Assembly: GCA_013813265.1 (NCBI GenBank)
Contig: JACCRY010000075.1
Coordinates: 150-64,149 of the forward strand
Source: Parachlamydiaceae bacterium
GTDB lineage: Bacteria; Chlamydiota; Chlamydiia; Chlamydiales; Parachlamydiaceae
Direction: 5' to 3'
DNA length: 64,000 nucleotides
Within the stretch, counting starts at the first letter, position 1. Every line of letters begins with the position of its first letter. Position numbers and translations under genes: made by a program. The notes under the pieces were generated by a model. That model did not search any database and was not told the origin of the DNA. It worked only from the letters and a program-made list of their open reading frames with translations. This document shows, piece by piece, positions 1-64,000 of this stretch.

Positions 1-260
1 TCGATGCAGTGGATGCTTCAGATCAAACACTAACTCCCTATTTTGATCATTATTTGAACTGGCTTCTGCACTTATATAAACCTATCAATGAATTTAAAGA
101 AATTTTAACTGTTCAGAAAATGCGATTATCAACAAGTGTTGAACTGGATCTTTCTATGGCTTACCTGAGTATTGAAGGAAAGTTAAAAAAATTAGTGGTA
201 AAAAATCATATCCTATATTCACACAAATTGCATGCGCTAATTATCTTCCAGTGGTATTAA
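1..260 (+). CDS. 3-prime end of an ORF entering from the left window edge (hypothetical protein)
   Basis: The frame of track ORF 9..260 stays open back to base 3. No recognisable motif. The stop at 258-260 overlaps the GTG start of the next ORF by 10 nt. Confidence 0.4.
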   Translation, partial: DAVDASDQTLTPYFDHYLNWLLHLYKPINEFKEILTVQKMRLSTSVELDLSMAYLSIEGKLKKLVVKNHILYSHKLHALIIFQWY

Positions 261-904
261 GAGCAAAGGCTTGTAAGTCTCTTGCATTGCATAGCAAGCA
301 AAAGTTTGATTTTGGGTTGCCCACCGATCCAGGACATTGGAAAGAAAACGATTTGCCTTTAAAAGAGTTATTGCAATGGGAAAAAGAAGGCTATCCAGAA
401 GGTAAAGGTTATGTTGAACCTGAAGTAAATCCGTCACTCTCAAATCCTACCAGCCCTTTGGAAGTAGCTTGCGCAAATTTAGAAAAATTTCTTGCTAAAG
501 CGCGCTCGGATTCTTTTGACCCTGCGAACCCCACCAACATTCTATTTAAAGGGGATAGGAATGAAATCGATAAAATAATTGAAAAATGGAAATTACCTTC
601 CATCTATTTGGATTTTTTAACACGTTTTTCTCCTTTAAATGTGGATATATACAGTTCAAATTTTGTTATTTTTTTGCACTTATATGGTACTTCAGATTTA
701 TTGAAAGAACGTCGTCGTTTTTTGGAACCTATTCCATCAGAATATATCATTATTGGAGCTGATGGTCATGATGTTTATGTCATGGACCTTACAAAATCTG
801 ATGGATTCGATGCACCCATTTTATATAGGGGTGAGGGAGAAGATAATTTTGTAAAATACACAGATTCATTCGTGAAGTTTTTAGGTAAACTTTGTAAGAA
901 ATAG
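251..904 (+). CDS. SMI1/KNR4 (SUKH-1)-like protein, possible immunity protein
   Basis: 217-aa ORF. The C-terminal half has the SUKH-like pattern LPSIYLDFLTRFSP ... IIIGADGHDVYVMDL ... FVKYTDSFVKFL. The start overlaps the upstream ORF. Confidence 0.5.
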   Translation: MVLRAKACKSLALHSKQKFDFGLPTDPGHWKENDLPLKELLQWEKEGYPEGKGYVEPEVNPSLSNPTSPLEVACANLEKFLAKARSDSFDPANPTNILFKGDRNEIDKIIEKWKLPSIYLDFLTRFSPLNVDIYSSNFVIFLHLYGTSDLLKERRRFLEPIPSEYIIIGADGHDVYVMDLTKSDGFDAPILYRGEGEDNFVKYTDSFVKFLGKLCKK

Positions 905-917
905 ATTTGCAAGAACT

Positions 918-939
918 CCTCCTGCGAGACGCAGCAGGC
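918..939. repeat. GC-rich hairpin CCTCCTGCG-AGA-CGCAGCAGG, copy 1 of a repeated ~35-nt unit
   Basis: 9-bp stem with one mismatch, 14 nt after the stop at 904. The core and 3-prime flank (GCAGCAGGCATATTAACTAT) recur at 7396-7430. Confidence 0.6.
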
Positions 940-1085
940 ATATTAACTATGGACTTTTGTCATTACATCCAAAAGGCCTAAATAGCAACTTTTATCGTGA
1001 ATAAAATAAATCTTAAAGCATAAGAGAGGTATAAGTACTTACCCGATGGCCCTTGAAGCAAACTGAGAGTAGAGCTAAGAATTCG

Positions 1086-1107
1086 CGCCCTCGACAAGTC
1101 GAGGGCG
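1086..1107 (-). terminator. Hairpin CGCCCTCGAC-AA-GTCGAGGGCG downstream of rseP
   Basis: 10-bp GC-rich palindrome 35 nt beyond the rseP stop. There is no clear U-tract, so terminator function is uncertain. Confidence 0.3.
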
Positions 1108-1141
1108 AACAAAGCAGAGACAGGTCACCGCTTTCCCTATT

Positions 1142-3118
1142 TTATTTCCAAAGTCCAAATAAACGTAAAACGTCATTATACGTTACAAAGACAAAGAAAC
1201 AGATAAGCAATATAGCAAATGGAACGATCAGTCGTTCAAGCGTTTTAGGCTTAAGCTTCCTGCCCGTTAGAAGTTCGAACAAGGAAAGGACAATAACTCC
1301 TCCATCCAGTACAGGTATTGGAAGCAAATTCAATACACCCAAATTCATACTAATGACCCCAAGCCAAAATAAGGCTTCTTTGTAGCCTAACATCCAACTG
1401 TCGTGAACTGCGCGAACAATTCCTACTGGACCGCTCAACCAATCACGTGAAGCAGGTCGCTCAAAAATTGCATAAAACACACGAGATAGCTCTTTAAATA
1501 CATTTTTAAACAGTTCAATAGCGGAAGGGTTATACGTCACCTTACGGTCTTGAATAGGTAAACCAATCAAGAAACGTTCTTCATAAGGTTTCCATGAAGC
1601 GAGCATCTGCCCACGTCTCACAGGATCCTCAATTGATTCAATCTCTTTTAAACTTGCTTTCGATTCATTGCTCAATAGAGCCAAATCTTCAGGTGTCCGA
1701 TCAAATTCTTTTGACGGCAATGGAGTGATAGGTTTTAAAAGAGCTAGATTTCCAGAAGAAGTTATTTCTTTTTCAGTCCCAATACTTGAAGCAATGCGAT
1801 TGATATTTTGCATATCGATATGTTTATCAAAATCAAAATCACTTACTTTTGAGCCAATTTTCTGTATAGCAGAGCCATCGCGCTGCACCATGATATTCAC
1901 ATGGCGTGTCTGAAGATCTTTTAGTAGTTCATAAGACTTTTCGACTCGGATCCCATCAATAGCCAAGATACGATCTCCAGGCTGGAGAGAACCTTCCAAA
2001 GCTGAGAAAGGAACTGTCGGGAAAGCTAAGAGAGATTTTTCAGAATCAAGGAATGAAAGAGCATTTTCAACAATACAGTCATTAGTCAAATTATAAGGTA
2101 GAACATACAGATCTTGTAATTTGATATTTTTTAATTGAGCTTCAAACTGCCAGTCAGAGATTTCTTCTTTAAAAGCAGGATCTAACTTAAGTTCACGTAC
2201 ATTAACGCGTGGGATACGCATTAAACTTACGTCATTCCCCCGCTTAATCGTCAGCAATACACGCCCATCATTCAAAATATCTTCAAGTTGCTTATTTGAG
2301 AAAACAAGTTCCCCATCTACCCAAATTACACGATCACCATATTGGAGTCCACTTTCCAACAACGGGGAACGTGGGGACAGAGGGTTTTCAGCATTATTAG
2401 GGAGGCGATTATAAATGAGATAATGGGCGGGTGACATGACCCCAAGGGTCATTTTTCCTTTACCTCTGACTTCAGGATGCTGATATGGAGCAACTTTATA
2501 CTCAAAAGGAGTCTTTTCTCCTGTTACATAATCTTCTTTAATGCCTTGAACATTCACCTGATCAGATGCAAGAACAACGGCATATTTATGATCGGCGATT
2601 CCTTGAAAAGGATGATCATCGTACGCTATAATTTCATCACCAGGACGAATCCCCTTAGCATACAATTCAGATTGAGGATCAACCCAGCCAATCTTTGAAG
2701 TTACTTCAACAAAGCTTTTTTCACGACCTCCAAAACTCCATAGAATTCCAAAAGCAATGAATGCAAATAGTAAATTAACTAGAGGTCCCATCAAGGCAAC
2801 TTTGATTCGTGCCCAAGGCCCTCTACCGTAAAAACCATCTTTTATCGAATAAGGATCTACTTCTGAATCCGTTTCAGCTCCGGCGATCTTGACATATCCA
2901 CCAAAAGGCAGCCAACCGATCTGCCATTTCGTCCCATCATGCATCCATGAGAAAATGGGTCTACCAAAACCAATAGCGAACGTCTCAACACGCATTCCTA
3001 CGCGTTTAGCCATCCAGTAATGTCCAAGCTCATGGATAAAAATAAGAAAACCTAGACCTAATACCGCTAACAGGGTGTAAAACAAGCTGACAAGTGCCAT
3101 AGTTAGTATAACCTTCAT
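1142..3118 (-). CDS. rseP: RseP-type site-2 (M50) zinc metalloprotease with PDZ domains
   Basis: 658 aa. HExxH (FIHELGHYW) in the first TM region, PDZ-like segments (GIRPGDEIIAYD, LQPGDRILAIDG), and a C-terminal NLLPIPVLDGG motif. Confidence 0.85.
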   Translation of the reverse strand: MKVILTMALVSLFYTLLAVLGLGFLIFIHELGHYWMAKRVGMRVETFAIGFGRPIFSWMHDGTKWQIGWLPFGGYVKIAGAETDSEVDPYSIKDGFYGRGPWARIKVALMGPLVNLLFAFIAFGILWSFGGREKSFVEVTSKIGWVDPQSELYAKGIRPGDEIIAYDDHPFQGIADHKYAVVLASDQVNVQGIKEDYVTGEKTPFEYKVAPYQHPEVRGKGKMTLGVMSPAHYLIYNRLPNNAENPLSPRSPLLESGLQYGDRVIWVDGELVFSNKQLEDILNDGRVLLTIKRGNDVSLMRIPRVNVRELKLDPAFKEEISDWQFEAQLKNIKLQDLYVLPYNLTNDCIVENALSFLDSEKSLLAFPTVPFSALEGSLQPGDRILAIDGIRVEKSYELLKDLQTRHVNIMVQRDGSAIQKIGSKVSDFDFDKHIDMQNINRIASSIGTEKEITSSGNLALLKPITPLPSKEFDRTPEDLALLSNESKASLKEIESIEDPVRRGQMLASWKPYEERFLIGLPIQDRKVTYNPSAIELFKNVFKELSRVFYAIFERPASRDWLSGPVGIVRAVHDSWMLGYKEALFWLGVISMNLGVLNLLPIPVLDGGVIVLSLFELLTGRKLKPKTLERLIVPFAILLICFFVFVTYNDVLRLFGLWK

Positions 3119-3294
3119 TTAAAGCTGCAGTCGCAAAAATAAAACACATATAAGTTGATAGCATAGCAGAAGTTCAAGCTAAAAGCTAGCCAAATTTCAC
3201 TAGAGCTGTTCATGTGTTTGACTAGCAAGCGTTTCTACTTGTCATTGATGCCTTTCAACTGCTATACAGCGTTTAATACTCATGGCAGGTTATA

Positions 3295-5079
3295 ATGACT
3301 TTTTTTTACACGTTTACAGCTTCTTTTTTATTTTGGCTTTTGACGACATTGAATATATTAGTACAAGCCGTGGAAGTTGATATAGACATCAAACCTCAAT
3401 TCTTCGGCTCAGCGCCTATAGAAGGAACAGTCATCGTTTCCCACTCCAAAGAAGAAAAAGTAGATCCTGAAAGTTTTAAATTAGGGACCGAAACCTTTAA
3501 AGTCGAACTGATCAAGGAAGAACCGATGACTGCATCAGGGGACCTTATCCTTTCACTCTATCATTTTAAATTACCTCCAAGACTCAAAGGACCACACATC
3601 TTTCGTGAAGTCACGGTTGATGTTGGAGGAACAAAATACCAGTCAGTTCCTAGAACCTTCGAGGTTAAGGATGCACCCGCAAGCACCCCCTCTGCTCCTG
3701 CTAAATATGACACTCCAACCGAGCAACCACCTTCTCAACAACCCGCTTCATCTCAAACTGCAAGCATTCCACCCTTTTTACAACTCAAAACCTATGTTGG
3801 GGGCCCAGAAGAACTTTATCCAGGACAACAAATTATCATCGGCTACCGCTATTTTTACACAGGCAACATCGACACCACCCAGGAGGTTATTCCCCTACTT
3901 GAAGCAGAGGGATTTACAAAAATTGGCGACAAAGTGATTACAGAGAGAGAGTTGAACGGGTTGAGCGTCCGGCAGATCACACAAAAAATCGAAGCTAAGC
4001 AGCCAGGAGAATATACATTTGGCCCTTCACTTCTTGAAGGATATGCTTATGAGAGTGATTTGGGACGAAAAGTTTATGCAAAAGAAAAACTTTCCTCTAG
4101 CGCAGCTGCAGTTGTTCTTCGGGTCTCTCCCTTTCCCGAAGATGGCAAACCACCTTCCTTCAATGGAGCTATTGGAAAATTCGTTTGGACAGTCAAATTA
4201 ATCTCTCCAACCACTGTACATACGGGAGATGAGGTTGAACTCTCAATTGATGTTAAAGGAGACGGCAACCTTGACAGCGTTAAGCTCCCTGAACTCTGCT
4301 GTCAACCTGGCATGAGCGGTCTGTTCAGCTTAAGTGACCTTCCTCCAGTAGGCGAATTAAAAGGAGATACAAAACATTTCGATGTTAAATTAAGACCTCT
4401 CTCGACTTCCATTAAAGCATTGCCTAAATTAGAGTTTTCATATTTCGATCCAGAAACGAAAAAATATGTTATTTTTCATAGTGATCCGATACCCCTTTCA
4501 GTGGTTCCGTTAGATACTTCAAAGCCAAGCGTTAAAAATCTTCCAATACCCGACACGACACCTGCAGAAGAAACTCAACAGAAGCAAGCGCTTGCCACTA
4601 ATTCCTCTGTTGAAGCGATTAATACGGAGAGCTCGTATCCTTTACAAGAAAAAGATTTACACAATTTACCATTCGGCACATGGTGGTCTTTGTTAATCCT
4701 TCCATTCGGATGCGCTGCGCTTCTTTATCAATACAATTTGTTTAAATATTTAGAAGCAATTAAATCAAAACCAAAAATCATAGATAGTGAAGATCTTTTC
4801 TCTCAAGCTCAAGCAGCGCCATTAGGATCTGCTGAAGCGCACGAACTTCTTTGCCAAGCTTTCTTGCATCGACTTGCGGAAACTGGAGAAATTAATTCAC
4901 CGGAAATCAATCCCGAAGCCCTTCCAACCACAGGGATTATTGGAGAAGTGCGTACTCTTTTACTTGCACTGGAAGAAACCCGTTATGCAGGCAGAGAAAC
5001 GCGGGATAAAGAAGAAACTCTAATGAAAAATGCTCGTCATTTATTTGAAAAACTTAAAATTGATGGAGGGGTATCGTGA
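3295..5079 (+). CDS. BatD-like membrane protein (aerotolerance-operon type)
   Basis: 594 aa. N-terminal signal/TM, Pro/Ser/Gln-rich linker, one C-terminal TM (WWSLLILPFGCAALLY) and a helical tail. GTGA overlap with the next gene. Confidence 0.4.
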   Translation: MTFFYTFTASFLFWLLTTLNILVQAVEVDIDIKPQFFGSAPIEGTVIVSHSKEEKVDPESFKLGTETFKVELIKEEPMTASGDLILSLYHFKLPPRLKGPHIFREVTVDVGGTKYQSVPRTFEVKDAPASTPSAPAKYDTPTEQPPSQQPASSQTASIPPFLQLKTYVGGPEELYPGQQIIIGYRYFYTGNIDTTQEVIPLLEAEGFTKIGDKVITERELNGLSVRQITQKIEAKQPGEYTFGPSLLEGYAYESDLGRKVYAKEKLSSSAAAVVLRVSPFPEDGKPPSFNGAIGKFVWTVKLISPTTVHTGDEVELSIDVKGDGNLDSVKLPELCCQPGMSGLFSLSDLPPVGELKGDTKHFDVKLRPLSTSIKALPKLEFSYFDPETKKYVIFHSDPIPLSVVPLDTSKPSVKNLPIPDTTPAEETQQKQALATNSSVEAINTESSYPLQEKDLHNLPFGTWWSLLILPFGCAALLYQYNLFKYLEAIKSKPKIIDSEDLFSQAQAAPLGSAEAHELLCQAFLHRLAETGEINSPEINPEALPTTGIIGEVRTLLLALEETRYAGRETRDKEETLMKNARHLFEKLKIDGGVS

Positions 5080-5906
5080 AACGCCCACTACAAGATCCTT
5101 TCATTTTTATTTGCATTGGAGCTGCACTCTTATTTAGTGTTTATGCCATTTCACAATTTTGGGAAGAAGACCCTAAGCCTTTATTAAAGCAAGCTCAAGA
5201 GTCATATAAAAATGGAGAACTTTCTAAGACTACTCCTGAAAGAACAAAAGATTTTAATCATTCTCTTGAGATACTTTTAGACCTAGAGAAAAAATACGCT
5301 CCCGTTTTTGGCAATGGAAAACTCTACTTCAACCTAGGAAATAACCTTTTTCAACTTGAAGAATACCCGTATGCGTTACTATATTATTACAGATCCGAGC
5401 TATTGCGTCCTCGCGATGAAAAAGTACAGGAGCATATCGCAATTACCCAAAAGCAATTAGGAATTTCGGTCAGTGAAAGCGAAACTCCTTTTGACTGGTT
5501 ATTTTTCTTTCACAATCGACTTTCACTACCTGAAAGGATCCAACTTTTTTTTGCCCTTGCATTACTCATTTTTGGGCTGGCAAGCTGCTATCTTTGGTAT
5601 TCTCGCCGCTGGATTTATATGGCCATCTTCGCTCTTACAATTATCAGCATTCCACTACTTTTGAGTCTTGCTTATAGTTACGCTCTGTCTCCACTTGAAG
5701 CAGTTGTTGTGAAATCAAGCCAACTATACCGTGATGCAGGCCTTTATTATGCTAAGGTCACACCCGAGCCTCTTATGCCTGGACAGAAAGTCAAAGTTTT
5801 AGATGTCAAATTAGCAGGAAAATGGTTTAAAGTTAAAACAAATGAGGGAACAACGGGATTTCTGCCGGAAAATTCTACTAGACTTATTGAAACTAGTTCA
5901 CCTTAA
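5076..5906 (+). CDS. BatE-like TPR / SH3b membrane protein
   Basis: 276 aa. N-terminal TM, TPR-like helices (LGNNLFQLEEYPYALLYYYRS), further TM segments, and a C-terminal SH3b-like GQKVKVLDVKLAGKWFKVKTNEGTTGFLP. Confidence 0.45.
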   Translation: MKRPLQDPFIFICIGAALLFSVYAISQFWEEDPKPLLKQAQESYKNGELSKTTPERTKDFNHSLEILLDLEKKYAPVFGNGKLYFNLGNNLFQLEEYPYALLYYYRSELLRPRDEKVQEHIAITQKQLGISVSESETPFDWLFFFHNRLSLPERIQLFFALALLIFGLASCYLWYSRRWIYMAIFALTIISIPLLLSLAYSYALSPLEAVVVKSSQLYRDAGLYYAKVTPEPLMPGQKVKVLDVKLAGKWFKVKTNEGTTGFLPENSTRLIETSSP

Positions 5907-6043
5907 ATTCTTTTTTTGTATTTTGTATTGCAATATATCCGCGTGAATTTATAATTGATTTTTTAATAATTCAATTATAACAATCAGGCTGCCGATAAGT
6001 GCGAAGAATACTTTAATATTCTTGTGGAAATTAATCGTTTTGA

Positions 6044-7309
6044 AGATGCAGGCATGCGACCTATTTTACTGTCATTATTCCTATCGGGGTTGCCATTGTT
6101 TATGGTCTTTCTCTGTTAGGTAGAGTAAAAGTGGAAGACACGACTTCAGATCTTACGCCTAGTTTTGACCTGAACTCTGAAACAAAAATAAAAACAGCGA
6201 GTCCTATTAGAGTTGATTTTCTGAAAGTTTCCAGAGAATTAAAGCCTATTAAAAAGAAAATGGCAGCCTATATTCATTCAACACTGGAATCTCTGTAAAA
6301 GGAACAAACGACACACAATTCAAAAACATGCTCAGAATCCTTTTCAAAAGAAAAGATGATTGAGCATGCAATAAACAAACTGAACAAAAAAAAATATACT
6401 GATAAAGCAAACCAGGATACTCTAAGGGAAGGATGCAAAAGCGCAATTCTAGATTGGGTAAGCCCCTTTATTGCTGCATACAATCAAAATGAAATAGAAG
6501 TTCTTAAAAAAGAGTACCGGATTACAAATACTGAAATAGTTAATCATCAAGGAAACTCGACGCAAGATGATGCGCTTACAACATTCAAAAAGGGTCTCAT
6601 ATTTGAGGCTTTAAGCAAGCGGATTGAGGCTAAATCCACATTTTGCAATCCAAGTGACTATTTTGGCGACTTTAAATTATTGTTTCTTGATCTGACAAGT
6701 CTACATATTCCTGAATATATTCGAAGGCAGGTATTAAAAGAGAAATTGGTAGAAAATTGCTGCTATTATTGGCAAAATCACAAACCGGTCAAATTACCAC
6801 ATTATGAAAAATACTATTCTCGTAGCAAACAGAAAGATATGGAAGTTTTTTTCAAAAGCGAGACCGCTCAATTTCTTTGCAGAGATCTCGGCATTAAACC
6901 TGAGGAATTAGAATTACTATCTAATGAAAAAAATCTCATTGAAAATTTCAATCGCCAAAGAAAAATTAATAAGAAGGTATTATTTTTACTTGAAAATCGT
7001 AGTTAAGTTTGGGATTATGACCTTTCAATACACATACAACGACTTTTTGAATTTGCAATAGCTCCTGAAATGAAATTTCAAGCCATAATTAATGAATCTA
7101 TATTTGAGTTGATTATGGGGCATTCACCTTTTGAACCTCATAAAGACATAAACGAATTTGATACAATTGCTGAAGCGCCTGAAATGAAACTTCAAGCTGA
7201 AATTAATAAAGATGTCTACCAAACACTTAAACATGGGAAAAAGAAGCCCGTACCGAAAGACCTAAAAAACAAAATGCAGTTATTTGCTCAAATGACATCA
7301 AAAGACTGA
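6044..7309 (+). pseudogene. Disrupted gene: one reading frame broken by two in-frame TAA codons, no start codon for the first piece
   Basis: Frame 2 is open from 6044 to 7309 apart from TAA at 6296-6298 and 7004-7006. It joins an unlisted 55-codon piece (from GTG 6131, preceded in frame by a TM-like TYFTVIIPIGVAIVYGLSLLG) to track ORFs 6356..7006 and 7070..7309. Confidence 0.55.
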
Positions 7310-7395
7310 AGACAAAGAAAGCTAGAGGTGTTCGTGGTAAATGTCATAATGTCAGGGCAGATACCAATGGCATTTCGCCCTTTCTCAGGGTTAAT

Positions 7396-7418
7396 GCCTG
7401 CTGCGAGACGCAGCAGGC
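7396..7418. terminator. Hairpin GCCTGCTGCG-AGA-CGCAGCAGGC between convergent genes (copy 2 of the 918-939 unit)
   Basis: Perfect 10-bp GC stem between the stop at 7309 (+) and the ald stop at 7433 (-). Same core and flank as 918-950. Confidence 0.5.
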
Positions 7419-7432
7419 CACATTGACTATTC

Positions 7433-8557
7433 CTAGGAAATATACTTTATAGGATCCACATAGTCATAACCTAAATCATGAGCTACAGGTTCATTCGTAA
7501 CTTCTCCAAGGCACACATTTAAACCATTACGCAATCCGACGCTCTCAATTGCCTTCCTCCAGCCCTTATTTGCGATTTCCAATGCATAACGAGTTGTTGA
7601 ATTAGTTAACGCTTGAGTAGCAGTTTTAGCGCATGCTCCAGGCATATTGGTTACACAGTAATGAACAATGTCATCAACTACATAAGTAGGATTCTCATGG
7701 GTTGTCGGACGTGATGTTTCGAAACATCCACCTTGGTCAATAGCGATATCCACAACAACTGACCCGGGGTGCATCTGGCGAATCATCTTTTCTGTCACAA
7801 CTTTCGGAGCCATTTTACCTGGAATAAGAACAGCACCGATCACAAGATCTGCAATTTTTATATTTTCTTCTATAGCTTGTGAAGTAGAATATACAGTTTT
7901 AAGTAATGGCCCAAAAAGTGCATCTAAAGCGCGTAAACGTTCCAAATCCGTATCAGCTATAGTTACGTTTGCTCCTAAACCTAAAGCCATACGTGCAGCT
8001 TCTGTGCCTGAAGCTCCTCCACCAATAATCAGGACTTGTGCAGGAAGAACTCCTGGAACTCCTCCAAGCAAAATCCCTTTACCTCCATGATTCATCTGTA
8101 AAGATGTTGCCCCCACTTGAATGGAAATACGACCAGCGATTTCACTCATCGGGATAAGCAATGGCAATTTTCCACGCGCATCTGTTACTGTTTCATAAGC
8201 GATTGCAACGACTCTACTTTTAATAAGAGCTTTAGTCTGAACGGGGTCTGGTGCTAAATGAAAATAGCAGAAAAGAATTTGCTCTTCTTTTAAAAAAGGA
8301 TACTCACTTTTTTGAGGCTCTTTGACCTTAATGATCATTTGTTGTTCATAGATCTCTTCTGCTGTAGCAACAATGCGCGCACCCGCTGCTTCGTACATTT
8401 CATCGCGAAAACCAATTTCATGGCCTGCCATTGTCTGTACAAAAACAAAATGTCCGGCCTCCACTAGCTCACGAACCATGGCAGGAGTAGCACCCACACG
8501 ATACTCATGATTCTTGATCTCTTTAGGGATTCCAATTTTCATACTTTGTTTTTTCAC
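7433..8557 (-). CDS. ald: L-alanine dehydrogenase
   Basis: 374 aa. N-terminus MKIGIPKEIKNHEYRVG, NAD-binding IIGGGASGTEAA, and family-typical length. Confidence 0.9.
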   Translation of the reverse strand: MKKQSMKIGIPKEIKNHEYRVGATPAMVRELVEAGHFVFVQTMAGHEIGFRDEMYEAAGARIVATAEEIYEQQMIIKVKEPQKSEYPFLKEEQILFCYFHLAPDPVQTKALIKSRVVAIAYETVTDARGKLPLLIPMSEIAGRISIQVGATSLQMNHGGKGILLGGVPGVLPAQVLIIGGGASGTEAARMALGLGANVTIADTDLERLRALDALFGPLLKTVYSTSQAIEENIKIADLVIGAVLIPGKMAPKVVTEKMIRQMHPGSVVVDIAIDQGGCFETSRPTTHENPTYVVDDIVHYCVTNMPGACAKTATQALTNSTTRYALEIANKGWRKAIESVGLRNGLNVCLGEVTNEPVAHDLGYDYVDPIKYIS

Positions 8558-8654
8558 GCTAAACTCCTCATATTTTTAAAGCTAGAATTCCTAGAAAGCG
8601 AATAAGATTCAAGGGAAAAAAGGAGATAAAGCTAAATTTGACGAAAACACACTT

Positions 8655-8814
8655 GTACACCATTTCATTTAAATTGTGGGGGTGGGCTGCGTCAAAGCCC
8701 CGGGGTTGTAACAAAAAAAATGGGTTCATATGCCCATATTAACCCATTTTTTTTGTTGCAACCGCGGGAGCTTTCACGCTAGCCCGACCCGACAATTTAA
8801 ATGAAATGGTGTAC
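8655..8814. repeat. 160-bp imperfect palindrome in the ald/clpC divergent intergenic region
   Basis: Left arm GTACACCATTTCATTTAAATTGT...GGTTGTAACAAAAAAAATGGGTT. The reverse complement of the right arm reads GTACACCATTTCATTTAAATTGT...GGTTGCAACAAAAAAAATGGGTT. Short central loop. Confidence 0.85.
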
Positions 8815-8943
8815 TAAATCATTTCTCGTGTTTATCCTTTCCAAAAACTGATACAATGCATAGAATTAAGTCATGCGCCTGCTCTATTAAATGGAGCTTC
8901 GCTACCCCCAGTACTACAACGCCTTCAAACAAGAGAGCATGAC

Positions 8944-11532
8944 ATGTTTGACAAGTTTACGAATCGAGCAAAGCAAGTCATTAAATTGGCAAAAAAAGAA
9001 GCTCAACGCTTAAATCACAACTACTTAGGCACAGAGCATGTACTTCTCGGCCTCCTAAAACTTGGTCAAGGCGTCGCTGTCAATGTCCTGCGCAATCTTA
9101 ACATCGATTTTGAAACAGTACGCAGCGAAGTTGAAAAGCTTGTTGGATACGGCCCTGAAATACAGGTGTATGGCGATCCTGCACTCACCGGGAAAGTAAA
9201 AAAAGTTTTTGAATTTGCAAATGAAGAAGCTGCCAATTTAAACCACAATTACGTAGGAACAGAGCATTTGCTTCTGGGCCTTTTACGCCAGACAGATGGT
9301 GTTGCAGCTCAAGTTCTTGAAAATCTAAATGTAAACCTCAAAGAAGTTCGTAAAGAAGTCCTCAAAGAACTGGAAACCTTCAATTTGCAATTGCCTCCGA
9401 TTGGAAGTCAAAATCCCCCTCCAGGATCTCCACCGCAAACACCTCCGACTAGTTCTCCAGGCAGTAAAACATATGAGAAAAACAACGGTGCTATATCTGA
9501 AAAAATGCCTGCTCTAAAAGCCTATGGCCACGATTTAACGGAAATGTGCCGTGAAGGTAAGATGGACCCGGTCATTGGCCGTAAAGAGGAAGTTGAGCGC
9601 CTGATCTTAATTCTATGCCGTCGACGTAAAAATAACCCTGTACTTGTTGGTGAAGCGGGAGTAGGTAAGACTGCTATTGTGGAAGGACTTGCCCAAGCAA
9701 TTGTCCGTGGAGAAGTCCCTGACAACCTCAGAAAGAAAAAACTTATCACGCTTGACCTAGCTTTGATGATCGCCGGGACGAAATATCGTGGTCAGTTTGA
9801 AGAACGTATCAAAGCCGTTATGGATGAGATTAAGAAAAATGGAAATATTCTATTATTTATTGATGAACTTCATACGATTGTAGGCGCCGGAGCAGCTGAA
9901 GGCGCTATTGACGCTTCCAACATCTTAAAGCCATCACTTTCCCGTGGTGAACTACAATGTATCGGTGCTACAACCATCGATGAATTCCGTAAACACATCG
10001 AAAAAGATGCAGCTTTAGAAAGACGCTTTCAAAAAATCATCGTTCAACCGCCCAGCGTCGATGAAACGATTGAAATTCTGCAGGGATTAAAAGCTAAGTA
10101 TGAAGAACATCATAAATGCTTTTATACACCCACTTCCTTAACTGCCGCAGCCGTCCTTTCCGATCGATATGTTCATGGACGCTTCCTTCCTGATAAAGCA
10201 ATTGATTTGATTGATGAGGCCGGGGCTAAAATGCGCATTGCAATGATGAATCAACCACAGGACATCACGCGCTACGAAACTGATATCGAAGAAGTTCGTA
10301 TTGCAAAAGAAGACGCCATCGGTAGGCAAGAATATGAAAAGGCGGCTAAGTTACGCGACAAAGAAAAAACTTTGCGTGAGCAACTTTTACAAATCCGTTC
10401 TGAGTGGGAAATCAATAAAAAGGAACATGAGGTGATTGTCGAAGATGAAGACATTGCTCAAGTTGTTTCAAGACAAACCGGTGTCCCATTGAGTCGATTG
10501 ACTGAAGGTGAGACGCAAAAAGTTCTTAAAATGGAAGAAATTTTACGTGAAAATATCATTGGTCAAGATGAAGCTTTAAGTACAATTTGCCGAGCTATAC
10601 GTCGCAGCCGTGCTGATATCAAAGACCCAAATCGACCAATCGGAGCTTTTCTTTTCTTAGGGCCTACAGGTGTTGGAAAAACTCTTTTAGCCCGTCTGCT
10701 AGCAATTCACATGTTTGGAGGCGAAGAGGCTTTAATCCAAGTGGACATGTCCGAGTATATGGAAAAATTTGCTGTTAGCCGCATGACAGGTTCTCCTCCT
10801 GGATATGTAGGACACGAAGAAGGTGGTCAACTGACAGAACAAGTTCGTCAACGACCTTATTCTGTTGTCCTCTTTGACGAAGTAGAAAAAGCACATCCTG
10901 ATGTTATCGATCTACTTTTACAGATTTTGGAAGAAGGGCGTCTTACAGATTCATTTGGACGAAAGATCGACTTTCGAAATACGATTGTGATCATGACTTC
11001 GAATTTAGGTGCAGATCTGATCAAAAAGAGCACGGAAGTCGGCTTTGGAGCCCAAGAAGGATCAATGGACCACGAGCATATCAAGACAAAGATCTTAGCG
11101 GCTGTGAAAAAGACCTTTAAGCCTGAATTTTTGAACCGCTTAAATGATGTGATCATCTTTAGACCATTAGAGCGTGATTCTCTCCTTCAAGTCATCAATA
11201 TCGAATTGAAAAAATTGCTTGCACGCTTATCAAAACGCAGTGTGTTTATAGAGCTAGACAACAAGGCCAAAGATTTTCTCGTTGACAAAGGCTTCCAACC
11301 TGAAATGGGAGCTCGTCCTTTGAGACGAACAATCGAACAATATCTTGAGGATCCACTTGCTGAGAAGGTGCTCATGCATCCTAACGAAGGAAGACGTTGC
11401 CTAGTGACTGTAGAAGATGACCACTTAATATTTATTGATCAAGAGGTCATACCTCTTCATGTACCGAAAGATAAAGACTCCAAACAAGAACTTCTTTCTG
11501 GTAGTAAAGTTAAAGCAAAAGGCAGTGAATAG
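8944..11532 (+). CDS. clpC: ATP-dependent Clp protease ATP-binding subunit ClpC
   Basis: 862 aa. Duplicated Clp_N repeats ([11 protein letters not shown] / [11 protein letters not shown]), two Walker A motifs ([16 protein letters not shown]), and a UVR-like [11 protein letters not shown] linker. Confidence 0.95.
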
Positions 11533-11536
11533 AAGA

Positions 11537-12475
11537 ATGTCCATAATTCCTTTAACGCAGAAAAAGCGTGTCTTTCTGTATGCATTACTGATCGCACTCG
11601 CTTCTTTTGCAATGATTCGTCTTTACTATCGACTTACGGATGATTTTAGGCTTGCCAATATTACCGACACGTTGAATTACCGCCCAGAATGGGACGTTGA
11701 ACCGCCAACTCCGGCTGAAAAAGAAAAGATAGGCACCCTTCTTAAGCAGAAATATTTCTACATTGGAAAAGGGGCTCAATCCTATGCATTTAGCTCGGAA
11801 GATGGCCAGTATGTCCTTAAATTCTTTAAATTTAAGCACCTTAGACCTTCTCCTTTATATGACTGGATGCCTTCATGGATGCCATTTGAAAACTATCGTG
11901 CCAAACAAGATGCCCGTAAAAAGCGTAAGTTTGAGGGTGTTTTCTCAGGCTATCATCTTGCCTACGAAGTGAACCGAAATGAAAGCGGTCTTCTTTTTGT
12001 TCATTTAAACCGTACATTAGATCTTTTTCCCAAGGTTACAGCCGTTGATAAAATAGGACGAGAGCATTTGATAGATTTGGATGACGTGGCATTTTTAATC
12101 CAAGTAAAAGCCGAGACGATGCGTACCGTACTTCATCGACTATTGGAAGAGGGAGATATTGAACTTGCTAAGACACGGATTTCTCAGATTTTTGACCTTT
12201 ACGTCTCTGAATATAAAAAAGGAATTTTTGACCACGACCATGGGATTATGCATAATGCTGGGTTTGCTGAAAATCATCCGATTCATCTAGATGTGGGCAA
12301 GTTGAAAAAAGACGAGAACATGAAATCTGAGACTTACTATTCAGAGGATATTGCTTTGGTTGCACGTAGAATGGACAAATGGCTCAAGGAAAATGAGCCT
12401 AAAGATTACCCTGAGCTTGCTAAGCATATCGAAGCAAAGATCAGCAAAATCACGCAAGCACCTTTTAAACTTTGA
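11537..12475 (+). CDS. Membrane-anchored hypothetical protein with protein-kinase-like motifs
   Basis: The track ORF 11435.. overlaps the clpC end, so ATG 11537 (MSIIPLTQKK..) is the likely start. N-terminal TM, IGKGAQSYAF ... YVLKFFK (Gly-loop/Lys-like), then FDHDHGIMHNAGF and IHLDVGK. Confidence 0.5.
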   Translation: MSIIPLTQKKRVFLYALLIALASFAMIRLYYRLTDDFRLANITDTLNYRPEWDVEPPTPAEKEKIGTLLKQKYFYIGKGAQSYAFSSEDGQYVLKFFKFKHLRPSPLYDWMPSWMPFENYRAKQDARKKRKFEGVFSGYHLAYEVNRNESGLLFVHLNRTLDLFPKVTAVDKIGREHLIDLDDVAFLIQVKAETMRTVLHRLLEEGDIELAKTRISQIFDLYVSEYKKGIFDHDHGIMHNAGFAENHPIHLDVGKLKKDENMKSETYYSEDIALVARRMDKWLKENEPKDYPELAKHIEAKISKITQAPFKL

Positions 12476-12527
12476 GCCTACTTTAAGGCGCTAAGGAGCA
12501 AAGCAACCTGTAACTGGACACACTGAT

Positions 12528-12830
12528 CATGCTATTCATGTAAACGTTTTTTTAGTCGCGTGCTTCTTTCGCCGACTACCGCGGCTCTGCGTTTGTATCT
12601 CCAAACCCCGCGTTCCGCTATCGCTACACACGGGGCTTTTATGTTAAATCGCTTCCGCGATCCAAGGCAGTTCATATTGTTTAAGGACTTGTTTTCGATC
12701 GCGGAAGCGATTAAACGTAATAGCCCCGCGTGCAGCGTTAGCGGAACGTGGGGTTAGGATAATTTGAATAACATAGCTGCGGTAGCAGTGAAAGAAGCAC
12801 GCGTTTCAAAACGTTTACATGAATAGCATG
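12528..12830. repeat. 303-bp GC-rich imperfect palindrome
   Basis: Termini CATGCTATTCATGTAAACGTTT / AAACGTTTACATGAATAGCATG. Arms of about 135 nt pair along their length (CGCGTGCTTCTTTC/GAAAGAAGCACGCG; AACCCCGCGTTCCGCTA/TAGCGGAACGTGGGGTT; GCTTCCGCGATC/GATCGCGGAAGC). Confidence 0.9.
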
Positions 12831-12893
12831 GACGAGTTACGTTTTGGCTATACTCCACCCCTATGCACCACCGAACACAGGAATTCCCATCCA

Positions 12894-14534
12894 ATGGCCT
12901 CCACACTTCTAATTTTTCTATCACTTCTTCTTTCCTTTTCCACTCTGTATGGTTTTGAAGATTTCAATCTCGTCCCAGTTTCCTTCCAAGGACGCTTCAT
13001 GCCCGCAGAAAGCTACTCGAGGCAATGGCTCTATCAAAGAATTCATAACAGTGATTTACCGCCACTTGTACAGACTAGCTCTCAAATCCCTTTAGAATTT
13101 CTTTGGAATGTTTATTTTACAAGTCTAAAAAAAACGCAGCTGACTCAATCAGAAGAAGCACTAGCCCGCTCTTTTAATCAACTTATGAATTCGGAGCTAA
13201 CGTCCAAAGAAACAGCACTACAGCTTGAGCAACAACATCCACTCTTAACACGCTTAGCAGATTCCGGAATTCTATTTAAAGTATTACCAGGAAAATTTAA
13301 ACCAGGCGAATGGTATTCTTTGCTTGCCCTACATGCTACCACATACAATCCGAAAACTGAAAAGCTCGAACTTGTAAAAAATTTTACTTTATATCCGGAT
13401 TCGCTTTTTCAATCAATTCGAACAACCTATTTCCAGCTCGAAATAGCATTCGATGCAGACAATGCTACTGAAGTCTTTACCTTAAAAAAACAACTTGCAC
13501 ATCTCTTACTAGAAGGATATAAACTCCTCGCTAATCGTCCCTATCAAGAAGCACTCGGAAAAAAGCTCACATACCCATCTATGCTCCAACTTTATGCAGA
13601 AACTCTCTATGCCAGCTATCCCCTCACCCTTATTTGCATAGCAGGCTATGGTCTAACTCTCGCTTTTTTTATTTTAGCTCTTCTTCTCAATCGCCCTCTC
13701 TTTACTTCTGCAGCTTTTTTTCTTCTGGTCGCCACTTTCTGCCTACACACATTTATTTTAATTCTTCGCTGCTATATATTGGAACGCCCTCCAGTTTCAA
13801 ACATGCTTGAAACCATGCTGTATGTACCCTGGGTCACAGTTTTGATCAGCATTCTCTTAAGTTTAATTTTTTCGACGCCCTTCCTGTTAATTGCCTCATC
13901 ATCTGCCGCTCTCACTCTTCTAATCCTCTTACAATTGAATTTCCATACAAGCAGTTTTGAGAATGTTCAAGCTGTACTTGACTCACGCTACTGGCTCTTT
14001 ACACACGTTTTAATGGTCGTTGGGAGTTACGGTCTGTTCCTTTTAGGCAGCCTGTTAGGGCACCTCTATTTAGCAGGTCTTGCTTACTATAGGCAAGAAA
14101 TACCAACTTTGACCCTAATCGCCAATGCCCTTTTACAAGTCCTTTATCTAGGCGTTGCACTTTTAGTTGCGGGAACCTTGCTTGGTGGAGTTTGGGCAGC
14201 TCAAAGTTGGGGCCGTTTCTGGGACTGGGACCCTAAAGAATCTTGGGCTTTTATCTCAATCTGTATCTATCTGCTATGGATCCACGCTTATCGTTTCGGA
14301 AAGATTACTCATCTAGGACTATCTATAGGCTCGATTTTAGGTTTTTTGGCTATTAGTTTTACATGGTATGGCGTCAACTATATTTTAGGAACGGGGCTCC
14401 ACAGCTATGGCTTCGGAAATGGTGGCTCCTCTTTTTACTATGGATTTATATTTACCGAGCTGCTATTCTTAGCTGCTGTGCTTCGGTACCACCACTTGTC
14501 AAAAAGGATTGATAAGAAAAGGCCTACTTGTTAG
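12894..14534 (+). CDS. ccsA: Cytochrome c biogenesis protein, CcsA/ResC family (CcsB-like N-terminal part fused)
   Basis: Heme-handling WWD motif WGRFWDWDPKESW and many TM helices. The track start 12819 lies inside the palindrome arm. ATG 12894 (MASTLLIFLSLL, signal-like) is preferred but not proven. Confidence 0.75.
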   Translation: MASTLLIFLSLLLSFSTLYGFEDFNLVPVSFQGRFMPAESYSRQWLYQRIHNSDLPPLVQTSSQIPLEFLWNVYFTSLKKTQLTQSEEALARSFNQLMNSELTSKETALQLEQQHPLLTRLADSGILFKVLPGKFKPGEWYSLLALHATTYNPKTEKLELVKNFTLYPDSLFQSIRTTYFQLEIAFDADNATEVFTLKKQLAHLLLEGYKLLANRPYQEALGKKLTYPSMLQLYAETLYASYPLTLICIAGYGLTLAFFILALLLNRPLFTSAAFFLLVATFCLHTFILILRCYILERPPVSNMLETMLYVPWVTVLISILLSLIFSTPFLLIASSSAALTLLILLQLNFHTSSFENVQAVLDSRYWLFTHVLMVVGSYGLFLLGSLLGHLYLAGLAYYRQEIPTLTLIANALLQVLYLGVALLVAGTLLGGVWAAQSWGRFWDWDPKESWAFISICIYLLWIHAYRFGKITHLGLSIGSILGFLAISFTWYGVNYILGTGLHSYGFGNGGSSFYYGFIFTELLFLAAVLRYHHLSKRIDKKRPTC

Positions 14535-14623
14535 TAACTAGGGTATGGGCAAATAATTGCGTTTTTTTGGATTAAGAGAGACTCGCAGTATATTTCAAAT
14601 CTCTCTGGAAAAAGGAAATTAAG

Positions 14624-15097
14624 ATGAGACATGTTAAAAGTGAGCGACTGAAGAAGCTAGAATCTGAACTCTTGGATCTTCAACAATGGCTTAAATTGGG
14701 ACTTGTTCCAAAAAAAGACATAGAAAAGCACAAGGAAGAAATCATAGCAGTCCAAGCTAAGGTAGAAGAAGAGAAAGATAGACTCCAATTCTTAAAAGAA
14801 AGTGGAGAAATTGAAGAATACGTCACACCAAAACGTCCTACTACTCGTGCGGGTTATACAGAAATGCCTACGATCCCCGACATCGATATGACAGACACAG
14901 GTGGCGGTGTAAGCGAAACTGGTTTCGAGATGGAAACCGGTACGTCAGATCACGACGATGTTACAGGTGATGGACGTGAAGATACCGATGAAGAAAGTAA
15001 AGACGAAGAAGCCGAGGACGAAGAAGAGTCCTACTTCAGCGATCGCAACCGCTGGAAACGAGGTGGAATTGTCGATCCCGATGCTGATGATTGGTAA
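14624..15097 (+). CDS. Hypothetical coiled-coil protein with a strongly acidic C-terminal half
   Basis: 157 aa. Helical N-terminus, Asp/Glu-rich tail ending RWKRGGIVDPDADDW. The 3-prime end overlaps the hemW start. Confidence 0.5.
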   Translation: MRHVKSERLKKLESELLDLQQWLKLGLVPKKDIEKHKEEIIAVQAKVEEEKDRLQFLKESGEIEEYVTPKRPTTRAGYTEMPTIPDIDMTDTGGGVSETGFEMETGTSDHDDVTGDGREDTDEESKDEEAEDEEESYFSDRNRWKRGGIVDPDADDW

Positions 15098-16238
15098 AGA
15101 TCAGTCTATAAGTCTATATTTTCATATCCCCTTCTGTTCTCGCAAATGTGATTATTGTCATTTTTATGTACTCCCAGACAAGGCCCCTCTTAAAGTCCTT
15201 CTGATGGAAGGATTGAGGCTTGAATGGGAGTACATTAAGCCACTTCTTATCGAAAAAAAAATCGTTTCAATTTATTTTGGCGGTGGCACGCCCTACTTGC
15301 TTGGGGCTGCTGCAATTGCAGAGATCATTCAATGGGTCGCCTCCATAGTTCCACAAGGCGTCATTTCTTCCATGGAAATCACTCTTGAAGCTAATCCTGA
15401 AAATATTGAAATTGACACCTTAAAAGAATTCTATGGAGCAGGTATTAATCGCTTAAGTATCGGATTACAATCTCTTGATGATACCCAACTAACAATATTA
15501 AGCCGTCAGCATTCAGCGAAAAAGGGCCTTGACGCCATTTCAATGGCCTATGATGTAGGCTTTAAAAATATCTCAATCGACCTGATGTACGATCTTCCAA
15601 ATCAAACTCTTGCAAGTTGGCAACGTACTGTAAAACGCGCCTCTAGCTTGCCCATCAAACATTTATCACTTTACAATTTGACAATCGAACCTCATACCGC
15701 ATTCTTTAAATATCGAAAAAAGCTTGAAGAACAGCTTCCTGATGGAGAAACCAGCAAAGCAATGTATGAAACTGCTTGCTCGCACTTTGAAGCTTCAGGT
15801 CTACGTCAATACGAAATTTCAGCTTTTGCAAAGGAAGGCCAGATCGCCCGACATAATAGCGGCTACTGGACAGGCCGCCCTTTTTGGGGGCTTGGGCCTT
15901 CTGCTTTTAGTTATTGGGATGGGCGCCGATTTTCCAACAGCGCCAATCTCTCGAAGTATACGCAAGCTTTGCGTACTGGAAACTCCCCTATCGATTTCAG
16001 TGAAGAGCTGTCCCCTATCGCAAGACGACGCGAACTCCTAGCCATCGGGCTACGCCTTTTTAAAGGCGTTGATCTAGTCGCCTTTGAACTTCAACATGGT
16101 TCTCTAGACCTTCCTTGCAAAGATCTTTTAGCTAAGCTAAAAGCGGAAGGCTACTTAGGCTCGGAAGATTCGCGATGGTTTCTCCCCAAAAAGGGCATCC
16201 TTTTTTATGATAGCGTAGCAACCGAACTTGTTTTATAA
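15081..16238 (+). CDS. hemW: Radical SAM heme chaperone HemW / HemN-like
   Basis: CxxxCxxC cluster (FCSRKCDYCHFY) right after the proposed start MLMIGKDQSISLYFHIP. About 385 aa. The track ORF 14958.. is an over-extension into the previous gene. Confidence 0.85.
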   Translation: MLMIGKDQSISLYFHIPFCSRKCDYCHFYVLPDKAPLKVLLMEGLRLEWEYIKPLLIEKKIVSIYFGGGTPYLLGAAAIAEIIQWVASIVPQGVISSMEITLEANPENIEIDTLKEFYGAGINRLSIGLQSLDDTQLTILSRQHSAKKGLDAISMAYDVGFKNISIDLMYDLPNQTLASWQRTVKRASSLPIKHLSLYNLTIEPHTAFFKYRKKLEEQLPDGETSKAMYETACSHFEASGLRQYEISAFAKEGQIARHNSGYWTGRPFWGLGPSAFSYWDGRRFSNSANLSKYTQALRTGNSPIDFSEELSPIARRRELLAIGLRLFKGVDLVAFELQHGSLDLPCKDLLAKLKAEGYLGSEDSRWFLPKKGILFYDSVATELVL

Positions 16239-16268
16239 CAGAAATTTGGACTCCTCGTCCTTACTTAA

Positions 16269-16820
16269 GAACAAGAGTTTGTAAAGAGTTCTTTAGGAGA
16301 AGGAAAGTTAGCAATTGATCTAGGATCTGGTAACAGTCCAGCTATTAAAGACCTTTTACAAAGAGGATGGCGCGTCATTGCAGTCGATAGTTCCCGGGCC
16401 ACTCTCGCAATTCTAGAAAAACAGTTCAAAGGGGAGATTAATTTAGGTAAGCTAAGTCTCATCGAAAAAGATGTAGCAACTTTTACTCCTTTAGAATCGG
16501 CTGATCTTGTTATAGCAGCTGACATTTTCCCTTATATTAACCCCTCTAAATTCGAGAACTTGTGGAATAGGATTCACGACACTTTTATCAAAGAGAACGG
16601 TTTCCTTATTGGAAATTTTTTCCGCGTTACAAATGCGACACCCGAAATAAATGCTTTGAAAGAGATGGGAGCATGGTTTCTTCCTGACAGACGTATGGTA
16701 AGACCACTTTTGACAAATCAAGGGTATGAGATTATTAAATGTACTTTTAGAAAAGACCAACCAAACAACGACCCAATATGTATACAATTCATTGCTAAAA
16801 AAACTTTCGGCAGCAAATAA
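16269..16820 (+). pseudogene. Class I SAM-dependent methyltransferase lacking a canonical start codon (truncated or non-canonical start)
   Basis: The frame is open from 16269 and encodes motif I LAIDLGSGNS, RVIAVDSS and LVIAADIF. No in-frame ATG/GTG/TTG occurs before TTG 16560, where the track ORF starts. Confidence 0.55.
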
Positions 16821-16845
16821 TTCCTCTAAGCTAATCTTTAGTTAT

Positions 16846-16882
16846 TTTTCAGCTATACTCCCGTAGGTGGTATAGCTGAAAA
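16846..16882. terminator. 13-bp stem hairpin between convergent genes
   Basis: TTTTCAGCTATAC-(11 nt)-GTATAGCTGAAAA between the methyltransferase stop (16820) and the kinase stop (16964). No trailing U-tract. Confidence 0.35.
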
Positions 16883-16963
16883 TATGCGAGCAGCCATGAT
16901 ATCCCAAAAACCCCTCATCTTTTTCTTGAGTGATCAAATAGATGGTAGATCCACAAGTCTTTT

Positions 16964-18487
16964 TTATGCAGTACGAGTCAAATTTCTTATAATTTCCTCA
17001 TACCTTGGTATTATATCTTCAAGAGATTTCGTTCTTGTATCGTCACCATCACCTACTTTAGCTCGAGTCATTTCTAATAAAAGATCTTCCAACTCGTTGA
17101 TTTGTTTTTCAGACTTTGGATATTCTGCAGACAACCGCTTTATAAGGGCGCCTATATACATATCCGTTTGAGCTTGAGCTTCATGTAGTTCTGTCGTGTT
17201 TGATTTTCCGATATTTGAATTTAATTTATTTTTAATTTCTTTCCCCAAAATCTTCACTTTTTTATTGAATGTAGAATTGTCTGTTTGAAGACATTTTTTA
17301 TTTAAAAGGAGAAATTTTTCTATTCCAAATCTTCCCACAGTATTGGCTTTTGGGTCATTAACGAATTTTTCTGTAGGTATAAGCATATCTTTTCCATCTA
17401 TTTTTAACAATTCTCCTTCTAGAGTATTAATAATCAATATTGCTGTTGTGTAAATTTCACCACTATGACTAAGGTTTCCTTCAGGAGCAGCGAATCGAGG
17501 ATTTCCTACAAAAATGCCTTTTTCACCAGCTTTCATTTTTTGTGTTTTTCCTAAATCTGCTATGCGACCTGTCAATTCGCCATTTTTACCTTGGACAAGC
17601 AATACATTATCATTTTTTCCATCTCCATGCACATATCCAGCCTTGTGTAAATTAGACATACCTTTAACGATGTGAAGGCCAATTTTTAAGCTTTCAGGGA
17701 ATTTAAGCGTTCCTTCTTGAATCGCATGTTTAAGATCTTTTGCCTTTGAAGTTTTAACAGTATACTCGCCATTTTTTTGAGATTCAGAATTTTTCATAAC
17801 ATCCATATCTGTAACTATGTATTTTTCGTCTTCAACAGGAGAAGGCATCTTCTTTAATATTTTACTTATATCTAATCCAATCTCCAATTCATCTGAAATC
17901 TCTTTCTTTCTAAGAAATTTAGTAAGAAAATCTCCTCCCACAGGAGCATAATAGACATTTTTACTATTAAAATTATGATTAAGGGTTATATCACCTTTAA
18001 TTTCATACTCCACAAATACCATTTTTGCTTTCCCCTGGGCAATTTGTTTAAAAACGACTTGCGATCGATTTATACCCTTAATTGCCATAGCTGATAGATC
18101 AATACCTCTTTCAAGATTTTCGATTCGACGTTTGTTAGCTGGATCAGGTGTTTTCTCTAATTCCATTATTGCTTTAAATTTGATGTCAATGTCTTTTTGA
18201 AATACTGCAATTTGTTTATTATTAGCTCTCTCAGTTTGTATATCTTTTATTTGAGAAAAAATTTCTTTAACGCCTTTTTTGGAAGAGTCCAACTTTTTTA
18301 TAGCGTAGTTTTTACTTGCATTAATAATTTTCGTTGGAAGCTCTAAGATTTTTTTTGCAACAGCATTTGTATTAGAATTTATCCCCTTAGGGGGGGGTGA
18401 TGCTTCACTCTTCTTATCCACCTCACGCGGAAAAGCGAAAGTTTCTATGAAATTAGTAAAATTATTATTTATTCGTTCTAATGGCAT
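16964..18487 (-). CDS. Eukaryotic-like (Hanks-type) Ser/Thr protein kinase domain protein
   Basis: 507 aa. Catalytic loop YVHGDGKNDNVLL, DFG-equivalent IADLGKT, and APE motif RFAAPEG. The N-terminal ~250 aa are unassigned. Confidence 0.7.
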   Translation of the reverse strand: MPLERINNNFTNFIETFAFPREVDKKSEASPPPKGINSNTNAVAKKILELPTKIINASKNYAIKKLDSSKKGVKEIFSQIKDIQTERANNKQIAVFQKDIDIKFKAIMELEKTPDPANKRRIENLERGIDLSAMAIKGINRSQVVFKQIAQGKAKMVFVEYEIKGDITLNHNFNSKNVYYAPVGGDFLTKFLRKKEISDELEIGLDISKILKKMPSPVEDEKYIVTDMDVMKNSESQKNGEYTVKTSKAKDLKHAIQEGTLKFPESLKIGLHIVKGMSNLHKAGYVHGDGKNDNVLLVQGKNGELTGRIADLGKTQKMKAGEKGIFVGNPRFAAPEGNLSHSGEIYTTAILIINTLEGELLKIDGKDMLIPTEKFVNDPKANTVGRFGIEKFLLLNKKCLQTDNSTFNKKVKILGKEIKNKLNSNIGKSNTTELHEAQAQTDMYIGALIKRLSAEYPKSEKQINELEDLLLEMTRAKVGDGDDTRTKSLEDIIPRYEEIIRNLTRTA

Positions 18488-18582
18488 AAATAATCACCGC
18501 TATTAACTAATCTATACAAATTTATTGTATCATAGCGATAATAAATTTACAAATTTTTAGTAGTATAACGATATCTGAACAT

Positions 18583-20664
18583 TTAACCGCTTTTTTCATC
18601 TTGTTGATGGCGGCTGATGAATCCTTGAAATCCTTCAGTCTGTCGCAGATCGAACAGCCAATCATCATTCATAATTTCGTCAATTGGTGGAAGGGCTCCA
18701 AAGTGTTCCGCTTTTTCTAAAAAGAAAAGCGCTTCAGGATAATTCCCTATCAGGGAATAGAAACAGGCGCTGCTGTAGTACGCTTGAATACATCCAAGGG
18801 CAACTGCTTGGTGAAATTTAATTTCAGCCAGTTCAAAATAATGTCTGCTCTTATAGGGAAGGGCTGCATCGTGAACAAGTTCCGCTAAATTCAGTAAAGC
18901 CAATCCACATTCATTCCAAGCCATTTCATCTTCAGGATCTAAACTGATAATAACTTCAAACTGTTCAGCAGCTCTTCCTAGGCACTCTGCGTCAGAAATT
19001 CGTTCTCCTAAATGTAGCAAAGCGAGTGCTAAATTATAACGGGCGTGCGGGTGGCTAGGGTCAGTATGGAGAACTTTTTGCAAGACTTGGACAGATTTTT
19101 CATAATAAAGAGGGTCTTCTGAAAAATCCCCAAGAAAATCAAGAGCGCAACCGTAGTTATACAGAAGCTCTACATCGCATTCCTCTCTATTACCCCAACT
19201 ATTTTGCAAATTCATTGCGTTCTCAAATTTTTCAAGAGCGGATTCAATTGATTGTTTGTCTCCAAGGATTTCTCCCATCTTCATCAAAGCTACACCCCAA
19301 TCATTCCAACATTGCGCTTGTGATAAAGCTCCATTTTCCATAGCCCTTGCACATAATTGACAAGATTTTTCAATAAAGGACAGGTCATTTTTAAATTCTC
19401 CCAAGGCAAAATTGCTATAGGCAAGCCCATGCCAAAGCAATGCGGAATTTTTATTAAGGGCTAGCCCGTGCCGAAATTTTGCCATAGCTTCAAAGTAAAA
19501 ATTTTCATCGTTAAAATAACGGCCAAGCTCGTTGTAGCAGCAACCGAAGACATGCCAACCCATTTCATTTTCGGGATTCAGCGCAAGACTTTCAGCTATT
19601 TTACGCTCAGCATTTTTCAAGGATCCAATTTCTTCAGTAAACGTACCATACACCAGCAAAGCCTCTCCCCATGCACACAGTACCACCGGATGGTGTGCTT
19701 CAAGGGAATCGGCACGAGCAAATTTTTCAATACTGCCTCTAATAAGCTCGAGGTTTTCTTGTTGCTTTCCGCACTCTAACTGAAGTTGCCCCCATTTAAA
19801 CCAATACACCAACTGATTCGAGTCGAGCTTTGCTGCATTAAAGAAGCTTTTGTTAGCTCGAAGAAAATTATCTGAACCCCCAAAATTCTCAAAAAGAAGG
19901 GCATAGCTGAGCCCCAATGAAAACCAAGTTTCAGAACATTCGTGTGCGACAATGAGAGATTTTTGATAGAATTCGATAGCCTCCAGACAATAGCTTTCAC
20001 GACTAAGCAAACGGCCAAGTTGAAGATACACATCTCCCGAGTCTTTTAAAAAATCTGGGTCACTCATTTTTATATCCTGAATCAGACGATATTTTCCCAA
20101 GGCCTCGTAAAAGTCGACAGCTTCTCCACTTCGCTTAGCAACATGAAAGTGCGATTTCCCCCAATCCCAGAAAAATTGGACCCGAACGGCCTCTTTCTGC
20201 TCAATTGCAGCAGCTTCTATTTGGCGACACTTTTCAATAGCTCGAATGAAATAACTTTCATCTTCAACTAAAACTCCCTTATGTATCAAGGTCTGCAAAT
20301 AATCATGTGAGACCTCAAAAGCATCAGAATTAATCTGTAGAGCACGCTCAAACGCATCCAAAGCAGCAGTCATTCCGCGAATACTATGTTTTTGGCTTGC
20401 ATAAGCCTTTCCAGTCATATGCAAAACTTTGAAACTATCCCCGGCAACTTTTAAAGCTCTTTCAAAAAGATCAAAGGCTCTGGGATCGCTTTTGTTTAAA
20501 AGTTCCTTGCCCCACAAAATAAAAAATTGACCCAAAAGTTCTTTATCTGAAGGAGGAAGAGGCTGCCAAATTTCCGGTTTTTTAAATGGCTCTAAAGCTT
20601 CATAGTCATTAGTCGCTAAAATTTCATGAAGTTTATCAGAAAAAGAAAAATGATCTTTGGACAT
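18583..20664 (-). CDS. Tetratricopeptide (TPR) repeat protein
   Basis: 693 aa made almost entirely of ~34-aa helical repeats with the W/Y..G.A...G....A...F..A pattern. Confidence 0.75.
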   Translation of the reverse strand: MSKDHFSFSDKLHEILATNDYEALEPFKKPEIWQPLPPSDKELLGQFFILWGKELLNKSDPRAFDLFERALKVAGDSFKVLHMTGKAYASQKHSIRGMTAALDAFERALQINSDAFEVSHDYLQTLIHKGVLVEDESYFIRAIEKCRQIEAAAIEQKEAVRVQFFWDWGKSHFHVAKRSGEAVDFYEALGKYRLIQDIKMSDPDFLKDSGDVYLQLGRLLSRESYCLEAIEFYQKSLIVAHECSETWFSLGLSYALLFENFGGSDNFLRANKSFFNAAKLDSNQLVYWFKWGQLQLECGKQQENLELIRGSIEKFARADSLEAHHPVVLCAWGEALLVYGTFTEEIGSLKNAERKIAESLALNPENEMGWHVFGCCYNELGRYFNDENFYFEAMAKFRHGLALNKNSALLWHGLAYSNFALGEFKNDLSFIEKSCQLCARAMENGALSQAQCWNDWGVALMKMGEILGDKQSIESALEKFENAMNLQNSWGNREECDVELLYNYGCALDFLGDFSEDPLYYEKSVQVLQKVLHTDPSHPHARYNLALALLHLGERISDAECLGRAAEQFEVIISLDPEDEMAWNECGLALLNLAELVHDAALPYKSRHYFELAEIKFHQAVALGCIQAYYSSACFYSLIGNYPEALFFLEKAEHFGALPPIDEIMNDDWLFDLRQTEGFQGFISRHQQDEKSG

Positions 20665-20776
20665 AAACTTTTGAATCCTTTGAGTGAGCTATATTTCGTT
20701 AAAATCCAGAGTAACAAATACAAGCTTTTTAATCAATCGCAACTATTAAACGTAAAAGAAACGGTTTAATTGGCCA

Positions 20777-21553
20777 TTATTGTTTTTGTTGAATATGTGA
20801 ATTGATTTGCTGCCATTCAGGATGACATTGAACTAAAGAAAGAAGATCGTCAAGAGTAAAGTTAGGATTGTGAGGATAAATAGCTTTAATAAGAGTTTCA
20901 ATAAGGCGAAAATCATCTTCAGTATCAACAGTCCAACGAAATCGGGATTTATCTTCCTCTCCTGTTACAGATGAAAGTATAAATTGCTCAGGGTGTTTAT
21001 AAATAAACGCTGTCACATGTTCTCGATCTGAAGTGGATTTTGCCTCACGATCGGCGATTTTTAAACTTTCAAAAGAAAAAACCTCTACATCCAACCCTCG
21101 AGGATATGTTCGGATCAAAGTATTTGCAACATAATCAACTTTTGGATACTGCCGAAAATAAGAGGCTACAACTTTATCAATCACTTCAGGGTCTAATAGA
21201 GGACAATCGCCGGTGAGTCGCACAATGACGTCAGCTGAAAATTGCTGAGCTACACCTAAATAACGTCCTAGAACATCTTCAACTGCCCCCCGGTAACAAG
21301 GAATCGAATAAGCTTCACAAAATTCAGCAATTAGATCATCTTCTTTAAGCACCGTAGTTGCTACAACAATTTTTTTCAGCAATTGGGCCCGTTTGACTCT
21401 ATCGATAAGATATTCCAAAAGAGGCTTCCCCAAAACCTTCATCATGACTTTACCGGGTAAGCGCGTAGAACCCTGCCTGGCTTGAATAATTGCAACAACG
21501 TTCAAAGCACTGTGATTCAACAGATTAAGTTTATCAAGCAATTTAATCACCAT
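20777..21553 (-). CDS. SpsF / acylneuraminate-type cytidylyltransferase family protein
   Basis: N-terminal VVAIIQARQGSTRLPGKV motif. The internal ATG at 21553 (MVIKLL..) is preferred over track start 21634 because it leaves a divergent promoter gap. Confidence 0.7.
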   Translation of the reverse strand: MVIKLLDKLNLLNHSALNVVAIIQARQGSTRLPGKVMMKVLGKPLLEYLIDRVKRAQLLKKIVVATTVLKEDDLIAEFCEAYSIPCYRGAVEDVLGRYLGVAQQFSADVIVRLTGDCPLLDPEVIDKVVASYFRQYPKVDYVANTLIRTYPRGLDVEVFSFESLKIADREAKSTSDREHVTAFIYKHPEQFILSSVTGEEDKSRFRWTVDTEDDFRLIETLIKAIYPHNPNFTLDDLLSLVQCHPEWQQINSHIQQKQ

Positions 21554-21636
21554 TTTTGGGGTATGAGACTTGCACCTTAAATACATAGTATGCAAAATCA
21601 TTATGCACAACCTTTGAATACTATGGAGCGACAAAA

Positions 21637-23664
21637 ATGCGACGTTCGATTTGCTATTGCAACCCCAGCAGCACTTTAGCCGGTAAAGTCAACACCTGGA
21701 AATTTACTTATACAGCAGCAGTAAATCTTGCAAAAGGAACAAAGCTGACATTTGACCTTGAAAGCAGTGGCAGAGATATCGACTGGCAAATCCCGACTTC
21801 GGATCTTAAAGAAGATGTGAATGTCATTTATGGTAAATATGAAAATGGCAAGGTTGTACCCGCTAAAGAAATTGAAATTCCTGATCGTTTTACACCAAAA
21901 TTTGAATTTGTACTCCCTACAGAACTACCAGCAGGAAGCAGCTTCTTCATCATTATCGGCTCCCCTAAAGATAATCCAGCGACTGCAGTCAAATGTGGGA
22001 CACGGGCTCAAACGACTGCTCAAAGACGTCGTACGTTTTCTCTCGTAATCGAAATAGGTGGCAAGGGAAAATCAAAAACGAAAACCGAAGAAGAAGAAAT
22101 TTTCACCATGGATATCCGTGGCAGCGAACTTTGCAACATCGCCATTTTAACCCCCTCTTTTGTTGTTCGCAATAAGCGTTTTGACGCGATGGTTCGTTTC
22201 GAGGATCAATATGGAAACCTCACAAGTGAAGCTCCTCCTGAAACACTGATAGAGCTTTCTTATGAACATCTTCGAGAAAACCTCAACTGGAAACTATTCG
22301 TACCAGAAACTGGTTTCATTTCTTTGCCTAATCTCTATTTTAATGAACCAGGTTTCTACACCATCAAGCTCTTAAATACGCACACTAAAAAAACCTATTA
22401 TTCATCACCGATTAAATGCTTTCCCGAAACCTCTACAAGTCTATTTTGGGGGCTTTTGCATGGAGAATCAGAACGCATCGACTCAACAGAAAATATCGAA
22501 AATTGTTTGCGATATTTCCGTGATGACAAAGCTTATAATTTTTTTGCTTCCTCCCCATTTGAAAGTGTCGAAGAAACTTCTTTAGAAACGTGGAAATCAA
22601 TTTGCCAGCATCTCTCCGATTTTGATGAAGCAGATCGCTTTACAGCTATGGTTGGCTTTCAATGGAAAGGAGATAGCCCTCAAGAAGGACTAAGACAAAT
22701 TATCTATGCAAAAGACTCTCGAACACTTTTACGAAAAAAAGAAGCGAAATATAGCACTGTCGACAAAATCTATAAGAGCTTTGCTCCAAAAGAATTGATT
22801 TCTATCCCAAGTTTTACAATGGGTAAAGGGATGGGATACGATTTCCACGACTATAACCCGGATTTTGAACGCTTGATAGAAATTTATAATGCTTGGGGAT
22901 CTTCTGAGTGCAGCAAAAAAGAGGGCAATCTGCGCCCAATTTCTGCTCAAAGTAAAAAAGGCGTCCAAGAGTTCCCTTCAGGCTCCATTCAAAAAGCTCT
23001 TCTGCGCAATTGTCGCTTTGGTTTTGTTGCGGGTGGCTTGGATGATCGCGGTGCTTTTGCTGAGCTGTTTGATAGCGATCAGGAACAATATTCTCCAGGA
23101 TTAACAGCAATTATAGCAAATGAACACTCTAGATCCGCTCTCTTTGATGCCCTCTATAACCGATCTTGCTATGCAACAACTGGGGCTCGCATCATTGTTG
23201 GCTTTAATCTTGCTTCATATAAAATGGGATCCGAAACAAGTACTGCACAAAAATATGGCTTTTTATCAAACCGCCACCTTCATGGCTTTGTTGCCGGAAC
23301 AACGAATCTAGAAAAAGTTGAGATTATTCGAAATGGGATTGTCATAAAGACTTTCACTCCAAATAAATATGAATTTGAATTTTCCTACGATGACATGGAT
23401 TCACTAGCAAATGTTGCTTTAGATGCTAAAGATAAAAAACCTCCTTTTGTATTTTACTACCTTCGTGTTCTTCAAGCAGACGGCCATATGGCTTGGAGCT
23501 CTCCAATTTGGGTCGATTATATCCCTGTAACCGCTACCGGTAAGAGCACAATTAAATTGCGTCCTGCCAAAGCGCCCAAACCGCTCTTAGATTTTAGTGA
23601 GGATGACCTTTCTGAGGAGCTCGATCTTGAAGAGGATGAAAGCGATATACCAGATGAGGATTAA
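21637..23664 (+). CDS. DUF3604-like protein with acidic C-terminal tail
   Basis: 675 aa. The late segment YYLRVLQADGHMAWSSPIWVDY resembles the DUF3604 C-terminal signature as I remember it. Tail DFSEDDLSEELDLEEDESDIPDED. Confidence 0.35.
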   Translation: MRRSICYCNPSSTLAGKVNTWKFTYTAAVNLAKGTKLTFDLESSGRDIDWQIPTSDLKEDVNVIYGKYENGKVVPAKEIEIPDRFTPKFEFVLPTELPAGSSFFIIIGSPKDNPATAVKCGTRAQTTAQRRRTFSLVIEIGGKGKSKTKTEEEEIFTMDIRGSELCNIAILTPSFVVRNKRFDAMVRFEDQYGNLTSEAPPETLIELSYEHLRENLNWKLFVPETGFISLPNLYFNEPGFYTIKLLNTHTKKTYYSSPIKCFPETSTSLFWGLLHGESERIDSTENIENCLRYFRDDKAYNFFASSPFESVEETSLETWKSICQHLSDFDEADRFTAMVGFQWKGDSPQEGLRQIIYAKDSRTLLRKKEAKYSTVDKIYKSFAPKELISIPSFTMGKGMGYDFHDYNPDFERLIEIYNAWGSSECSKKEGNLRPISAQSKKGVQEFPSGSIQKALLRNCRFGFVAGGLDDRGAFAELFDSDQEQYSPGLTAIIANEHSRSALFDALYNRSCYATTGARIIVGFNLASYKMGSETSTAQKYGFLSNRHLHGFVAGTTNLEKVEIIRNGIVIKTFTPNKYEFEFSYDDMDSLANVALDAKDKKPPFVFYYLRVLQADGHMAWSSPIWVDYIPVTATGKSTIKLRPAKAPKPLLDFSEDDLSEELDLEEDESDIPDED

Positions 23665-23666
23665 TC

Positions 23667-23885
23667 ATGTTTATTCAAACTGCTGCTATTGCTTTTGTCA
23701 TTGTTCTCATCGCGATGGCACTTCTTGGTATCGGTTGGCTTTTAACTGGAAAACCTAGAATCCAACCCGGAGCTTGTGGAAGAGCGCCTACTCAAAAAAA
23801 AACACGCACAGATGAGTGTGGTCAAAAGGCTTCTTGTCAGCTTTGCGAGCATGATAAGAAGAAATCTCCGGGACACGATGAATGA
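23667..23885 (+). CDS. Small membrane protein, NqrM-like (Na+-NQR maturation, DUF539)
   Basis: 72 aa. One N-terminal TM followed by a Cys-rich segment GACG...ECG...SCQLCE. Lies next to ubiE/menG. Assigned from the remembered architecture only. Confidence 0.4.
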   Translation: MFIQTAAIAFVIVLIAMALLGIGWLLTGKPRIQPGACGRAPTQKKTRTDECGQKASCQLCEHDKKKSPGHDE

Positions 23886-24616
23886 CACTTTATGACAAGC
23901 AGCGACCTGAAACAATTCAATCGATGTTTGGCAGTATTGCGAATAGCTATGATAAAACAAATGCAGTGCTTTCTTTTCAGCTACATCGACTATGGAACCG
24001 CAAGCTTGTCAATGCTACAGTTAAACAAGCAAAAAGCCGTTCTTGTGTTGTTGCAGACCTCTGTTGTGGTACCGGGGCCATCACATTGCCATGGCTTAGA
24101 ATTAAAAATGCACAGCATACAGCTTATCTAATCGACTTTTGTCCGGAAATGCTAGAATGTGCTAAGGATAAGGCTTCTACTTTAAAGCTTGCTCCATTTC
24201 ATACCATTCATTATATCAAGGCCGATGTTCAAGAATTACCTCTTGAGGTTGCGACAGTAGATTACGCAACTCTCGCCTATGGCATTCGAAATGTAGAATC
24301 ACCTCTAAAATGCTTCCACGAAGTCTTTCGTGTTATGAAGAGTGGGGGGACATTTGGTATTTTAGAGCTCACAGAACCGGATAATTCTGTTTTGCGTTTT
24401 GGCCATCATCTTTACTTGAGACTATTACTTCCTGTCTTTGGGAAACTTTTTGCTAAGAACGGCGATGCTTATAAATATTTAAGTCAAAGCATTCAAACAT
24501 TCGTCAAACCAGCTGAGCTGAAGCTTCTTCTAGAAGAAGCAGGGTTTAGCGAGGTGCAGGTGCGCCCTCTTTCAGGTGGCATTGCCACCTTGTTCATCGC
24601 GACCAAGCCAGTTTAA
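23882..24616 (+). CDS. ubiE: Demethylmenaquinone / ubiquinone C-methyltransferase
   Basis: 244 aa. N-terminal MFGSIANSYDKTN..LSF..HRLWR-like motif and SAM motif DLCCGTG. 4-nt overlap with the upstream ORF. Confidence 0.8.
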   Translation: MTLYDKQRPETIQSMFGSIANSYDKTNAVLSFQLHRLWNRKLVNATVKQAKSRSCVVADLCCGTGAITLPWLRIKNAQHTAYLIDFCPEMLECAKDKASTLKLAPFHTIHYIKADVQELPLEVATVDYATLAYGIRNVESPLKCFHEVFRVMKSGGTFGILELTEPDNSVLRFGHHLYLRLLLPVFGKLFAKNGDAYKYLSQSIQTFVKPAELKLLLEEAGFSEVQVRPLSGGIATLFIATKPV

Positions 24617-24679
24617 GCATTCTTTCAGCCAGTAGAGTATAATCTATTAGCATGCCAATTAATGTTTCTTTAAATGCAA

Positions 24680-24897
24680 TGTCACAGGCCTTTAGCCTAA
24701 GGGTGGTTGTCTAGTTTACCTAGGGCGATACCATATAATAAGGAAGGCCTTCAGCCTGCTAAGGCACTTCATGACTTCATGTACATGTAAGTGTACGTCT
24801 TGGAAACATCCTCAGGCTGAAGGCCTTCCTTATTACAGCCTAGGGCATCGCCCTTGGTATAGCCAAAACATGATTTTCAGGCTGAAGGCCTGTCACA
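24680..24897. repeat. 218-bp imperfect palindrome containing four AGGCCTT(C/T)AGCCT units
   Basis: TGTCACAGGCC...AATAAGGAAGGCCTTCAGCCTG // CAGGCTGAAGGCCTTCCTTATT...GGCCTGTCACA. Inner 22-nt arms are perfect. CCTAGGGCGATACC pairs with the near-palindromic CCTAGGGCATCGCCC (similar on both strands). Confidence 0.85.
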
Positions 24898-25040
24898 CAA
24901 GAACTAAGATTAACATTATATGTCGATATGTTCATTTGTAATATTAGAATGAAAAAGCACGCTTGAAGATTAAATGATCATTGACTTATTTTTTCTATGT
25001 CGTTAAACTCTAGATTTACAAATTAACTAACGCCGGAAAG

Positions 25041-25460
25041 ATGAATATATTTTTAAATACAATACGTAATTTAATCTCTTATTCTAGGATAGGTCTTCAT
25101 GTCAAATTTGTATGCATTTCATTTTTTCTTTTAGCCTTAAGTAAATTGTTAATTGATGGAATATACGTCGTAAACAAAGGAATTCATTTATGTAATTCCG
25201 AATTGATGGTATTTGATTTAATTCTTCTCTGCCCTCCATTTTTCATTTGTTCATGCATATTAAAAAGAAAAAAATGGGCGTATATGGGTAGCCTTATTTT
25301 TTCTCCCATCTATTTTCTTTTTGGAGCATTGAGTATTGTGGACTCTATGTTTGCTCCTTCAATAATTGATCAGATGTTTGCTATAATGCTAGGGATTGTA
25401 TTTATCTATCCCATGTTTGTATTCTTTCAAATATCATACATTAAATATTACGAAGTTTAA
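25041..25460 (+). CDS. Hypothetical polytopic membrane protein
   Basis: 139 aa with four hydrophobic segments. No motif recognised. Confidence 0.45.
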   Translation: MNIFLNTIRNLISYSRIGLHVKFVCISFFLLALSKLLIDGIYVVNKGIHLCNSELMVFDLILLCPPFFICSCILKRKKWAYMGSLIFSPIYFLFGALSIVDSMFAPSIIDQMFAIMLGIVFIYPMFVFFQISYIKYYEV

Positions 25461-25505
25461 TAAAGTTATTTAGTCCAAGAGCACTGAGGAAGTTTACCAG
25501 GTCTA

Positions 25506-28070
25506 TTAATAATCATGCTTCCACTTTAGATGAAGATGTCCTTGGGCGTCATCTCCTACTTCCGCTTGCACCTTTACGTTTTTCGTGACATTTGCCTCAA
25601 TGCCAATTCGATTCGATGTCGCGTCTCGTTTGATCCCAAGAAATAACTCCGGCAAAATATATTTTCCGACCTGTACAGACCTTTTATCATCTTTCCCTTC
25701 ACCATTGTGAAAGTCAATTCTGTCAATTCCCAGACTCTCCTTAAAGCGTGTGAGAAATGTTGAATTACTTCCACCTGAATTCTTAAGCTCATTAATTGAC
25801 TGTGTTAATTCAGACCCTTGGAATGGCGTGATGTCTCCCATACCCCTTCCAAAAAGGATCCATGACAAAATCTCAGTTTGCGATAAAGGGGGAGTTGAAC
25901 GAAATAAAAGAGAAGGATTAATTAAGGGACCTTTAAGAACCACATTCGCAACAATTGGACCAATTTCCATTTCACCCACAACATAGAGGAGAGTTTCCTT
26001 AGACATATCTCCAGCAAAGGAAATCGAACCTTCAGAAATTTTAAATTTTTTCCCATTGAAAAGATAGTCACCATTTAAAACACGAAAGTCACCATGAAGT
26101 AAAGGTTGAGTGGCACAGCCCGTAACCTTAACATCCCCTTTCCACTCAGAACTAAGTTCTTTGCTGTGGATAAATATCCCCCCCTTATTCTGTACATGAA
26201 AGTCAAAACAAATGGGCCAATCTACTCCAGGCTTAGTGATTTGAGTGGGAGGTAATTCTCTTACACTTTGATTTTTATAGATAACTTCAATATTATGGTT
26301 AATTGCAGAAGGCTTTTCAGTTAATATAATATCTAACTCATTAGCTGCAAACTCTCCTTTTAAGGTTGCTCCCTTACTATCACCCGAAAATATTGCATCA
26401 CCAGACAGTACAGCTTCAATATCATCCAAGCTGATGAGGGCACAATGATTTAAAGACAAATTGACACGAAAAGGATAATCTTTATTAGCGGACAAATCAA
26501 AAGCTCCCGTAGCAGCAATTCTTCCACCCTGATAATCAAAGGCCGATAAAGTTTTAAGCGAAATTCTGTCATTCGTAAAAAGCAACTCGCCATCAATGCT
26601 GTGAAGTATAGTTCCTGTTTCCCAAGATTCTAATCCCCCATTTTTTAATTTCGCGTGACCTAATAATAAAGGCTTATGAAAAGGACCCATGATATCAAAA
26701 ACATAGGAAGCCTCACCTGTCATCCAACATTTTGTAGAAATAAATGCATGGATATAACGAGAAATGTCGACATTACCGCTAAGGCGGATTGACATGCCAT
26801 CACTCTCAGAAGGCTCTATTAAAAGGGCGCTTTTTCGCGAAACAGGACAACTCCCATTCACTTTAAAAAGATTAACATTGCGATCTGACAACTCTCCTTG
26901 AAAATCTATCGTCTTGCCTAGGAGCCTTCCTGACAATCTGGCTTGAAATAAGGCTGCTTTTTCAAGCGAAGGATGATCGATTGAAACTGTATCCGCATTG
27001 AGCTCAACACGTGCCTGCAGATCCGAAAAAGTCCCTTGTAATAATAACGTTCCTGAAAGGATACCCATAATAGGGAACGGCACCTGCTCAACTGAAGTAG
27101 ATTCAAATGGCTGTTTTGGCAATTCAAATTTTAGATCCACCGTATCGAAACCGGCATTTCCTGAAAGAACAATTTCTTTCTTATCAAGGATAAAGTGACC
27201 GTACGCAAGATCTACGTGTAAATTTTCTCGAAGTTGAAGCACTAATGGATTTTTAAGTTGCAATGAATGTGCATCCGATGACAAATGAAATTGATCTAAT
27301 TGAAATAATGTAGGGGAAAATGAGCCAGAAAAATCTATAAGAAAAGGATCTTCATATAAGCCTGTCGCAGAAATCTTATAAGCCCAAATTTGCGAATGAT
27401 TTTCATTGGTCGTCTCTACAGAAACTTTCGAAAGTGAAATTCCATTTGTAGACAGCTCTTTAGCCTTTACGGAACAGCCCCCTTCATTAAGATCCGTATT
27501 CCATACCCCATTGGCTCGAACTTCACTCAGTAGTGAATCCTTTACATTAACAAGAGGAAAGGTCGATGTGAAAGTATAGAGAGAAGACTCCTTGTTTGGA
27601 AGGGAAACAGCCACTTTACCCCCATTCAACGAATAAGGAAATTCACTTTTTGTAGATTCAAGAAGAATGATATCTCCATTAAATCCATCTGTGCCGTTCC
27701 ATAAAATCGATGTCTTTATATTTTCTGGAAGGGCTGCAAGTTCAGAATGCTCAGATGATAAACCTTCCAAACGGATAGTACCCCCTTTCAAAGACCCCAG
27801 AAATGCCTTAACCAAAGAAAACTTAACAATGATTTTTTCCGCTTTTATTTCGCCATACTTGGAGTTTTCGTAAGTTACATTTTTCAATACAATAGAACGA
27901 GGGAAATCAAACTCAACATCAGCAATCTTAAAATCCTGCCCCGTTTTAAGCTTGAGTTCATTTTGCATCCATACTTTTATCGTTTTGCGAGTGCTTTCTT
28001 GATTTAAAAGAAAGATGCAAACGACAAAAGCGATGACACAAATAGAAATAAAAATGCGAATCTTATTCAT
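25506..28070 (-). CDS. tamB: Translocation and assembly module protein TamB (DUF490)
   Basis: 854 aa. N-terminal anchor, long beta-rich body, and a DUF490-like C-terminus (VQVGKYILPELFLGIKRD ... HLHLKWKHDY). Immediately downstream of the Omp85 gene. Confidence 0.75.
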   Translation of the reverse strand: MNKIRIFISICVIAFVVCIFLLNQESTRKTIKVWMQNELKLKTGQDFKIADVEFDFPRSIVLKNVTYENSKYGEIKAEKIIVKFSLVKAFLGSLKGGTIRLEGLSSEHSELAALPENIKTSILWNGTDGFNGDIILLESTKSEFPYSLNGGKVAVSLPNKESSLYTFTSTFPLVNVKDSLLSEVRANGVWNTDLNEGGCSVKAKELSTNGISLSKVSVETTNENHSQIWAYKISATGLYEDPFLIDFSGSFSPTLFQLDQFHLSSDAHSLQLKNPLVLQLRENLHVDLAYGHFILDKKEIVLSGNAGFDTVDLKFELPKQPFESTSVEQVPFPIMGILSGTLLLQGTFSDLQARVELNADTVSIDHPSLEKAALFQARLSGRLLGKTIDFQGELSDRNVNLFKVNGSCPVSRKSALLIEPSESDGMSIRLSGNVDISRYIHAFISTKCWMTGEASYVFDIMGPFHKPLLLGHAKLKNGGLESWETGTILHSIDGELLFTNDRISLKTLSAFDYQGGRIAATGAFDLSANKDYPFRVNLSLNHCALISLDDIEAVLSGDAIFSGDSKGATLKGEFAANELDIILTEKPSAINHNIEVIYKNQSVRELPPTQITKPGVDWPICFDFHVQNKGGIFIHSKELSSEWKGDVKVTGCATQPLLHGDFRVLNGDYLFNGKKFKISEGSISFAGDMSKETLLYVVGEMEIGPIVANVVLKGPLINPSLLFRSTPPLSQTEILSWILFGRGMGDITPFQGSELTQSINELKNSGGSNSTFLTRFKESLGIDRIDFHNGEGKDDKRSVQVGKYILPELFLGIKRDATSNRIGIEANVTKNVKVQAEVGDDAQGHLHLKWKHDY

Positions 28071-28072
28071 AT

Positions 28073-29929
28073 TTAAAATGCTTGTCCTATGCTTATGTAT
28101 GCCTCAAAAAGGCTATCAAATTTTTTAGGCTTTTTACCTGCTTTTATATCTTTGCTATGTTGATGCTTATTACGTCTAGTAAGTGGAAAAGCGACGTCAA
28201 AACGAATTGGTCCAATAGGAGTATGATACCGAAAACCCAAACCAGCTGATTGCAACTGTTTATGGTTAAATTCTGGCAAAGAACTTTTATAAACATTACC
28301 AATTTCATAAAATCCCACAAAACCAATTGTTTCAGAAAGGCGCATTCGACCTTCAAAACTGAATACCATAATAGAGCGTCCACCAGTCGGTTTATTATCA
28401 TGATCCAAAGGGCTTACAGTAAGGTACTTATACCCTCTAAGCGTATTCTCACTACCAGAATAGAAACGTTCTGAAGGTGGAATTTCGTGTCGTGATGAAC
28501 CAAAAATTGTCCCCACAACAGTTTTGGCTGCCAAAACAAATCGACGCTCTTCAGAAAATGGTATATAAATTATTCCTGTCAATGTAGTGGGACAGTAGAA
28601 GTAAGCAGGGACTCTAATTTGCATGGTGGGAGAAGTTTTAAGATTCAACGAATACCCTGAGGTAGGATCAAGTATGCTATTCGCAGTACTCCAACGAACT
28701 TGTAAAGGTATTTTTAATAAATTAAAAACTCCATTATTTTCTGATCTACGAATCGAAATCCACTTGTACATTCCCCCGTAAGAAACATTAAGACGCTTAT
28801 TGATTTTGTTTTCGATTATGGCTGAAGCGCTAAAAGAAGTTTCTGTATACCCCTCAGTAATCTCATGTTCTACCTCAGCCAGGTATATAAGGTCCTGATT
28901 CTTTTTTCTAAAATCAGGTAATACATAGGACACCCTACCATCTTGCGTCTTCGCCCAAACAGTTGCATGGACATTGACTCTTTCACCCATACCTCTTACG
29001 TTGCGATGATCCCATTCAGCAACCGCTCCAACGCCTCGAGCTGTTGTGTAACTCACCCCACCAACTATGCTACGGTGTTTAGATTCGTTGACCTGAATTT
29101 CCATCGGCAGCTCTCCCGTCTTGGGATCAGACTGGCCTTTAGTAATCAGCATGGAGTTAAATAATCCGCTGGTTTCAAGCGCTTCTTGAGTATCTTTGAT
29201 CACATCCAGGTTGAAAATTTCCCCTTCTTTCCAGGCAATCTTCTTTCTAAAATAGGCTTTTCGAACAGAGGTATTTCCCTTAATTACTGTCTTACCGAAC
29301 CAAGCACGCACTCCAGATTCTACAGTCAAGCTTACTGAGATATCTTTTTCTTTTTGATCTGCAATCACATTTCGTTTTTTAATAGCTGCATGAGGATACC
29401 CTTTCTGAGCTAAAAGGTGAAGTAGAGTTTCCTCAGCATGAAGGATGACTTCTCCATAAGCAGGAGTCCCCAAAGTGATCCCGATTTCTTCAAGGGGAAA
29501 ACTTGCGAAATCAAATCGATATAAAGAGCAATTTTCTTTAGGTTCACTTTCTGAAGAGGTTGATGTAGCTTCAACAATTTTAAAATTGGCCAAGGGATAA
29601 ACAGGTCCTGGATTAACGGTAAAAATGACTTTTATCGATCCGTTTTCATTCTCAAATTTATAGCTGATCGATGCGTTGTAATACGCAAGCCAATGCATTA
29701 CTTTAACGAAATTAGTGACGTCTGCCTCGCTTCTGCGCTTCAAAACCCCTAGAGAAGTGGCTGAGTGTTCAGAAAGGTTCAAAAGTTGTGACGATGCCTT
29801 TAAGGCTGTGTCAAGTTCTGTTGAATCAACGCCTTTAAATTCGACTGTGTAATTAAGCAAACCTTCCGCTTTTAAGCAGAAAACTAGCATTACCCCGATG
29901 ATGATGAATATTTTTTTATGTTGTTCCAT
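28073..29929 (-). CDS. tamA: Omp85/TamA-family outer-membrane protein
   Basis: Signal peptide from ATG 29929 (MEQHKKIFIIIGVMLVFCLKAEG), POTRA-like N-terminal part, and a beta-barrel ending in the C-terminal beta-signal ...YISIGQAF. The track start 30079 is an over-extension. Confidence 0.75.
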   Translation of the reverse strand: MEQHKKIFIIIGVMLVFCLKAEGLLNYTVEFKGVDSTELDTALKASSQLLNLSEHSATSLGVLKRRSEADVTNFVKVMHWLAYYNASISYKFENENGSIKVIFTVNPGPVYPLANFKIVEATSTSSESEPKENCSLYRFDFASFPLEEIGITLGTPAYGEVILHAEETLLHLLAQKGYPHAAIKKRNVIADQKEKDISVSLTVESGVRAWFGKTVIKGNTSVRKAYFRKKIAWKEGEIFNLDVIKDTQEALETSGLFNSMLITKGQSDPKTGELPMEIQVNESKHRSIVGGVSYTTARGVGAVAEWDHRNVRGMGERVNVHATVWAKTQDGRVSYVLPDFRKKNQDLIYLAEVEHEITEGYTETSFSASAIIENKINKRLNVSYGGMYKWISIRRSENNGVFNLLKIPLQVRWSTANSILDPTSGYSLNLKTSPTMQIRVPAYFYCPTTLTGIIYIPFSEERRFVLAAKTVVGTIFGSSRHEIPPSERFYSGSENTLRGYKYLTVSPLDHDNKPTGGRSIMVFSFEGRMRLSETIGFVGFYEIGNVYKSSLPEFNHKQLQSAGLGFRYHTPIGPIRFDVAFPLTRRNKHQHSKDIKAGKKPKKFDSLFEAYISIGQAF

Positions 29930-30158
29930 TTTTATCGCCTTTGAAAACAAGTGCAAAGTGGAACTTGACGCATTTATTGATTGGTATAGAACGGGTCGTA
30001 CAAAGCAAAAAGAATACCAGAAAAGCGAAGGAATAAGGCATTTGAAAAATAGGCTCAAGGAGGGTGAAAAACAAAACATTGCTTTACAATCCCCTTTTTT
30101 CTTCCTTATCTTTCAAATACCTTACAGTGTACTAGGGCGTCGAGTCCCTTAAAATATC

Positions 30159-30554
30159 TTAACGCTTAGAGAATTGGAAGCGCTTACGAGCACCAGCAAG
30201 ACCATATTTCTTACGTTCTTTCTTACGTGCATCACGTGTCAAGAAGCCTTGAGATTTAAACTCTTGGTGCAATGCGGCATCTTCTTGAAGAAGCGCACGG
30301 GCAACTCCAAGACGCGTTGCAACCGCTTGAGCTTCGATTCCGCCACCTTTAAGACGTATGAGCATATCGTGTTTTTGATTTCCACCGAGTTTTGCAAATG
30401 GAGCTAAGACGACCATACGTTGCAGTTGGTTGGGGAAATATTCATCAAATTTCTTACCGTTAATGTCGACATTGCCTTTACCGGGCCTTAGACGAACTGA
30501 AGCCACGGCGGTTTTACGGCGGCCTGTTGCAACTTTTTCTTCTAACATAATCAC
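30159..30554 (-). CDS. rpsI: 30S ribosomal protein S9
   Basis: 131 aa. [10 protein letters not shown] near the N-terminus and a C-terminus ...[10 protein letters not shown]. Confidence 0.95.
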
Positions 30555-30571
30555 CTTTCTATCCGTTTAAA

Positions 30572-31015
30572 TTAAATAACCGCGCTTTCCGGCTTCTGCG
30601 CTGCTTGTTCGTGTTCAGCTCCTGCGAAGATGCGAAGCTTTCTCAGTTGTTGTTTCCCTAAGCGAGTTTTTGGCATCATTCCACTAACCGCATGCTCAAT
30701 GATATAACAAGGCTTACGCTTTTGCATGACTCTGTAAGGAATTTCACGTAAACCAGCGATATGTCCTGTGTAATAGCGATATTGCTTCTGAGCTTCTTTA
30801 GCACCTGTGACATGAATCTTGGTAGCATTAATCACAATGACACCGTCTCCGCCGTCAATATGTGAGGTAAAAGTAGGCTTGTGCTTGCCGCGCAAAATCT
30901 TTGTGATCTCACAAGCTAAACGACCTAAAGTCTTCCCTGTAGCATCTAGAACGAACCAGGAAGTTTTAACATCTGCTGTCTTAAGCATAAATGTTTTGTT
31001 TTTTTGTTCTGACAT
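30572..31015 (-). CDS. rplM: 50S ribosomal protein L13
   Basis: Starts at ATG 31015 ([12 protein letters not shown]...[15 protein letters not shown]). The track ORF to 31186 is an upstream over-extension into repeat DNA. Confidence 0.93.
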
Positions 31016-31175
31016 CTCTGAAACCTGTAAATTGATTAATCTTAATTGCTCATGATAAAGCTTTTGCTCCCTTTTTGCCAACAGAAAAGTGATCTTTGCA
31101 GTGAAAAAAAATTCAAAGGGGGGAAGAGCTAGGCAGTTAAGGGGGCTAGAAGGCCACAGTGAGAAGGTGCTGACG

Positions 31176-31622
31176 CCCCAGTTCAACGCAAAGGCGCAAA
31201 GTCACAAAGACGAAGGAAAAAAACTCAGTAGAGACCAAATTAGTCATTGGTTACAAGCAGAGGTGAAATATTTATATTCTGTTTTCAATTTGCCTCCACT
31301 CTATGGATTATATAGAGAATATCAATTGAACTAATAGCAATATACTAGATTGATTTTTTTTAACACAGAGAAGCAGCAAAAGACGCAAAGGCACAAAGAA
31401 AACAGAAAGGATTAGATATACAAAAATATAGGCTATTTATAAAGGGGCCAATCCCTTTTTCAAAGATTTATCCAAGATTGATGTTGTTCTCTTATCCTTA
31501 CAAATTTCGTTCTCAAAAATCTTTGTGCCTTTGTGTCATTTGCTGCTTCTTAGTGTTAAAAAAAGATTCGTTATTTTCAGGCAAGGGTGCCATTGGACTG
31601 GCTCGCTTTGCGTTGAATTGGG
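31176..31622. repeat. Doubly nested inverted arrays of CGCAAAG/CACAAAG-type units
   Basis: Inner arms: 31354-31400 TTTTTTTTAACACAGAGAAGCAGCAAAAGACGCAAAGGCACAAAG, pairing with 31519-31564. Outer arms: 31176-31216 CCCCAGTTCAACGCAAAGGCGCAAAGTCACAAAGACGAAGG, pairing partly with 31604-31622 CGCTTTGCGTTGAATTGGG. Confidence 0.8.
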
Positions 31623-31706
31623 CTATACAGTTTAGCGGTAGTGCTTGCGCAAGATACTAATTCATGATACCCTAAAACCTAAATATTCTAAAAATAGGAC
31701 ATTTCC

Positions 31707-33047
31707 ATGCGCGATCTCAAAACATTTTTTATTAAAACTTACGGCTGCCAAATGAATGAGCTCGACTCAGAAATTATGATGGGTCAACTTGTTTCGCGAG
31801 GTCTTTCGCGAATCGAAGATGAAAATGCTGCAGATCTTTTAATATTTAACACGTGCTCAATCCGCGATCTTGCAGAACGAAAAGCGATGGGAAAACTTGG
31901 CCGTCTAGGACATAGTTTGCAAAAAAATGTCGTCATTGGAGTCACTGGGTGCATGGCCAACGCCAAAAAAGAAACACTCTTTCAAAAACTTCCTCACCTT
32001 GACTTCGTTCTAGGAACAAATAACATTCACGACTTAAATACCGTTCTCGATGAAGTCCTTGCCAGCGGAAAATTAACTATACGTACTGATGATCAATTTT
32101 CTCACGAGCTCGATTACATCGGAGCTCACCGCGACGATAAAGTGAAAGCTTTTGTTTCGATTATTCGTGGCTGCGACAAATTTTGCACATATTGCGTTGT
32201 CCCTTACACAAGAGGCCCTGAAGTCTCAAGAGAACCTGACAGCATCCTAGAAGAATGCAAGCAGCTTGCAGCTCAAGGATATAAAGAAGTCACTCTACTT
32301 GGACAAAATGTTAATAGCTACGGCAAAGACAGGCCAGAGTTCAAAACCCTATTCCATGATCTCCTGTACCGCATTGATGCCATTGAAGGAATTGAGCGTG
32401 TACGCTTCATGACAAGCCATCCAGTGGACATTACCCGTGAACTTATGGAAGCGATCAGAGACCTTAAATCATTATGTGAATTTGTGCACTTTCCCCTACA
32501 AGCAGGTTCCGACCGTATATTAAAAAAGATGCATCGCATTTACACCGTCGATCAATATATGGAAAAAGTACAAATGCTTCGGGATCTAGTTCCTAATGTC
32601 GTGCTTGGAACAGATATTATCGTCGGATTTCCAACAGAAACAGAGGAAGAATTCCAGCAAACGTATGAGTGGCTAAAGAAGATCAGATACGACACTGCCT
32701 TCCTTTTTGCTTATAGTCCGCGTAAAGGAACTCCTGCAATGCGCTGGAAAGATGACATTCCAGAAGAAGTTAAAAATGACCGACTTCAACGCCTCTTAAA
32801 GTTGCAGGAAGAGATTTCTGCTGAACAGAGACAAGCTTTTCTTGGCACAACCGTCGAAGTTCTGGTAGAAAAACAAAATTTCAAAAATGAAGCTTTGTTG
32901 AAAGGCAGAACACGCTGCTGGAAAAGCGTTCTATTCCCTGGAGACCCCTCGATCATAGGGACTTTACAAAAAATTAAAGTTCATAGCTATAGCCACCAAA
33001 CTCTTCTAGGAGAGATTGAAGTTCGTGAGGCTCTGAAGTTAATATAA
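31707..33047 (+). CDS. miaB: tRNA-i6A37 methylthiotransferase MiaB
   Basis: 446 aa. UPF0004 N-terminal domain (TYGCQMN), radical SAM CDKFCTYCVVP, and a C-terminal TRAM-like segment. Confidence 0.9.
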   Translation: MRDLKTFFIKTYGCQMNELDSEIMMGQLVSRGLSRIEDENAADLLIFNTCSIRDLAERKAMGKLGRLGHSLQKNVVIGVTGCMANAKKETLFQKLPHLDFVLGTNNIHDLNTVLDEVLASGKLTIRTDDQFSHELDYIGAHRDDKVKAFVSIIRGCDKFCTYCVVPYTRGPEVSREPDSILEECKQLAAQGYKEVTLLGQNVNSYGKDRPEFKTLFHDLLYRIDAIEGIERVRFMTSHPVDITRELMEAIRDLKSLCEFVHFPLQAGSDRILKKMHRIYTVDQYMEKVQMLRDLVPNVVLGTDIIVGFPTETEEEFQQTYEWLKKIRYDTAFLFAYSPRKGTPAMRWKDDIPEEVKNDRLQRLLKLQEEISAEQRQAFLGTTVEVLVEKQNFKNEALLKGRTRCWKSVLFPGDPSIIGTLQKIKVHSYSHQTLLGEIEVREALKLI

Positions 33048-33095
33048 ATTTATAACGCGTTAACACAATTCGACTTCACAAAATTGGAGAAAATA

Positions 33096-33986
33096 ATGTC
33101 CCCTATTAGACTCTGCTGTTTGCTCATATTTTGCCTCTTTTTTAATGGAATTTCCGCCCAGATAAGGCCATATAGGTATGACTTTGCGGTATGTGCCATT
33201 TTTCAAAATGAAGCTCCTTACCTTAAAGAATGGATCGAATACTACAAAATCCTAGGAGCACAGCATTTTTACTTATATAACAATTTCAGTGAAGATCACT
33301 ACTTAGATGTTCTTCAACCCTACATCGATGATGGCATCGTAGAATTGGTCGATTGGGAAGTGCCGATTTTTCAGTATTTTGGACAAAAAAGAGCCTACAT
33401 GAACGCAATCAACAAAACACAAGGTATTGTCAAATGGCTTGCTATCCTTGATATTGACGAATTTATAGTTCCAAAGCAAAACGACACAATCCCAGAATTT
33501 CTTTCGGACTTTGATCAAGAGGGAATTGCTGGAATCGGGATAAATTGGCAGATGTTTGGCACATCCTTTGTTCAAAAAATTGAAGAAGGTCAATTGCTTA
33601 CTGAAATGCTTACTTTGAAAGCTCAGGAAGACCACAATGAAAATATCCATATTAAATCCATAGTACGCCCTGAATATGTAGTAGAGCCTCCACATGTACA
33701 CAATTTTCACTATAAATCTGGTTACTTCCAAGTTAATGCAAACATGGAACAATTTGACGGACCCCGCGCTCCTTACATTGCTGTGGACAAAATTCAGATC
33801 AATCATTACTGGACCAAAGATGAAACCTTTTTCTTTTCGGTTAAAATTCCCCGTCGTCTGAGCTGGGGAGACTCTCCGGAAACGATTAAAAAACGATTGG
33901 ATGCTCTTAATCAGATTGAAGATACTTCGATTTCCCGTTTTTTACTCCCCCTACGCCAGGGGGTTTTTGTAGAGTCTCCTGAGTAG
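33096..33986 (+). CDS. Glycosyltransferase family 92 (DUF23)-like protein
   Basis: Signal/TM N-terminus, FAVCAIFQNEAPYLKEWIEYY and the DxD-type LAILDIDEFIVP. GGAGA lies 5 nt upstream of ATG 33096. Confidence 0.6.
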   Translation: MSPIRLCCLLIFCLFFNGISAQIRPYRYDFAVCAIFQNEAPYLKEWIEYYKILGAQHFYLYNNFSEDHYLDVLQPYIDDGIVELVDWEVPIFQYFGQKRAYMNAINKTQGIVKWLAILDIDEFIVPKQNDTIPEFLSDFDQEGIAGIGINWQMFGTSFVQKIEEGQLLTEMLTLKAQEDHNENIHIKSIVRPEYVVEPPHVHNFHYKSGYFQVNANMEQFDGPRAPYIAVDKIQINHYWTKDETFFFSVKIPRRLSWGDSPETIKKRLDALNQIEDTSISRFLLPLRQGVFVESPE

Positions 33987-34142
33987 CTGGGTTCACGCTC
34001 TTCGGCCGTAGCTAAGGCTACGGTTCCGTTACATTTAATCCATTTTGCTCACAGCAAATTCTAAGTTTGAGCCCGTTTCTGGTAAACAAGAAATCCAGGG
34101 TTATGCTATGCTTCCTTTCTTACAACCAACATTGGAATTTTC

Positions 34143-34769
34143 ATGAAATTTTCAAAATCTATTTTCATTATACTCATTTTTCTCTTCGGATTTGGAGGAT
34201 ACTTAACTGGCCAGATTACTGAAAAAAAGTCTTCCTCTTTGTACAAAAAAGTAAAATACGAAACCTCACTAGCCTACACGAAATGGACTTGCGCGAATCA
34301 ATGGTGGAACAAGATTGAACCATACAATATCTATTTGGGCGCTTTGCCTTTAAAGAATGAGGGTCATTTTGAATTAATCCTTGGGTTAGGAGTTACCCGC
34401 ATTCTTTCGATGTTAGAAAGTTTTGAACTTGAAGACGGATGGAGAGAAATTCCAGTTAAAGCTGCTGATTGGCAGAAACAGGGAGTAGAGGTTGAGCAGA
34501 TTCATGCAGTCGATTCTTGCCCCCTTAAACTAAGTGAGATAGAAAGAGGAGTCAATTATCTTGCGATGAATTTGGAGGGAAGTCACACAGTTTATGTTCA
34601 TTGTAAAGCTGGTAGAGGTAGAAGCGCAACCATCGTGATCGCTTATTTGATGAAGCACCAGAAACTTTCCTACGAAGAGGCATTTCACTACGTCAAAAAG
34701 CTGCGGCCCAAAATTCACTTAAGTGCAGCGCAACAACAAGCTGTTTTGGATTATTTTGCCAAAAGATAG
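34143..34769 (+). CDS. Membrane-anchored dual-specificity (PTP-loop) phosphatase
   Basis: 208 aa. N-terminal TM and the active-site signature VHCKAGRGRSAT (HCxxGxxR[ST]). Confidence 0.8.
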   Translation: MKFSKSIFIILIFLFGFGGYLTGQITEKKSSSLYKKVKYETSLAYTKWTCANQWWNKIEPYNIYLGALPLKNEGHFELILGLGVTRILSMLESFELEDGWREIPVKAADWQKQGVEVEQIHAVDSCPLKLSEIERGVNYLAMNLEGSHTVYVHCKAGRGRSATIVIAYLMKHQKLSYEEAFHYVKKLRPKIHLSAAQQQAVLDYFAKR

Positions 34770-34910
34770 AATTTCAATGCCTATGCGGTTGACACAGGTA
34801 GGTCAGATTTCGTTAGCATTTGTCCGTATTACAATTGCAATAAGTACCACTATGTAGTGCAATGTAATTTAGCGAGGCATATAAGCTCGACTTTGTACAT
34901 TTTTCAGTCT

Positions 34911-35279
34911 CTAGTCGTACTCATTTCCACAGTTAATACTGGTCAAAACGTGAAATACAAAGAAATTATTCAAAATTCCACAAGTGCATATATTTATTAC
35001 ATTATTTGCAAATATTATACTAAGATCTATTGCATCTTCTAATGGAATATAGCGTCTCTCATCTTCATCCGATCGAAAAAAGGGGGTTCCATATCCTACT
35101 TTTTGAAATAAAGACTGAACAGCTTTTACAACCGCCATAGCTCCTGAAAAAAGAGCTGTAGGAACAGAAATAATGGGCCCCACCACAGGAATTACTTGAA
35201 ATATATATGCGGGCTCATAATCTTGTTGCTCAACAGCGCGAAATGTCCGTGTTAATGCCTCTGTAATCATTGTAGCCAT
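34911..35279 (-). CDS. Small hypothetical membrane protein (possible Inc-like hydrophobic domain)
   Basis: 122 aa with the hydrophobic stretch IFQVIPVVGPIISVPTALFSGAMAVV. Weak call. Confidence 0.35.
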   Translation of the reverse strand: MATMITEALTRTFRAVEQQDYEPAYIFQVIPVVGPIISVPTALFSGAMAVVKAVQSLFQKVGYGTPFFRSDEDERRYIPLEDAIDLSIIFANNVINICTCGILNNFFVFHVLTSINCGNEYD

Positions 35280-35470
35280 TATATTCCTCCTGATAATGGA
35301 ATCGGCTCAAAATTTCACTGGATTTTGATCCAACTAGAATTTAGAGTAGTGTTTCAGATCAATTATAGCAATAACTTATGTTATGCTATTTCTAACAGAA
35401 CAGTACAGCTGAAAACTAGAAGCTTCTGTATTTTTTTTGATTGCTTCTAGTTTGGAGAAACAAACGCCAA

Positions 35471-35512
35471 AATTTTATCCCCTGGTTTACCCTTCCAGGG
35501 CTACACCAGGGG
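35471..35512 (-). terminator. Rho-independent terminator of rny
   Basis: The minus-strand RNA reads CCCCUGGU-(18 nt)-ACCAGGGG followed by AUAAAAUUUU, 30 nt after the rny stop. Confidence 0.6.
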
Positions 35513-35541
35513 TTAGAGTTTTGGAAACAGTATATGCCCTT

Positions 35542-37101
35542 TTACAAGGCATATTCTACGACGCGCTTTTCTCTAATCACAGTTACCTTGATCTTACCTG
35601 GATAACGTAATTCTTCCTCAATGCGCTTTGTCAGATCATGTGCAAGGGTCACCGTAGCGGCATCATCTAGAAGCTCTGGAGTGACTATAATGCGGATTTC
35701 ACGCCCGGCTTGCATTGCATAAGCTTTTTCCACGCCTTTAAACTCATAGGCTAAATCTTCCAAACGTTGAAGCCTCTTGATATACTCTTCAACAGCTTCG
35801 ATTCTTGCACCAGGACGTGAAGCAGATAAAGCATCTGCCGCACTACAAAGACTCCCCTCAATCGTTAATGGATCCATCTCCTGATGGTGACAGCCGATAC
35901 CATTGGCTACTTCCTTAGTTTCACCATACTTAACTGCAAAATTATACCCTATGATCGCATGAGAACCTTCGACTTCATGCGTGACCGCCTTGCCAACATC
36001 ATGGAGAAGGCCAATACGTTTCGCCATCTGCTCATCAAGACCAAGCTCTGCTGCCATCATTCCAAGTAAGTGACTGACTTCCAGAGAGTGATCGAGGATA
36101 TTTTGACCATAGCTATAGCGAAATTTGAGTTTACCAAGGAGCATGATAAGTTCTGGGTGCAGATTCATCGCTCCCGCTCTCAAAGCCGCATCTTCGCCAT
36201 GAATTTTTATCTGCTTCTGAACATTTGCCGTTGTCTTCTCTACAACTTCTTCAATACGCGTCGGATGAATCCGACCATCGGCAAGTAGATCGCTAAGTGA
36301 AAGCTTTGCAACATGCATGCGAACAGGATCAAATCCTGAGAGAACGACCACTCCAGGAGTATCGTCAATAATGAAGTTCACTCCCGTCGCCCGTTCCAGA
36401 GCTTTTATATTACGCCCCTCCCTTCCGATAACACGCCCTTTCATTTCCTCGTTAGGAATGGCAACTGTACTTACGGTAATTTCAGAAACGCAAGATCCGG
36501 CCATACGGTTGATGGCAGTAGCAATGATTGTAGCAGCTTCCCTCTCCGCTGTTTCCTCAGCTTCTTTACGGCTTTTACGAATCAAATTCGCTGTTTCAGT
36601 TTTGACCTCATTTGTGAGACGACTGATGATTAATTCTTTAGCTTCGATCGAGCTCAATCCAGAAACTTTTTCAAGTTCAACAACAAGCTGTTCTTGAAAT
36701 TTCGACACATGAACTCTTTCTTCTTCAAGCCGAACTTTTTCAAGAGCAATAAGGCTCTCGCGTTTTTCAATCTCAGATAATTTAGATTCCACGGTGTTCA
36801 TGCGGGTTTCAATTTTATCTTCGCGTAATTTCAAGCGTTCTTCCTCGCGTTGCATTTTGCGACGTTCGCTTTGCCAAACGCGCTCTAATTCTCGCTGCTG
36901 TTCCACTTGCTGTTGTTTCAAAGTTAACTCTGCATTTTTACGTAACGCGTCACTTTCAGATTCAGCCTTTCTCATCATCGCAGTAGCTAGAGTTTGATAT
37001 CCCCCAACCTTAGCACGGTGAAACAGCCAAAATCCAAATGCGCCCACAGAGACACCAGAAACCAATATTAAAAGTAAATAAGCTATATCATCTAAACTCA
37101 T
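35542..37101 (-). CDS. rny: Ribonuclease Y
   Basis: 519 aa. N-terminal TM, long charged coiled coil, KH domain (GRVIGREGRNI), and HD domain (LLHDVGK...GCHH). Confidence 0.93.
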   Translation of the reverse strand: MSLDDIAYLLLILVSGVSVGAFGFWLFHRAKVGGYQTLATAMMRKAESESDALRKNAELTLKQQQVEQQRELERVWQSERRKMQREEERLKLREDKIETRMNTVESKLSEIEKRESLIALEKVRLEEERVHVSKFQEQLVVELEKVSGLSSIEAKELIISRLTNEVKTETANLIRKSRKEAEETAEREAATIIATAINRMAGSCVSEITVSTVAIPNEEMKGRVIGREGRNIKALERATGVNFIIDDTPGVVVLSGFDPVRMHVAKLSLSDLLADGRIHPTRIEEVVEKTTANVQKQIKIHGEDAALRAGAMNLHPELIMLLGKLKFRYSYGQNILDHSLEVSHLLGMMAAELGLDEQMAKRIGLLHDVGKAVTHEVEGSHAIIGYNFAVKYGETKEVANGIGCHHQEMDPLTIEGSLCSAADALSASRPGARIEAVEEYIKRLQRLEDLAYEFKGVEKAYAMQAGREIRIIVTPELLDDAATVTLAHDLTKRIEEELRYPGKIKVTVIREKRVVEYAL

Positions 37102-37256
37102 TGCAAAATCCTGTCTCTAAAAAATAAGAAGTAATCATCACGATACGTGAATTTGAATTCCTTATCCACCTTGTTCTGGAGTCTTGCACATAAAGAAGCG
37201 CTCTTTTATACTTAAATTTCATGATTTCAGCCAGTACCCGAAGGAAATTCAAAAAG

Positions 37257-38534
37257 ATGTTAGACATTCATTTAATCCGTAAAGACCCAAAAGCCGTTGA
37301 AGCCCAACTGCGTTTAAAAGACCCTGATATCGATCTCACACTAACACATGAGCTAGATCAAAAACGCAGGGAATTGCAGACAAAAGTTCAAAATCTAAAA
37401 GCTCAACGCAATGAAAACTCCCAAAAAATTGGCGAATATAAGCGCTCCGGAAAAGAAACTTCCGGTCTTATGGAAGAAGTCACCAAACATGCTGAAGAAC
37501 TTCTAAGACTTGATCAAGAACTTGCGATTGTAGAAGAAAAGTTTATTGCAGAATTCTCAACGCTTCCAAATCTTCCTATGGAAGATATTAAGGTTTCGCA
37601 GGATCCTAAAGATAATGTTGTCATTAAAGAAGTCGGCAACAAACCAGACTTTAAGTTCCCTTTTAAAAATCATGTTGAACTTAATGAAAAACTGAAGCTT
37701 TTTGACTTTAAGCGCGGAGCTAAAATTACTGGAGCAGGATGGCCTGTTTATTCTAATACAGGAGCAAGACTGGAATGGGCATTGATTAATTACATGATCG
37801 ACATACAGCGCAAGAATGGGTTCACTCAGTTCATGCCTCCGCTATTAGTCCGTGAAGAAATCTCATACGGAGCGGGCCAGCTTCCAAAATTTAAAAATCA
37901 GCAGTTTAAGCTCACCGATGATGATTTCAATCTCTTTCTCATCCCAACTGCTGAAGTTGCACTAAATGGCCTTCATTTTGACGAAATCCTAGAAGAAGAA
38001 CATCTTCCCTTAAAATATATGGCCTATACTCCATGTTTTAGGCGTGAAGCTGGAGCTGCAGGAAGTCAAGAGCGTGGTCTTATCCGTACTCACCAGTTCA
38101 ACAAAGTTGAGATGTTTTGTTTTGTCAAACCAGAAGAAAGCATGAAGACATTTGATTGGATGATGGAATGTGCAGAAGGTATTCTTGAAAGTCTTGGTCT
38201 GCACTACCGTTCAGCTTTGTTGGTTACAGGAGATATGTCCTATGCAGCGGCACGTACGGTTGACATTGAAGTCTGGCTTCCTGGTCAAAATCGTTATTAT
38301 GAAGTTTCCTCTGTCTCCAACTGCACAGATTTTCAAGCGCGCAGATCTAGTATTCGCTTCCGCAGAGATGGAAAAACCGAATTCGTTCACACACTCAATG
38401 GTTCTGGTGTTGCCACCTCTCGTTTAATGGTTGCGCTTTTAGAAAATAATCAAAATGAAGATGGTTCTGTTGACATCCCAGTTGTGTTACATAAATATCT
38501 TGATGGTATGACAAAGCTTGTTCCACAAGTTTGA
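37257..38534 (+). CDS. serS: Seryl-tRNA synthetase
   Basis: MLDIHLIRKDP start, N-terminal coiled-coil arm, class II motifs (FRREAG, TLNGSGVATSR). The track start 37221 adds 12 unlikely codons. Confidence 0.93.
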   Translation: MLDIHLIRKDPKAVEAQLRLKDPDIDLTLTHELDQKRRELQTKVQNLKAQRNENSQKIGEYKRSGKETSGLMEEVTKHAEELLRLDQELAIVEEKFIAEFSTLPNLPMEDIKVSQDPKDNVVIKEVGNKPDFKFPFKNHVELNEKLKLFDFKRGAKITGAGWPVYSNTGARLEWALINYMIDIQRKNGFTQFMPPLLVREEISYGAGQLPKFKNQQFKLTDDDFNLFLIPTAEVALNGLHFDEILEEEHLPLKYMAYTPCFRREAGAAGSQERGLIRTHQFNKVEMFCFVKPEESMKTFDWMMECAEGILESLGLHYRSALLVTGDMSYAAARTVDIEVWLPGQNRYYEVSSVSNCTDFQARRSSIRFRRDGKTEFVHTLNGSGVATSRLMVALLENNQNEDGSVDIPVVLHKYLDGMTKLVPQV

Positions 38535-38538
38535 CTAC

Positions 38539-39558
38539 ATGGCCAAATCACTAGAACTTTCTGAATTTCAAAAAATTTCAGGTCCCATTTTTGATGTACG
38601 CAGCCCCGGGGAGTTTGCTCAAGGGCAACTTCCCGGAGCCTACAATCTCCCTCTCTTCACCAATGAAGAACGCTCCCAAATCGGTAGTCTTTACAAGCAA
38701 ATAGGTCGCAAGCAAGCAGTGCTTGAAGGGATGCGTTATGCAGCCCCAAAATTTGCTCACTTTGTTGAAGAAGTCGAAAAAGCTCTTCAAGATTTTTCTC
38801 CTGAAGGAAAAGCCAAAATACATTGCTGGCGTGGTGGGATGCGCAGTGGGAGTGTTGCTATGCTGCTTGAGATGGCAGGCATGCCAACTGTGACACTAAA
38901 AGGCGGTTATAAGGCCTTTAGGCACTGGGCTTTGGAATCTCTTAAGCAACCCTACCAATTGCGCATCCTTGGAGGCATGACAGGATCTGGTAAAACAGCC
39001 ATTTTGCATTTCATGAAAGCACAAGGCACACAAGTTCTTGATTTAGAAGGCTTTGCAAAGCATCGTGGAAGTAGTTTCGGCATGATCGGCATGCCGCAGC
39101 AACCATCCAATGAGCAATTTGAAAATGAACTAGGATTTCAACTTTCATTGTTTGATCCGAAGAGACCGATCTGGATTGAGGACGAAAGCCGTTTGATTGG
39201 CTGGTGCAAAGTTCCTGACCCTCTTTTTTTAGCTATGCGAACAGCCCCTCTATATATTCTTGAACGTTCTACGAAACATCGACTTGAAGAAATCCAAAAA
39301 ACTTATTGGGATCAAGATCCTAATGCTTTGATTAAGTCCACGAATCGCCTAATAAAAAAATTGGGGAGCGTACGAGGAAAAGAAGCAGTAGCAGCCATAG
39401 AAAAAAAGGATATGGAGACTGCTACGCTGATTATTTTGGAGTACTACGACAGAAGCTATCTTCATGAATTACGAAGGCATAAACGTCCACAAATACAGCT
39501 GGATGGCTCACACAGATCGAACGAATTGTGGGCAACTTATTTGGGTAGTTTGCATTAA
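38539..39558 (+). CDS. selU: tRNA 2-selenouridine / geranyl-2-thiouridine synthase
   Basis: Rhodanese domain with the active-site CWRGGMRS, followed by the P-loop GGMTGSGKT. About 340 aa. ATG 38539 avoids an overlap with serS. Confidence 0.8.
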   Translation: MAKSLELSEFQKISGPIFDVRSPGEFAQGQLPGAYNLPLFTNEERSQIGSLYKQIGRKQAVLEGMRYAAPKFAHFVEEVEKALQDFSPEGKAKIHCWRGGMRSGSVAMLLEMAGMPTVTLKGGYKAFRHWALESLKQPYQLRILGGMTGSGKTAILHFMKAQGTQVLDLEGFAKHRGSSFGMIGMPQQPSNEQFENELGFQLSLFDPKRPIWIEDESRLIGWCKVPDPLFLAMRTAPLYILERSTKHRLEEIQKTYWDQDPNALIKSTNRLIKKLGSVRGKEAVAAIEKKDMETATLIILEYYDRSYLHELRRHKRPQIQLDGSHRSNELWATYLGSLH

Positions 39559-39710
39559 AACTGAGCATCCCTGCTCCTGTTCCATCATGTAAGATCTGTG
39601 AATGCCTAGAAACTGTATAAGTCTATAATGATTTTTTTCAGGATGGAACAGGATAGAACAAGATGAGGCAGAATGGAATACAGAGCAATATACCTTTAGC
39701 TCCCAAATTA

Positions 39711-40802
39711 TTATACTTGCTTCAACTTTCGTAAAATATAATGATGCAGTAAGGATTTTGAGACCAGATGATTTTGTTTTAGATCGTAGACAGTTCTTAA
39801 CCCAATAGCGTTGAGGTTATCCTCTACCTCCTGGCGATAATGTTGCAAGAGTTCTGCATCTCCCCCAAGTAAAGGAAGTGCCAGCGCGTTCGGATCGGTC
39901 ACTTTTGGTAAAAGTCCCAGCTTCCAATAATCTTCAACATACCAAACTGAAAACCGTGAAAGTGCTTCAATCGCAGGCTCTTTATCATCTAAAGCATCAA
40001 ATTCATCTTGATCCGTATCGAAAACGGATGAAAGATGCTCTTCGAGCTCTAAATATAGACCAGAAGCTCTAACAAACTGGCTTGAAGGCTGGCCTATAAC
40101 AGAAAATAAAAACCTTTCGTAACGTTCACGATAACCACTAAGGACTTCAACAAGATCACTACTATGCGCGTTCCATGCTAAAGAGAGAGCATTTTCAATC
40201 TTACAGCAAATTTTATGGATACTCTGCTGGAATTCAACGAATTCAGACTTTAGATTTTCAAATTCTTGTGGCTCCAGTTCCAGAACTTTAAGGATACGAA
40301 TTTTTTGCTTTTGCTCAAGAAATCGATTTTGAATTTGATCGAAAAGCCTTTTTACTTCATGTACAAATAATATGAGGTGATGCTGTAACGGCTCCGTAAC
40401 GCAAAGTTGCTGAAGCTGATGCTTACGTTTTTCCGGAATTTCAAATAACAATTCGCTGAATAGTTGATGGGGAATCGCTACAAAAATCGGAAAAAGTTTC
40501 CATACTTGTTCCTTATTGACGGTAGAAAAATCAAGAAGTTCCAGGAGCTGTTCAAGGGTTAAAGTGGATCCCAATGCTTCTAGGGCTTCAACAGCTGTAA
40601 TCCCTTGGAAAAGCCCCGTTAGTTTTAATTTCCATTGAGGCTCTGCAACTTCTGTCAAAAGCGGACTTATAGTTGTAATTTGTCCTAGATTCATTTGGGA
40701 GGCGTATTCTTGAATTTCCTCTGGAGTCATATTTCTTATAAGGGCAGCCAGCTCAGACTCCCCATAAGATCCAATTTCTATTTTCTGCTCTAGCTTTTTC
40801 AT
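39711..40802 (-). CDS. Hypothetical all-helical protein
   Basis: 363-aa ORF with coding-like composition. No motif recognised. Confidence 0.5.
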   Translation of the reverse strand: MKKLEQKIEIGSYGESELAALIRNMTPEEIQEYASQMNLGQITTISPLLTEVAEPQWKLKLTGLFQGITAVEALEALGSTLTLEQLLELLDFSTVNKEQVWKLFPIFVAIPHQLFSELLFEIPEKRKHQLQQLCVTEPLQHHLILFVHEVKRLFDQIQNRFLEQKQKIRILKVLELEPQEFENLKSEFVEFQQSIHKICCKIENALSLAWNAHSSDLVEVLSGYRERYERFLFSVIGQPSSQFVRASGLYLELEEHLSSVFDTDQDEFDALDDKEPAIEALSRFSVWYVEDYWKLGLLPKVTDPNALALPLLGGDAELLQHYRQEVEDNLNAIGLRTVYDLKQNHLVSKSLLHHYILRKLKQV

Positions 40803-40885
40803 ATACCCTCGTTACAGAAACCGTAAGTTACCTGAGCATACAATGACTTTTTAGATTTAATCTGTAAAGCCAATTTGGGGATTAG

Positions 40886-40950
40886 TTTTTAACACAGACG
40901 CAAAGAATACACAGAGAGATGAGCCTCTAACTAGACATTCCAGTTACAGG
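40886..40950. repeat. Solo arm of the octamer-array family plus a CCAGTTACAGG motif
   Basis: TTTTTAACACAGACGCAAAGAATACACAGAGAGA, followed 20 nt later by CCAGTTACAGG (reverse complement of the CCTGTAACTGG seen at 12507). Confidence 0.6.
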
Positions 40951-41035
40951 TTCCACAAGTTTTACCCCTTTTTTGTTAACTCTTAATCAGAATTTATTTA
41001 CCATAGTGAGGATATAAACCTATTAGGAATTGATC

Positions 41036-43024
41036 ATGACTGATGCACCCCCCCCTCGACAGAGCTCTCTAGAGAATTTAATGGATGAAACACGCCAATT
41101 TTCTCCTTCGGAACTTGTGAAAAGCAACGCGACCCATCTCACCTCCTTTGATCAATATGAGCAAATGTATCGTAGATCTCTTGAAGAAAATGATCAATTT
41201 TGGCTTGAACAAGCCCATAGCCTTGAATGGATTCATCCTCCGACAATTGCCTGCGAGCACACATGGGATACACCCCATGGTCAAATTCAGCATACTTGGT
41301 TTAAAGACGGAATTCTAAATGTCACACATAATTGTTTAGACCGTCACCTCCCCCTGTATAACAACAAATGCGCCTTAATTTGGCAAGGCGATGAAGATCA
41401 TGAAGAAACACGTATTTCTTACTTAGAGCTCCATGCACAAGTTTGTCGTTTTGCCAATGTTTTAAAAGCGCATGGTATTAATAAAGGGGACCGAGTCAGC
41501 ATCTATCTACCAATGATTCCTGAGTTAGCAATAGCTATGTTGGCTTGTGCCAGGATTGGAGCTATCCATTCCGTTATTTTTGGCGGCTTTAGCAGCGAAT
41601 CCCTTGTACATCGTATCAATGATTCAACTTGTAAACTTCTTGTAACTGCGAATAGTGGCATGCGTGGGGGGAAAAAAGTCCTTCTAAAGTCAATTGCAGA
41701 TGAAGCCCTTTTGCACACACCTTCAATTGAACACGTCATTGTCGTTAAGCGAACTGAGGATTTCTGCGATATGGCTGTAGACAGAGATTATTGGTATCAT
41801 GATGAGGTCTCTAGGCAGTCTGCTGAATGTCCTGCGGAACCCATGCATGCAGAAGACCCCCTTTTTATTCTATATACATCTGGATCTACAGGAAAACCTA
41901 AAGGAGTTGTTCATACTCAAGCCGGCTATCTGCTGCATGTCTCACTTTCTCATCGTTACATTTTTGACCTACATGATGATGATGTGTATTGGTGTACAGC
42001 TGATCTTGGTTGGATTACAGGACATAGCTATAGCATTTATGGACCTCTTGCTAATGGGGCCACTTCTTTACTTTTTGAAGGCACACCGACCTATCCTGAT
42101 GCTGGCCGTTTTTGGCAAATTATCGATAAATTTAAAGTGAGTTTATTCTATACGGCTCCAACAGCTATTAGAACTCTCATCAGCAAAGGATCTGAATTTC
42201 CTTTAAAATACAACTTAAGCTCATTAAGAATTTTGGGCAGCGTGGGCGAACCGATCAACCCTGAAGCATGGATTTGGTATTATGAACTTATTGGCAAAGG
42301 TCGATGCCCACTAGTGGACACTTGGTGGCAAACAGAAACAGGAGGAATCCTAATCACTCCATTGCCCACAACTCACACTTTAAAACCAGGATCTGCCTCG
42401 CGACCTTTTTTTGGAATCGATCCTATCATTCTTCGTGATGATGGCACCGAATGCCAACCTAATGAAGGAGGAAGCCTTTGCATTCGCAGGCCATGGCCAG
42501 GTATTATGCGCACAACTTGGGGAGACCATCAACGTTTTGTCGACACCTATTTTTCGACTTTTAAAAATGTATACTTTTCAGGAGATGGTTGCCGAAAAGA
42601 CAAACAGGGAGACTATTGGCTTCTGGGAAGAATTGATGACATTGTAAATGTCTCCGGCCACCGCATTGGCACTGCAGAAGTTGAAAGCGCCTTAGTTAGC
42701 CATCAAGCTGTTGCCGAAGCGGCAGTAGTTCCTATTCCCAGTGAAATTAAAGGTCAAGAGCTATACGCTTTTGTTACATTAGTAGATTCTGCGGAAGGAA
42801 GTGAAGCTTTGAAGATGGAACTTTCGCAACACGTCCGTAGAGAAATTGGAGCCATAGCGATTCCGGCAATCATTCAATTTGCCAAAGCGCTACCAAAAAC
42901 ACGTTCAGGAAAAATTATGCGTCGAATTTTAAGGAAAATTGCTGAAAAACAATTTGATGAGCTCGGTGACATTAGCACTCTGGCTGATGCCAGAGTGCTC
43001 CAAGATTTAATTACACCTACCTAG
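41036..43024 (+). CDS. acs: Acetyl-CoA synthetase
   Basis: About 660 aa. AMP-binding signature YTSGSTGKPKG, WWQTETGG, and C-terminal PKTRSGKIMRR. Confidence 0.93.
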   Translation: MTDAPPPRQSSLENLMDETRQFSPSELVKSNATHLTSFDQYEQMYRRSLEENDQFWLEQAHSLEWIHPPTIACEHTWDTPHGQIQHTWFKDGILNVTHNCLDRHLPLYNNKCALIWQGDEDHEETRISYLELHAQVCRFANVLKAHGINKGDRVSIYLPMIPELAIAMLACARIGAIHSVIFGGFSSESLVHRINDSTCKLLVTANSGMRGGKKVLLKSIADEALLHTPSIEHVIVVKRTEDFCDMAVDRDYWYHDEVSRQSAECPAEPMHAEDPLFILYTSGSTGKPKGVVHTQAGYLLHVSLSHRYIFDLHDDDVYWCTADLGWITGHSYSIYGPLANGATSLLFEGTPTYPDAGRFWQIIDKFKVSLFYTAPTAIRTLISKGSEFPLKYNLSSLRILGSVGEPINPEAWIWYYELIGKGRCPLVDTWWQTETGGILITPLPTTHTLKPGSASRPFFGIDPIILRDDGTECQPNEGGSLCIRRPWPGIMRTTWGDHQRFVDTYFSTFKNVYFSGDGCRKDKQGDYWLLGRIDDIVNVSGHRIGTAEVESALVSHQAVAEAAVVPIPSEIKGQELYAFVTLVDSAEGSEALKMELSQHVRREIGAIAIPAIIQFAKALPKTRSGKIMRRILRKIAEKQFDELGDISTLADARVLQDLITPT

Positions 43025-43452
43025 CGAATTTCTTCGACATCAATTGTTTCGATTTTTTTAGAAAGATTTTTCTCATCTTTGTCAGCTTTTTTGGCGTCTT
43101 CTTCAGTGCCTGAAATGACATCGGTAACAGCCCCTTTTAGGACCTCAATTTTTGAACCATCATACATTTTTAGGATAAGCGTATTGTCTAGAATTCGGAC
43201 GACAGTTCCAACGATTCCAACAGCTGTTACGCGATCCCCTTTTTTAATTTGAGAGCGAAGAGCTTCAGCTTCTTGCCTACGCTTTTGTTCAGGGCGATAA
43301 AGAATAAAATAAAAAAAGACTAGGAAGATTCCAATCATACTAACTGTTTGCCAAATACCTTGATCCCTTACTGGGGCCATATCTTCGCCTTCTGCAAAAA
43401 GAGGTATCTGAACGAATGCCATAGTGGCTAAAAGTGTGAGCCGTTTTTTCAT
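43021..43452 (-). CDS. yajC: Preprotein translocase subunit YajC
   Basis: 143 aa. TM followed by PEQKRRQE...IKKGDRVTAVGIVGTVVRI. Has an extended acidic C-terminus. Confidence 0.8.
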   Translation of the reverse strand: MKKRLTLLATMAFVQIPLFAEGEDMAPVRDQGIWQTVSMIGIFLVFFYFILYRPEQKRRQEAEALRSQIKKGDRVTAVGIVGTVVRILDNTLILKMYDGSKIEVLKGAVTDVISGTEEDAKKADKDEKNLSKKIETIDVEEIR

Positions 43453-43525
43453 GTAAGTGTCTCTCTTTAATGGATAATTGTTTGCTTAATGCAATTTTGT
43501 CACAAACCCCCTATAAACACAAAAA

Positions 43526-43697
43526 AATTCAATGCGTTACCACCTTTATTCAAACCAAAGGCACAAAGAAAAAAAGAAGACAAAAAGAATATAAGGAATG
43601 CAGGATTAAGAAAAAATGGCACTTTATTTGAACTCCTCTCTGATTTCCATTGCCCATGTCTTCTTTACACCTTCATGTCTTTGCGTTGAATCTGTGC
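43526..43697. repeat. Degenerate inverted array of the CACAAAG/CGCAAAG subfamily
   Basis: Left ATTCAATGCG...CAAAGGCACAAAGAAAAAAAGAAGACAAAAAG. Right CATGTCTTCTTTACACCTTCATGTCTTTGCGTTGAATC. Pairing is imperfect. Confidence 0.5.
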
Positions 43698-43710
43698 TGT
43701 AAATTTAGAG

Positions 43711-45159
43711 CTACCCCTTACGCATAAATATCGCAATATTTTCAACATGCATCGTCTGCGGAAACTGATCTACAGGTTGAAGACACTGTAATTCATATCC
43801 CCCGTTCACAAGCTCTACAGTGTTGCTCGCCTGGGTTACAGGGTTACACGAGACATAGATAATTTTAGCCGGATTTAATCTCAAAAGTAGTTGAACAGCA
43901 TTCCCATCGAGCCCAGTGCGCGGCGGATCAACTAAGACTACATCTGGAGGAGGAATCTCTTGATCCAAATGGATTTTTTTCAAGACATCTCCAACATCTC
44001 CCATAATTATCCGCATGTTAGAAATGCTATTTAACCTGAGATTAGTATTAGCATCAACAGCAGACTCTGCTGATAACTCAACTCCAATCACTTCTTTTAC
44101 ATGTTTTGCAAGAGAAATTCCTAAAGTTCCTGTTCCGCAATAGAGGTCATAAACGACAGCATCTTTGGGAATCATGCCAAGTTCTATGACCCTTGAATAA
44201 AGTCTTTCAGCCTGCAGGGTATTGGGTTGAAAAAAAGCTGATGGACTAATTGTAAATGTAAGGGCTTCGGTCTCTGTGTCCTGATCCTTTTTAATATAAA
44301 GGACCTCTTGAATCGATTCAGGTCCATAGAGAGGCATTTCATAAAACTCTGTAGGTCGGCCCTTAGCAATTTGCTGAATTCTAAGAAAAATACTTAAACT
44401 TCCTGTATCATCCTTAGGCTCAATAGTTTCCCGCAGAGCACTCACAAAGTCGGCTAACTGATGCTTGCTTACCGCATAGTCAACATTCCCAGAAACCGTT
44501 AACATGACTAAGCGTTGCCCAGTACGGACACCTTCTCTTACAATTAAAGTGCGCAATGCCCCCGTATTCTTAGACGGGTGGTACGCTGCAAGCGCTGATG
44601 TTTCCCACCATTGTCTTGTCGTACTTAATGCATCGATAAACCAGCTATGTACAAGATGACATTCTTTAAGGTTAAGAACTTTACCTCTTCCTGAATCCAT
44701 CATAAGACCCAAAAATTTGTCCCCTGCTCGGTTCGAAGAGAATGAGAACTCCATTTTATTACGATATTCCCATGGATCCAGGGAAGGTGAAATTGGATGA
44801 AATATCACCTCAGGGGTGATTAAATTTTCAAAGCAACGTTTCACAAAAGCTTCTTTGTACTCTAATTGATCTGCATAAGAAATCTGCTGTAAACGGCATC
44901 CTCCACATATTCCAAAATGAATACATTTAGGTTTAATACGTTTTGGAGAAGGCACCAGAATTTCTTCTAGCACACATTGGTAAGCTCCCTTACGTTTTTT
45001 TAAGATATCTGCACGAACAAAATCTCCTGGAAGAGTAAATGGCACTTCTAGAGTCCATTTCATCCCTTGAGGGTGATCATACATTCCAATTCCATTTCCA
45101 CGGCTAGAGAAGTCGTGGATATTCACATCGACAACACGCTTTTTTCGTTCTTTTTTCAT
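43711..45159 (-). CDS. rlmD: 23S rRNA (uracil-C5)-methyltransferase, RlmD/RumA family
   Basis: 482 aa. TRAM-like N-terminus, Cys cluster CIHFGICGGCRLQ, SAM motif DLYCGTGT, DPPRTG, and a catalytic Cys region (YVSCNP). Confidence 0.85.
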   Translation of the reverse strand: MKKERKKRVVDVNIHDFSSRGNGIGMYDHPQGMKWTLEVPFTLPGDFVRADILKKRKGAYQCVLEEILVPSPKRIKPKCIHFGICGGCRLQQISYADQLEYKEAFVKRCFENLITPEVIFHPISPSLDPWEYRNKMEFSFSSNRAGDKFLGLMMDSGRGKVLNLKECHLVHSWFIDALSTTRQWWETSALAAYHPSKNTGALRTLIVREGVRTGQRLVMLTVSGNVDYAVSKHQLADFVSALRETIEPKDDTGSLSIFLRIQQIAKGRPTEFYEMPLYGPESIQEVLYIKKDQDTETEALTFTISPSAFFQPNTLQAERLYSRVIELGMIPKDAVVYDLYCGTGTLGISLAKHVKEVIGVELSAESAVDANTNLRLNSISNMRIIMGDVGDVLKKIHLDQEIPPPDVVLVDPPRTGLDGNAVQLLLRLNPAKIIYVSCNPVTQASNTVELVNGGYELQCLQPVDQFPQTMHVENIAIFMRKG

Positions 45160-45262
45160 AAAATGTAAGGGGGTGGTGAAGTATAAAGAGAATTATTTTG
45201 CGAGGTTTTTATGTACGAAGTCAAGTGAAATGCACTATTGAACGCGTTTTTCTACGTGTTGT

Positions 45263-45298
45263 AAAAAAGTTCAGCCACCAACATAGTTGGGGCTGAAC
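45263..45298 (-). terminator. Rho-independent terminator of the Hc1 gene
   Basis: The minus-strand RNA reads GUUCAGCC-(14 nt)-GGCUGAAC followed by UUUUUU, 25 nt after the stop at 45324. Confidence 0.7.
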
Positions 45299-45323
45299 AC
45301 TAACAAAATTAACCCGTTTAAAA

Positions 45324-45992
45324 TTAACGTGAACGAGCAGGCAACTTAGCTGTTGGCTTCTTAGCAGCTGAAGAACTTTGTTTGGATGAACTTGAGCTTG
45401 ATTTACCTTTGGAAGATGCTTGTGTTGCTTGGCTTCTTCCTTGAGATCCTTGTGAACCATGAGATCCACTTGAGCCATTAGATGATCTTGAGCTGGATGA
45501 AGTTGATTTAGAGGATCCAGCTGAAGATTTGGAACTCGACCCACTCGCTTTTGAAGTAGAGTTTGATCGGCCTGAAGAAGAGTTGCCTTTATTGGAGCTA
45601 GAGCTAGAACTAGAACCTTTGCTGCCTGAAGAACCTTTTGACCCTTGAAAAGCTTGAGATCCTTGCCCTTTAGATCCTTGTGAACTTTGGCTCTTGGAAC
45701 CTTGAGATCCTTGACCTTTAGATCCTTGACCTTTAGATCCTTGAGATTTAGATTGGCTTGAACTCTTCTTGCCTTTTGATTTGCTTGAAGGACTTTTTTC
45801 GCTAATGATCGATTCTTTACGATACAATTTAGCAACTTTTTCTAGTTTAACTGTCCCAGTGCGTACACGCTGAGATGCTGCTTTATTACCCTTGCTTGAC
45901 TTCTCAAGGTCCGTTGTAACCTCTGTAAGAAGATTGTTCATAAACTCGGTAATGTCCGATAAATTCTTCAATGAATTGATGTTTTTGGTCAC
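45324..45992 (-). CDS. hctA: Chlamydial histone H1-like protein Hc1 with a Ser/Gly/Lys/Gln-rich tail
   Basis: The N-terminal domain ...KGNKAASQRVRTGTVKLEKVAKLYRKESI matches the Hc1 signature. GTG 45992 is preceded by GGAG with a 9-nt spacer. Track start 46061 is less likely. Confidence 0.8.
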   Translation of the reverse strand: MTKNINSLKNLSDITEFMNNLLTEVTTDLEKSSKGNKAASQRVRTGTVKLEKVAKLYRKESIISEKSPSSKSKGKKSSSQSKSQGSKGQGSKGQGSQGSKSQSSQGSKGQGSQAFQGSKGSSGSKGSSSSSSSNKGNSSSGRSNSTSKASGSSSKSSAGSSKSTSSSSRSSNGSSGSHGSQGSQGRSQATQASSKGKSSSSSSKQSSSAAKKPTAKLPARSR

Positions 45993-46367
45993 GACTAAAG
46001 TCTCCTGTATATAGGTAAAGTGTCTACTTATTAAGTATCCTCTTTCCAGTATATTGTGCAATCCCTTTTTTAAAAAAATTTAATTTTTTTTAAAAATGTT
46101 AAATTTTTTTAAAAAAAATTTTTTTTTAAAAGCCACCCACATATACTTAAAGAATAGATTTCTTCATAGAAAACACCGCTGAAAAAAAATTAGAAATTTT
46201 AAAAAAAACGAAAAAATAAACATAAAAAGGCCTTAAATAGGCTCATAAATCAAAGCAAGCATGCGAAAATCCTTTCAGATTATCTGATTGCACTTTAACC
46301 CTATTGGAATATACTTGTGAAAACGGTACTTTATGACGTCTAATCTTTACAAAAGGAGTCAAAGGAA

Positions 46368-46769
46368 ATGGATAAAAAAAAAGTTATCAACACATCTCTT
46401 GCCCCTGAAGCTTCAGGCCCCTATTCTCAGGCTGTATCTTTACAATCTCCTCAAAGGCTAGTTTTTGTGTCAGGGCAACTGCCTATTGATCTAGAGACAG
46501 GAAAACTTGCAATTGAAGACATCGGAGCAATGACACGTCGTCTCTTAAAATCTATAGAAGTCATATTGAAGGAAGCTGGTGCATCTTTAGAAGATGTCGT
46601 CAGGGTTGATATTTTCTGCAAAGAACTCAAGAGAGATTTTGCTGAGATTAATAAAGAATACGCTCTTCATTTTACGGGTGCGGTAAAGCCTGCTCGACAA
46701 ACCGTGGAAGTGGCATGCCTCCCCCTTGGCTCCCCTCTCGAAATCTCCTGCATCGCGGCAATACCCTGA
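46368..46769 (+). CDS. ridA: RidA (YjgF/UK114) family protein
   Basis: 133 aa. GPYSQAV... and PARQTVEVACLPLGSPLEI motifs. AAAGGAG RBS upstream. Confidence 0.85.
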   Translation: MDKKKVINTSLAPEASGPYSQAVSLQSPQRLVFVSGQLPIDLETGKLAIEDIGAMTRRLLKSIEVILKEAGASLEDVVRVDIFCKELKRDFAEINKEYALHFTGAVKPARQTVEVACLPLGSPLEISCIAAIP

Positions 46770-46792
46770 GCCTATAAAAATTGTAGATCGGC

Positions 46793-46952
46793 AAAAGTAG
46801 CTCGACATTCAATGTCGAGTTAAACGCTAACCTTGTTAGAACTATCAATTTTGACTCATGCCTACTGATCTCTCAAAAATGGCGTCTTTGCTAAAGGTCA
46901 ATAGCATTCGCTTAGTTGACTCCCAACTCGACATCGAATGTCGAGCTACTTT
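46793..46952. mobile_element. 160-bp MITE-like element with palindromic terminal inverted repeats
   Basis: Termini AAAAGTAGCTCGACATTCAATGTCGAG / CTCGACATCGAATGTCGAGCTACTTT. The left ~90 nt recur at 49851-49942. Confidence 0.7.
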
Positions 46953-47335
46953 ATCCCAGCTGAAATTTTTATGACCACTTTTCAAAACAGCCATGTGGGC
47001 TCCCGCATGACACCAAATATCTATCCCTCGGAGAATAAATGGATTGATCAGTCAATGCTAAGACGCGAACTTTAAACTCATTAAAAATTTTTACACTTGA
47101 AATAAAAAAACGTATAGCTTAAAATAGCAATTTATTATTAACAAACAAAAAATAAAACTAAAGTTTTTATGTTAGATTCAGAAATATCGTTCAGATAGAA
47201 AGAACCATTTGGCTTAATATAAGTGGCGATCAGCCTGTAGAGCTTAAACCCTCTAAATTTCCAACATTCATAGCTACTACAATACCTATAATTCATAAAC
47301 TAAGTAAAGTTAAAGGTTACAGTGCTTCTCTTAGT

Positions 47336-47797
47336 TTGAGCCCAAAATTAAAAAATAAAGTCACTGAATTAGATAGTCAGACCGAAAGACTCGAAAATGC
47401 AAACGACAGTAAGACAAAAGATATTATCATTGCAGTTCTGAAAGGTGCTTTTCTTGCAGCCGTTCTTGCTGCCACTGTTTTTGCTTTTATAGTACTTAAT
47501 AGTAATCCAGTCGGAGCAATTTTCACAGGTGCTGCCATTGTTGCTGGGCTAGGTTCAACCATTACGCTAGTGAACGCACTAGTGGAAGCAATAAATATGC
47601 GTGCAGGAGCCGGCGGAGTTGCAGTGGTAATACTTGGACCATTTATACCGCTCATTGATGTTTTTGTAAATATTCGTTCCCTAAAATCATACATCGAACG
47701 AGAAACTAAAGAAAGCATTGAGCTCTTTTCATCCCTTTCAAAATTCTTTACTGATTCAGAAAACATGAATAAAATCAGGAATGCGCTAGTGATATAA
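47336..47797 (+). CDS. Hypothetical membrane protein with an Inc-like bilobed hydrophobic domain
   Basis: 153 aa. Hydrophobic blocks IIIAVLKGAFLAAVLAATVFAFIVL and GAIFTGAAIVAGLGSTITLV, plus GGVAVVILGPFIPLIDVFV. TTG start. Confidence 0.5.
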   Translation: MSPKLKNKVTELDSQTERLENANDSKTKDIIIAVLKGAFLAAVLAATVFAFIVLNSNPVGAIFTGAAIVAGLGSTITLVNALVEAINMRAGAGGVAVVILGPFIPLIDVFVNIRSLKSYIERETKESIELFSSLSKFFTDSENMNKIRNALVI

Positions 47798-48222
47798 ATA
47801 ACTCAGTACGAGGAAGCTATTAGTGTGATGCCATCCACAAGCGAAGGGCAACAAGCCATTCATTCATTAAAGGCAAAGAAGGAAATAGCCCTTAAAGAAT
47901 TAGAGGCTGCTATTATCTATTTCACCGAATTAGTTGCGACTAACAAAGCAACCTAGAGCAGGTGGACACAGTGGATCTGGTGGGCGATGTGGACAACCTA
48001 GATAAAGTCCATTCGCCTTCCAGTTTGTCCCCGTTTACTTCAATGGAATATCTTTTTCCGATTTACCTTTGGTTACATTTCTTCAAGCAGATATAATCAC
48101 TCCAAGGGCCAACTTCCAATTAGTGCAAATGCTCCTGATCCAGCGTCGAACGTAGGGTAAGTGATTCAAAAAACATATACATGAATAACAGGCATCAAAA
48201 TTTTCAAATCCACAATTGCATT

Positions 48223-49554
48223 ATGAAATCTACCGTCTATCAATTTTTAAAAGAACGTTGCGACATGGCAAAGCCTCTTTTGATTGGACTATCCGGTGGG
48301 CCGGATTCTTTGGCTTTGCTTTACACATTAATGGAAATTAAGGACCTGCTACCCATAAAGTTGGGGATTGCACACGTTGACCATAGTTGGAGAGAATGTA
48401 GTGCCGAAGAAGCAACCAAACTAGAACTACTTGCGCATAAACTCTCACTCCCCTTTCATCTAAAAGTACTAAACCCTAAAATACTGACAGGAAATCTAGA
48501 AGAAGCTTGTCGCCTTGAAAGACTCGCTTTTTTCAGGGAGCTTTCAACGGAAAATGGGTACCAAGCAGTTTTACTCGGGCATCATGCCGATGATCAAACT
48601 GAAACGGTTCTTAAAAAAATTTTTGAGGGATCTGAACTCCCCTTTCTCCAGGGTATGCATCAAGAGACATATATTAATGGGGTGAAAATTTGGAGACCGC
48701 TGTTAAATTTGCGTAAGTTTGAAATGGTAAGATATCTACAAAATCGATCCTTAATTCCCTTCGAAGATAAGACAAATGAAGATCCACAGTTTCTCCGCGC
48801 CAGATTTCGGAAAACAATACTTCCACTCCTCTCAAACCATTTTGGGAAAGAAATTTTTAATTGCTTAAATAGGATTGGACGCGATTCAGCCGAATTGACC
48901 CTTTACCTTGATGAACAAATCAAAACTTATATTGATCATATTGTTTTTAGTCCTTTTGGCATTTCAATAGATCTTAGTCAAAAACGTCCCACATCCGCAT
49001 TTGAATTTCGCCATTTACTTCGCAGATTTTGTGATATCAAAAACATAAGCTTTTCACGCGCCCTGCTTGATAAGCTTGTAGAGTTGCTTGAAAGTGGAGT
49101 TGCTAATAAAGAAATTCGCACGAAAGATACAAGCATGCAAATCGATCGACATCGTCTATTTCTAATACACAATTCCATACCAGTAATGGAAAAGGAACTT
49201 GAGATAGTTCCGGGAATTTTTATTTATGGCGGATGGACACTTGAGATTAGAGCTGTTACGTATTCAAAGGAATTACCGACTACTGATTGGACTTCTGCAT
49301 GGAAAGGAGAGGTTCAAGTTGTGCTTCCGGAAGGAAAATATCGACTCCTTCCCCCTAAAGCAAACTATCTTTATAAAGGTTCAGGCGAATTGGGAAAATG
49401 GTGGAATAATGCAAAAGTTCCTGCATTTTTGAGAAACTTTCTGCCTGTTGTTTCAAATGGAACAGACATAGTACATGAATTTTTGACCGGGCGTCGAAAA
49501 GATTTCATTCAGCCAGGAACAAAGGCGATTTCAATATCATTCCATTACAAGTAG
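48223..49554 (+). CDS. tilS: tRNA(Ile)-lysidine synthetase
   Basis: PP-loop LLIGLSGGPDSLAL about 20 aa after ATG 48223. GHHADDQ motif. The track start 48181 is also possible. Confidence 0.88.
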   Translation: MKSTVYQFLKERCDMAKPLLIGLSGGPDSLALLYTLMEIKDLLPIKLGIAHVDHSWRECSAEEATKLELLAHKLSLPFHLKVLNPKILTGNLEEACRLERLAFFRELSTENGYQAVLLGHHADDQTETVLKKIFEGSELPFLQGMHQETYINGVKIWRPLLNLRKFEMVRYLQNRSLIPFEDKTNEDPQFLRARFRKTILPLLSNHFGKEIFNCLNRIGRDSAELTLYLDEQIKTYIDHIVFSPFGISIDLSQKRPTSAFEFRHLLRRFCDIKNISFSRALLDKLVELLESGVANKEIRTKDTSMQIDRHRLFLIHNSIPVMEKELEIVPGIFIYGGWTLEIRAVTYSKELPTTDWTSAWKGEVQVVLPEGKYRLLPPKANYLYKGSGELGKWWNNAKVPAFLRNFLPVVSNGTDIVHEFLTGRRKDFIQPGTKAISISFHYK

Positions 49555-49671
49555 GGGATTTCGATTATTTAACCTCTAATTCTATCTTTGTGGTGAACTA
49601 GATTGTTTTTTTTAACGCAAAGAAAGGCAATTCCAATGACACGCTTATCGAAAAATAACATATTAATTTTT

Positions 49672-49769
49672 GAAACACAGAGGCACGGAGGACACAGAGA
49701 AAACAAAAGAGAATTTGAATTTTTCCATACCTCTGCGCCTCTCTCTGTGTTCTCTGTGCCTCTGTGTTT
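49672..49769. repeat. Gene-less doublet of CACAGAG-type arms (empty counterpart of the GxxExxY unit)
   Basis: Left arm GAAACACAGAGGCACGGAGGACACAGAGA. The reverse complement of the right arm reads AAACACAGAGGCACAGAGAACACAGAGAGAGGCGCAGAGG. 29-nt spacer. Confidence 0.85.
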
Positions 49770-49850
49770 AAAACTAATTAGTACAAAAACATGTTATTTA
49801 GAAGAAACAGCAAAAGGTGCAAAAGCCGCAAAGATAAATGTAACTCAGCC

Positions 49851-49942
49851 AAAAGTAGCTCGACATTGAATGTCGAACTAGGAGTTAACCTAGTAAGAAT
49901 TATCTATTTTGACTAATCCCTACTCAACTTCTCAATGTCGAG
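49851..49942. mobile_element. Second, right-truncated copy of the 46793 MITE-like element
   Basis: AAAAGTAGCTCGACATTGAATGTCGAA...TTAACCTAGTAAGAATTATCTATTTTGACTAATCCCTACT...CAATGTCGAGG. Abuts the dnaJ stop. Confidence 0.65.
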
Positions 49943-49953
49943 GTACAGGTCGC

Positions 49954-51114
49954 TTACGAAAAGAGATCTTTGATCTTATCCAAAAACCCTTTGCGATTCG
50001 GCATGTTTCCTGGAATTTCTAAAGTCCTTAACTCTTCTAATAGTTCTTTTTGTCTTTCGCTTAAGTGTGTCGGAGTTTCAACTGTCAAACGGACCAAAAG
50101 ATCACCTCTAACCTGACCATGCACAGAGGCAAACCCTTGACCCTTAATTCGGAAAGTCTTGCCTGTTTGTGTTCCCTCAGGGATTGTGATACGACAGACA
50201 TGAGATCCAAGAGCAGGCACTTCTTTTTTGCAGCCTAAAGCAGCATCGCTGAAACTGATCGGCAAATTAAGAATGACATCGTTCCCTTCACGTTCAAAGA
50301 CCTCATGAGGTTCAACTGTAATAAACACATACAGATCACCCGGAGGTCCGCCACCCTGTCCTGCATCTCCGTAGCCACTCATTTTCAAACGCATTCCGTT
50401 ATCAACACCGGCAGGAATATGCACTTTGACATGCTGTTTTTCTTTAGTTACCCCTTCTCCTTTGCAAGATTTGCAAGGATCTGTAATGACTTTCCCTTCT
50501 CCATGACACTGCGGGCACGCAGCTGACATCGCAAAAAAACCACGCTGCTCATAAACCTGTCCTGAACCACCGCAACGACTACATTTTTTAATGCTTTGAG
50601 AACTGGAGGCTCCAATACCCTTACAAGTTGTACAGGCAACAAGATTTGTTACAACGAGTTCTTTATCAAGACCTCGCGCAGCCTCTTCGAAAGACAATGT
50701 AACGTTAACCCTTTTGCTTGCTCCTTGCCTAGCTGAACGGCCGCCGCCACCGCCCATTTCTCCACCAAAAAAGCTTTCAAAAATACTTTCGCCACCGCCG
50801 CCACCACCCATTCCGCCAAAGGCGTTCATGAATGTGCGCATAGCCTCATCCATAGATTCAAAGCCTCTGCCGGCACCAGGGCCTGCAGCAGCACCGCCAA
50901 GACCAGCCTTTCCATATCGATCGTAAAGCTGACGTTTTTTTTCATCGCTTAGGACCTCGTAGGCTTCTGAAATTTCCTTAAAGCGCTTTTCGGCGTCAGA
51001 ATCACCGGGATTTTTATCTGGATGAAATTTAACAGCCTGCTTGCGATACGCTTTTTTAATTTCTTCTTGCGTGGCACCTCGCTGCAATTCTAATGTGTCG
51101 TAGTAATCTGCCAT
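49954..51114 (-). CDS. dnaJ: Molecular chaperone DnaJ
   Basis: 386 aa. J domain with HPD (KFHPDKNP), G/F-rich region, and four CxxCxGxG zinc-finger repeats. Confidence 0.95.
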
Positions 51115-51157
51115 GGTTTCATAAAATGGGGTTATAAATCGGAACTTTTTTCAATAT

Positions 51158-51337
51158 TTAGCGGATGCGTCTATATTTTAGAGCAGCCTTAGCTTTAGCA
51201 CGTTTTTTGATCGAAGGCTTCGTATAAAAGCGATGAGCTTTTACAGATTTCATTACACCTTCTTTATCCAAGCGTTTTTTTAACGCACGGAGAGCTTTAT
51301 CAATAGAATCGCCAATACGAACTTTAACTGAAGTCAT
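51158..51337 (-). CDS. rpsU: 30S ribosomal protein S21
   Basis: 59-aa ORF below the track cutoff: [59 protein letters not shown]. Lies immediately upstream of dnaJ on the same strand. Confidence 0.85.
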
Positions 51338-51615
51338 TGAAATTTCTTCCTGGTTGAGTGATACATTTGATTTCCGCTATCCTCAGATGGATGGCGGATA
51401 TGCCTTACTTTCTTGTTAGCAGTATAGCAACTCTGTGCTTTATAATCAATCCCCTATTATCTCGACTTTATCATTTTTTTACCGGCATCTTACAGAAATC
51501 GCTCCCTGGACATAAATCTGCCTTAAGGATCACCTGCAATTTGCCCGCAGAAAAATCATAAAGTCGAGATTGCAAAAAGGTGGAAAAAAAAAGGTGTTTA
51601 CTATAAAAATGCAAC

Positions 51616-51918
51616 ATGATGACACGACTTCTATTTTCTGCGAAAAAACAACTCCTAAATTCTTGGTGGGTATTTTTCTTTGCACTCCTTTGCTTTATCT
51701 GCTATGAGCAAGGTATAAAGAGACAAAATATTCAGTTTCAAACTCTAATGAAACAGCTCAAAGAGCTTCAACACGAAAAAGCGACTGCAATGTCTCTTCA
51801 TACAGAACTTTCAGCACAGATTCTCAGCCAGACGGATCTAGATTGGATCGAGTTAACATTGATGAAGGAATTGGGTGTTGTCCCTGAAGGTCAAAGAAAA
51901 GTTTTTTTTAACGAGTAA
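51616..51918 (+). CDS. FtsB/DivIC-like septum formation initiator family protein
   Basis: 100 aa. One TM, a coiled coil (LMKQLKELQHEK), and a C-terminal LMKELGVVPEGQ motif. Confidence 0.55.
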   Translation: MMTRLLFSAKKQLLNSWWVFFFALLCFICYEQGIKRQNIQFQTLMKQLKELQHEKATAMSLHTELSAQILSQTDLDWIELTLMKELGVVPEGQRKVFFNE

Positions 51919-51927
51919 TGCTTCTCC

Positions 51928-53181
51928 ATGGACTTACATTTTCAAATTGCTCTTTTAATCTTTCTTACTTTTTGCTCAGGATATTTTTCTGCCTCCGAAA
52001 CTGCACTTTTCTCCCTTCCTGCCACGCGAATTAAGGCCTACGGCACTGAAGCCAACCCTAACAGAAATCTTATTGCTAGACTATTACAGCACCCTAGAGA
52101 CCTTCTTGTCACAGTCTTTATGCTCAACACCCTTGTCAACATACTGTTACAAAATGTCGCCTCTAGCATGTTTGGCAACCTAGCAAGTTGGACATTAAAA
52201 ATCGGAGTTCCTTTAGTCATCACATTGATATTTGGTGAGATCATTCCCAAATCTTTTGGGATGCAGCACAATATCGCAATTAGCGATTTTGTTGCCCCAA
52301 TGATTAATCGACTGCAAAATTTCTTAACTCCAATAAGACATTTGATCATTTCCGTAACGTACCCCCTTTCTCGCGCCCTCTTTTTTTTCTTAAGAAAAGA
52401 AGAAACTATCTCCCGCGAAGAACTTCGACATGTGCTCAAAACCTCAGAAGAAATGGAAGTGCTCAATAAAGATGAAGCTCAACTGGTCTGCGGATACTTG
52501 GATTTGCAGGAAGCTCTTGTAAAAGAATTGATGCGCCCCAGGCAAGAAGTCCTATTTTACGATATTGGTGACCCCCTCACAAAACTTACTCATCTTTTTG
52601 TCGATCAACAATGCTCACGTATCCCTGTCTGCGAAGGGTCTTTAGAAAATGTCATCGGCATTATTAGCGCAAAAGAATTTTTTCTTTACCGCCGCGAGCT
52701 TACAACAAAAGAACGGTTGATTGAAAAGCTTGCGAAACCCTTTTTTGTTCCTGGAAATATGTTAGCTCGTGTGCTGCTCCGTCGTTTTGAGGAAAAGAAA
52801 TGCGTTCTTGCCATGGCTGTTGACGAATACGGATCAATTGCAGGCCTCATTACCCGTGAAGACATTCTAGAGGTAATTATTGGGCAAATTAAAGATTTTC
52901 GTGATGAAAAAAGTTTATTTTCCAAACAAAATGACAACGAAATTATTGCCAGTGGAAAACTTGAGCTAGATGAATTTAACACTTTTTTTTCATCAGATCT
53001 TGAGAGTGAGAACAATCGGGTAACTCTGGGTGGCTGGATCATAGAACAACTGGGAGAAATCCCTAAAAGCGGAACGAAATTTGAAAACTCCGGTTTTCTA
53101 TTTCACATTTTGACAGCTACTCCAAGTCGCATTAGACGTATTTATGTTCGCAGATTGAACCCTAAAAGCACGAAGACCTAG
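51928..53181 (+). CDS. CNNM/DUF21-CBS-CorC_HlyC family transporter (TlyC-like)
   Basis: 417 aa. N-terminal DUF21 TM domain (SASETALFSL), a CBS pair, and a C-terminal CorC/HlyC domain (TLGGWIIEQLGEIPKSG). Confidence 0.8.
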   Translation: MDLHFQIALLIFLTFCSGYFSASETALFSLPATRIKAYGTEANPNRNLIARLLQHPRDLLVTVFMLNTLVNILLQNVASSMFGNLASWTLKIGVPLVITLIFGEIIPKSFGMQHNIAISDFVAPMINRLQNFLTPIRHLIISVTYPLSRALFFFLRKEETISREELRHVLKTSEEMEVLNKDEAQLVCGYLDLQEALVKELMRPRQEVLFYDIGDPLTKLTHLFVDQQCSRIPVCEGSLENVIGIISAKEFFLYRRELTTKERLIEKLAKPFFVPGNMLARVLLRRFEEKKCVLAMAVDEYGSIAGLITREDILEVIIGQIKDFRDEKSLFSKQNDNEIIASGKLELDEFNTFFSSDLESENNRVTLGGWIIEQLGEIPKSGTKFENSGFLFHILTATPSRIRRIYVRRLNPKSTKT

Positions 53182-53195
53182 GCAGTGTACTCATT

Positions 53196-54446
53196 ATGAA
53201 CTCTTCAGCTCTTTTATGGCTCGCTTTAAATTTTGCAACGATTGTCATCTTAGGATTTTATTCGATGATGGAAATGGCATGCGTTTCATTCAATCGTGTT
53301 CGCTTGCATTATTATGTCAGTAAAGGAGAAAAAAGAGCTCTTCTGCTGAATGAACTCCTACATCATCCTTCGCGTCTTTTTGGTACAACCTTGATTATGG
53401 TTAACGTGGCTATGTTTGCCGGCTCTGAATTTGCCCGCGAATTTCATGAAGCCATCGGAATAAGCCCTGACCTCGCTCCCTTAAGTCAGGTACTTATTGT
53501 GTTGATTTTTGGAGAGCTTGCTCCCATGTTTGCCGCTCGTAGCCACTCTGAGCATATGGCTTTATTAGGAATTCCCATTCTGTATACCTCAGCAAAAATT
53601 TTAACACCTATCCTATGGCTCCTTGACTATTTGACATCCTTTTTAAATGCTATCATTAGCCGCAATAAGGTCAAAACTGCGATCTATTTAACGCAAGAAG
53701 AGCTGCAAAAAATTCTTGAAGAACAAGAAGAGGATCAGATTTATGCAAGCGATCGGGAACAATTTAATGCGATTACCTCAAACATTTTCAGTTTGCGCCA
53801 CAAAGAAGCAAGCCAAATTATGACCCCAATCGATCGAATTCCTATCGTTGCCTCCACTGCGACAATTGAGCAAACGCGTAAACTTTTTAAAGATCGAAAA
53901 GTCGAATATCTACCTATTTACCATAATGACCGGAATAATATTGTTGGCATTGTCCTGCCGCGAGACCTTTTACGTGCCACAGAAACGCGCAAGGTACGCG
54001 AATTTGGTCGTACTCCATGGTTTGTCACCCAAAATACCAAGCTGACCCATATCCTCAAACAATTTAGGCATAATAATCAAGAAGTCGCCATCATTCTAGA
54101 TCCTCAAGGATATGCCATAGGGCTCATCACACTTGACGATGTGATTGAAGAGATCTTTGGGGAAACACCTCCTACAGAAAATAGTGCCCGCAGAAATCGG
54201 TCATCTAAAAGATTTGTAATTGACCGTACCTTTCTGGGGACATTAACTGTAGATGAATTTTTTAATCAGTTTAACGTACTACTTGCCGATGATAGAGATC
54301 TAACTTTAGCGCAACTCATTGAGACCGAACTCGGATATCATCCAGAAACAGGTGAATCTATCTACATTGACCCTTTCGAACTCATTGTAAAAGAAACATC
54401 CCTACATACAATCAAAACAGTGTCCATAAAAACGAAGATCAAATAA
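53196..54446 (+). CDS. CNNM/DUF21-CBS-CorC_HlyC family transporter, second tandem copy
   Basis: 416 aa with the same architecture (MEMACVSFNRVRL; CBS pair; C-terminal transporter-associated domain). Confidence 0.8.
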   Translation: MNSSALLWLALNFATIVILGFYSMMEMACVSFNRVRLHYYVSKGEKRALLLNELLHHPSRLFGTTLIMVNVAMFAGSEFAREFHEAIGISPDLAPLSQVLIVLIFGELAPMFAARSHSEHMALLGIPILYTSAKILTPILWLLDYLTSFLNAIISRNKVKTAIYLTQEELQKILEEQEEDQIYASDREQFNAITSNIFSLRHKEASQIMTPIDRIPIVASTATIEQTRKLFKDRKVEYLPIYHNDRNNIVGIVLPRDLLRATETRKVREFGRTPWFVTQNTKLTHILKQFRHNNQEVAIILDPQGYAIGLITLDDVIEEIFGETPPTENSARRNRSSKRFVIDRTFLGTLTVDEFFNQFNVLLADDRDLTLAQLIETELGYHPETGESIYIDPFELIVKETSLHTIKTVSIKTKIK

Positions 54447-54527
54447 AAGTGGGTTGTGAAGTAGTTGTTTACCCTATTTTAGAGTGAGAAGTTGTTGAGG
54501 GTGTCACAGCCAATCCACCCATGAAAA

Positions 54528-54545
54528 GGGGGGAAGTCCCCCCCC
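54528..54545. terminator. G6-AAGT-C8 hairpin, bidirectional terminator between convergent genes
   Basis: GGGGGGAAGTCCCCCCCC flanked by AAAA on the left. The minus-strand RNA has a stem followed by UUUUC. Confidence 0.65.
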
Positions 54546-54582
54546 TGTAATTGAAAGATTTGATACTTAGCTGGCTGTGAAG

Positions 54583-55773
54583 TTATAACTCTTGAAAAGC
54601 ATGGCTTTGAGCTATATGCTCTTCATCTCCAATTGATCTGGTTTTAGTCCCCGAGCTTATTTCTAATTCCGAGAGAGAATCCTCTTCTTCACCAGAAAGA
54701 GAATAATTTTGAATTTCCTCTTCATAAACCTTTAGTTTGTAATTCCAATTGGCAAATTCAACAGTTTCATTTTTAATTAATCTCTCAAAAATATTAAAAC
54801 TCTCATCCTTCACATGTGATGAAATTGTTATTAAAGAACAAGATGAAGCCTCCTCGGATAAATTCTGCCAAAGCTGGCAACCAGCATATATTGACTTATT
54901 TAATACAAAGTTATAATTAATAAATATTGCAGCTTTATGGTCAATTTCTTCACCAACTTCTCTAGCCACAACAGGAATAGCCAAACACTTCTTATTATCA
55001 TGCATCACAAAAATTGTCGCACCTTCGAGATTGTTTATTAATGCTTTTCTCAAAGAAACAAATTCATTAGCATTAATAACTTTCTTACACGAAATCAATT
55101 CAAGATTAAACTGGTTACCAAATTCTGATATCGCTTCACCTTTACGATTATCATTTAAAATAAATTTAGCCCTTAGATCATCAGGGGTCAAATCCAATTT
55201 TTTTCTTACTTCTTTTACATGTGGTGTTTTTATCAAATCTTGATTGGACATAATGGGTGAGCTATTTTCTTTTTTAATTTCCGCATTGACTTCTTTGATC
55301 TTCTCTTCACTGGAAGAATTTGAAAGTACCATGTCTGGTTCGTAAGTAGACATAAGAGAATCTTCACTCGATAAAGTTTTAATTTCTTCGTCTAGCTGTT
55401 GGCTTACGTTATTTTTTTCAGACTTTACTTTCTCATCTTCCTTAAGAGGACTTCTTTCCTCCTCATGTGAAGTTATGACAATTTCCTTGGAAGATTGCTC
55501 CACTGGATCTGCAAAGTAAGCAGCAACCGAGGTGCATAATGGGGGTACAACTAAAACAACTGTTGCTATAAATGTGTAAGGCAAACCTACAGTAAACAGA
55601 AGAATGCCCATCAAAGCTCTTTCCCATGCTGTATAGATAGCTGTTAAAGGAACATGCTGCTCACCTGAAATTGTGATGAGCTCTCTACCGCCCAATACTC
55701 CGCGAAGAGGCTTGGTGAATGACTCAGCTTTTGTCATATTTTCTTGTGAATCTAAATTAATTGTTATAGACAT
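54583..55773 (-). CDS. Inc-like membrane protein, paralogue A
   Basis: 396 aa. Conserved N-terminus INLDSQENMT..PLRGVLGGRE, bilobed hydrophobic domain LMGILLFTVGLPYTFIATVVLVVPPLCTSVAAYF, and acidic/Ser-rich regions. Paralogous to 57322..58791. Confidence 0.6.
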   Translation of the reverse strand: MSITINLDSQENMTKAESFTKPLRGVLGGRELITISGEQHVPLTAIYTAWERALMGILLFTVGLPYTFIATVVLVVPPLCTSVAAYFADPVEQSSKEIVITSHEEERSPLKEDEKVKSEKNNVSQQLDEEIKTLSSEDSLMSTYEPDMVLSNSSSEEKIKEVNAEIKKENSSPIMSNQDLIKTPHVKEVRKKLDLTPDDLRAKFILNDNRKGEAISEFGNQFNLELISCKKVINANEFVSLRKALINNLEGATIFVMHDNKKCLAIPVVAREVGEEIDHKAAIFINYNFVLNKSIYAGCQLWQNLSEEASSCSLITISSHVKDESFNIFERLIKNETVEFANWNYKLKVYEEEIQNYSLSGEEEDSLSELEISSGTKTRSIGDEEHIAQSHAFQEL

Positions 55774-55994
55774 TCGTAACTCCTTTTAATCTAAAGCTTA
55801 GGAAGAAAAACGGCATTTAGTTTTTCGGTTCCAATGCTAAAACATTCTTATAAAGAAAACAAAAAATTTCAACTAATAATTAAATGAAATCTATTTATAG
55901 TATAGCATAGCATTACCTGCAATAACATAAAAGCAAATTCTAGTAATTCTTGCTTTTTGGAAAAAAAAATTGTGGCAGCAAGACTAACCGGAGA

Positions 55995-56135
55995 TTCAGA
56001 AAGAATTAAGTCAATTGTATATCACCCTTTCAAACACATAGTTAAGAGAACATCAATTCACAAAATTAAATGGTTTTCATAAAATCGAAGATCAAATACA
56101 TCTGGTTTGTAAGGCAGTTATTTATCCTTTTTTTG
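55995..56135 (+). pseudogene. Decayed duplicate of the 3-prime end of the corC-type gene 53196..54446
   Basis: Aligns almost gap-free (one 1-nt indel) with 54341-54480 at about two-thirds identity by eye. Includes ACCCTTTC.AAC.CAT and an exact 13-mer CGAAGATCAAATA spanning the parental stop codon (TAA is TAC here). Confidence 0.65.
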
Positions 56136-56197
56136 AAGTGGGTAGACTTGACTTTATTTTGTTCGCTGTCGATATTTCGACTTGTCACCGGCGCCGG

Positions 56198-56474
56198 ACG
56201 CTTAAAGGAGCGCACGTTAACCATCTGTAACTGGAAATTTTGATGCCGAGATGATTAAAGAAATGATTTACTGCAGAGTCGCAGAGAACGCAGAGGCAAC
56301 GCAGAGATTTCATTCAAAAGTAGCCAAGGAGGCAGAAGCTCTACTTCTTTTATATTAAATTAATGTGCCTCGGCGCTTCCTCTACGTTCTCTGGGGCTCT
56401 GCGGTAAATCTTTTCCTCAACCGCATCGGAATGCCCAGTTACGCGAACCCTTAACGCTCGCTACTCTTAGCGTC
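56198..56474. repeat. 277-bp imperfect palindrome with CGCAGAG-type arrays at its core
   Basis: Core arms 56271-56307 CTGCAGAGTCGCAGAGAACGCAGAGGCAACGCAGAGA and 56365-56404. The outer arms pair out to GACGCT / AGCGTC and include CTGTAACTGGA / CCCAGTTACG. Confidence 0.85.
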
Positions 56475-56561
56475 AGGCACCCTCAACAAGTAGACAGGCC
56501 GAGGGCTCACAGAATGTAGACAAGTCTTCGCGCTTCAAAACTTAGCAAGGAAGAAAGTACG

Positions 56562-57194
56562 ATGGAAAAATTGATTCATATTCAAGAAGCACAGGTAGTT
56601 TTGGAAGGATGGCTTAAAGTCCCAGACGGTGCTGAAGGGCTTGTTCTCTTTGCCCACGGCAGTGGAAGTAGCCGATTTTCTCCGCGTAATAATTTTGTAG
56701 CTGATGTTTTAAATAAAGGTGGACTGGCAACTCTCTTAATTGACCTTCTCTCGAAAAAAGAAGATGAAATTTATCAAACCCGATTTAATATTGAGCTTCT
56801 TAACACACGCCTACGAATGGTTATTGACTGGCTAATTAAGGAGCCTGAAACAATTAAATTGCCTATAGGGCTTTTTGGCTCCAGTACAGGAGCGGCAGCA
56901 GCATTATATGTTGCTTCCATTTTTGGAGATGAAATAAAGGCAGTTGTTTCGCGTGGAGGCCGTCCCGACTTGGCCATGCCTGTATTGCGGAAGGTAAAAG
57001 CTCCCACCTTATTTATTGTGGGTGGAGATGATTTTGGAGTCATTGGACTAAATGAAGAAGCCTATGAAAAATTGACCTGCCTAAAAAGTTTTGAAATCAT
57101 CCCGAATGCTACACACCTGTTTGAAGAACCAGGGTGCCTGGAGGAGGTTGCCAGAAAAGCTAAAGACTGGTTCAAGAAGTATCTTTTGCCTTGA
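56562..57194 (+). CDS. Dienelactone hydrolase-family alpha/beta hydrolase
   Basis: 210 aa. FAHGSGSSRFSPRN, nucleophile elbow GLFGSSTGAAAA, and a late His (NATHLFEE). Confidence 0.65.
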   Translation: MEKLIHIQEAQVVLEGWLKVPDGAEGLVLFAHGSGSSRFSPRNNFVADVLNKGGLATLLIDLLSKKEDEIYQTRFNIELLNTRLRMVIDWLIKEPETIKLPIGLFGSSTGAAAALYVASIFGDEIKAVVSRGGRPDLAMPVLRKVKAPTLFIVGGDDFGVIGLNEEAYEKLTCLKSFEIIPNATHLFEEPGCLEEVARKAKDWFKKYLLP

Positions 57195-57321
57195 AGCAGC
57201 CATGTAGTAGATTAAATTGGTGTGCCCAAAGCTTCGGAAACCTTAGCTATGGGCACAGTTGAGAAATTTTAAAAACTAACTATTTCACACTCTTTTCAGT
57301 TAGATTTTTTTCAGATTTTAA

Positions 57322-58791
57322 TTACTTCTGACTCAGAATTTCTTTATCTTGTTCTTCCTCTGATTTCGAAACAGAATTGTCTCCTTCTTCACTTGATGTA
57401 GAGAGTCGATAGTTATTTTTTTCACTTGAAGGTAATTCAGTCTCTTGGCTTTCATCTGATTCCGATATAGAATTATCTCTTTCATCCAAAGAAGCTCCAG
57501 GTTTGGAAGCTTCACCAAAAATAGTTGTAAAGTCGATGCCTTCACTAGAATTCGTTTCCGAAGCAGATAGAGAATTTTCTTCACTTGAAGTACTTTCATC
57601 ATCCTCTTCAATCATTCTTTGATAAATATATCCATCAACTGTAACAGCTTCATTTTTTAAAAGTTGGGGGAAAATATTACCTTCAAGGGATTGTTCTTCG
57701 ATAATGGCCCCCACTATTTCTCTTTGGCATACCACGCCTTGTTGGCAACTCCACAACAGTTGGCCGCAGGTATTAGTGGGTTTACCTTCTATAACATCAA
57801 ACATAATAAATATCGCAGCTTTTTCATTCATTTCCTCGGAATTCGCTCCTTTCAAAGCAGGGATAGCCAAACACATCAGACACATCGTATCATTTTCTAC
57901 CCGAATAATTGTTGGATGTCGAAGAATATCGACTAATGACTTTCTAAGCGTAAGAAATTCTTTGTCAGTTAAAATTTTATTACATGTTCTGATTTTTAAT
58001 TGAAAGTGTTGCTCCATCTTTTCCATAGTTTTTTCTCGGGATGAATTTTCCAGAAAATTAATTGCTTGAAGATCAATGTCTGTTAGTCTTCTGCTTTCCC
58101 CAATATAAACACGGGATGGGGTGAGGCGTTCTCGATCTTCGATTTTAATAGCACTGTCTTTCTTTAGTATTTCCGTTTTAACTTCTTTACTTTCCTCTTC
58201 AGTGGAGGAATTTTTACTCTTCACGTCTTCTTTCGAAAGAGACTTTTTGGATTCTTTGTTTGAAGATGACACATTTTCTTCTTTACTTGAAAAAGACCGA
58301 ATTTCTTCTTCAACTGATAGAGAACGACTTTCTTCTTGAGTCTTGACTTTTTTTTGTTCCTTAGAAGACTTCTTTGACTCTTCGCTTGAACTTGAAGAAT
58401 CTTTAACCTTTGCATCTTCTCTGACTGGCTTCTTTAACTCTTCATCTGAAATTTCGACAACTTTTTCCAAATCGCTTTGGCTCGAAAAGTATTCAGCAAC
58501 GGCCGTGTATATGGGCGGTGCAACAAGAACAACTGCAGCAATAATGGTGTAAGGGGAAGCTACGGTAAATAGAATAATGCCGAGCAAAACTCTTTGCCAT
58601 ACTTCAAATATAGCTTTGTCCGGAGCGTCGACTATAGAAAAACCTTGAGTGTGAGGGTTACCTACAAGAATAGGGCTGCGTAGAATGGCGATCTCTCTAC
58701 CACCTAAAACACCGCGAAGTGGCACTGTGAATTTCTCAGCCAAAGTCATATTTTCGTGAGAATCTAAGTTAATAATAATAGGCATTTTCAT
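57322..58791 (-). CDS. Inc-like membrane protein, paralogue B
   Basis: 489 aa. INLDSHENMT..PLRGVLGGRE, bilobed LLGIILFTVASPYTIIAAVVLVAPPIYTAVAEYF, a long Ser/Glu/Lys-rich spacer, a conserved CLAIP...KAAIFI...CGQLLW block, and an acidic tail. Confidence 0.6.
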   Translation of the reverse strand: MKMPIIINLDSHENMTLAEKFTVPLRGVLGGREIAILRSPILVGNPHTQGFSIVDAPDKAIFEVWQRVLLGIILFTVASPYTIIAAVVLVAPPIYTAVAEYFSSQSDLEKVVEISDEELKKPVREDAKVKDSSSSSEESKKSSKEQKKVKTQEESRSLSVEEEIRSFSSKEENVSSSNKESKKSLSKEDVKSKNSSTEEESKEVKTEILKKDSAIKIEDRERLTPSRVYIGESRRLTDIDLQAINFLENSSREKTMEKMEQHFQLKIRTCNKILTDKEFLTLRKSLVDILRHPTIIRVENDTMCLMCLAIPALKGANSEEMNEKAAIFIMFDVIEGKPTNTCGQLLWSCQQGVVCQREIVGAIIEEQSLEGNIFPQLLKNEAVTVDGYIYQRMIEEDDESTSSEENSLSASETNSSEGIDFTTIFGEASKPGASLDERDNSISESDESQETELPSSEKNNYRLSTSSEEGDNSVSKSEEEQDKEILSQK

Positions 58792-59061
58792 AACTCCTTT
58801 TTATGCGGCTTAAGAATTAGAGAGATCTCTTTGAAACTCTGATTCAACAGCCATTTGTGAATATCAACATTTGTATTTAATTTAAAATACAATTTAAACA
58901 AAAATAACACAATAGCATTATCTATAATTTTGTTAAAGTCTATTTTGCATAAATCTCGAATTTTAGGAATAACAAATAAAGTTGTGATGGTGAATGCGGA
59001 CAGAAGCTGGACTAAGCGGCAAGGCGCTATAGACGCCCCTATTTACCACTGTCCCACACTT

Positions 59062-60393
59062 TTAATCTTCAAGAGCAAGTGCCTCTTCAATCGTCAAATC
59101 CTCAGCAAATGCTCTTTTAGCTACTTTGACGGCTTTGTCATAGCCTATTTTTGGAGCTAAGGCCGTCACGCGCATTAGAGATCGCGCAACATTTATTTCC
59201 AAACGTGGAAGGTTAGGTCGGACTCCTGTCAACATATGGTCTGCAAATGAACGACAGCTATCTCCTAAAAGAAGAACTGATTTAAGAAAATTATGAATGA
59301 TCATAGGTTTAAAGACATTTAATTCGAAATTACCCTGCGATCCCGCCATCGTGATGGCGAAGTCATTTGCCATCACTTGGATCGCCACCATCGTCATCGC
59401 TTCGCATTGCGTCGGATTCACTTTACCGGGCATAATTGATGAACCTGGCTCGTTTTCCGGCAGGAAAAGCTCATTAAGTCCACACCGTGGACCGGAACCC
59501 ATCCAGCGAAAATCATTGGCAATTTTCATTAAGGCAGCCGCAAGTGTTTTAAGCGTACCGCTTGCAAAAAGCAAAGGATCATGGGAGGCCAAAGCGGCGA
59601 ACTTATTTTTTGCTGAAACAAAAGGAAAACCGGTTAATGTCGCTATTTTTTCAGATACTAACCTACCAAATCCTGGAGGAGCATTAAGACCGGTACCCAC
59701 GGCAGTGCCACCTATTGCCAAAGGGTAAAGAGCCTCAACAGCTTGTTCTATCCATGTAAGACAATCATCAAGTTGTGCAACATATCCCGAGAACTCATCC
59801 CCCAATGTAAGTTCCACAGCATCCATCAGATGTGTACGTCCAATTTTCATAATGTCTTTATATTCCATTGCTTTTTGATGTAGGAGATCACGCATTTTCT
59901 GTACTGCAGGAAGAAGTGTGGCATGAATTTGTTCAACTGCAGCAATGTGCATAGCAGTTGGAAACACATCATTTGAAGACTGTCCTTTATTGACATCATC
60001 ATTGGGGTGGAGAGGAACTTTACTGCCGCGCAAATTTCCTGTAAACACGCTAGCGTGGTTAGCGATCACTTCATTGACATTCATATTTGTTTGGGTGCCA
60101 CTCCCAGTCTGCCATACATTCAGAGGAAAATGGGTATCAAATTTGCCCTCTATAATTTCCTTGGCAGCATGGATGATGCGATCAGCTTTTTCATTAGAGA
60201 TCAGGCCCAGGTCTAAATTCACTTCTGCACATGCATATTTAACCAAAGCGATGGCGCGGACGATGCTCATGGGCATCATCTCATTGCCGATATTAAAATA
60301 AATTAGGGAGCGAGCTGTTTGAGCTCCGTAATAGGCCTCTTCAGGGACGTTAATTCCCCCCATGCTGTCGTGTTCAACTCGCATTTTTTCCAT
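59062..60393 (-). CDS. fumC: Class II fumarate hydratase
   Basis: 443 aa with the signature [15 protein letters not shown]. The truncated C-terminus relative to typical FumC was not evaluated. Confidence 0.92.
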
Positions 60394-60559
60394 ATCGCTC
60401 CTCTATTTTATTCATTATATCTTGTAATCCAAAAAGCCCGGATCGTAACCGATTCTTTTTTGTTATACAACATTGGAGAAATTCATACGCATAAATGCCG
60501 AATTTCTTGCATCTCAATTAGGTCTGCAGTATCTTAGTAACTCAAAATAGAGAGAGATA

Positions 60560-61033
60560 GAAACACAGAGGCACAGAGGACACAGAGAGAGCAACATGTG
60601 GAGATACGAATTAACACAATCAATAATAGGAGCCGCAATTGAAGTTCATCGATGTTTAGGTCCAGGCTTGCTTGAATCTGCATATCGAACATGCTTGGCA
60701 TATGAATTGAAAAAACGGGGTTTTAATGTTGTTGAAGAAAAGCCCATCCCTGTCTTTTATGATAACATGCAAATGGAATGCGGTTTTCGAGCTGACTTGT
60801 TAATTAATGATTTGATAATTGTAGAATTAAAAGCCAAAACCACAATACATCCTGTTGATAAAGCTCAAACACTTTCACATTTACGTCTAATGAACCTACA
60901 AGTTGGACTACTTATAAACTTCCACAACGAAAAACTCACTGATGGTATACACAGGATCATTAATGGATATTAAATCCAAGTTAACTTCCTCTCTCTTCCT
61001 CCGTTCTCTGTGCCCTCTGTGCCTCTGTGTTTC
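60560..61033. mobile_element. GxxExxY gene unit bracketed by inverted CACAGAG-type octamer arrays (candidate REPtron-like element)
   Basis: The left arm 60560-60592 ends 3 nt before the ATG. The right arm 60988-61033 begins 14 nt after the stop. The first 20 nt of both arms, read inward, are identical (GAAACACAGAGGCACAGAGG). Confidence 0.45.
60596..60973 (+). CDS. GxxExxY protein (PD-(D/E)XK nuclease-fold family)
   Basis: 125 aa. IIGAAIEVHRCLGPGLLESAY contains the eponymous G-LL-E-SA-Y. FRADLLINDLIIVELK is a D...E.K-like nuclease motif. Confidence 0.85.
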   Translation: MWRYELTQSIIGAAIEVHRCLGPGLLESAYRTCLAYELKKRGFNVVEEKPIPVFYDNMQMECGFRADLLINDLIIVELKAKTTIHPVDKAQTLSHLRLMNLQVGLLINFHNEKLTDGIHRIINGY

Positions 61034-61054
61034 AAAAAAAGGAAGAACCCACTC

Positions 61055-62743
61055 ATGACACGTATTTTGTTAATCGGACTCTTAATGCTACTTGTCTTTC
61101 CACTGCTAGCAGCAGCAGCTAGTCCGACGCTTTCATGTCCAAAACACGCCCTCTATCTTGTTCATAAGGGCCAAATCGACTCAGCATTAGATCTCTACCA
61201 AACTCATTTCAAAACTTGCCAAACGCACGACACCGAATTTTTACAACAACTGGGCCTTAGCTTGCTTGAACAAGGAGCCCACAGCCGAGATCCAGAAACC
61301 CAACTGATGGCCCTTTTTGGCGCTGGCCTAGCAACGAATGAACGGGTGCTTCCAATTTTAATTCGTGCTATAAATTCTCCATTGCCTCAATTGCAACTTA
61401 TCGCTCTTAACCTCCTTGCTCACTGCCAACATGACGATGCCAATAAAGCTATTTTCCAGGGGTTACGGTCCAACTCTCTACTTGTGCGACTTGAGGCCCT
61501 CCACCAAATCGCCTTAAGAAAAGACTGCAAAGCTTCAAACCACATCGAATCGTTAATGGGAAAAGTTAATCCTGAACTCTTGCCTTTATTCCCTCAGCTC
61601 TTTGCTCTTGTTGATGACAATGAATCCGTAAAAATGCTTAGAAAACTTCTAAGTCATACACAAGAAGCCGTGCGCATCGAAACAGTCATAAGTTGTGCCC
61701 GAAGTGGCAGAGACGACCTGCTGCCAAAAATTAAAGTTTTAGCTGCTCATGGATCTTTTGCCCAAAAGGAAGCCTGCGCTTTGGCACTTGGAGCACTCCG
61801 TGATGATTCTTCTCTTCCTTTTCTTTTAAAGCTATCCCGTACAACCACAATTTCTACAGTTAAATTAGCAGCTTGTAAATCTCTTTATATACTGGGCCAT
61901 TTAGAAGCGCTAAAAACGATACAAACACTTGCAGCTCAAGGAGATCTATTTGGGATTGCCATGCTTGGAGACTTGCCAGAGAATAAAGAAATTCTTGCAA
62001 AACTTTTAACATCTCCAGATTTTTCGATCAGACTCAACGCTTCTATTGCTCTATTAAATCAACAAGACGTAAGATGTTTAACGTTGCTTCCTGAAATTTT
62101 AGTGAAAGACTCTCGGGACCTTGCTTTTACTAAAACACTCTCTCAGGGCAAAGGACTGATCTGCTGGAAACCTGTATTTTCCGCCAGGCAGCAATTTGTA
62201 GATTCACCAACGGATTTAGAACTTTCTTTGAATTTTCGAGAATCGTTGCTAATCGCCGCTGCAGATCTTCCTGAAGAGGATTTCCTGTTTCTGATTAAGC
62301 TTATCTTTGATAAGCAACAAAATGACCTTGTCCCGACAGCAATTGCCTTATTAGAAAGTATTGAAACTCCTAAGGCGATAGATCTTCTCAGGATATACCG
62401 ACAACGCCCAGGAGCCCCTTTAATTCGCAATTATTGCAATCTGGCGCTTTATAGACTTGGAGATGAAGGACCTTACAGTGAAAGCCTTTCAGCCTGGCTT
62501 GAACAACAAATAGCTGTGGGCCTCATTCAATTGAGGCCTCTTGTCCCCTGGGAACTGAATGATGACCAGATGGCTCATCAGATCACTCCGCATGAGACAT
62601 CACGGCTACTAGTTGAGACATTTGAAGCACTGACAACAAAACAAGATAAGCACGGCATCAATTGCCTTCTTGAAGCAATAAAAAATGGAAACTCGAAGAA
62701 CAAATATGCTTTGGCAGGCCTCCTCATTCGTGCAACACTTTAA
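61055..62743 (+). CDS. Secreted HEAT/ARM-like repeat protein
   Basis: Signal peptide MTRILLIGLLMLLVFPLLAAAASP from ATG 61055 (AAGGAAG RBS). Repeated helical units follow (..VRLEALHQIA.., ..VRIETVISCA.., ..IRLNASIALL..). The track start 61010 lies inside the repeat arm. Confidence 0.55.
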   Translation: MTRILLIGLLMLLVFPLLAAAASPTLSCPKHALYLVHKGQIDSALDLYQTHFKTCQTHDTEFLQQLGLSLLEQGAHSRDPETQLMALFGAGLATNERVLPILIRAINSPLPQLQLIALNLLAHCQHDDANKAIFQGLRSNSLLVRLEALHQIALRKDCKASNHIESLMGKVNPELLPLFPQLFALVDDNESVKMLRKLLSHTQEAVRIETVISCARSGRDDLLPKIKVLAAHGSFAQKEACALALGALRDDSSLPFLLKLSRTTTISTVKLAACKSLYILGHLEALKTIQTLAAQGDLFGIAMLGDLPENKEILAKLLTSPDFSIRLNASIALLNQQDVRCLTLLPEILVKDSRDLAFTKTLSQGKGLICWKPVFSARQQFVDSPTDLELSLNFRESLLIAAADLPEEDFLFLIKLIFDKQQNDLVPTAIALLESIETPKAIDLLRIYRQRPGAPLIRNYCNLALYRLGDEGPYSESLSAWLEQQIAVGLIQLRPLVPWELNDDQMAHQITPHETSRLLVETFEALTTKQDKHGINCLLEAIKNGNSKNKYALAGLLIRATL

Positions 62744-62773
62744 ATTATTGAGATGCGGAGTAAGGGAAATTAA

Positions 62774-62870
62774 CCGCAGAGCTCCAGAGAACGCAGAGGA
62801 AGCGCAGAGATTTTTTTGTCTTTACAAAATTAGTTTGCAGTTCCTCTGCGCTTGCTCTGCGGCTCTGCGG
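62774..62870. repeat. Gene-less doublet of CGCAGAG-type arms
   Basis: Left CCGCAGAGCTCCAGAGAACGCAGAGGAAGCGCAGAGA. Right CCTCTGCGCTTGCTCTGCGGCTCTGCGG. 32-nt spacer. Confidence 0.85.
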
Positions 62871-62903
62871 TTTACTATTTCGTCCCTGCCCTTAATCTTG
62901 ATT

Positions 62904-64000
62904 ATGCTTCTGACTCCTCTACAGATATGCTGCGAAGAGCCCGCCCTTCCCGAAGGAATTACCGTCAACTTACGCGATCCTGAATATAAGGATGGAATTC
63001 TCAAAACTGAAAAAGGTGGATTGATCACAGCCGACGGCATACGCATTCAGGCGAAACAAATTTTGTATTCACGCAAAATCGTCGAGGAAAAAGCTGTTTG
63101 TACAATTGAGGCTGAGGATGATCTGCTTATCGAATTTAACGATTATATCTTTGTAGGAAAGCGTCTAGAATATGATTTCCAAGAGAAGACAGGGATCATC
63201 TATGAAGGAAAAACTGCAGTAGATCCTTGGTTTTTTGGTGGAGAAAAAATTTTTCTACATGCAGATGGAAGCTACACTCTCTTTAATAGCTATCTAACGA
63301 CCGCTGAAAGTACGAAAATGGAGTGGAAACTCTCGGCCGATAAAACAACGCTCTACCCTAATCACGACCTACACGTCCGAAACCTTAAATTTCAATATTA
63401 TAATTATCCTCTGCTTTGGGTCCCATCCCTCAGGGTTAATTTAGACTACCTATTAAACTTTCCAGTGCGTTATAACGCCCGCTGGGGTGGCCGTCAAGGG
63501 CCTCGTGTCGAATTTTCCTACCAAATTTTTGCTTGGAACCGCTGGAAAACTTTTTTGCGCTTTGACTATCGCCTCACCCGGGGCCCCGGCCTGGGACTAG
63601 AAACATACTATCGTTCCGAGGACCATAAAGAAACTTTTGAAGCGATCAATTATTGTGCCCGAGATTCTTCCTTAACAAACCCGCATGAAAGATTACGCTA
63701 TCGTTTCCAAGGAATTTATACCAATAGCTTTATGAATGATAAAGTATCGTTAAGCCTGACTTACGACAAGCTCAGCGACAAAGATATGGCCACAGATTAT
63801 AGTGACAGAGGGATAAATCTGCAGTATCCAGGTGCAACGATGTTGCAGGTTAGACGACAATCAGACGCATGGATTGCAAATTTCCTTACAACGATGCGCT
63901 TAAATACTTTTCAAACACTTAAACAAGAACTTCCCACATTCAGAGTCAATTGGAAACCTCTAACTTTAGGAACAACAGGAATTATAGCTCACCAACTTTT
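62904..64000 (+). CDS. lptD: LptD/OstA-like outer-membrane protein, 5-prime partial (runs off the window)
   Basis: The frame is open from before 62904 to base 64000, so it is absent from the ORF track. OstA_N-like start (KTEKGGLITADGIRIQAKQILY...EAEDDLLIEFNDYIFVGKRLEYDF) followed by beta-rich Y/W/R repeats. In-frame TTG 62835 is an alternative start. Confidence 0.55.
   Translation, partial: MLLTPLQICCEEPALPEGITVNLRDPEYKDGILKTEKGGLITADGIRIQAKQILYSRKIVEEKAVCTIEAEDDLLIEFNDYIFVGKRLEYDFQEKTGIIYEGKTAVDPWFFGGEKIFLHADGSYTLFNSYLTTAESTKMEWKLSADKTTLYPNHDLHVRNLKFQYYNYPLLWVPSLRVNLDYLLNFPVRYNARWGGRQGPRVEFSYQIFAWNRWKTFLRFDYRLTRGPGLGLETYYRSEDHKETFEAINYCARDSSLTNPHERLRYRFQGIYTNSFMNDKVSLSLTYDKLSDKDMATDYSDRGINLQYPGATMLQVRRQSDAWIANFLTTMRLNTFQTLKQELPTFRVNWKPLTLGTTGIIAHQL

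Follow-up and report, generated by a model that had tools for sequence, protein, structure and literature searches.

The 474-bp segment at positions 60560-61033 of a 64,000-nt stretch of Parachlamydiaceae DNA (the window) appears to be one of the copies with an ORF in a large family of small selfish hairpin elements whose nuclease acts on its own arms, a reading to which we assign a probability of a little under one half (about 0.47). The segment lies between fumC and a HEAT-repeat gene, and its single ORF, encoding a GxxExxY protein, is enclosed by inverted arms of 29-35 nt. The reading draws on the anatomy of the element, a near-universal and specific linkage of gene and arms across phyla, an excess of arms, empty sites in relatives, a module repeated in different contexts, and constraint on both protein and arms. 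Our inference lies in the last step, in which the nuclease would bind or cut these arms and thereby propagate them. Nearly every member of the GxxExxY family that was examined is physically tied to one kind of repeat, itself a high-copy dispersed hairpin, and a protein family without a characterised function thus gains its first concrete, testable partner.

Anatomy of the element and gene-less hairpins in the window

Each arm is composed of three or four tandem units of the form C-R-C-R-R-A-G; a GAAAC cap closes the left arm and GTTTC the right one (Table 1). Positions 60560-60588 and 61005-61033 are 97% complementary over 29 nt, while the inner segments 60584-60594 and 60986-60996 pair more weakly than the outer arms. 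The outer 20 nt (GAAACACAGAGGCACAGAGG) have the same letters in the left and the right arm, as a preliminary description of this DNA had stated. The arms were also placed as described there, with slightly different distances to the gene: the left arm ends 1-2 nt before the ATG rather than 3 nt, and the gap after the stop codon is 12 nt instead of 14 nt, a trivial difference. The inner extension of the left arm, AGAGAGAGCAA, abuts the GxxExxY start codon, and the right arm ends 21 nt upstream of the ATG of the HEAT-repeat gene (61055).

Table 1. Positions of the element, its gene and related hairpins in the window
Feature	Position	Strand	Remarks
Conserved leader block of the downstream HEAT-repeat gene	60498..60527	+	CCGAATTTCTTGCATCTCAATTAGGTCTGC; kept in L201 and L202
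Left terminal inverted repeat	60560..60594	+	GAAAC outer tag; three CACAGAG-type units at 60564-60587
GxxExxY protein gene, 125 aa	60596..60973	+	Minimal PD-(D/E)XK nuclease by family match
Right terminal inverted repeat	60986..61033	+	Four CTCTGTG-type units, GTTTC end
ORF-less hairpin, CACAGAG arms as in the element	49669..49773		41-nt loop; between convergent genes
ORF-less hairpin, CGCAGAG variant	62772..62872		Just past the HEAT gene stop; arms 62772-62794 / 62850-62872
ORF-less hairpin, CGCAGAG variant	56272..56403		Four units per arm; arms 56272-56306 / 56369-56403
ORF-less hairpin, CACAAAG/CGCAAAG variant	31355..31564		Arms 31355-31399 / 31520-31564
Lone three-unit array (CGCAAAG, CGCAAAG, CACAAAG)	31187..31209	+	Abuts the ribosomal protein L13 gene start
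Degenerate hairpin, CACAAAG/CGCAAAG variant	43548..43691		Arms 43548-43582 / 43657-43691

The same arms occur in the window without a gene. A copy previously reported at 49672-49769 was recovered at 49669-49773, with 32-nt arms (49669-49700 / 49742-49773) that are 91% complementary, and the diverged variants reported at five further intergenic sites were all located. The hairpin at 31355-31564 has 45-nt arms (91% complementary) around a 120-nt loop, and the arms of the degenerate hairpin at 43548-43691 are 35 nt long and 74% complementary. Folding of the window hairpins as single-stranded DNA gave z values from -5.7 to -8.9, among them -7.9 at 49669-49773 (-29.5 kcal/mol), -8.9 at 62772-62872 and -6.6 at 56272-56403. 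Arrays of at least three units numbered 10 in the window compared to a mean of 0.04 in 50 shuffles. Likewise, CACAGAGG was found seven times where 0.95 occurrences are expected, a count reached in none of 100 shuffles.

A tblastn search of the window returned only one GxxExxY match, so that no remnants of the gene were detected in the gene-less loops, which are also unlike the ends of the gene. The gene-less hairpins have conserved loops of their own, so that simple internal deletion within an ORF-bearing copy does not explain them. Two other identities of the repeats were considered and rejected. Intrinsic terminators do not fit stems that end in GTTTCAAAA and lack a T run, nor hairpins placed irrespective of whether the adjoining genes are convergent, divergent or tandem. 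In a CRISPR-like array the repeats would not be inverted, and the tandem 'spacers' seen here are identical copies. The window also holds separate, genuine REP-like palindromes with a GTAG tag.

The ORF encodes a minimal nuclease of the GxxExxY family

Over residues 5-122, the ORF matched both PF13366 (PDDEXK_3; E 3.6e-39, 134.2 bits, cut-off 22) and TIGR04256 (GxxExxY; E 1.3e-41, 141.6 bits, cut-off 35), full-length profile matches above the curated cut-offs that place the protein in the GxxExxY family. The motif G24-L-L-E27-S-A-Y30 (GLLESAY), D67 and E77-L-K79 were invariant in 48 homologues, and the 125-aa protein thereby possesses the helix E, the D and the ExK of the PD-(D/E)XK catalytic residues. 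The AF2 model displayed an alpha-beta nuclease core (pLDDT 94.4). Its nearest folds in the PDB were lambda exonuclease, Cas4 and Bax1, all weak matches with E about 3e-3, and a PDB search by sequence returned nothing. Together, the profile matches and the model bear out the earlier assignment of the cargo as a small protein of the PD-(D/E)XK fold.

The family comprises 19,231 cluster representatives (50% identity; matches with E up to 1e-3), and no functional study of GxxExxY proteins (PF13366 / TIGR04256) was found in the searchable literature. Its members occur in a patchy pattern over phyla, those from Chlamydiota and Planctomycetota being 75-80% identical at the protein level. Plasmids almost never carry the gene (8 of 72,556 records), none was found in phage genomes, and scans for defence systems (PADLOC) and phage families (PHROGs) gave no match. 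Strong purifying selection acts on the protein, as judged from a median pN of 0.12 compared to a pS of 0.83, which is saturated, and the saturation of synonymous sites indicates that the divergence is ancient.

A number of homologues have unusual N-termini, as the preliminary description had noted. Called proteins starting with M[IV]ETQRHRGHRE correspond to the exact in-frame translation of the left arm in the window, and other homologues start with HRRGAEDAEG or HHRGTEGTEDTE. The extensions ETQRHRGHRE, TEGTEDTE and RRGAEDAEG are thus translated arms that reflect miscalled start codons in the databases, a point of practical relevance for annotation.

Gene and arms are linked across phyla

Our sample of 80 loci covered Planctomycetota, Chlamydiota, Bacteroidota, Acidobacteriota and other groups. 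In this sample, which is skewed towards close relatives of the query and consists mostly of Planctomycetota, arrays were found within 100 nt on at least one side of 70 out of 73 GxxExxY genes compared to 15 out of 220 control ORFs of the same loci (Fisher p about 1e-48), and on both sides of 56 compared to 2 (p about 1e-42). The density of arrays was 3.5 per kb near GxxExxY genes and 0.27 per kb elsewhere, and arrays of at least three units occurred 311 times across the loci compared to 6 in shuffled sequence. The association, which had been suspected to be widespread, therefore extends over many phyla and is specific with respect to control ORFs. Such arms are also present in finished genomes of the cultured bacteria Bernardetia, Bacteroides finegoldii and Sphingomonas, and an artefact of metagenome-bin assembly was therefore rejected. 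The element is bordered by same-strand genes in B. finegoldii and Sphingomonas (radA/FAD protein and fabD/fabG).

When the search was instead based on the arms, a GxxExxY gene was present in 4 of 120 arm-bearing metagenome loci, each time at 10-15 nt from an arm, indicating that the hairpins far outnumber the genes. Copies end in inverted repeats of about 28-35 bp. Most are gene-less intergenic hairpins of 70-135 bp, and those that enclose a GxxExxY gene or lie directly beside one amount to a few per cent. The layout varies: in the window the gene lies inside one hairpin, while in planctomycetes hairpin, gene and hairpin follow each other, with the flanking hairpins in direct orientation. Despite the saturated synonymous sites, the outer 20 nt of the arm differed by at most one mismatch in 29 out of 45 CAC-type homologues, and the positions C.C.GAG and GAAAC were invariant. 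Unit type and layout co-segregate with the clade of the GxxExxY protein, a pattern for which shared ancestry is a confounder. No correlation was seen between the unit type at distant hairpins of a locus and that around the local gene (odds ratio 1.04), a comparison that is uninformative since many distant two-unit arrays are near noise (110 observed, 68 in shuffles).

When ORFs of 70-400 aa with arrays at both ends were clustered (about 1.4 Mb of loci), GxxExxY emerged as the sole real family; the remaining ORFs were translated repeats or ordinary neighbouring genes. A second cargo was nevertheless encountered, one case of which came from a looser screen. Genes for the PF05635 "23S rRNA IVS protein" (IVP) located outside rRNA (L148 and L204-L214) carry inverted unit arrays of the same kind, including CACGGAG units identical to those of GxxExxY arms. 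As IVP lacks the nuclease motif, the ORF may be a passenger.

Empty sites and repeated modules

After relatives of the HEAT-repeat gene had been added to the set of loci, and only then, sites without the element were recovered, so that the comparison of filled and empty sites proposed in the preliminary description could be made. In two loci, L201 and L202, whose HEAT gene is 81-82% identical to that of the window, the leader block that precedes the element in the window is positioned about 25-35 nt from the start codon of that gene, and the element is missing from this interval; its proximity to the ATG marks the orthologous empty site. The hairpin at 62772-62872 is kept in L202 and absent from L201. 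No empty site occurred among the syntenic loci L017/L034/L052, L028/L040, L087/L137 and L149/L158, all of which keep the element. No direct repeat indicative of a target-site duplication was observed at the element ends, and the empty-site relatives, at 81-82% protein identity, are too diverged for a base-exact junction.

The hairpin-gene-hairpin module of about 600 bp displays 78-90% nucleotide identity between unrelated contexts, and its conservation falls off at the outer GAAAC and GTTTCAAAA ends. In two cases (L022/L032 and L054/L063) it is shared by two loci of one genome, and the other chlamydial copy (L001) resides in a genomic context different from that in the window. Genomes may contain multiple paralogues, tandem and truncated GxxExxY copies, and tandem arrays of hairpin plus spacer, and L023 and L004 contain tandem gene-hairpin-gene-hairpin arrays. 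Synteny of gene and arms is kept among related species (L018/L024/L044 and L028/L040), which together with the saturated synonymous sites indicates long vertical residence rather than frequent movement.

Mechanism and alternative explanations

According to the selfish-element reading, the nuclease, probably a symmetric oligomer, would recognise the unit arrays at the DNA level, whether these are inverted sites within a duplex or form an extruded cruciform, and would cut there. Repair of the break and recombination among dispersed copies would then duplicate, move or convert hairpins, with the gene carried along, in a manner resembling homing or the relationship between REPINs and RAYTs. In this lineage, a copy sits in the 5' leader of the HEAT-repeat gene. 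Recombination at hairpins is supported by the tandem and truncated gene copies and the arrays of hairpin plus spacer. Stem mismatches in 72 distinct short hairpins were balanced between G:T (121) and A:C (102; p = 0.23), so that RNA-stem selection on the gene's sense strand is unsupported, in a comparison whose power is too low to dismiss it; the balance would favour action on DNA rather than on RNA. The missing target-site duplication, the lack of correlation of unit types at a distance, the long vertical residence and the arms of IVP genes count against the reading. In addition, we know of no transposase that consists of a lone 125-aa PD-(D/E)XK nuclease, and strand transfer by such a protein alone would, to our knowledge, be impossible.

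Alternatively, the hairpins might be made or moved by an unlinked factor (for example an enzyme of the host, a different element, or the processes of replication and recombination), while GxxExxY rides along, as IVP does, in the role of a small accessory or selfish ORF and the arms act mainly in RNA. We consider this unlikely, and equally the accompanying idea that trimming of the long stem by RNase III would render insertion in transcribed leaders harmless and release the ORF mRNA. The resemblance of a 474-bp element with a 29-bp stem and one ORF to the Coxiella IVS (PMC4990558) would fit this explanation, as would the inverted unit arrays at IVP genes. So would the sense orientation of the element between the HEAT leader block and the ATG, an RNA fold of the whole element in which the two arms pair (z -5.8), and the location of the B. 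finegoldii and Sphingomonas copies between same-strand genes; furthermore, no promoter-like site was found within the element upstream of the ORF. However, arms that acted in RNA should show G:U-compatible mismatches in excess over A:C on the gene's sense strand, which they do not, and the invariance of C.C.GAG and GAAAC goes far past the needs of a double-stranded RNase III substrate. The hairpins also lie between genes of every relative orientation, and although two cargo families were seen, GxxExxY is the sole recurrent tight cargo in 1.4 Mb.

We regard it as improbable that the hairpins serve the host, for example in chromosome organisation or as transcription insulators or attenuators, with a vertically inherited GxxExxY protein as their binding or processing factor. 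Domestication of this type has been proposed for some RAYTs, and very strong purifying selection, ancient divergence, synteny of gene and arms across related species, the lack of target-site duplications, the near-absence from plasmids and absence from phages, and the lack of matches to defence systems and phage families are all compatible with such a role. A resident host system is nevertheless difficult to reconcile with the absence of the element and of one hairpin at orthologous sites of close relatives, the paralogous, truncated and tandem copies within genomes, and the same module in unrelated contexts. The patchy distribution over phyla, at 75-80% protein identity between Chlamydiota and Planctomycetota, likewise argues against it. 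It would be most surprising if the hairpin were an attC-like site of an unlinked site-specific recombinase, with the gene and one hairpin moving as a circular cassette. The directly oriented flanking hairpins of planctomycetes and the tandem arrays in L023 and L004 resemble such cassettes, but no integrase or recombinase was present beside the arrays in the examined loci, a single family makes up essentially all of the cargo where cassettes would be diverse, and the hairpins are singly dispersed among housekeeping genes. The core of attC is GTTRRRY, which the GAAAC/GTTTC ends do not fit.

Comparison with known systems

The preliminary description had likened the locus to REP sequences with their RAYT transposase. 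The flanking layout and the excess of dispersed repeats agree with this: short intergenic hairpins are dispersed and far more common than the gene, the gene is flanked by inverted repeats, and the planctomycete hairpin-gene-hairpin order corresponds to a RAYT flanked by REPINs. Moreover, repeat variants track protein clades and several families occur within one genome. In contrast to the HUH/Y1 (IS200/IS605-like) transposase of RAYTs, however, the ORF encodes a 125-aa PD-(D/E)XK protein, and GxxExxY is often multi-copy, including truncated and tandem copies. The arms are arrays of three to four GAAAC-tagged units of 7-8 nt, whereas REPs are single imperfect palindromes of 20-40 bp with a conserved GTAG or CGTC tag (PMC3733652), neither of which the arms carry.

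With insertion sequences and MITEs, the element shares one ORF between terminal inverted repeats, many short ORF-less copies with the same ends, presence or absence that differs among related genomes, and copies in unrelated contexts. It differs from them in that its product has a minimal PD-(D/E)XK domain and none of the recognised transposase folds (DDE, HUH, serine or tyrosine), and in that each end is itself a complete hairpin in the common layout. Free-standing PD-(D/E)XK homing endonuclease genes, such as that of I-Ssp6803I, provide a further parallel. By analogy, a small selfish PD-(D/E)XK gene would reside within a sequence that its product could recognise; symmetric inverted sites would suit a homo-oligomeric enzyme, and spread by break repair would require no transposase. 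The putative target here, however, is a high-copy dispersed repeat rather than a unique conserved gene, and the element contains no intron or intein.

In form, the element resembles the ORF-bearing rRNA IVSs of Coxiella and Leptospira, the other system to which the locus had been compared. The Coxiella IVS, a substrate of RNase III, has one ORF in 428-444 nt and a stem of 28 bp (PMC4990558). Common to both are the size (about 430-480 bp), a stem that terminal repeats of about 28-29 bp close around one small ORF (about 120 aa), a sporadic distribution and a selfish appearance. The match fails in location and cargo: the element lies in intergenic or leader DNA, and a scan of the window revealed no rRNA and no Rfam family at all, whereas IVSs reside in helix 9, 25 or 45 of 23S rRNA; the ORF belongs to the PF13366 nuclease family and not to the S23p four-helix bundles (PF05635) of IVSs. 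In addition, gene-less hairpin copies are abundant for the GxxExxY element family. It is conceivable, though doubtful, that the octamer-array hairpins with their two alternative ORFs, GxxExxY and IVP, form one widespread, undescribed class of mobile elements, in which a minimal PD-(D/E)XK nuclease would recognise periodic units of 7-8 nt where the DNA forms a hairpin or cruciform and would drive their spread by break-induced copying, a mechanism of mobility that would work without a transposase, with ORF-bearing 23S rRNA IVSs as members that landed in rRNA. The findings also bear on where ORF-bearing rRNA IVSs come from and whether they might be mobile, a question standing since the early 1990s (PMC4990558). 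Taken together, the element behaves like a REPIN/RAYT system or an ORF-bearing IVS and is a member of neither.

Results

Arm mapping and profile matches confirmed, almost to the base, the GxxExxY gene between inverted arms that the preliminary description had proposed, together with the gene-less copy and the five further intergenic variant sites (see table). The window belongs to a metagenome-assembled genome of the Parachlamydiaceae, and the ORF product shows 100% identity to an NCBI protein bearing that family name. The arms each comprise three or four CACAGAG-type units in a row, and their outer 20 nt, GAAACACAGAGGCACAGAGG, are identical on the left and right. At a G+C content of 39.8%, the window contains 7 occurrences of CACAGAGG (0.95 expected) and 10 arrays, i.e. 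runs of at least three units (0.04 in shuffled sequence), and its hairpins, folded as single-stranded DNA, had z-scores of -5.7 to -8.9. Based on these motif counts, shuffles and fold scores, chance was excluded as the source of the arrays.

The window displays an unusual wealth of other hairpin-forming repeats. Long intergenic inverted repeats occur that do not consist of octamer units. Two inverted pairs of GTAG-tagged palindromes (AAAGTAGCTCGACATTCAATGTCGAG), unrelated to the octamer arrays, look like classical GTAG-type REP/REPIN sequences (GTAGCTCGACAT matches 4 times in the window versus 0.13 expected); the genome may thus also encode a true RAYT elsewhere.

Positions of the element, its neighbors and further repeats within the window
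Feature	Position	Strand	Remarks
GxxExxY ORF	60596-60973	+	125 aa; PF13366 PDDEXK_3 (E 3.6e-39) and TIGR04256 GxxExxY (E 1.3e-41), both whole length
Inverted arms of the element	60560-60588 / 61005-61033		29 nt, 97% complementary
Weaker inner extension of the arms	60584-60594 / 60986-60996		pair with each other
Conserved leader block	60498-60527		CCGAATT[T/C]CTTGCATCTCAATTAGGTCTGC
HEAT-repeat gene	61055-62743		just downstream of element; relatives at 81-82% protein identity
Gene-less hairpin	49669-49773		element's own arms
Variant arrays	31187-31209, 31355-31564, 43548-43691, 56272-56403, 62772-62872		CGCAGAG or CACAAAG/CGCAAAG units; all intergenic
GTAG-tagged palindromes	46774-46972, 49855-49946		
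Other inverted repeat	8655-8814		nested 34-nt inverted pairs
Other inverted repeat	12528-12830		66-nt arms within perfect 23-nt outer pair
Other inverted repeat	24736-24835		perfect 23-nt inverted pair
Other inverted repeat	51459-51570		

The GxxExxY protein was modeled confidently by AlphaFold (pLDDT 94.4). The nearest solved folds, lambda exonuclease, LHK-Exo, Cas4 (SSO0001) and Bax1, are all PD-(D/E)XK nucleases, the matches being weak (E ~3e-3, TM 0.46-0.56), and no variation was seen at E27 (GxxExxY motif), D67, E77 or K79. No match was obtained by sequence search of the PDB or among defense-system and phage families. The family comprises 19,231 representatives of 50%-identity clusters at E ≤1e-3 and 5,631 at E ≤1e-10; 8 occurrences were found in plasmid records, mostly megaplasmids, and none in phage records. 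About 20 of the top 150 representatives (P0353-P0356, P0359, P0360 and others) have 250-295 aa and two GxxExxY domains, which could be genuine tandem-domain proteins or result from read-through between tandem gene copies across a hairpin. Planctomycetota relatives share 70-80% identity with the chlamydial protein of the window. Among 561 pairs, the median non-synonymous difference was 0.12 while synonymous sites were saturated at 0.83 (dN/dS ~0.05 where dS was finite), indicating that this likeness is due to constraint and not to recent transfer.

A homologue scan using one genome per species yielded 80 loci encoding relatives at 43-79% identity, mostly from Planctomycetota, with others from a second Chlamydiae genome, Bacteroidota, Acidobacteriota, Kiritimatiellales, Verrucomicrobiales, Anaerolineae and more. 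Reading of the flanks in these loci revealed unit arrays adjoining almost every GxxExxY copy. Arrays occurred within 100 nt on both sides of 56 of 73 GxxExxY genes compared to 2 of 220 control ORFs taken from the same loci (Fisher p ~1e-42); at least one side was occupied in 70 and 15 cases, respectively (p ~1e-48). The flank comparison suggested in the preliminary description thus bore out the pairing. Array density was 3.5 per kb near GxxExxY genes and 0.27 per kb elsewhere, and the 80 loci held 311 arrays of at least three units versus 6 once shuffled. Finished genomes of cultured bacteria, namely Bernardetia sp., Bacteroides finegoldii (order radA, arm, gene, arm, FAD-protein gene) and Sphingomonas parapaucimobilis (gene between fabD and fabG), carry the same arms, ruling out a metagenome artefact. 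The odd N-terminal extensions mentioned in the preliminary description proved to be real: some database proteins start with M[IV]ETQRHRGHRE, a stretch corresponding exactly to the in-frame translation of the window's left arm, and other GxxExxY proteins start with HRRGAEDAEG, HHRGTEGTEDTE or TEGTEDTE. These extensions are translated arms resulting from start-codon miscalls.

Around a divergent GxxExxY gene of Prevotella nigrescens (locus L220, 374-799; 37% identity), direct repeats of another ~60-nt element (CTCGGCG.AGCCGACTG...ACAAATC..ACAAATAGAA) were seen instead of inverted unit arrays, indicating that the octamer-array pairing is not universal in the most distant branches.

Two layouts were observed. 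In layout A, the form present in the window (~23 cases, including Bacteroidota examples), the gene occupies the loop of a single hairpin: the forward arm is followed by 8-45 nt, the gene, 3-45 nt and the reverse arm. Layout B (~41 cases), dominant in Pirellulaceae, starts with a complete short hairpin (three units, ~18-nt loop, three units), followed by ~30 nt with a Shine-Dalgarno sequence, the gene, ~20 nt and another complete hairpin oriented like the first. The short-hairpin consensus is TTGAAAC-RCAGAGG-CRCRGAGRN-CRCAGAG, loop, complement and the end GTTTCAAAA; C.C.GAG and GAAAC are near-invariant, and mismatches cluster at R positions and inter-unit spacers. Nine aligned layout-B copies from differing contexts were conserved from the outer GAAAC of the first hairpin to GTTTCAAAA of the second. 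The layout-B module therefore has defined ends, and its terminal inverted repeats, viewed externally, are those of layout A.

The window's 20-nt outer arm was found with at most one mismatch beside 29 of 45 CAC-type homologues (7-10 mismatches in control segments) and is kept although the synonymous sites of the gene are saturated. The arms are thus constrained in sequence and not in pairing alone, a picture that fits a sequence-specific factor recognizing the units as such. Unit type (CAC or CGC) follows the protein clade, and so does layout; shared ancestry confounds this test. In 72 distinct short hairpins, G:U-compatible stem mismatches numbered 121 on the gene's sense strand and 102 on the antisense strand (p = 0.23), and this comparison gave no sign of an RNA stem as the selected form.

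A search of metagenome contigs with the arm pattern GAAACRCAGAGRCRCRGAG yielded at least 120 loci (791 kb). Among the 120 arm-bearing loci listed, short gene-less hairpins hold most arms, and 4 contain a GxxExxY gene, each 10-15 nt from an arm. Across ~1.4 Mb of loci, GxxExxY was the sole recurrent family among ORFs tightly bounded by arrays. At one locus (L148), a gene of the PF05635 four-helix-bundle family ('23S rRNA IVS protein') lies between inverted arrays, and inverted unit arrays again flank the genes of its relatives: in L204, GCACAGGG and GCACGGAC units precede the gene and their complements follow it, L207 carries ACGCACGG units, and L211 carries GCACGGAG units, the unit class of GxxExxY arms. 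Hence, a second small-protein family travels in the same kind of carrier. This clade (gene at 801-1163 or 801-1109 in L204-L214, 3675-3929 in L148), flanked by arrays on either side, is found in many independent metagenome contigs between dnaE2 (error-prone Pol III alpha) and an imuB-like IMS_C gene, on the strand opposite to theirs, indicating that the insertion is conserved within the mutasome cassette. In L215, a PF05635/bAvd-type gene of more distant relationship lies between genes for an SMC-like ATPase and an MmeI-type methyltransferase; eight tandem GGTGTCR heptamers (~745-800) reach up to its ATG, with no inverted partner visible downstream, possibly representing a different unit and arrangement.

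Modules of ~500-650 bp share 78-90% nucleotide identity between loci with unrelated flanks, including locus pairs inside one genome (L022/L032 and L054/L063), and the chlamydial copies in the window and in L001 have differing contexts. In two loci with HEAT-gene relatives, L201 and L202, the leader block lies ~25-35 nt ahead of the HEAT start codon with nothing between, whereas the 474-bp element occupies this position in the window; both are orthologous empty sites. L202 retains the hairpin 3' of the HEAT stop codon (62772-62872), with substituted units and one additional unit; L201 lacks it, and only 26 nt separate its two genes. The proposed comparison of filled and empty sites was thus positive for element and hairpin alike. 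No target-site duplication was seen at the element ends relative to these empty-site relatives (81-82% protein identity).

The hairpins are also hot spots for rearrangement. Tandem gene-hairpin-gene-hairpin arrays occur, and truncated gene copies adjoin full-length copies. In L019 (4400-5450, ~90-nt spacer), L100 (3630-4150, period ~142 nt) and L112, a hairpin together with an identical spacer is repeated in tandem, with 4-7 copies in L019 and L100. In L013, a single unit has expanded to an 18-copy microsatellite run of GAAACGCA (4400-4560) directly following a GxxExxY gene. Two loci assigned to MAGs of different orders within one study, L056 (Pirellulaceae KatS3mg111) and L057 (Gemmatales KatS3mg105), are 100% identical over 8,250 bp, probably due to binning duplication rather than transfer.

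Discussion

The anatomy of the element, its defined ends, its unrelated contexts and the specific, near-universal linkage of gene and arms were observed directly, as were filled and empty orthologous sites, an excess of arms, and joint constraint on protein and arms. The best-supported reading, to which we assign a probability of roughly 0.47, is that the hairpin elements form a selfish family, in which the ORF-bearing members encode an arm-recognizing factor. A symmetric oligomer of the nuclease would bind the inverted unit arrays, as duplex or cruciform DNA, and then cut; repair from other copies would duplicate or convert hairpins, carrying the gene along, functionally akin to REPIN/RAYT or a homing endonuclease gene. 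That the nuclease binds the arms, cuts them and causes their spread is what we infer, and several points weigh against this reading: a minimal nuclease on its own is not known to act as a transposase; no target-site duplication was seen at the sites compared; the unit type of distant hairpins does not match that of the local gene; and four-helix-bundle genes use the same carrier without a nuclease.

Hairpins might instead be made or moved by something unlinked, with small ORFs riding inside and the arms serving, at the RNA level, as a stem for RNase III, so that insertion into transcribed leaders would be harmless. The Coxiella IVS, an intervening sequence, measures 428-444 nt, has a 28-bp stem and a single ORF, and is excised by RNase III (PMC4990558); it is almost matched by the window's 474-bp element with its 29-bp stem. 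The window's element is placed in the HEAT leader in the sense direction, no promoter-like site was found ahead of the ORF inside it, and its arms close when it is folded as RNA (z -5.8). Sequence-level conservation of the arms and the missing strand asymmetry of mismatches (121 versus 102) speak against such passengers, and we consider them unlikely, though a contender. Less probable still is a domesticated host system; ancient divergence would suit it, as would the synteny conserved in certain lineages, but presence/absence polymorphism, multiple and truncated gene copies and scattered contexts would not. Integron-like cassettes are very improbable given that no recombinase was seen and that there is essentially one cargo family.

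The association of gene and arms is real and general, and it is apparently undescribed: no paper describing it, or any function of the GxxExxY family, was found in the literature searched. A large protein family of so far unassigned role thereby gains a specific nucleic-acid partner, and the pairing is directly testable at the bench. The proposed match to REP/RAYT systems holds for layout and copy-number logic; however, the gene is not the defining HUH/Y1 transposase, and the repeats do not take the form of palindromes with a GTAG or CGTC tag. The element also resembles insertion sequences with MITE derivatives but has no recognized transposase or detected target-site duplication, and the gene-less hairpins have conserved loops of their own and are therefore not simple deletion derivatives of the ORF-bearing form. 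The likeness to ORF-bearing rRNA intervening sequences, proposed as well, stands for size and shape and extends to the arms, which are of the kind found at IVS-protein (PF05635) genes, whereas the location outside rRNA and the ORF itself differ. The finding thus ties the GxxExxY family to the old puzzle of these intervening sequences.
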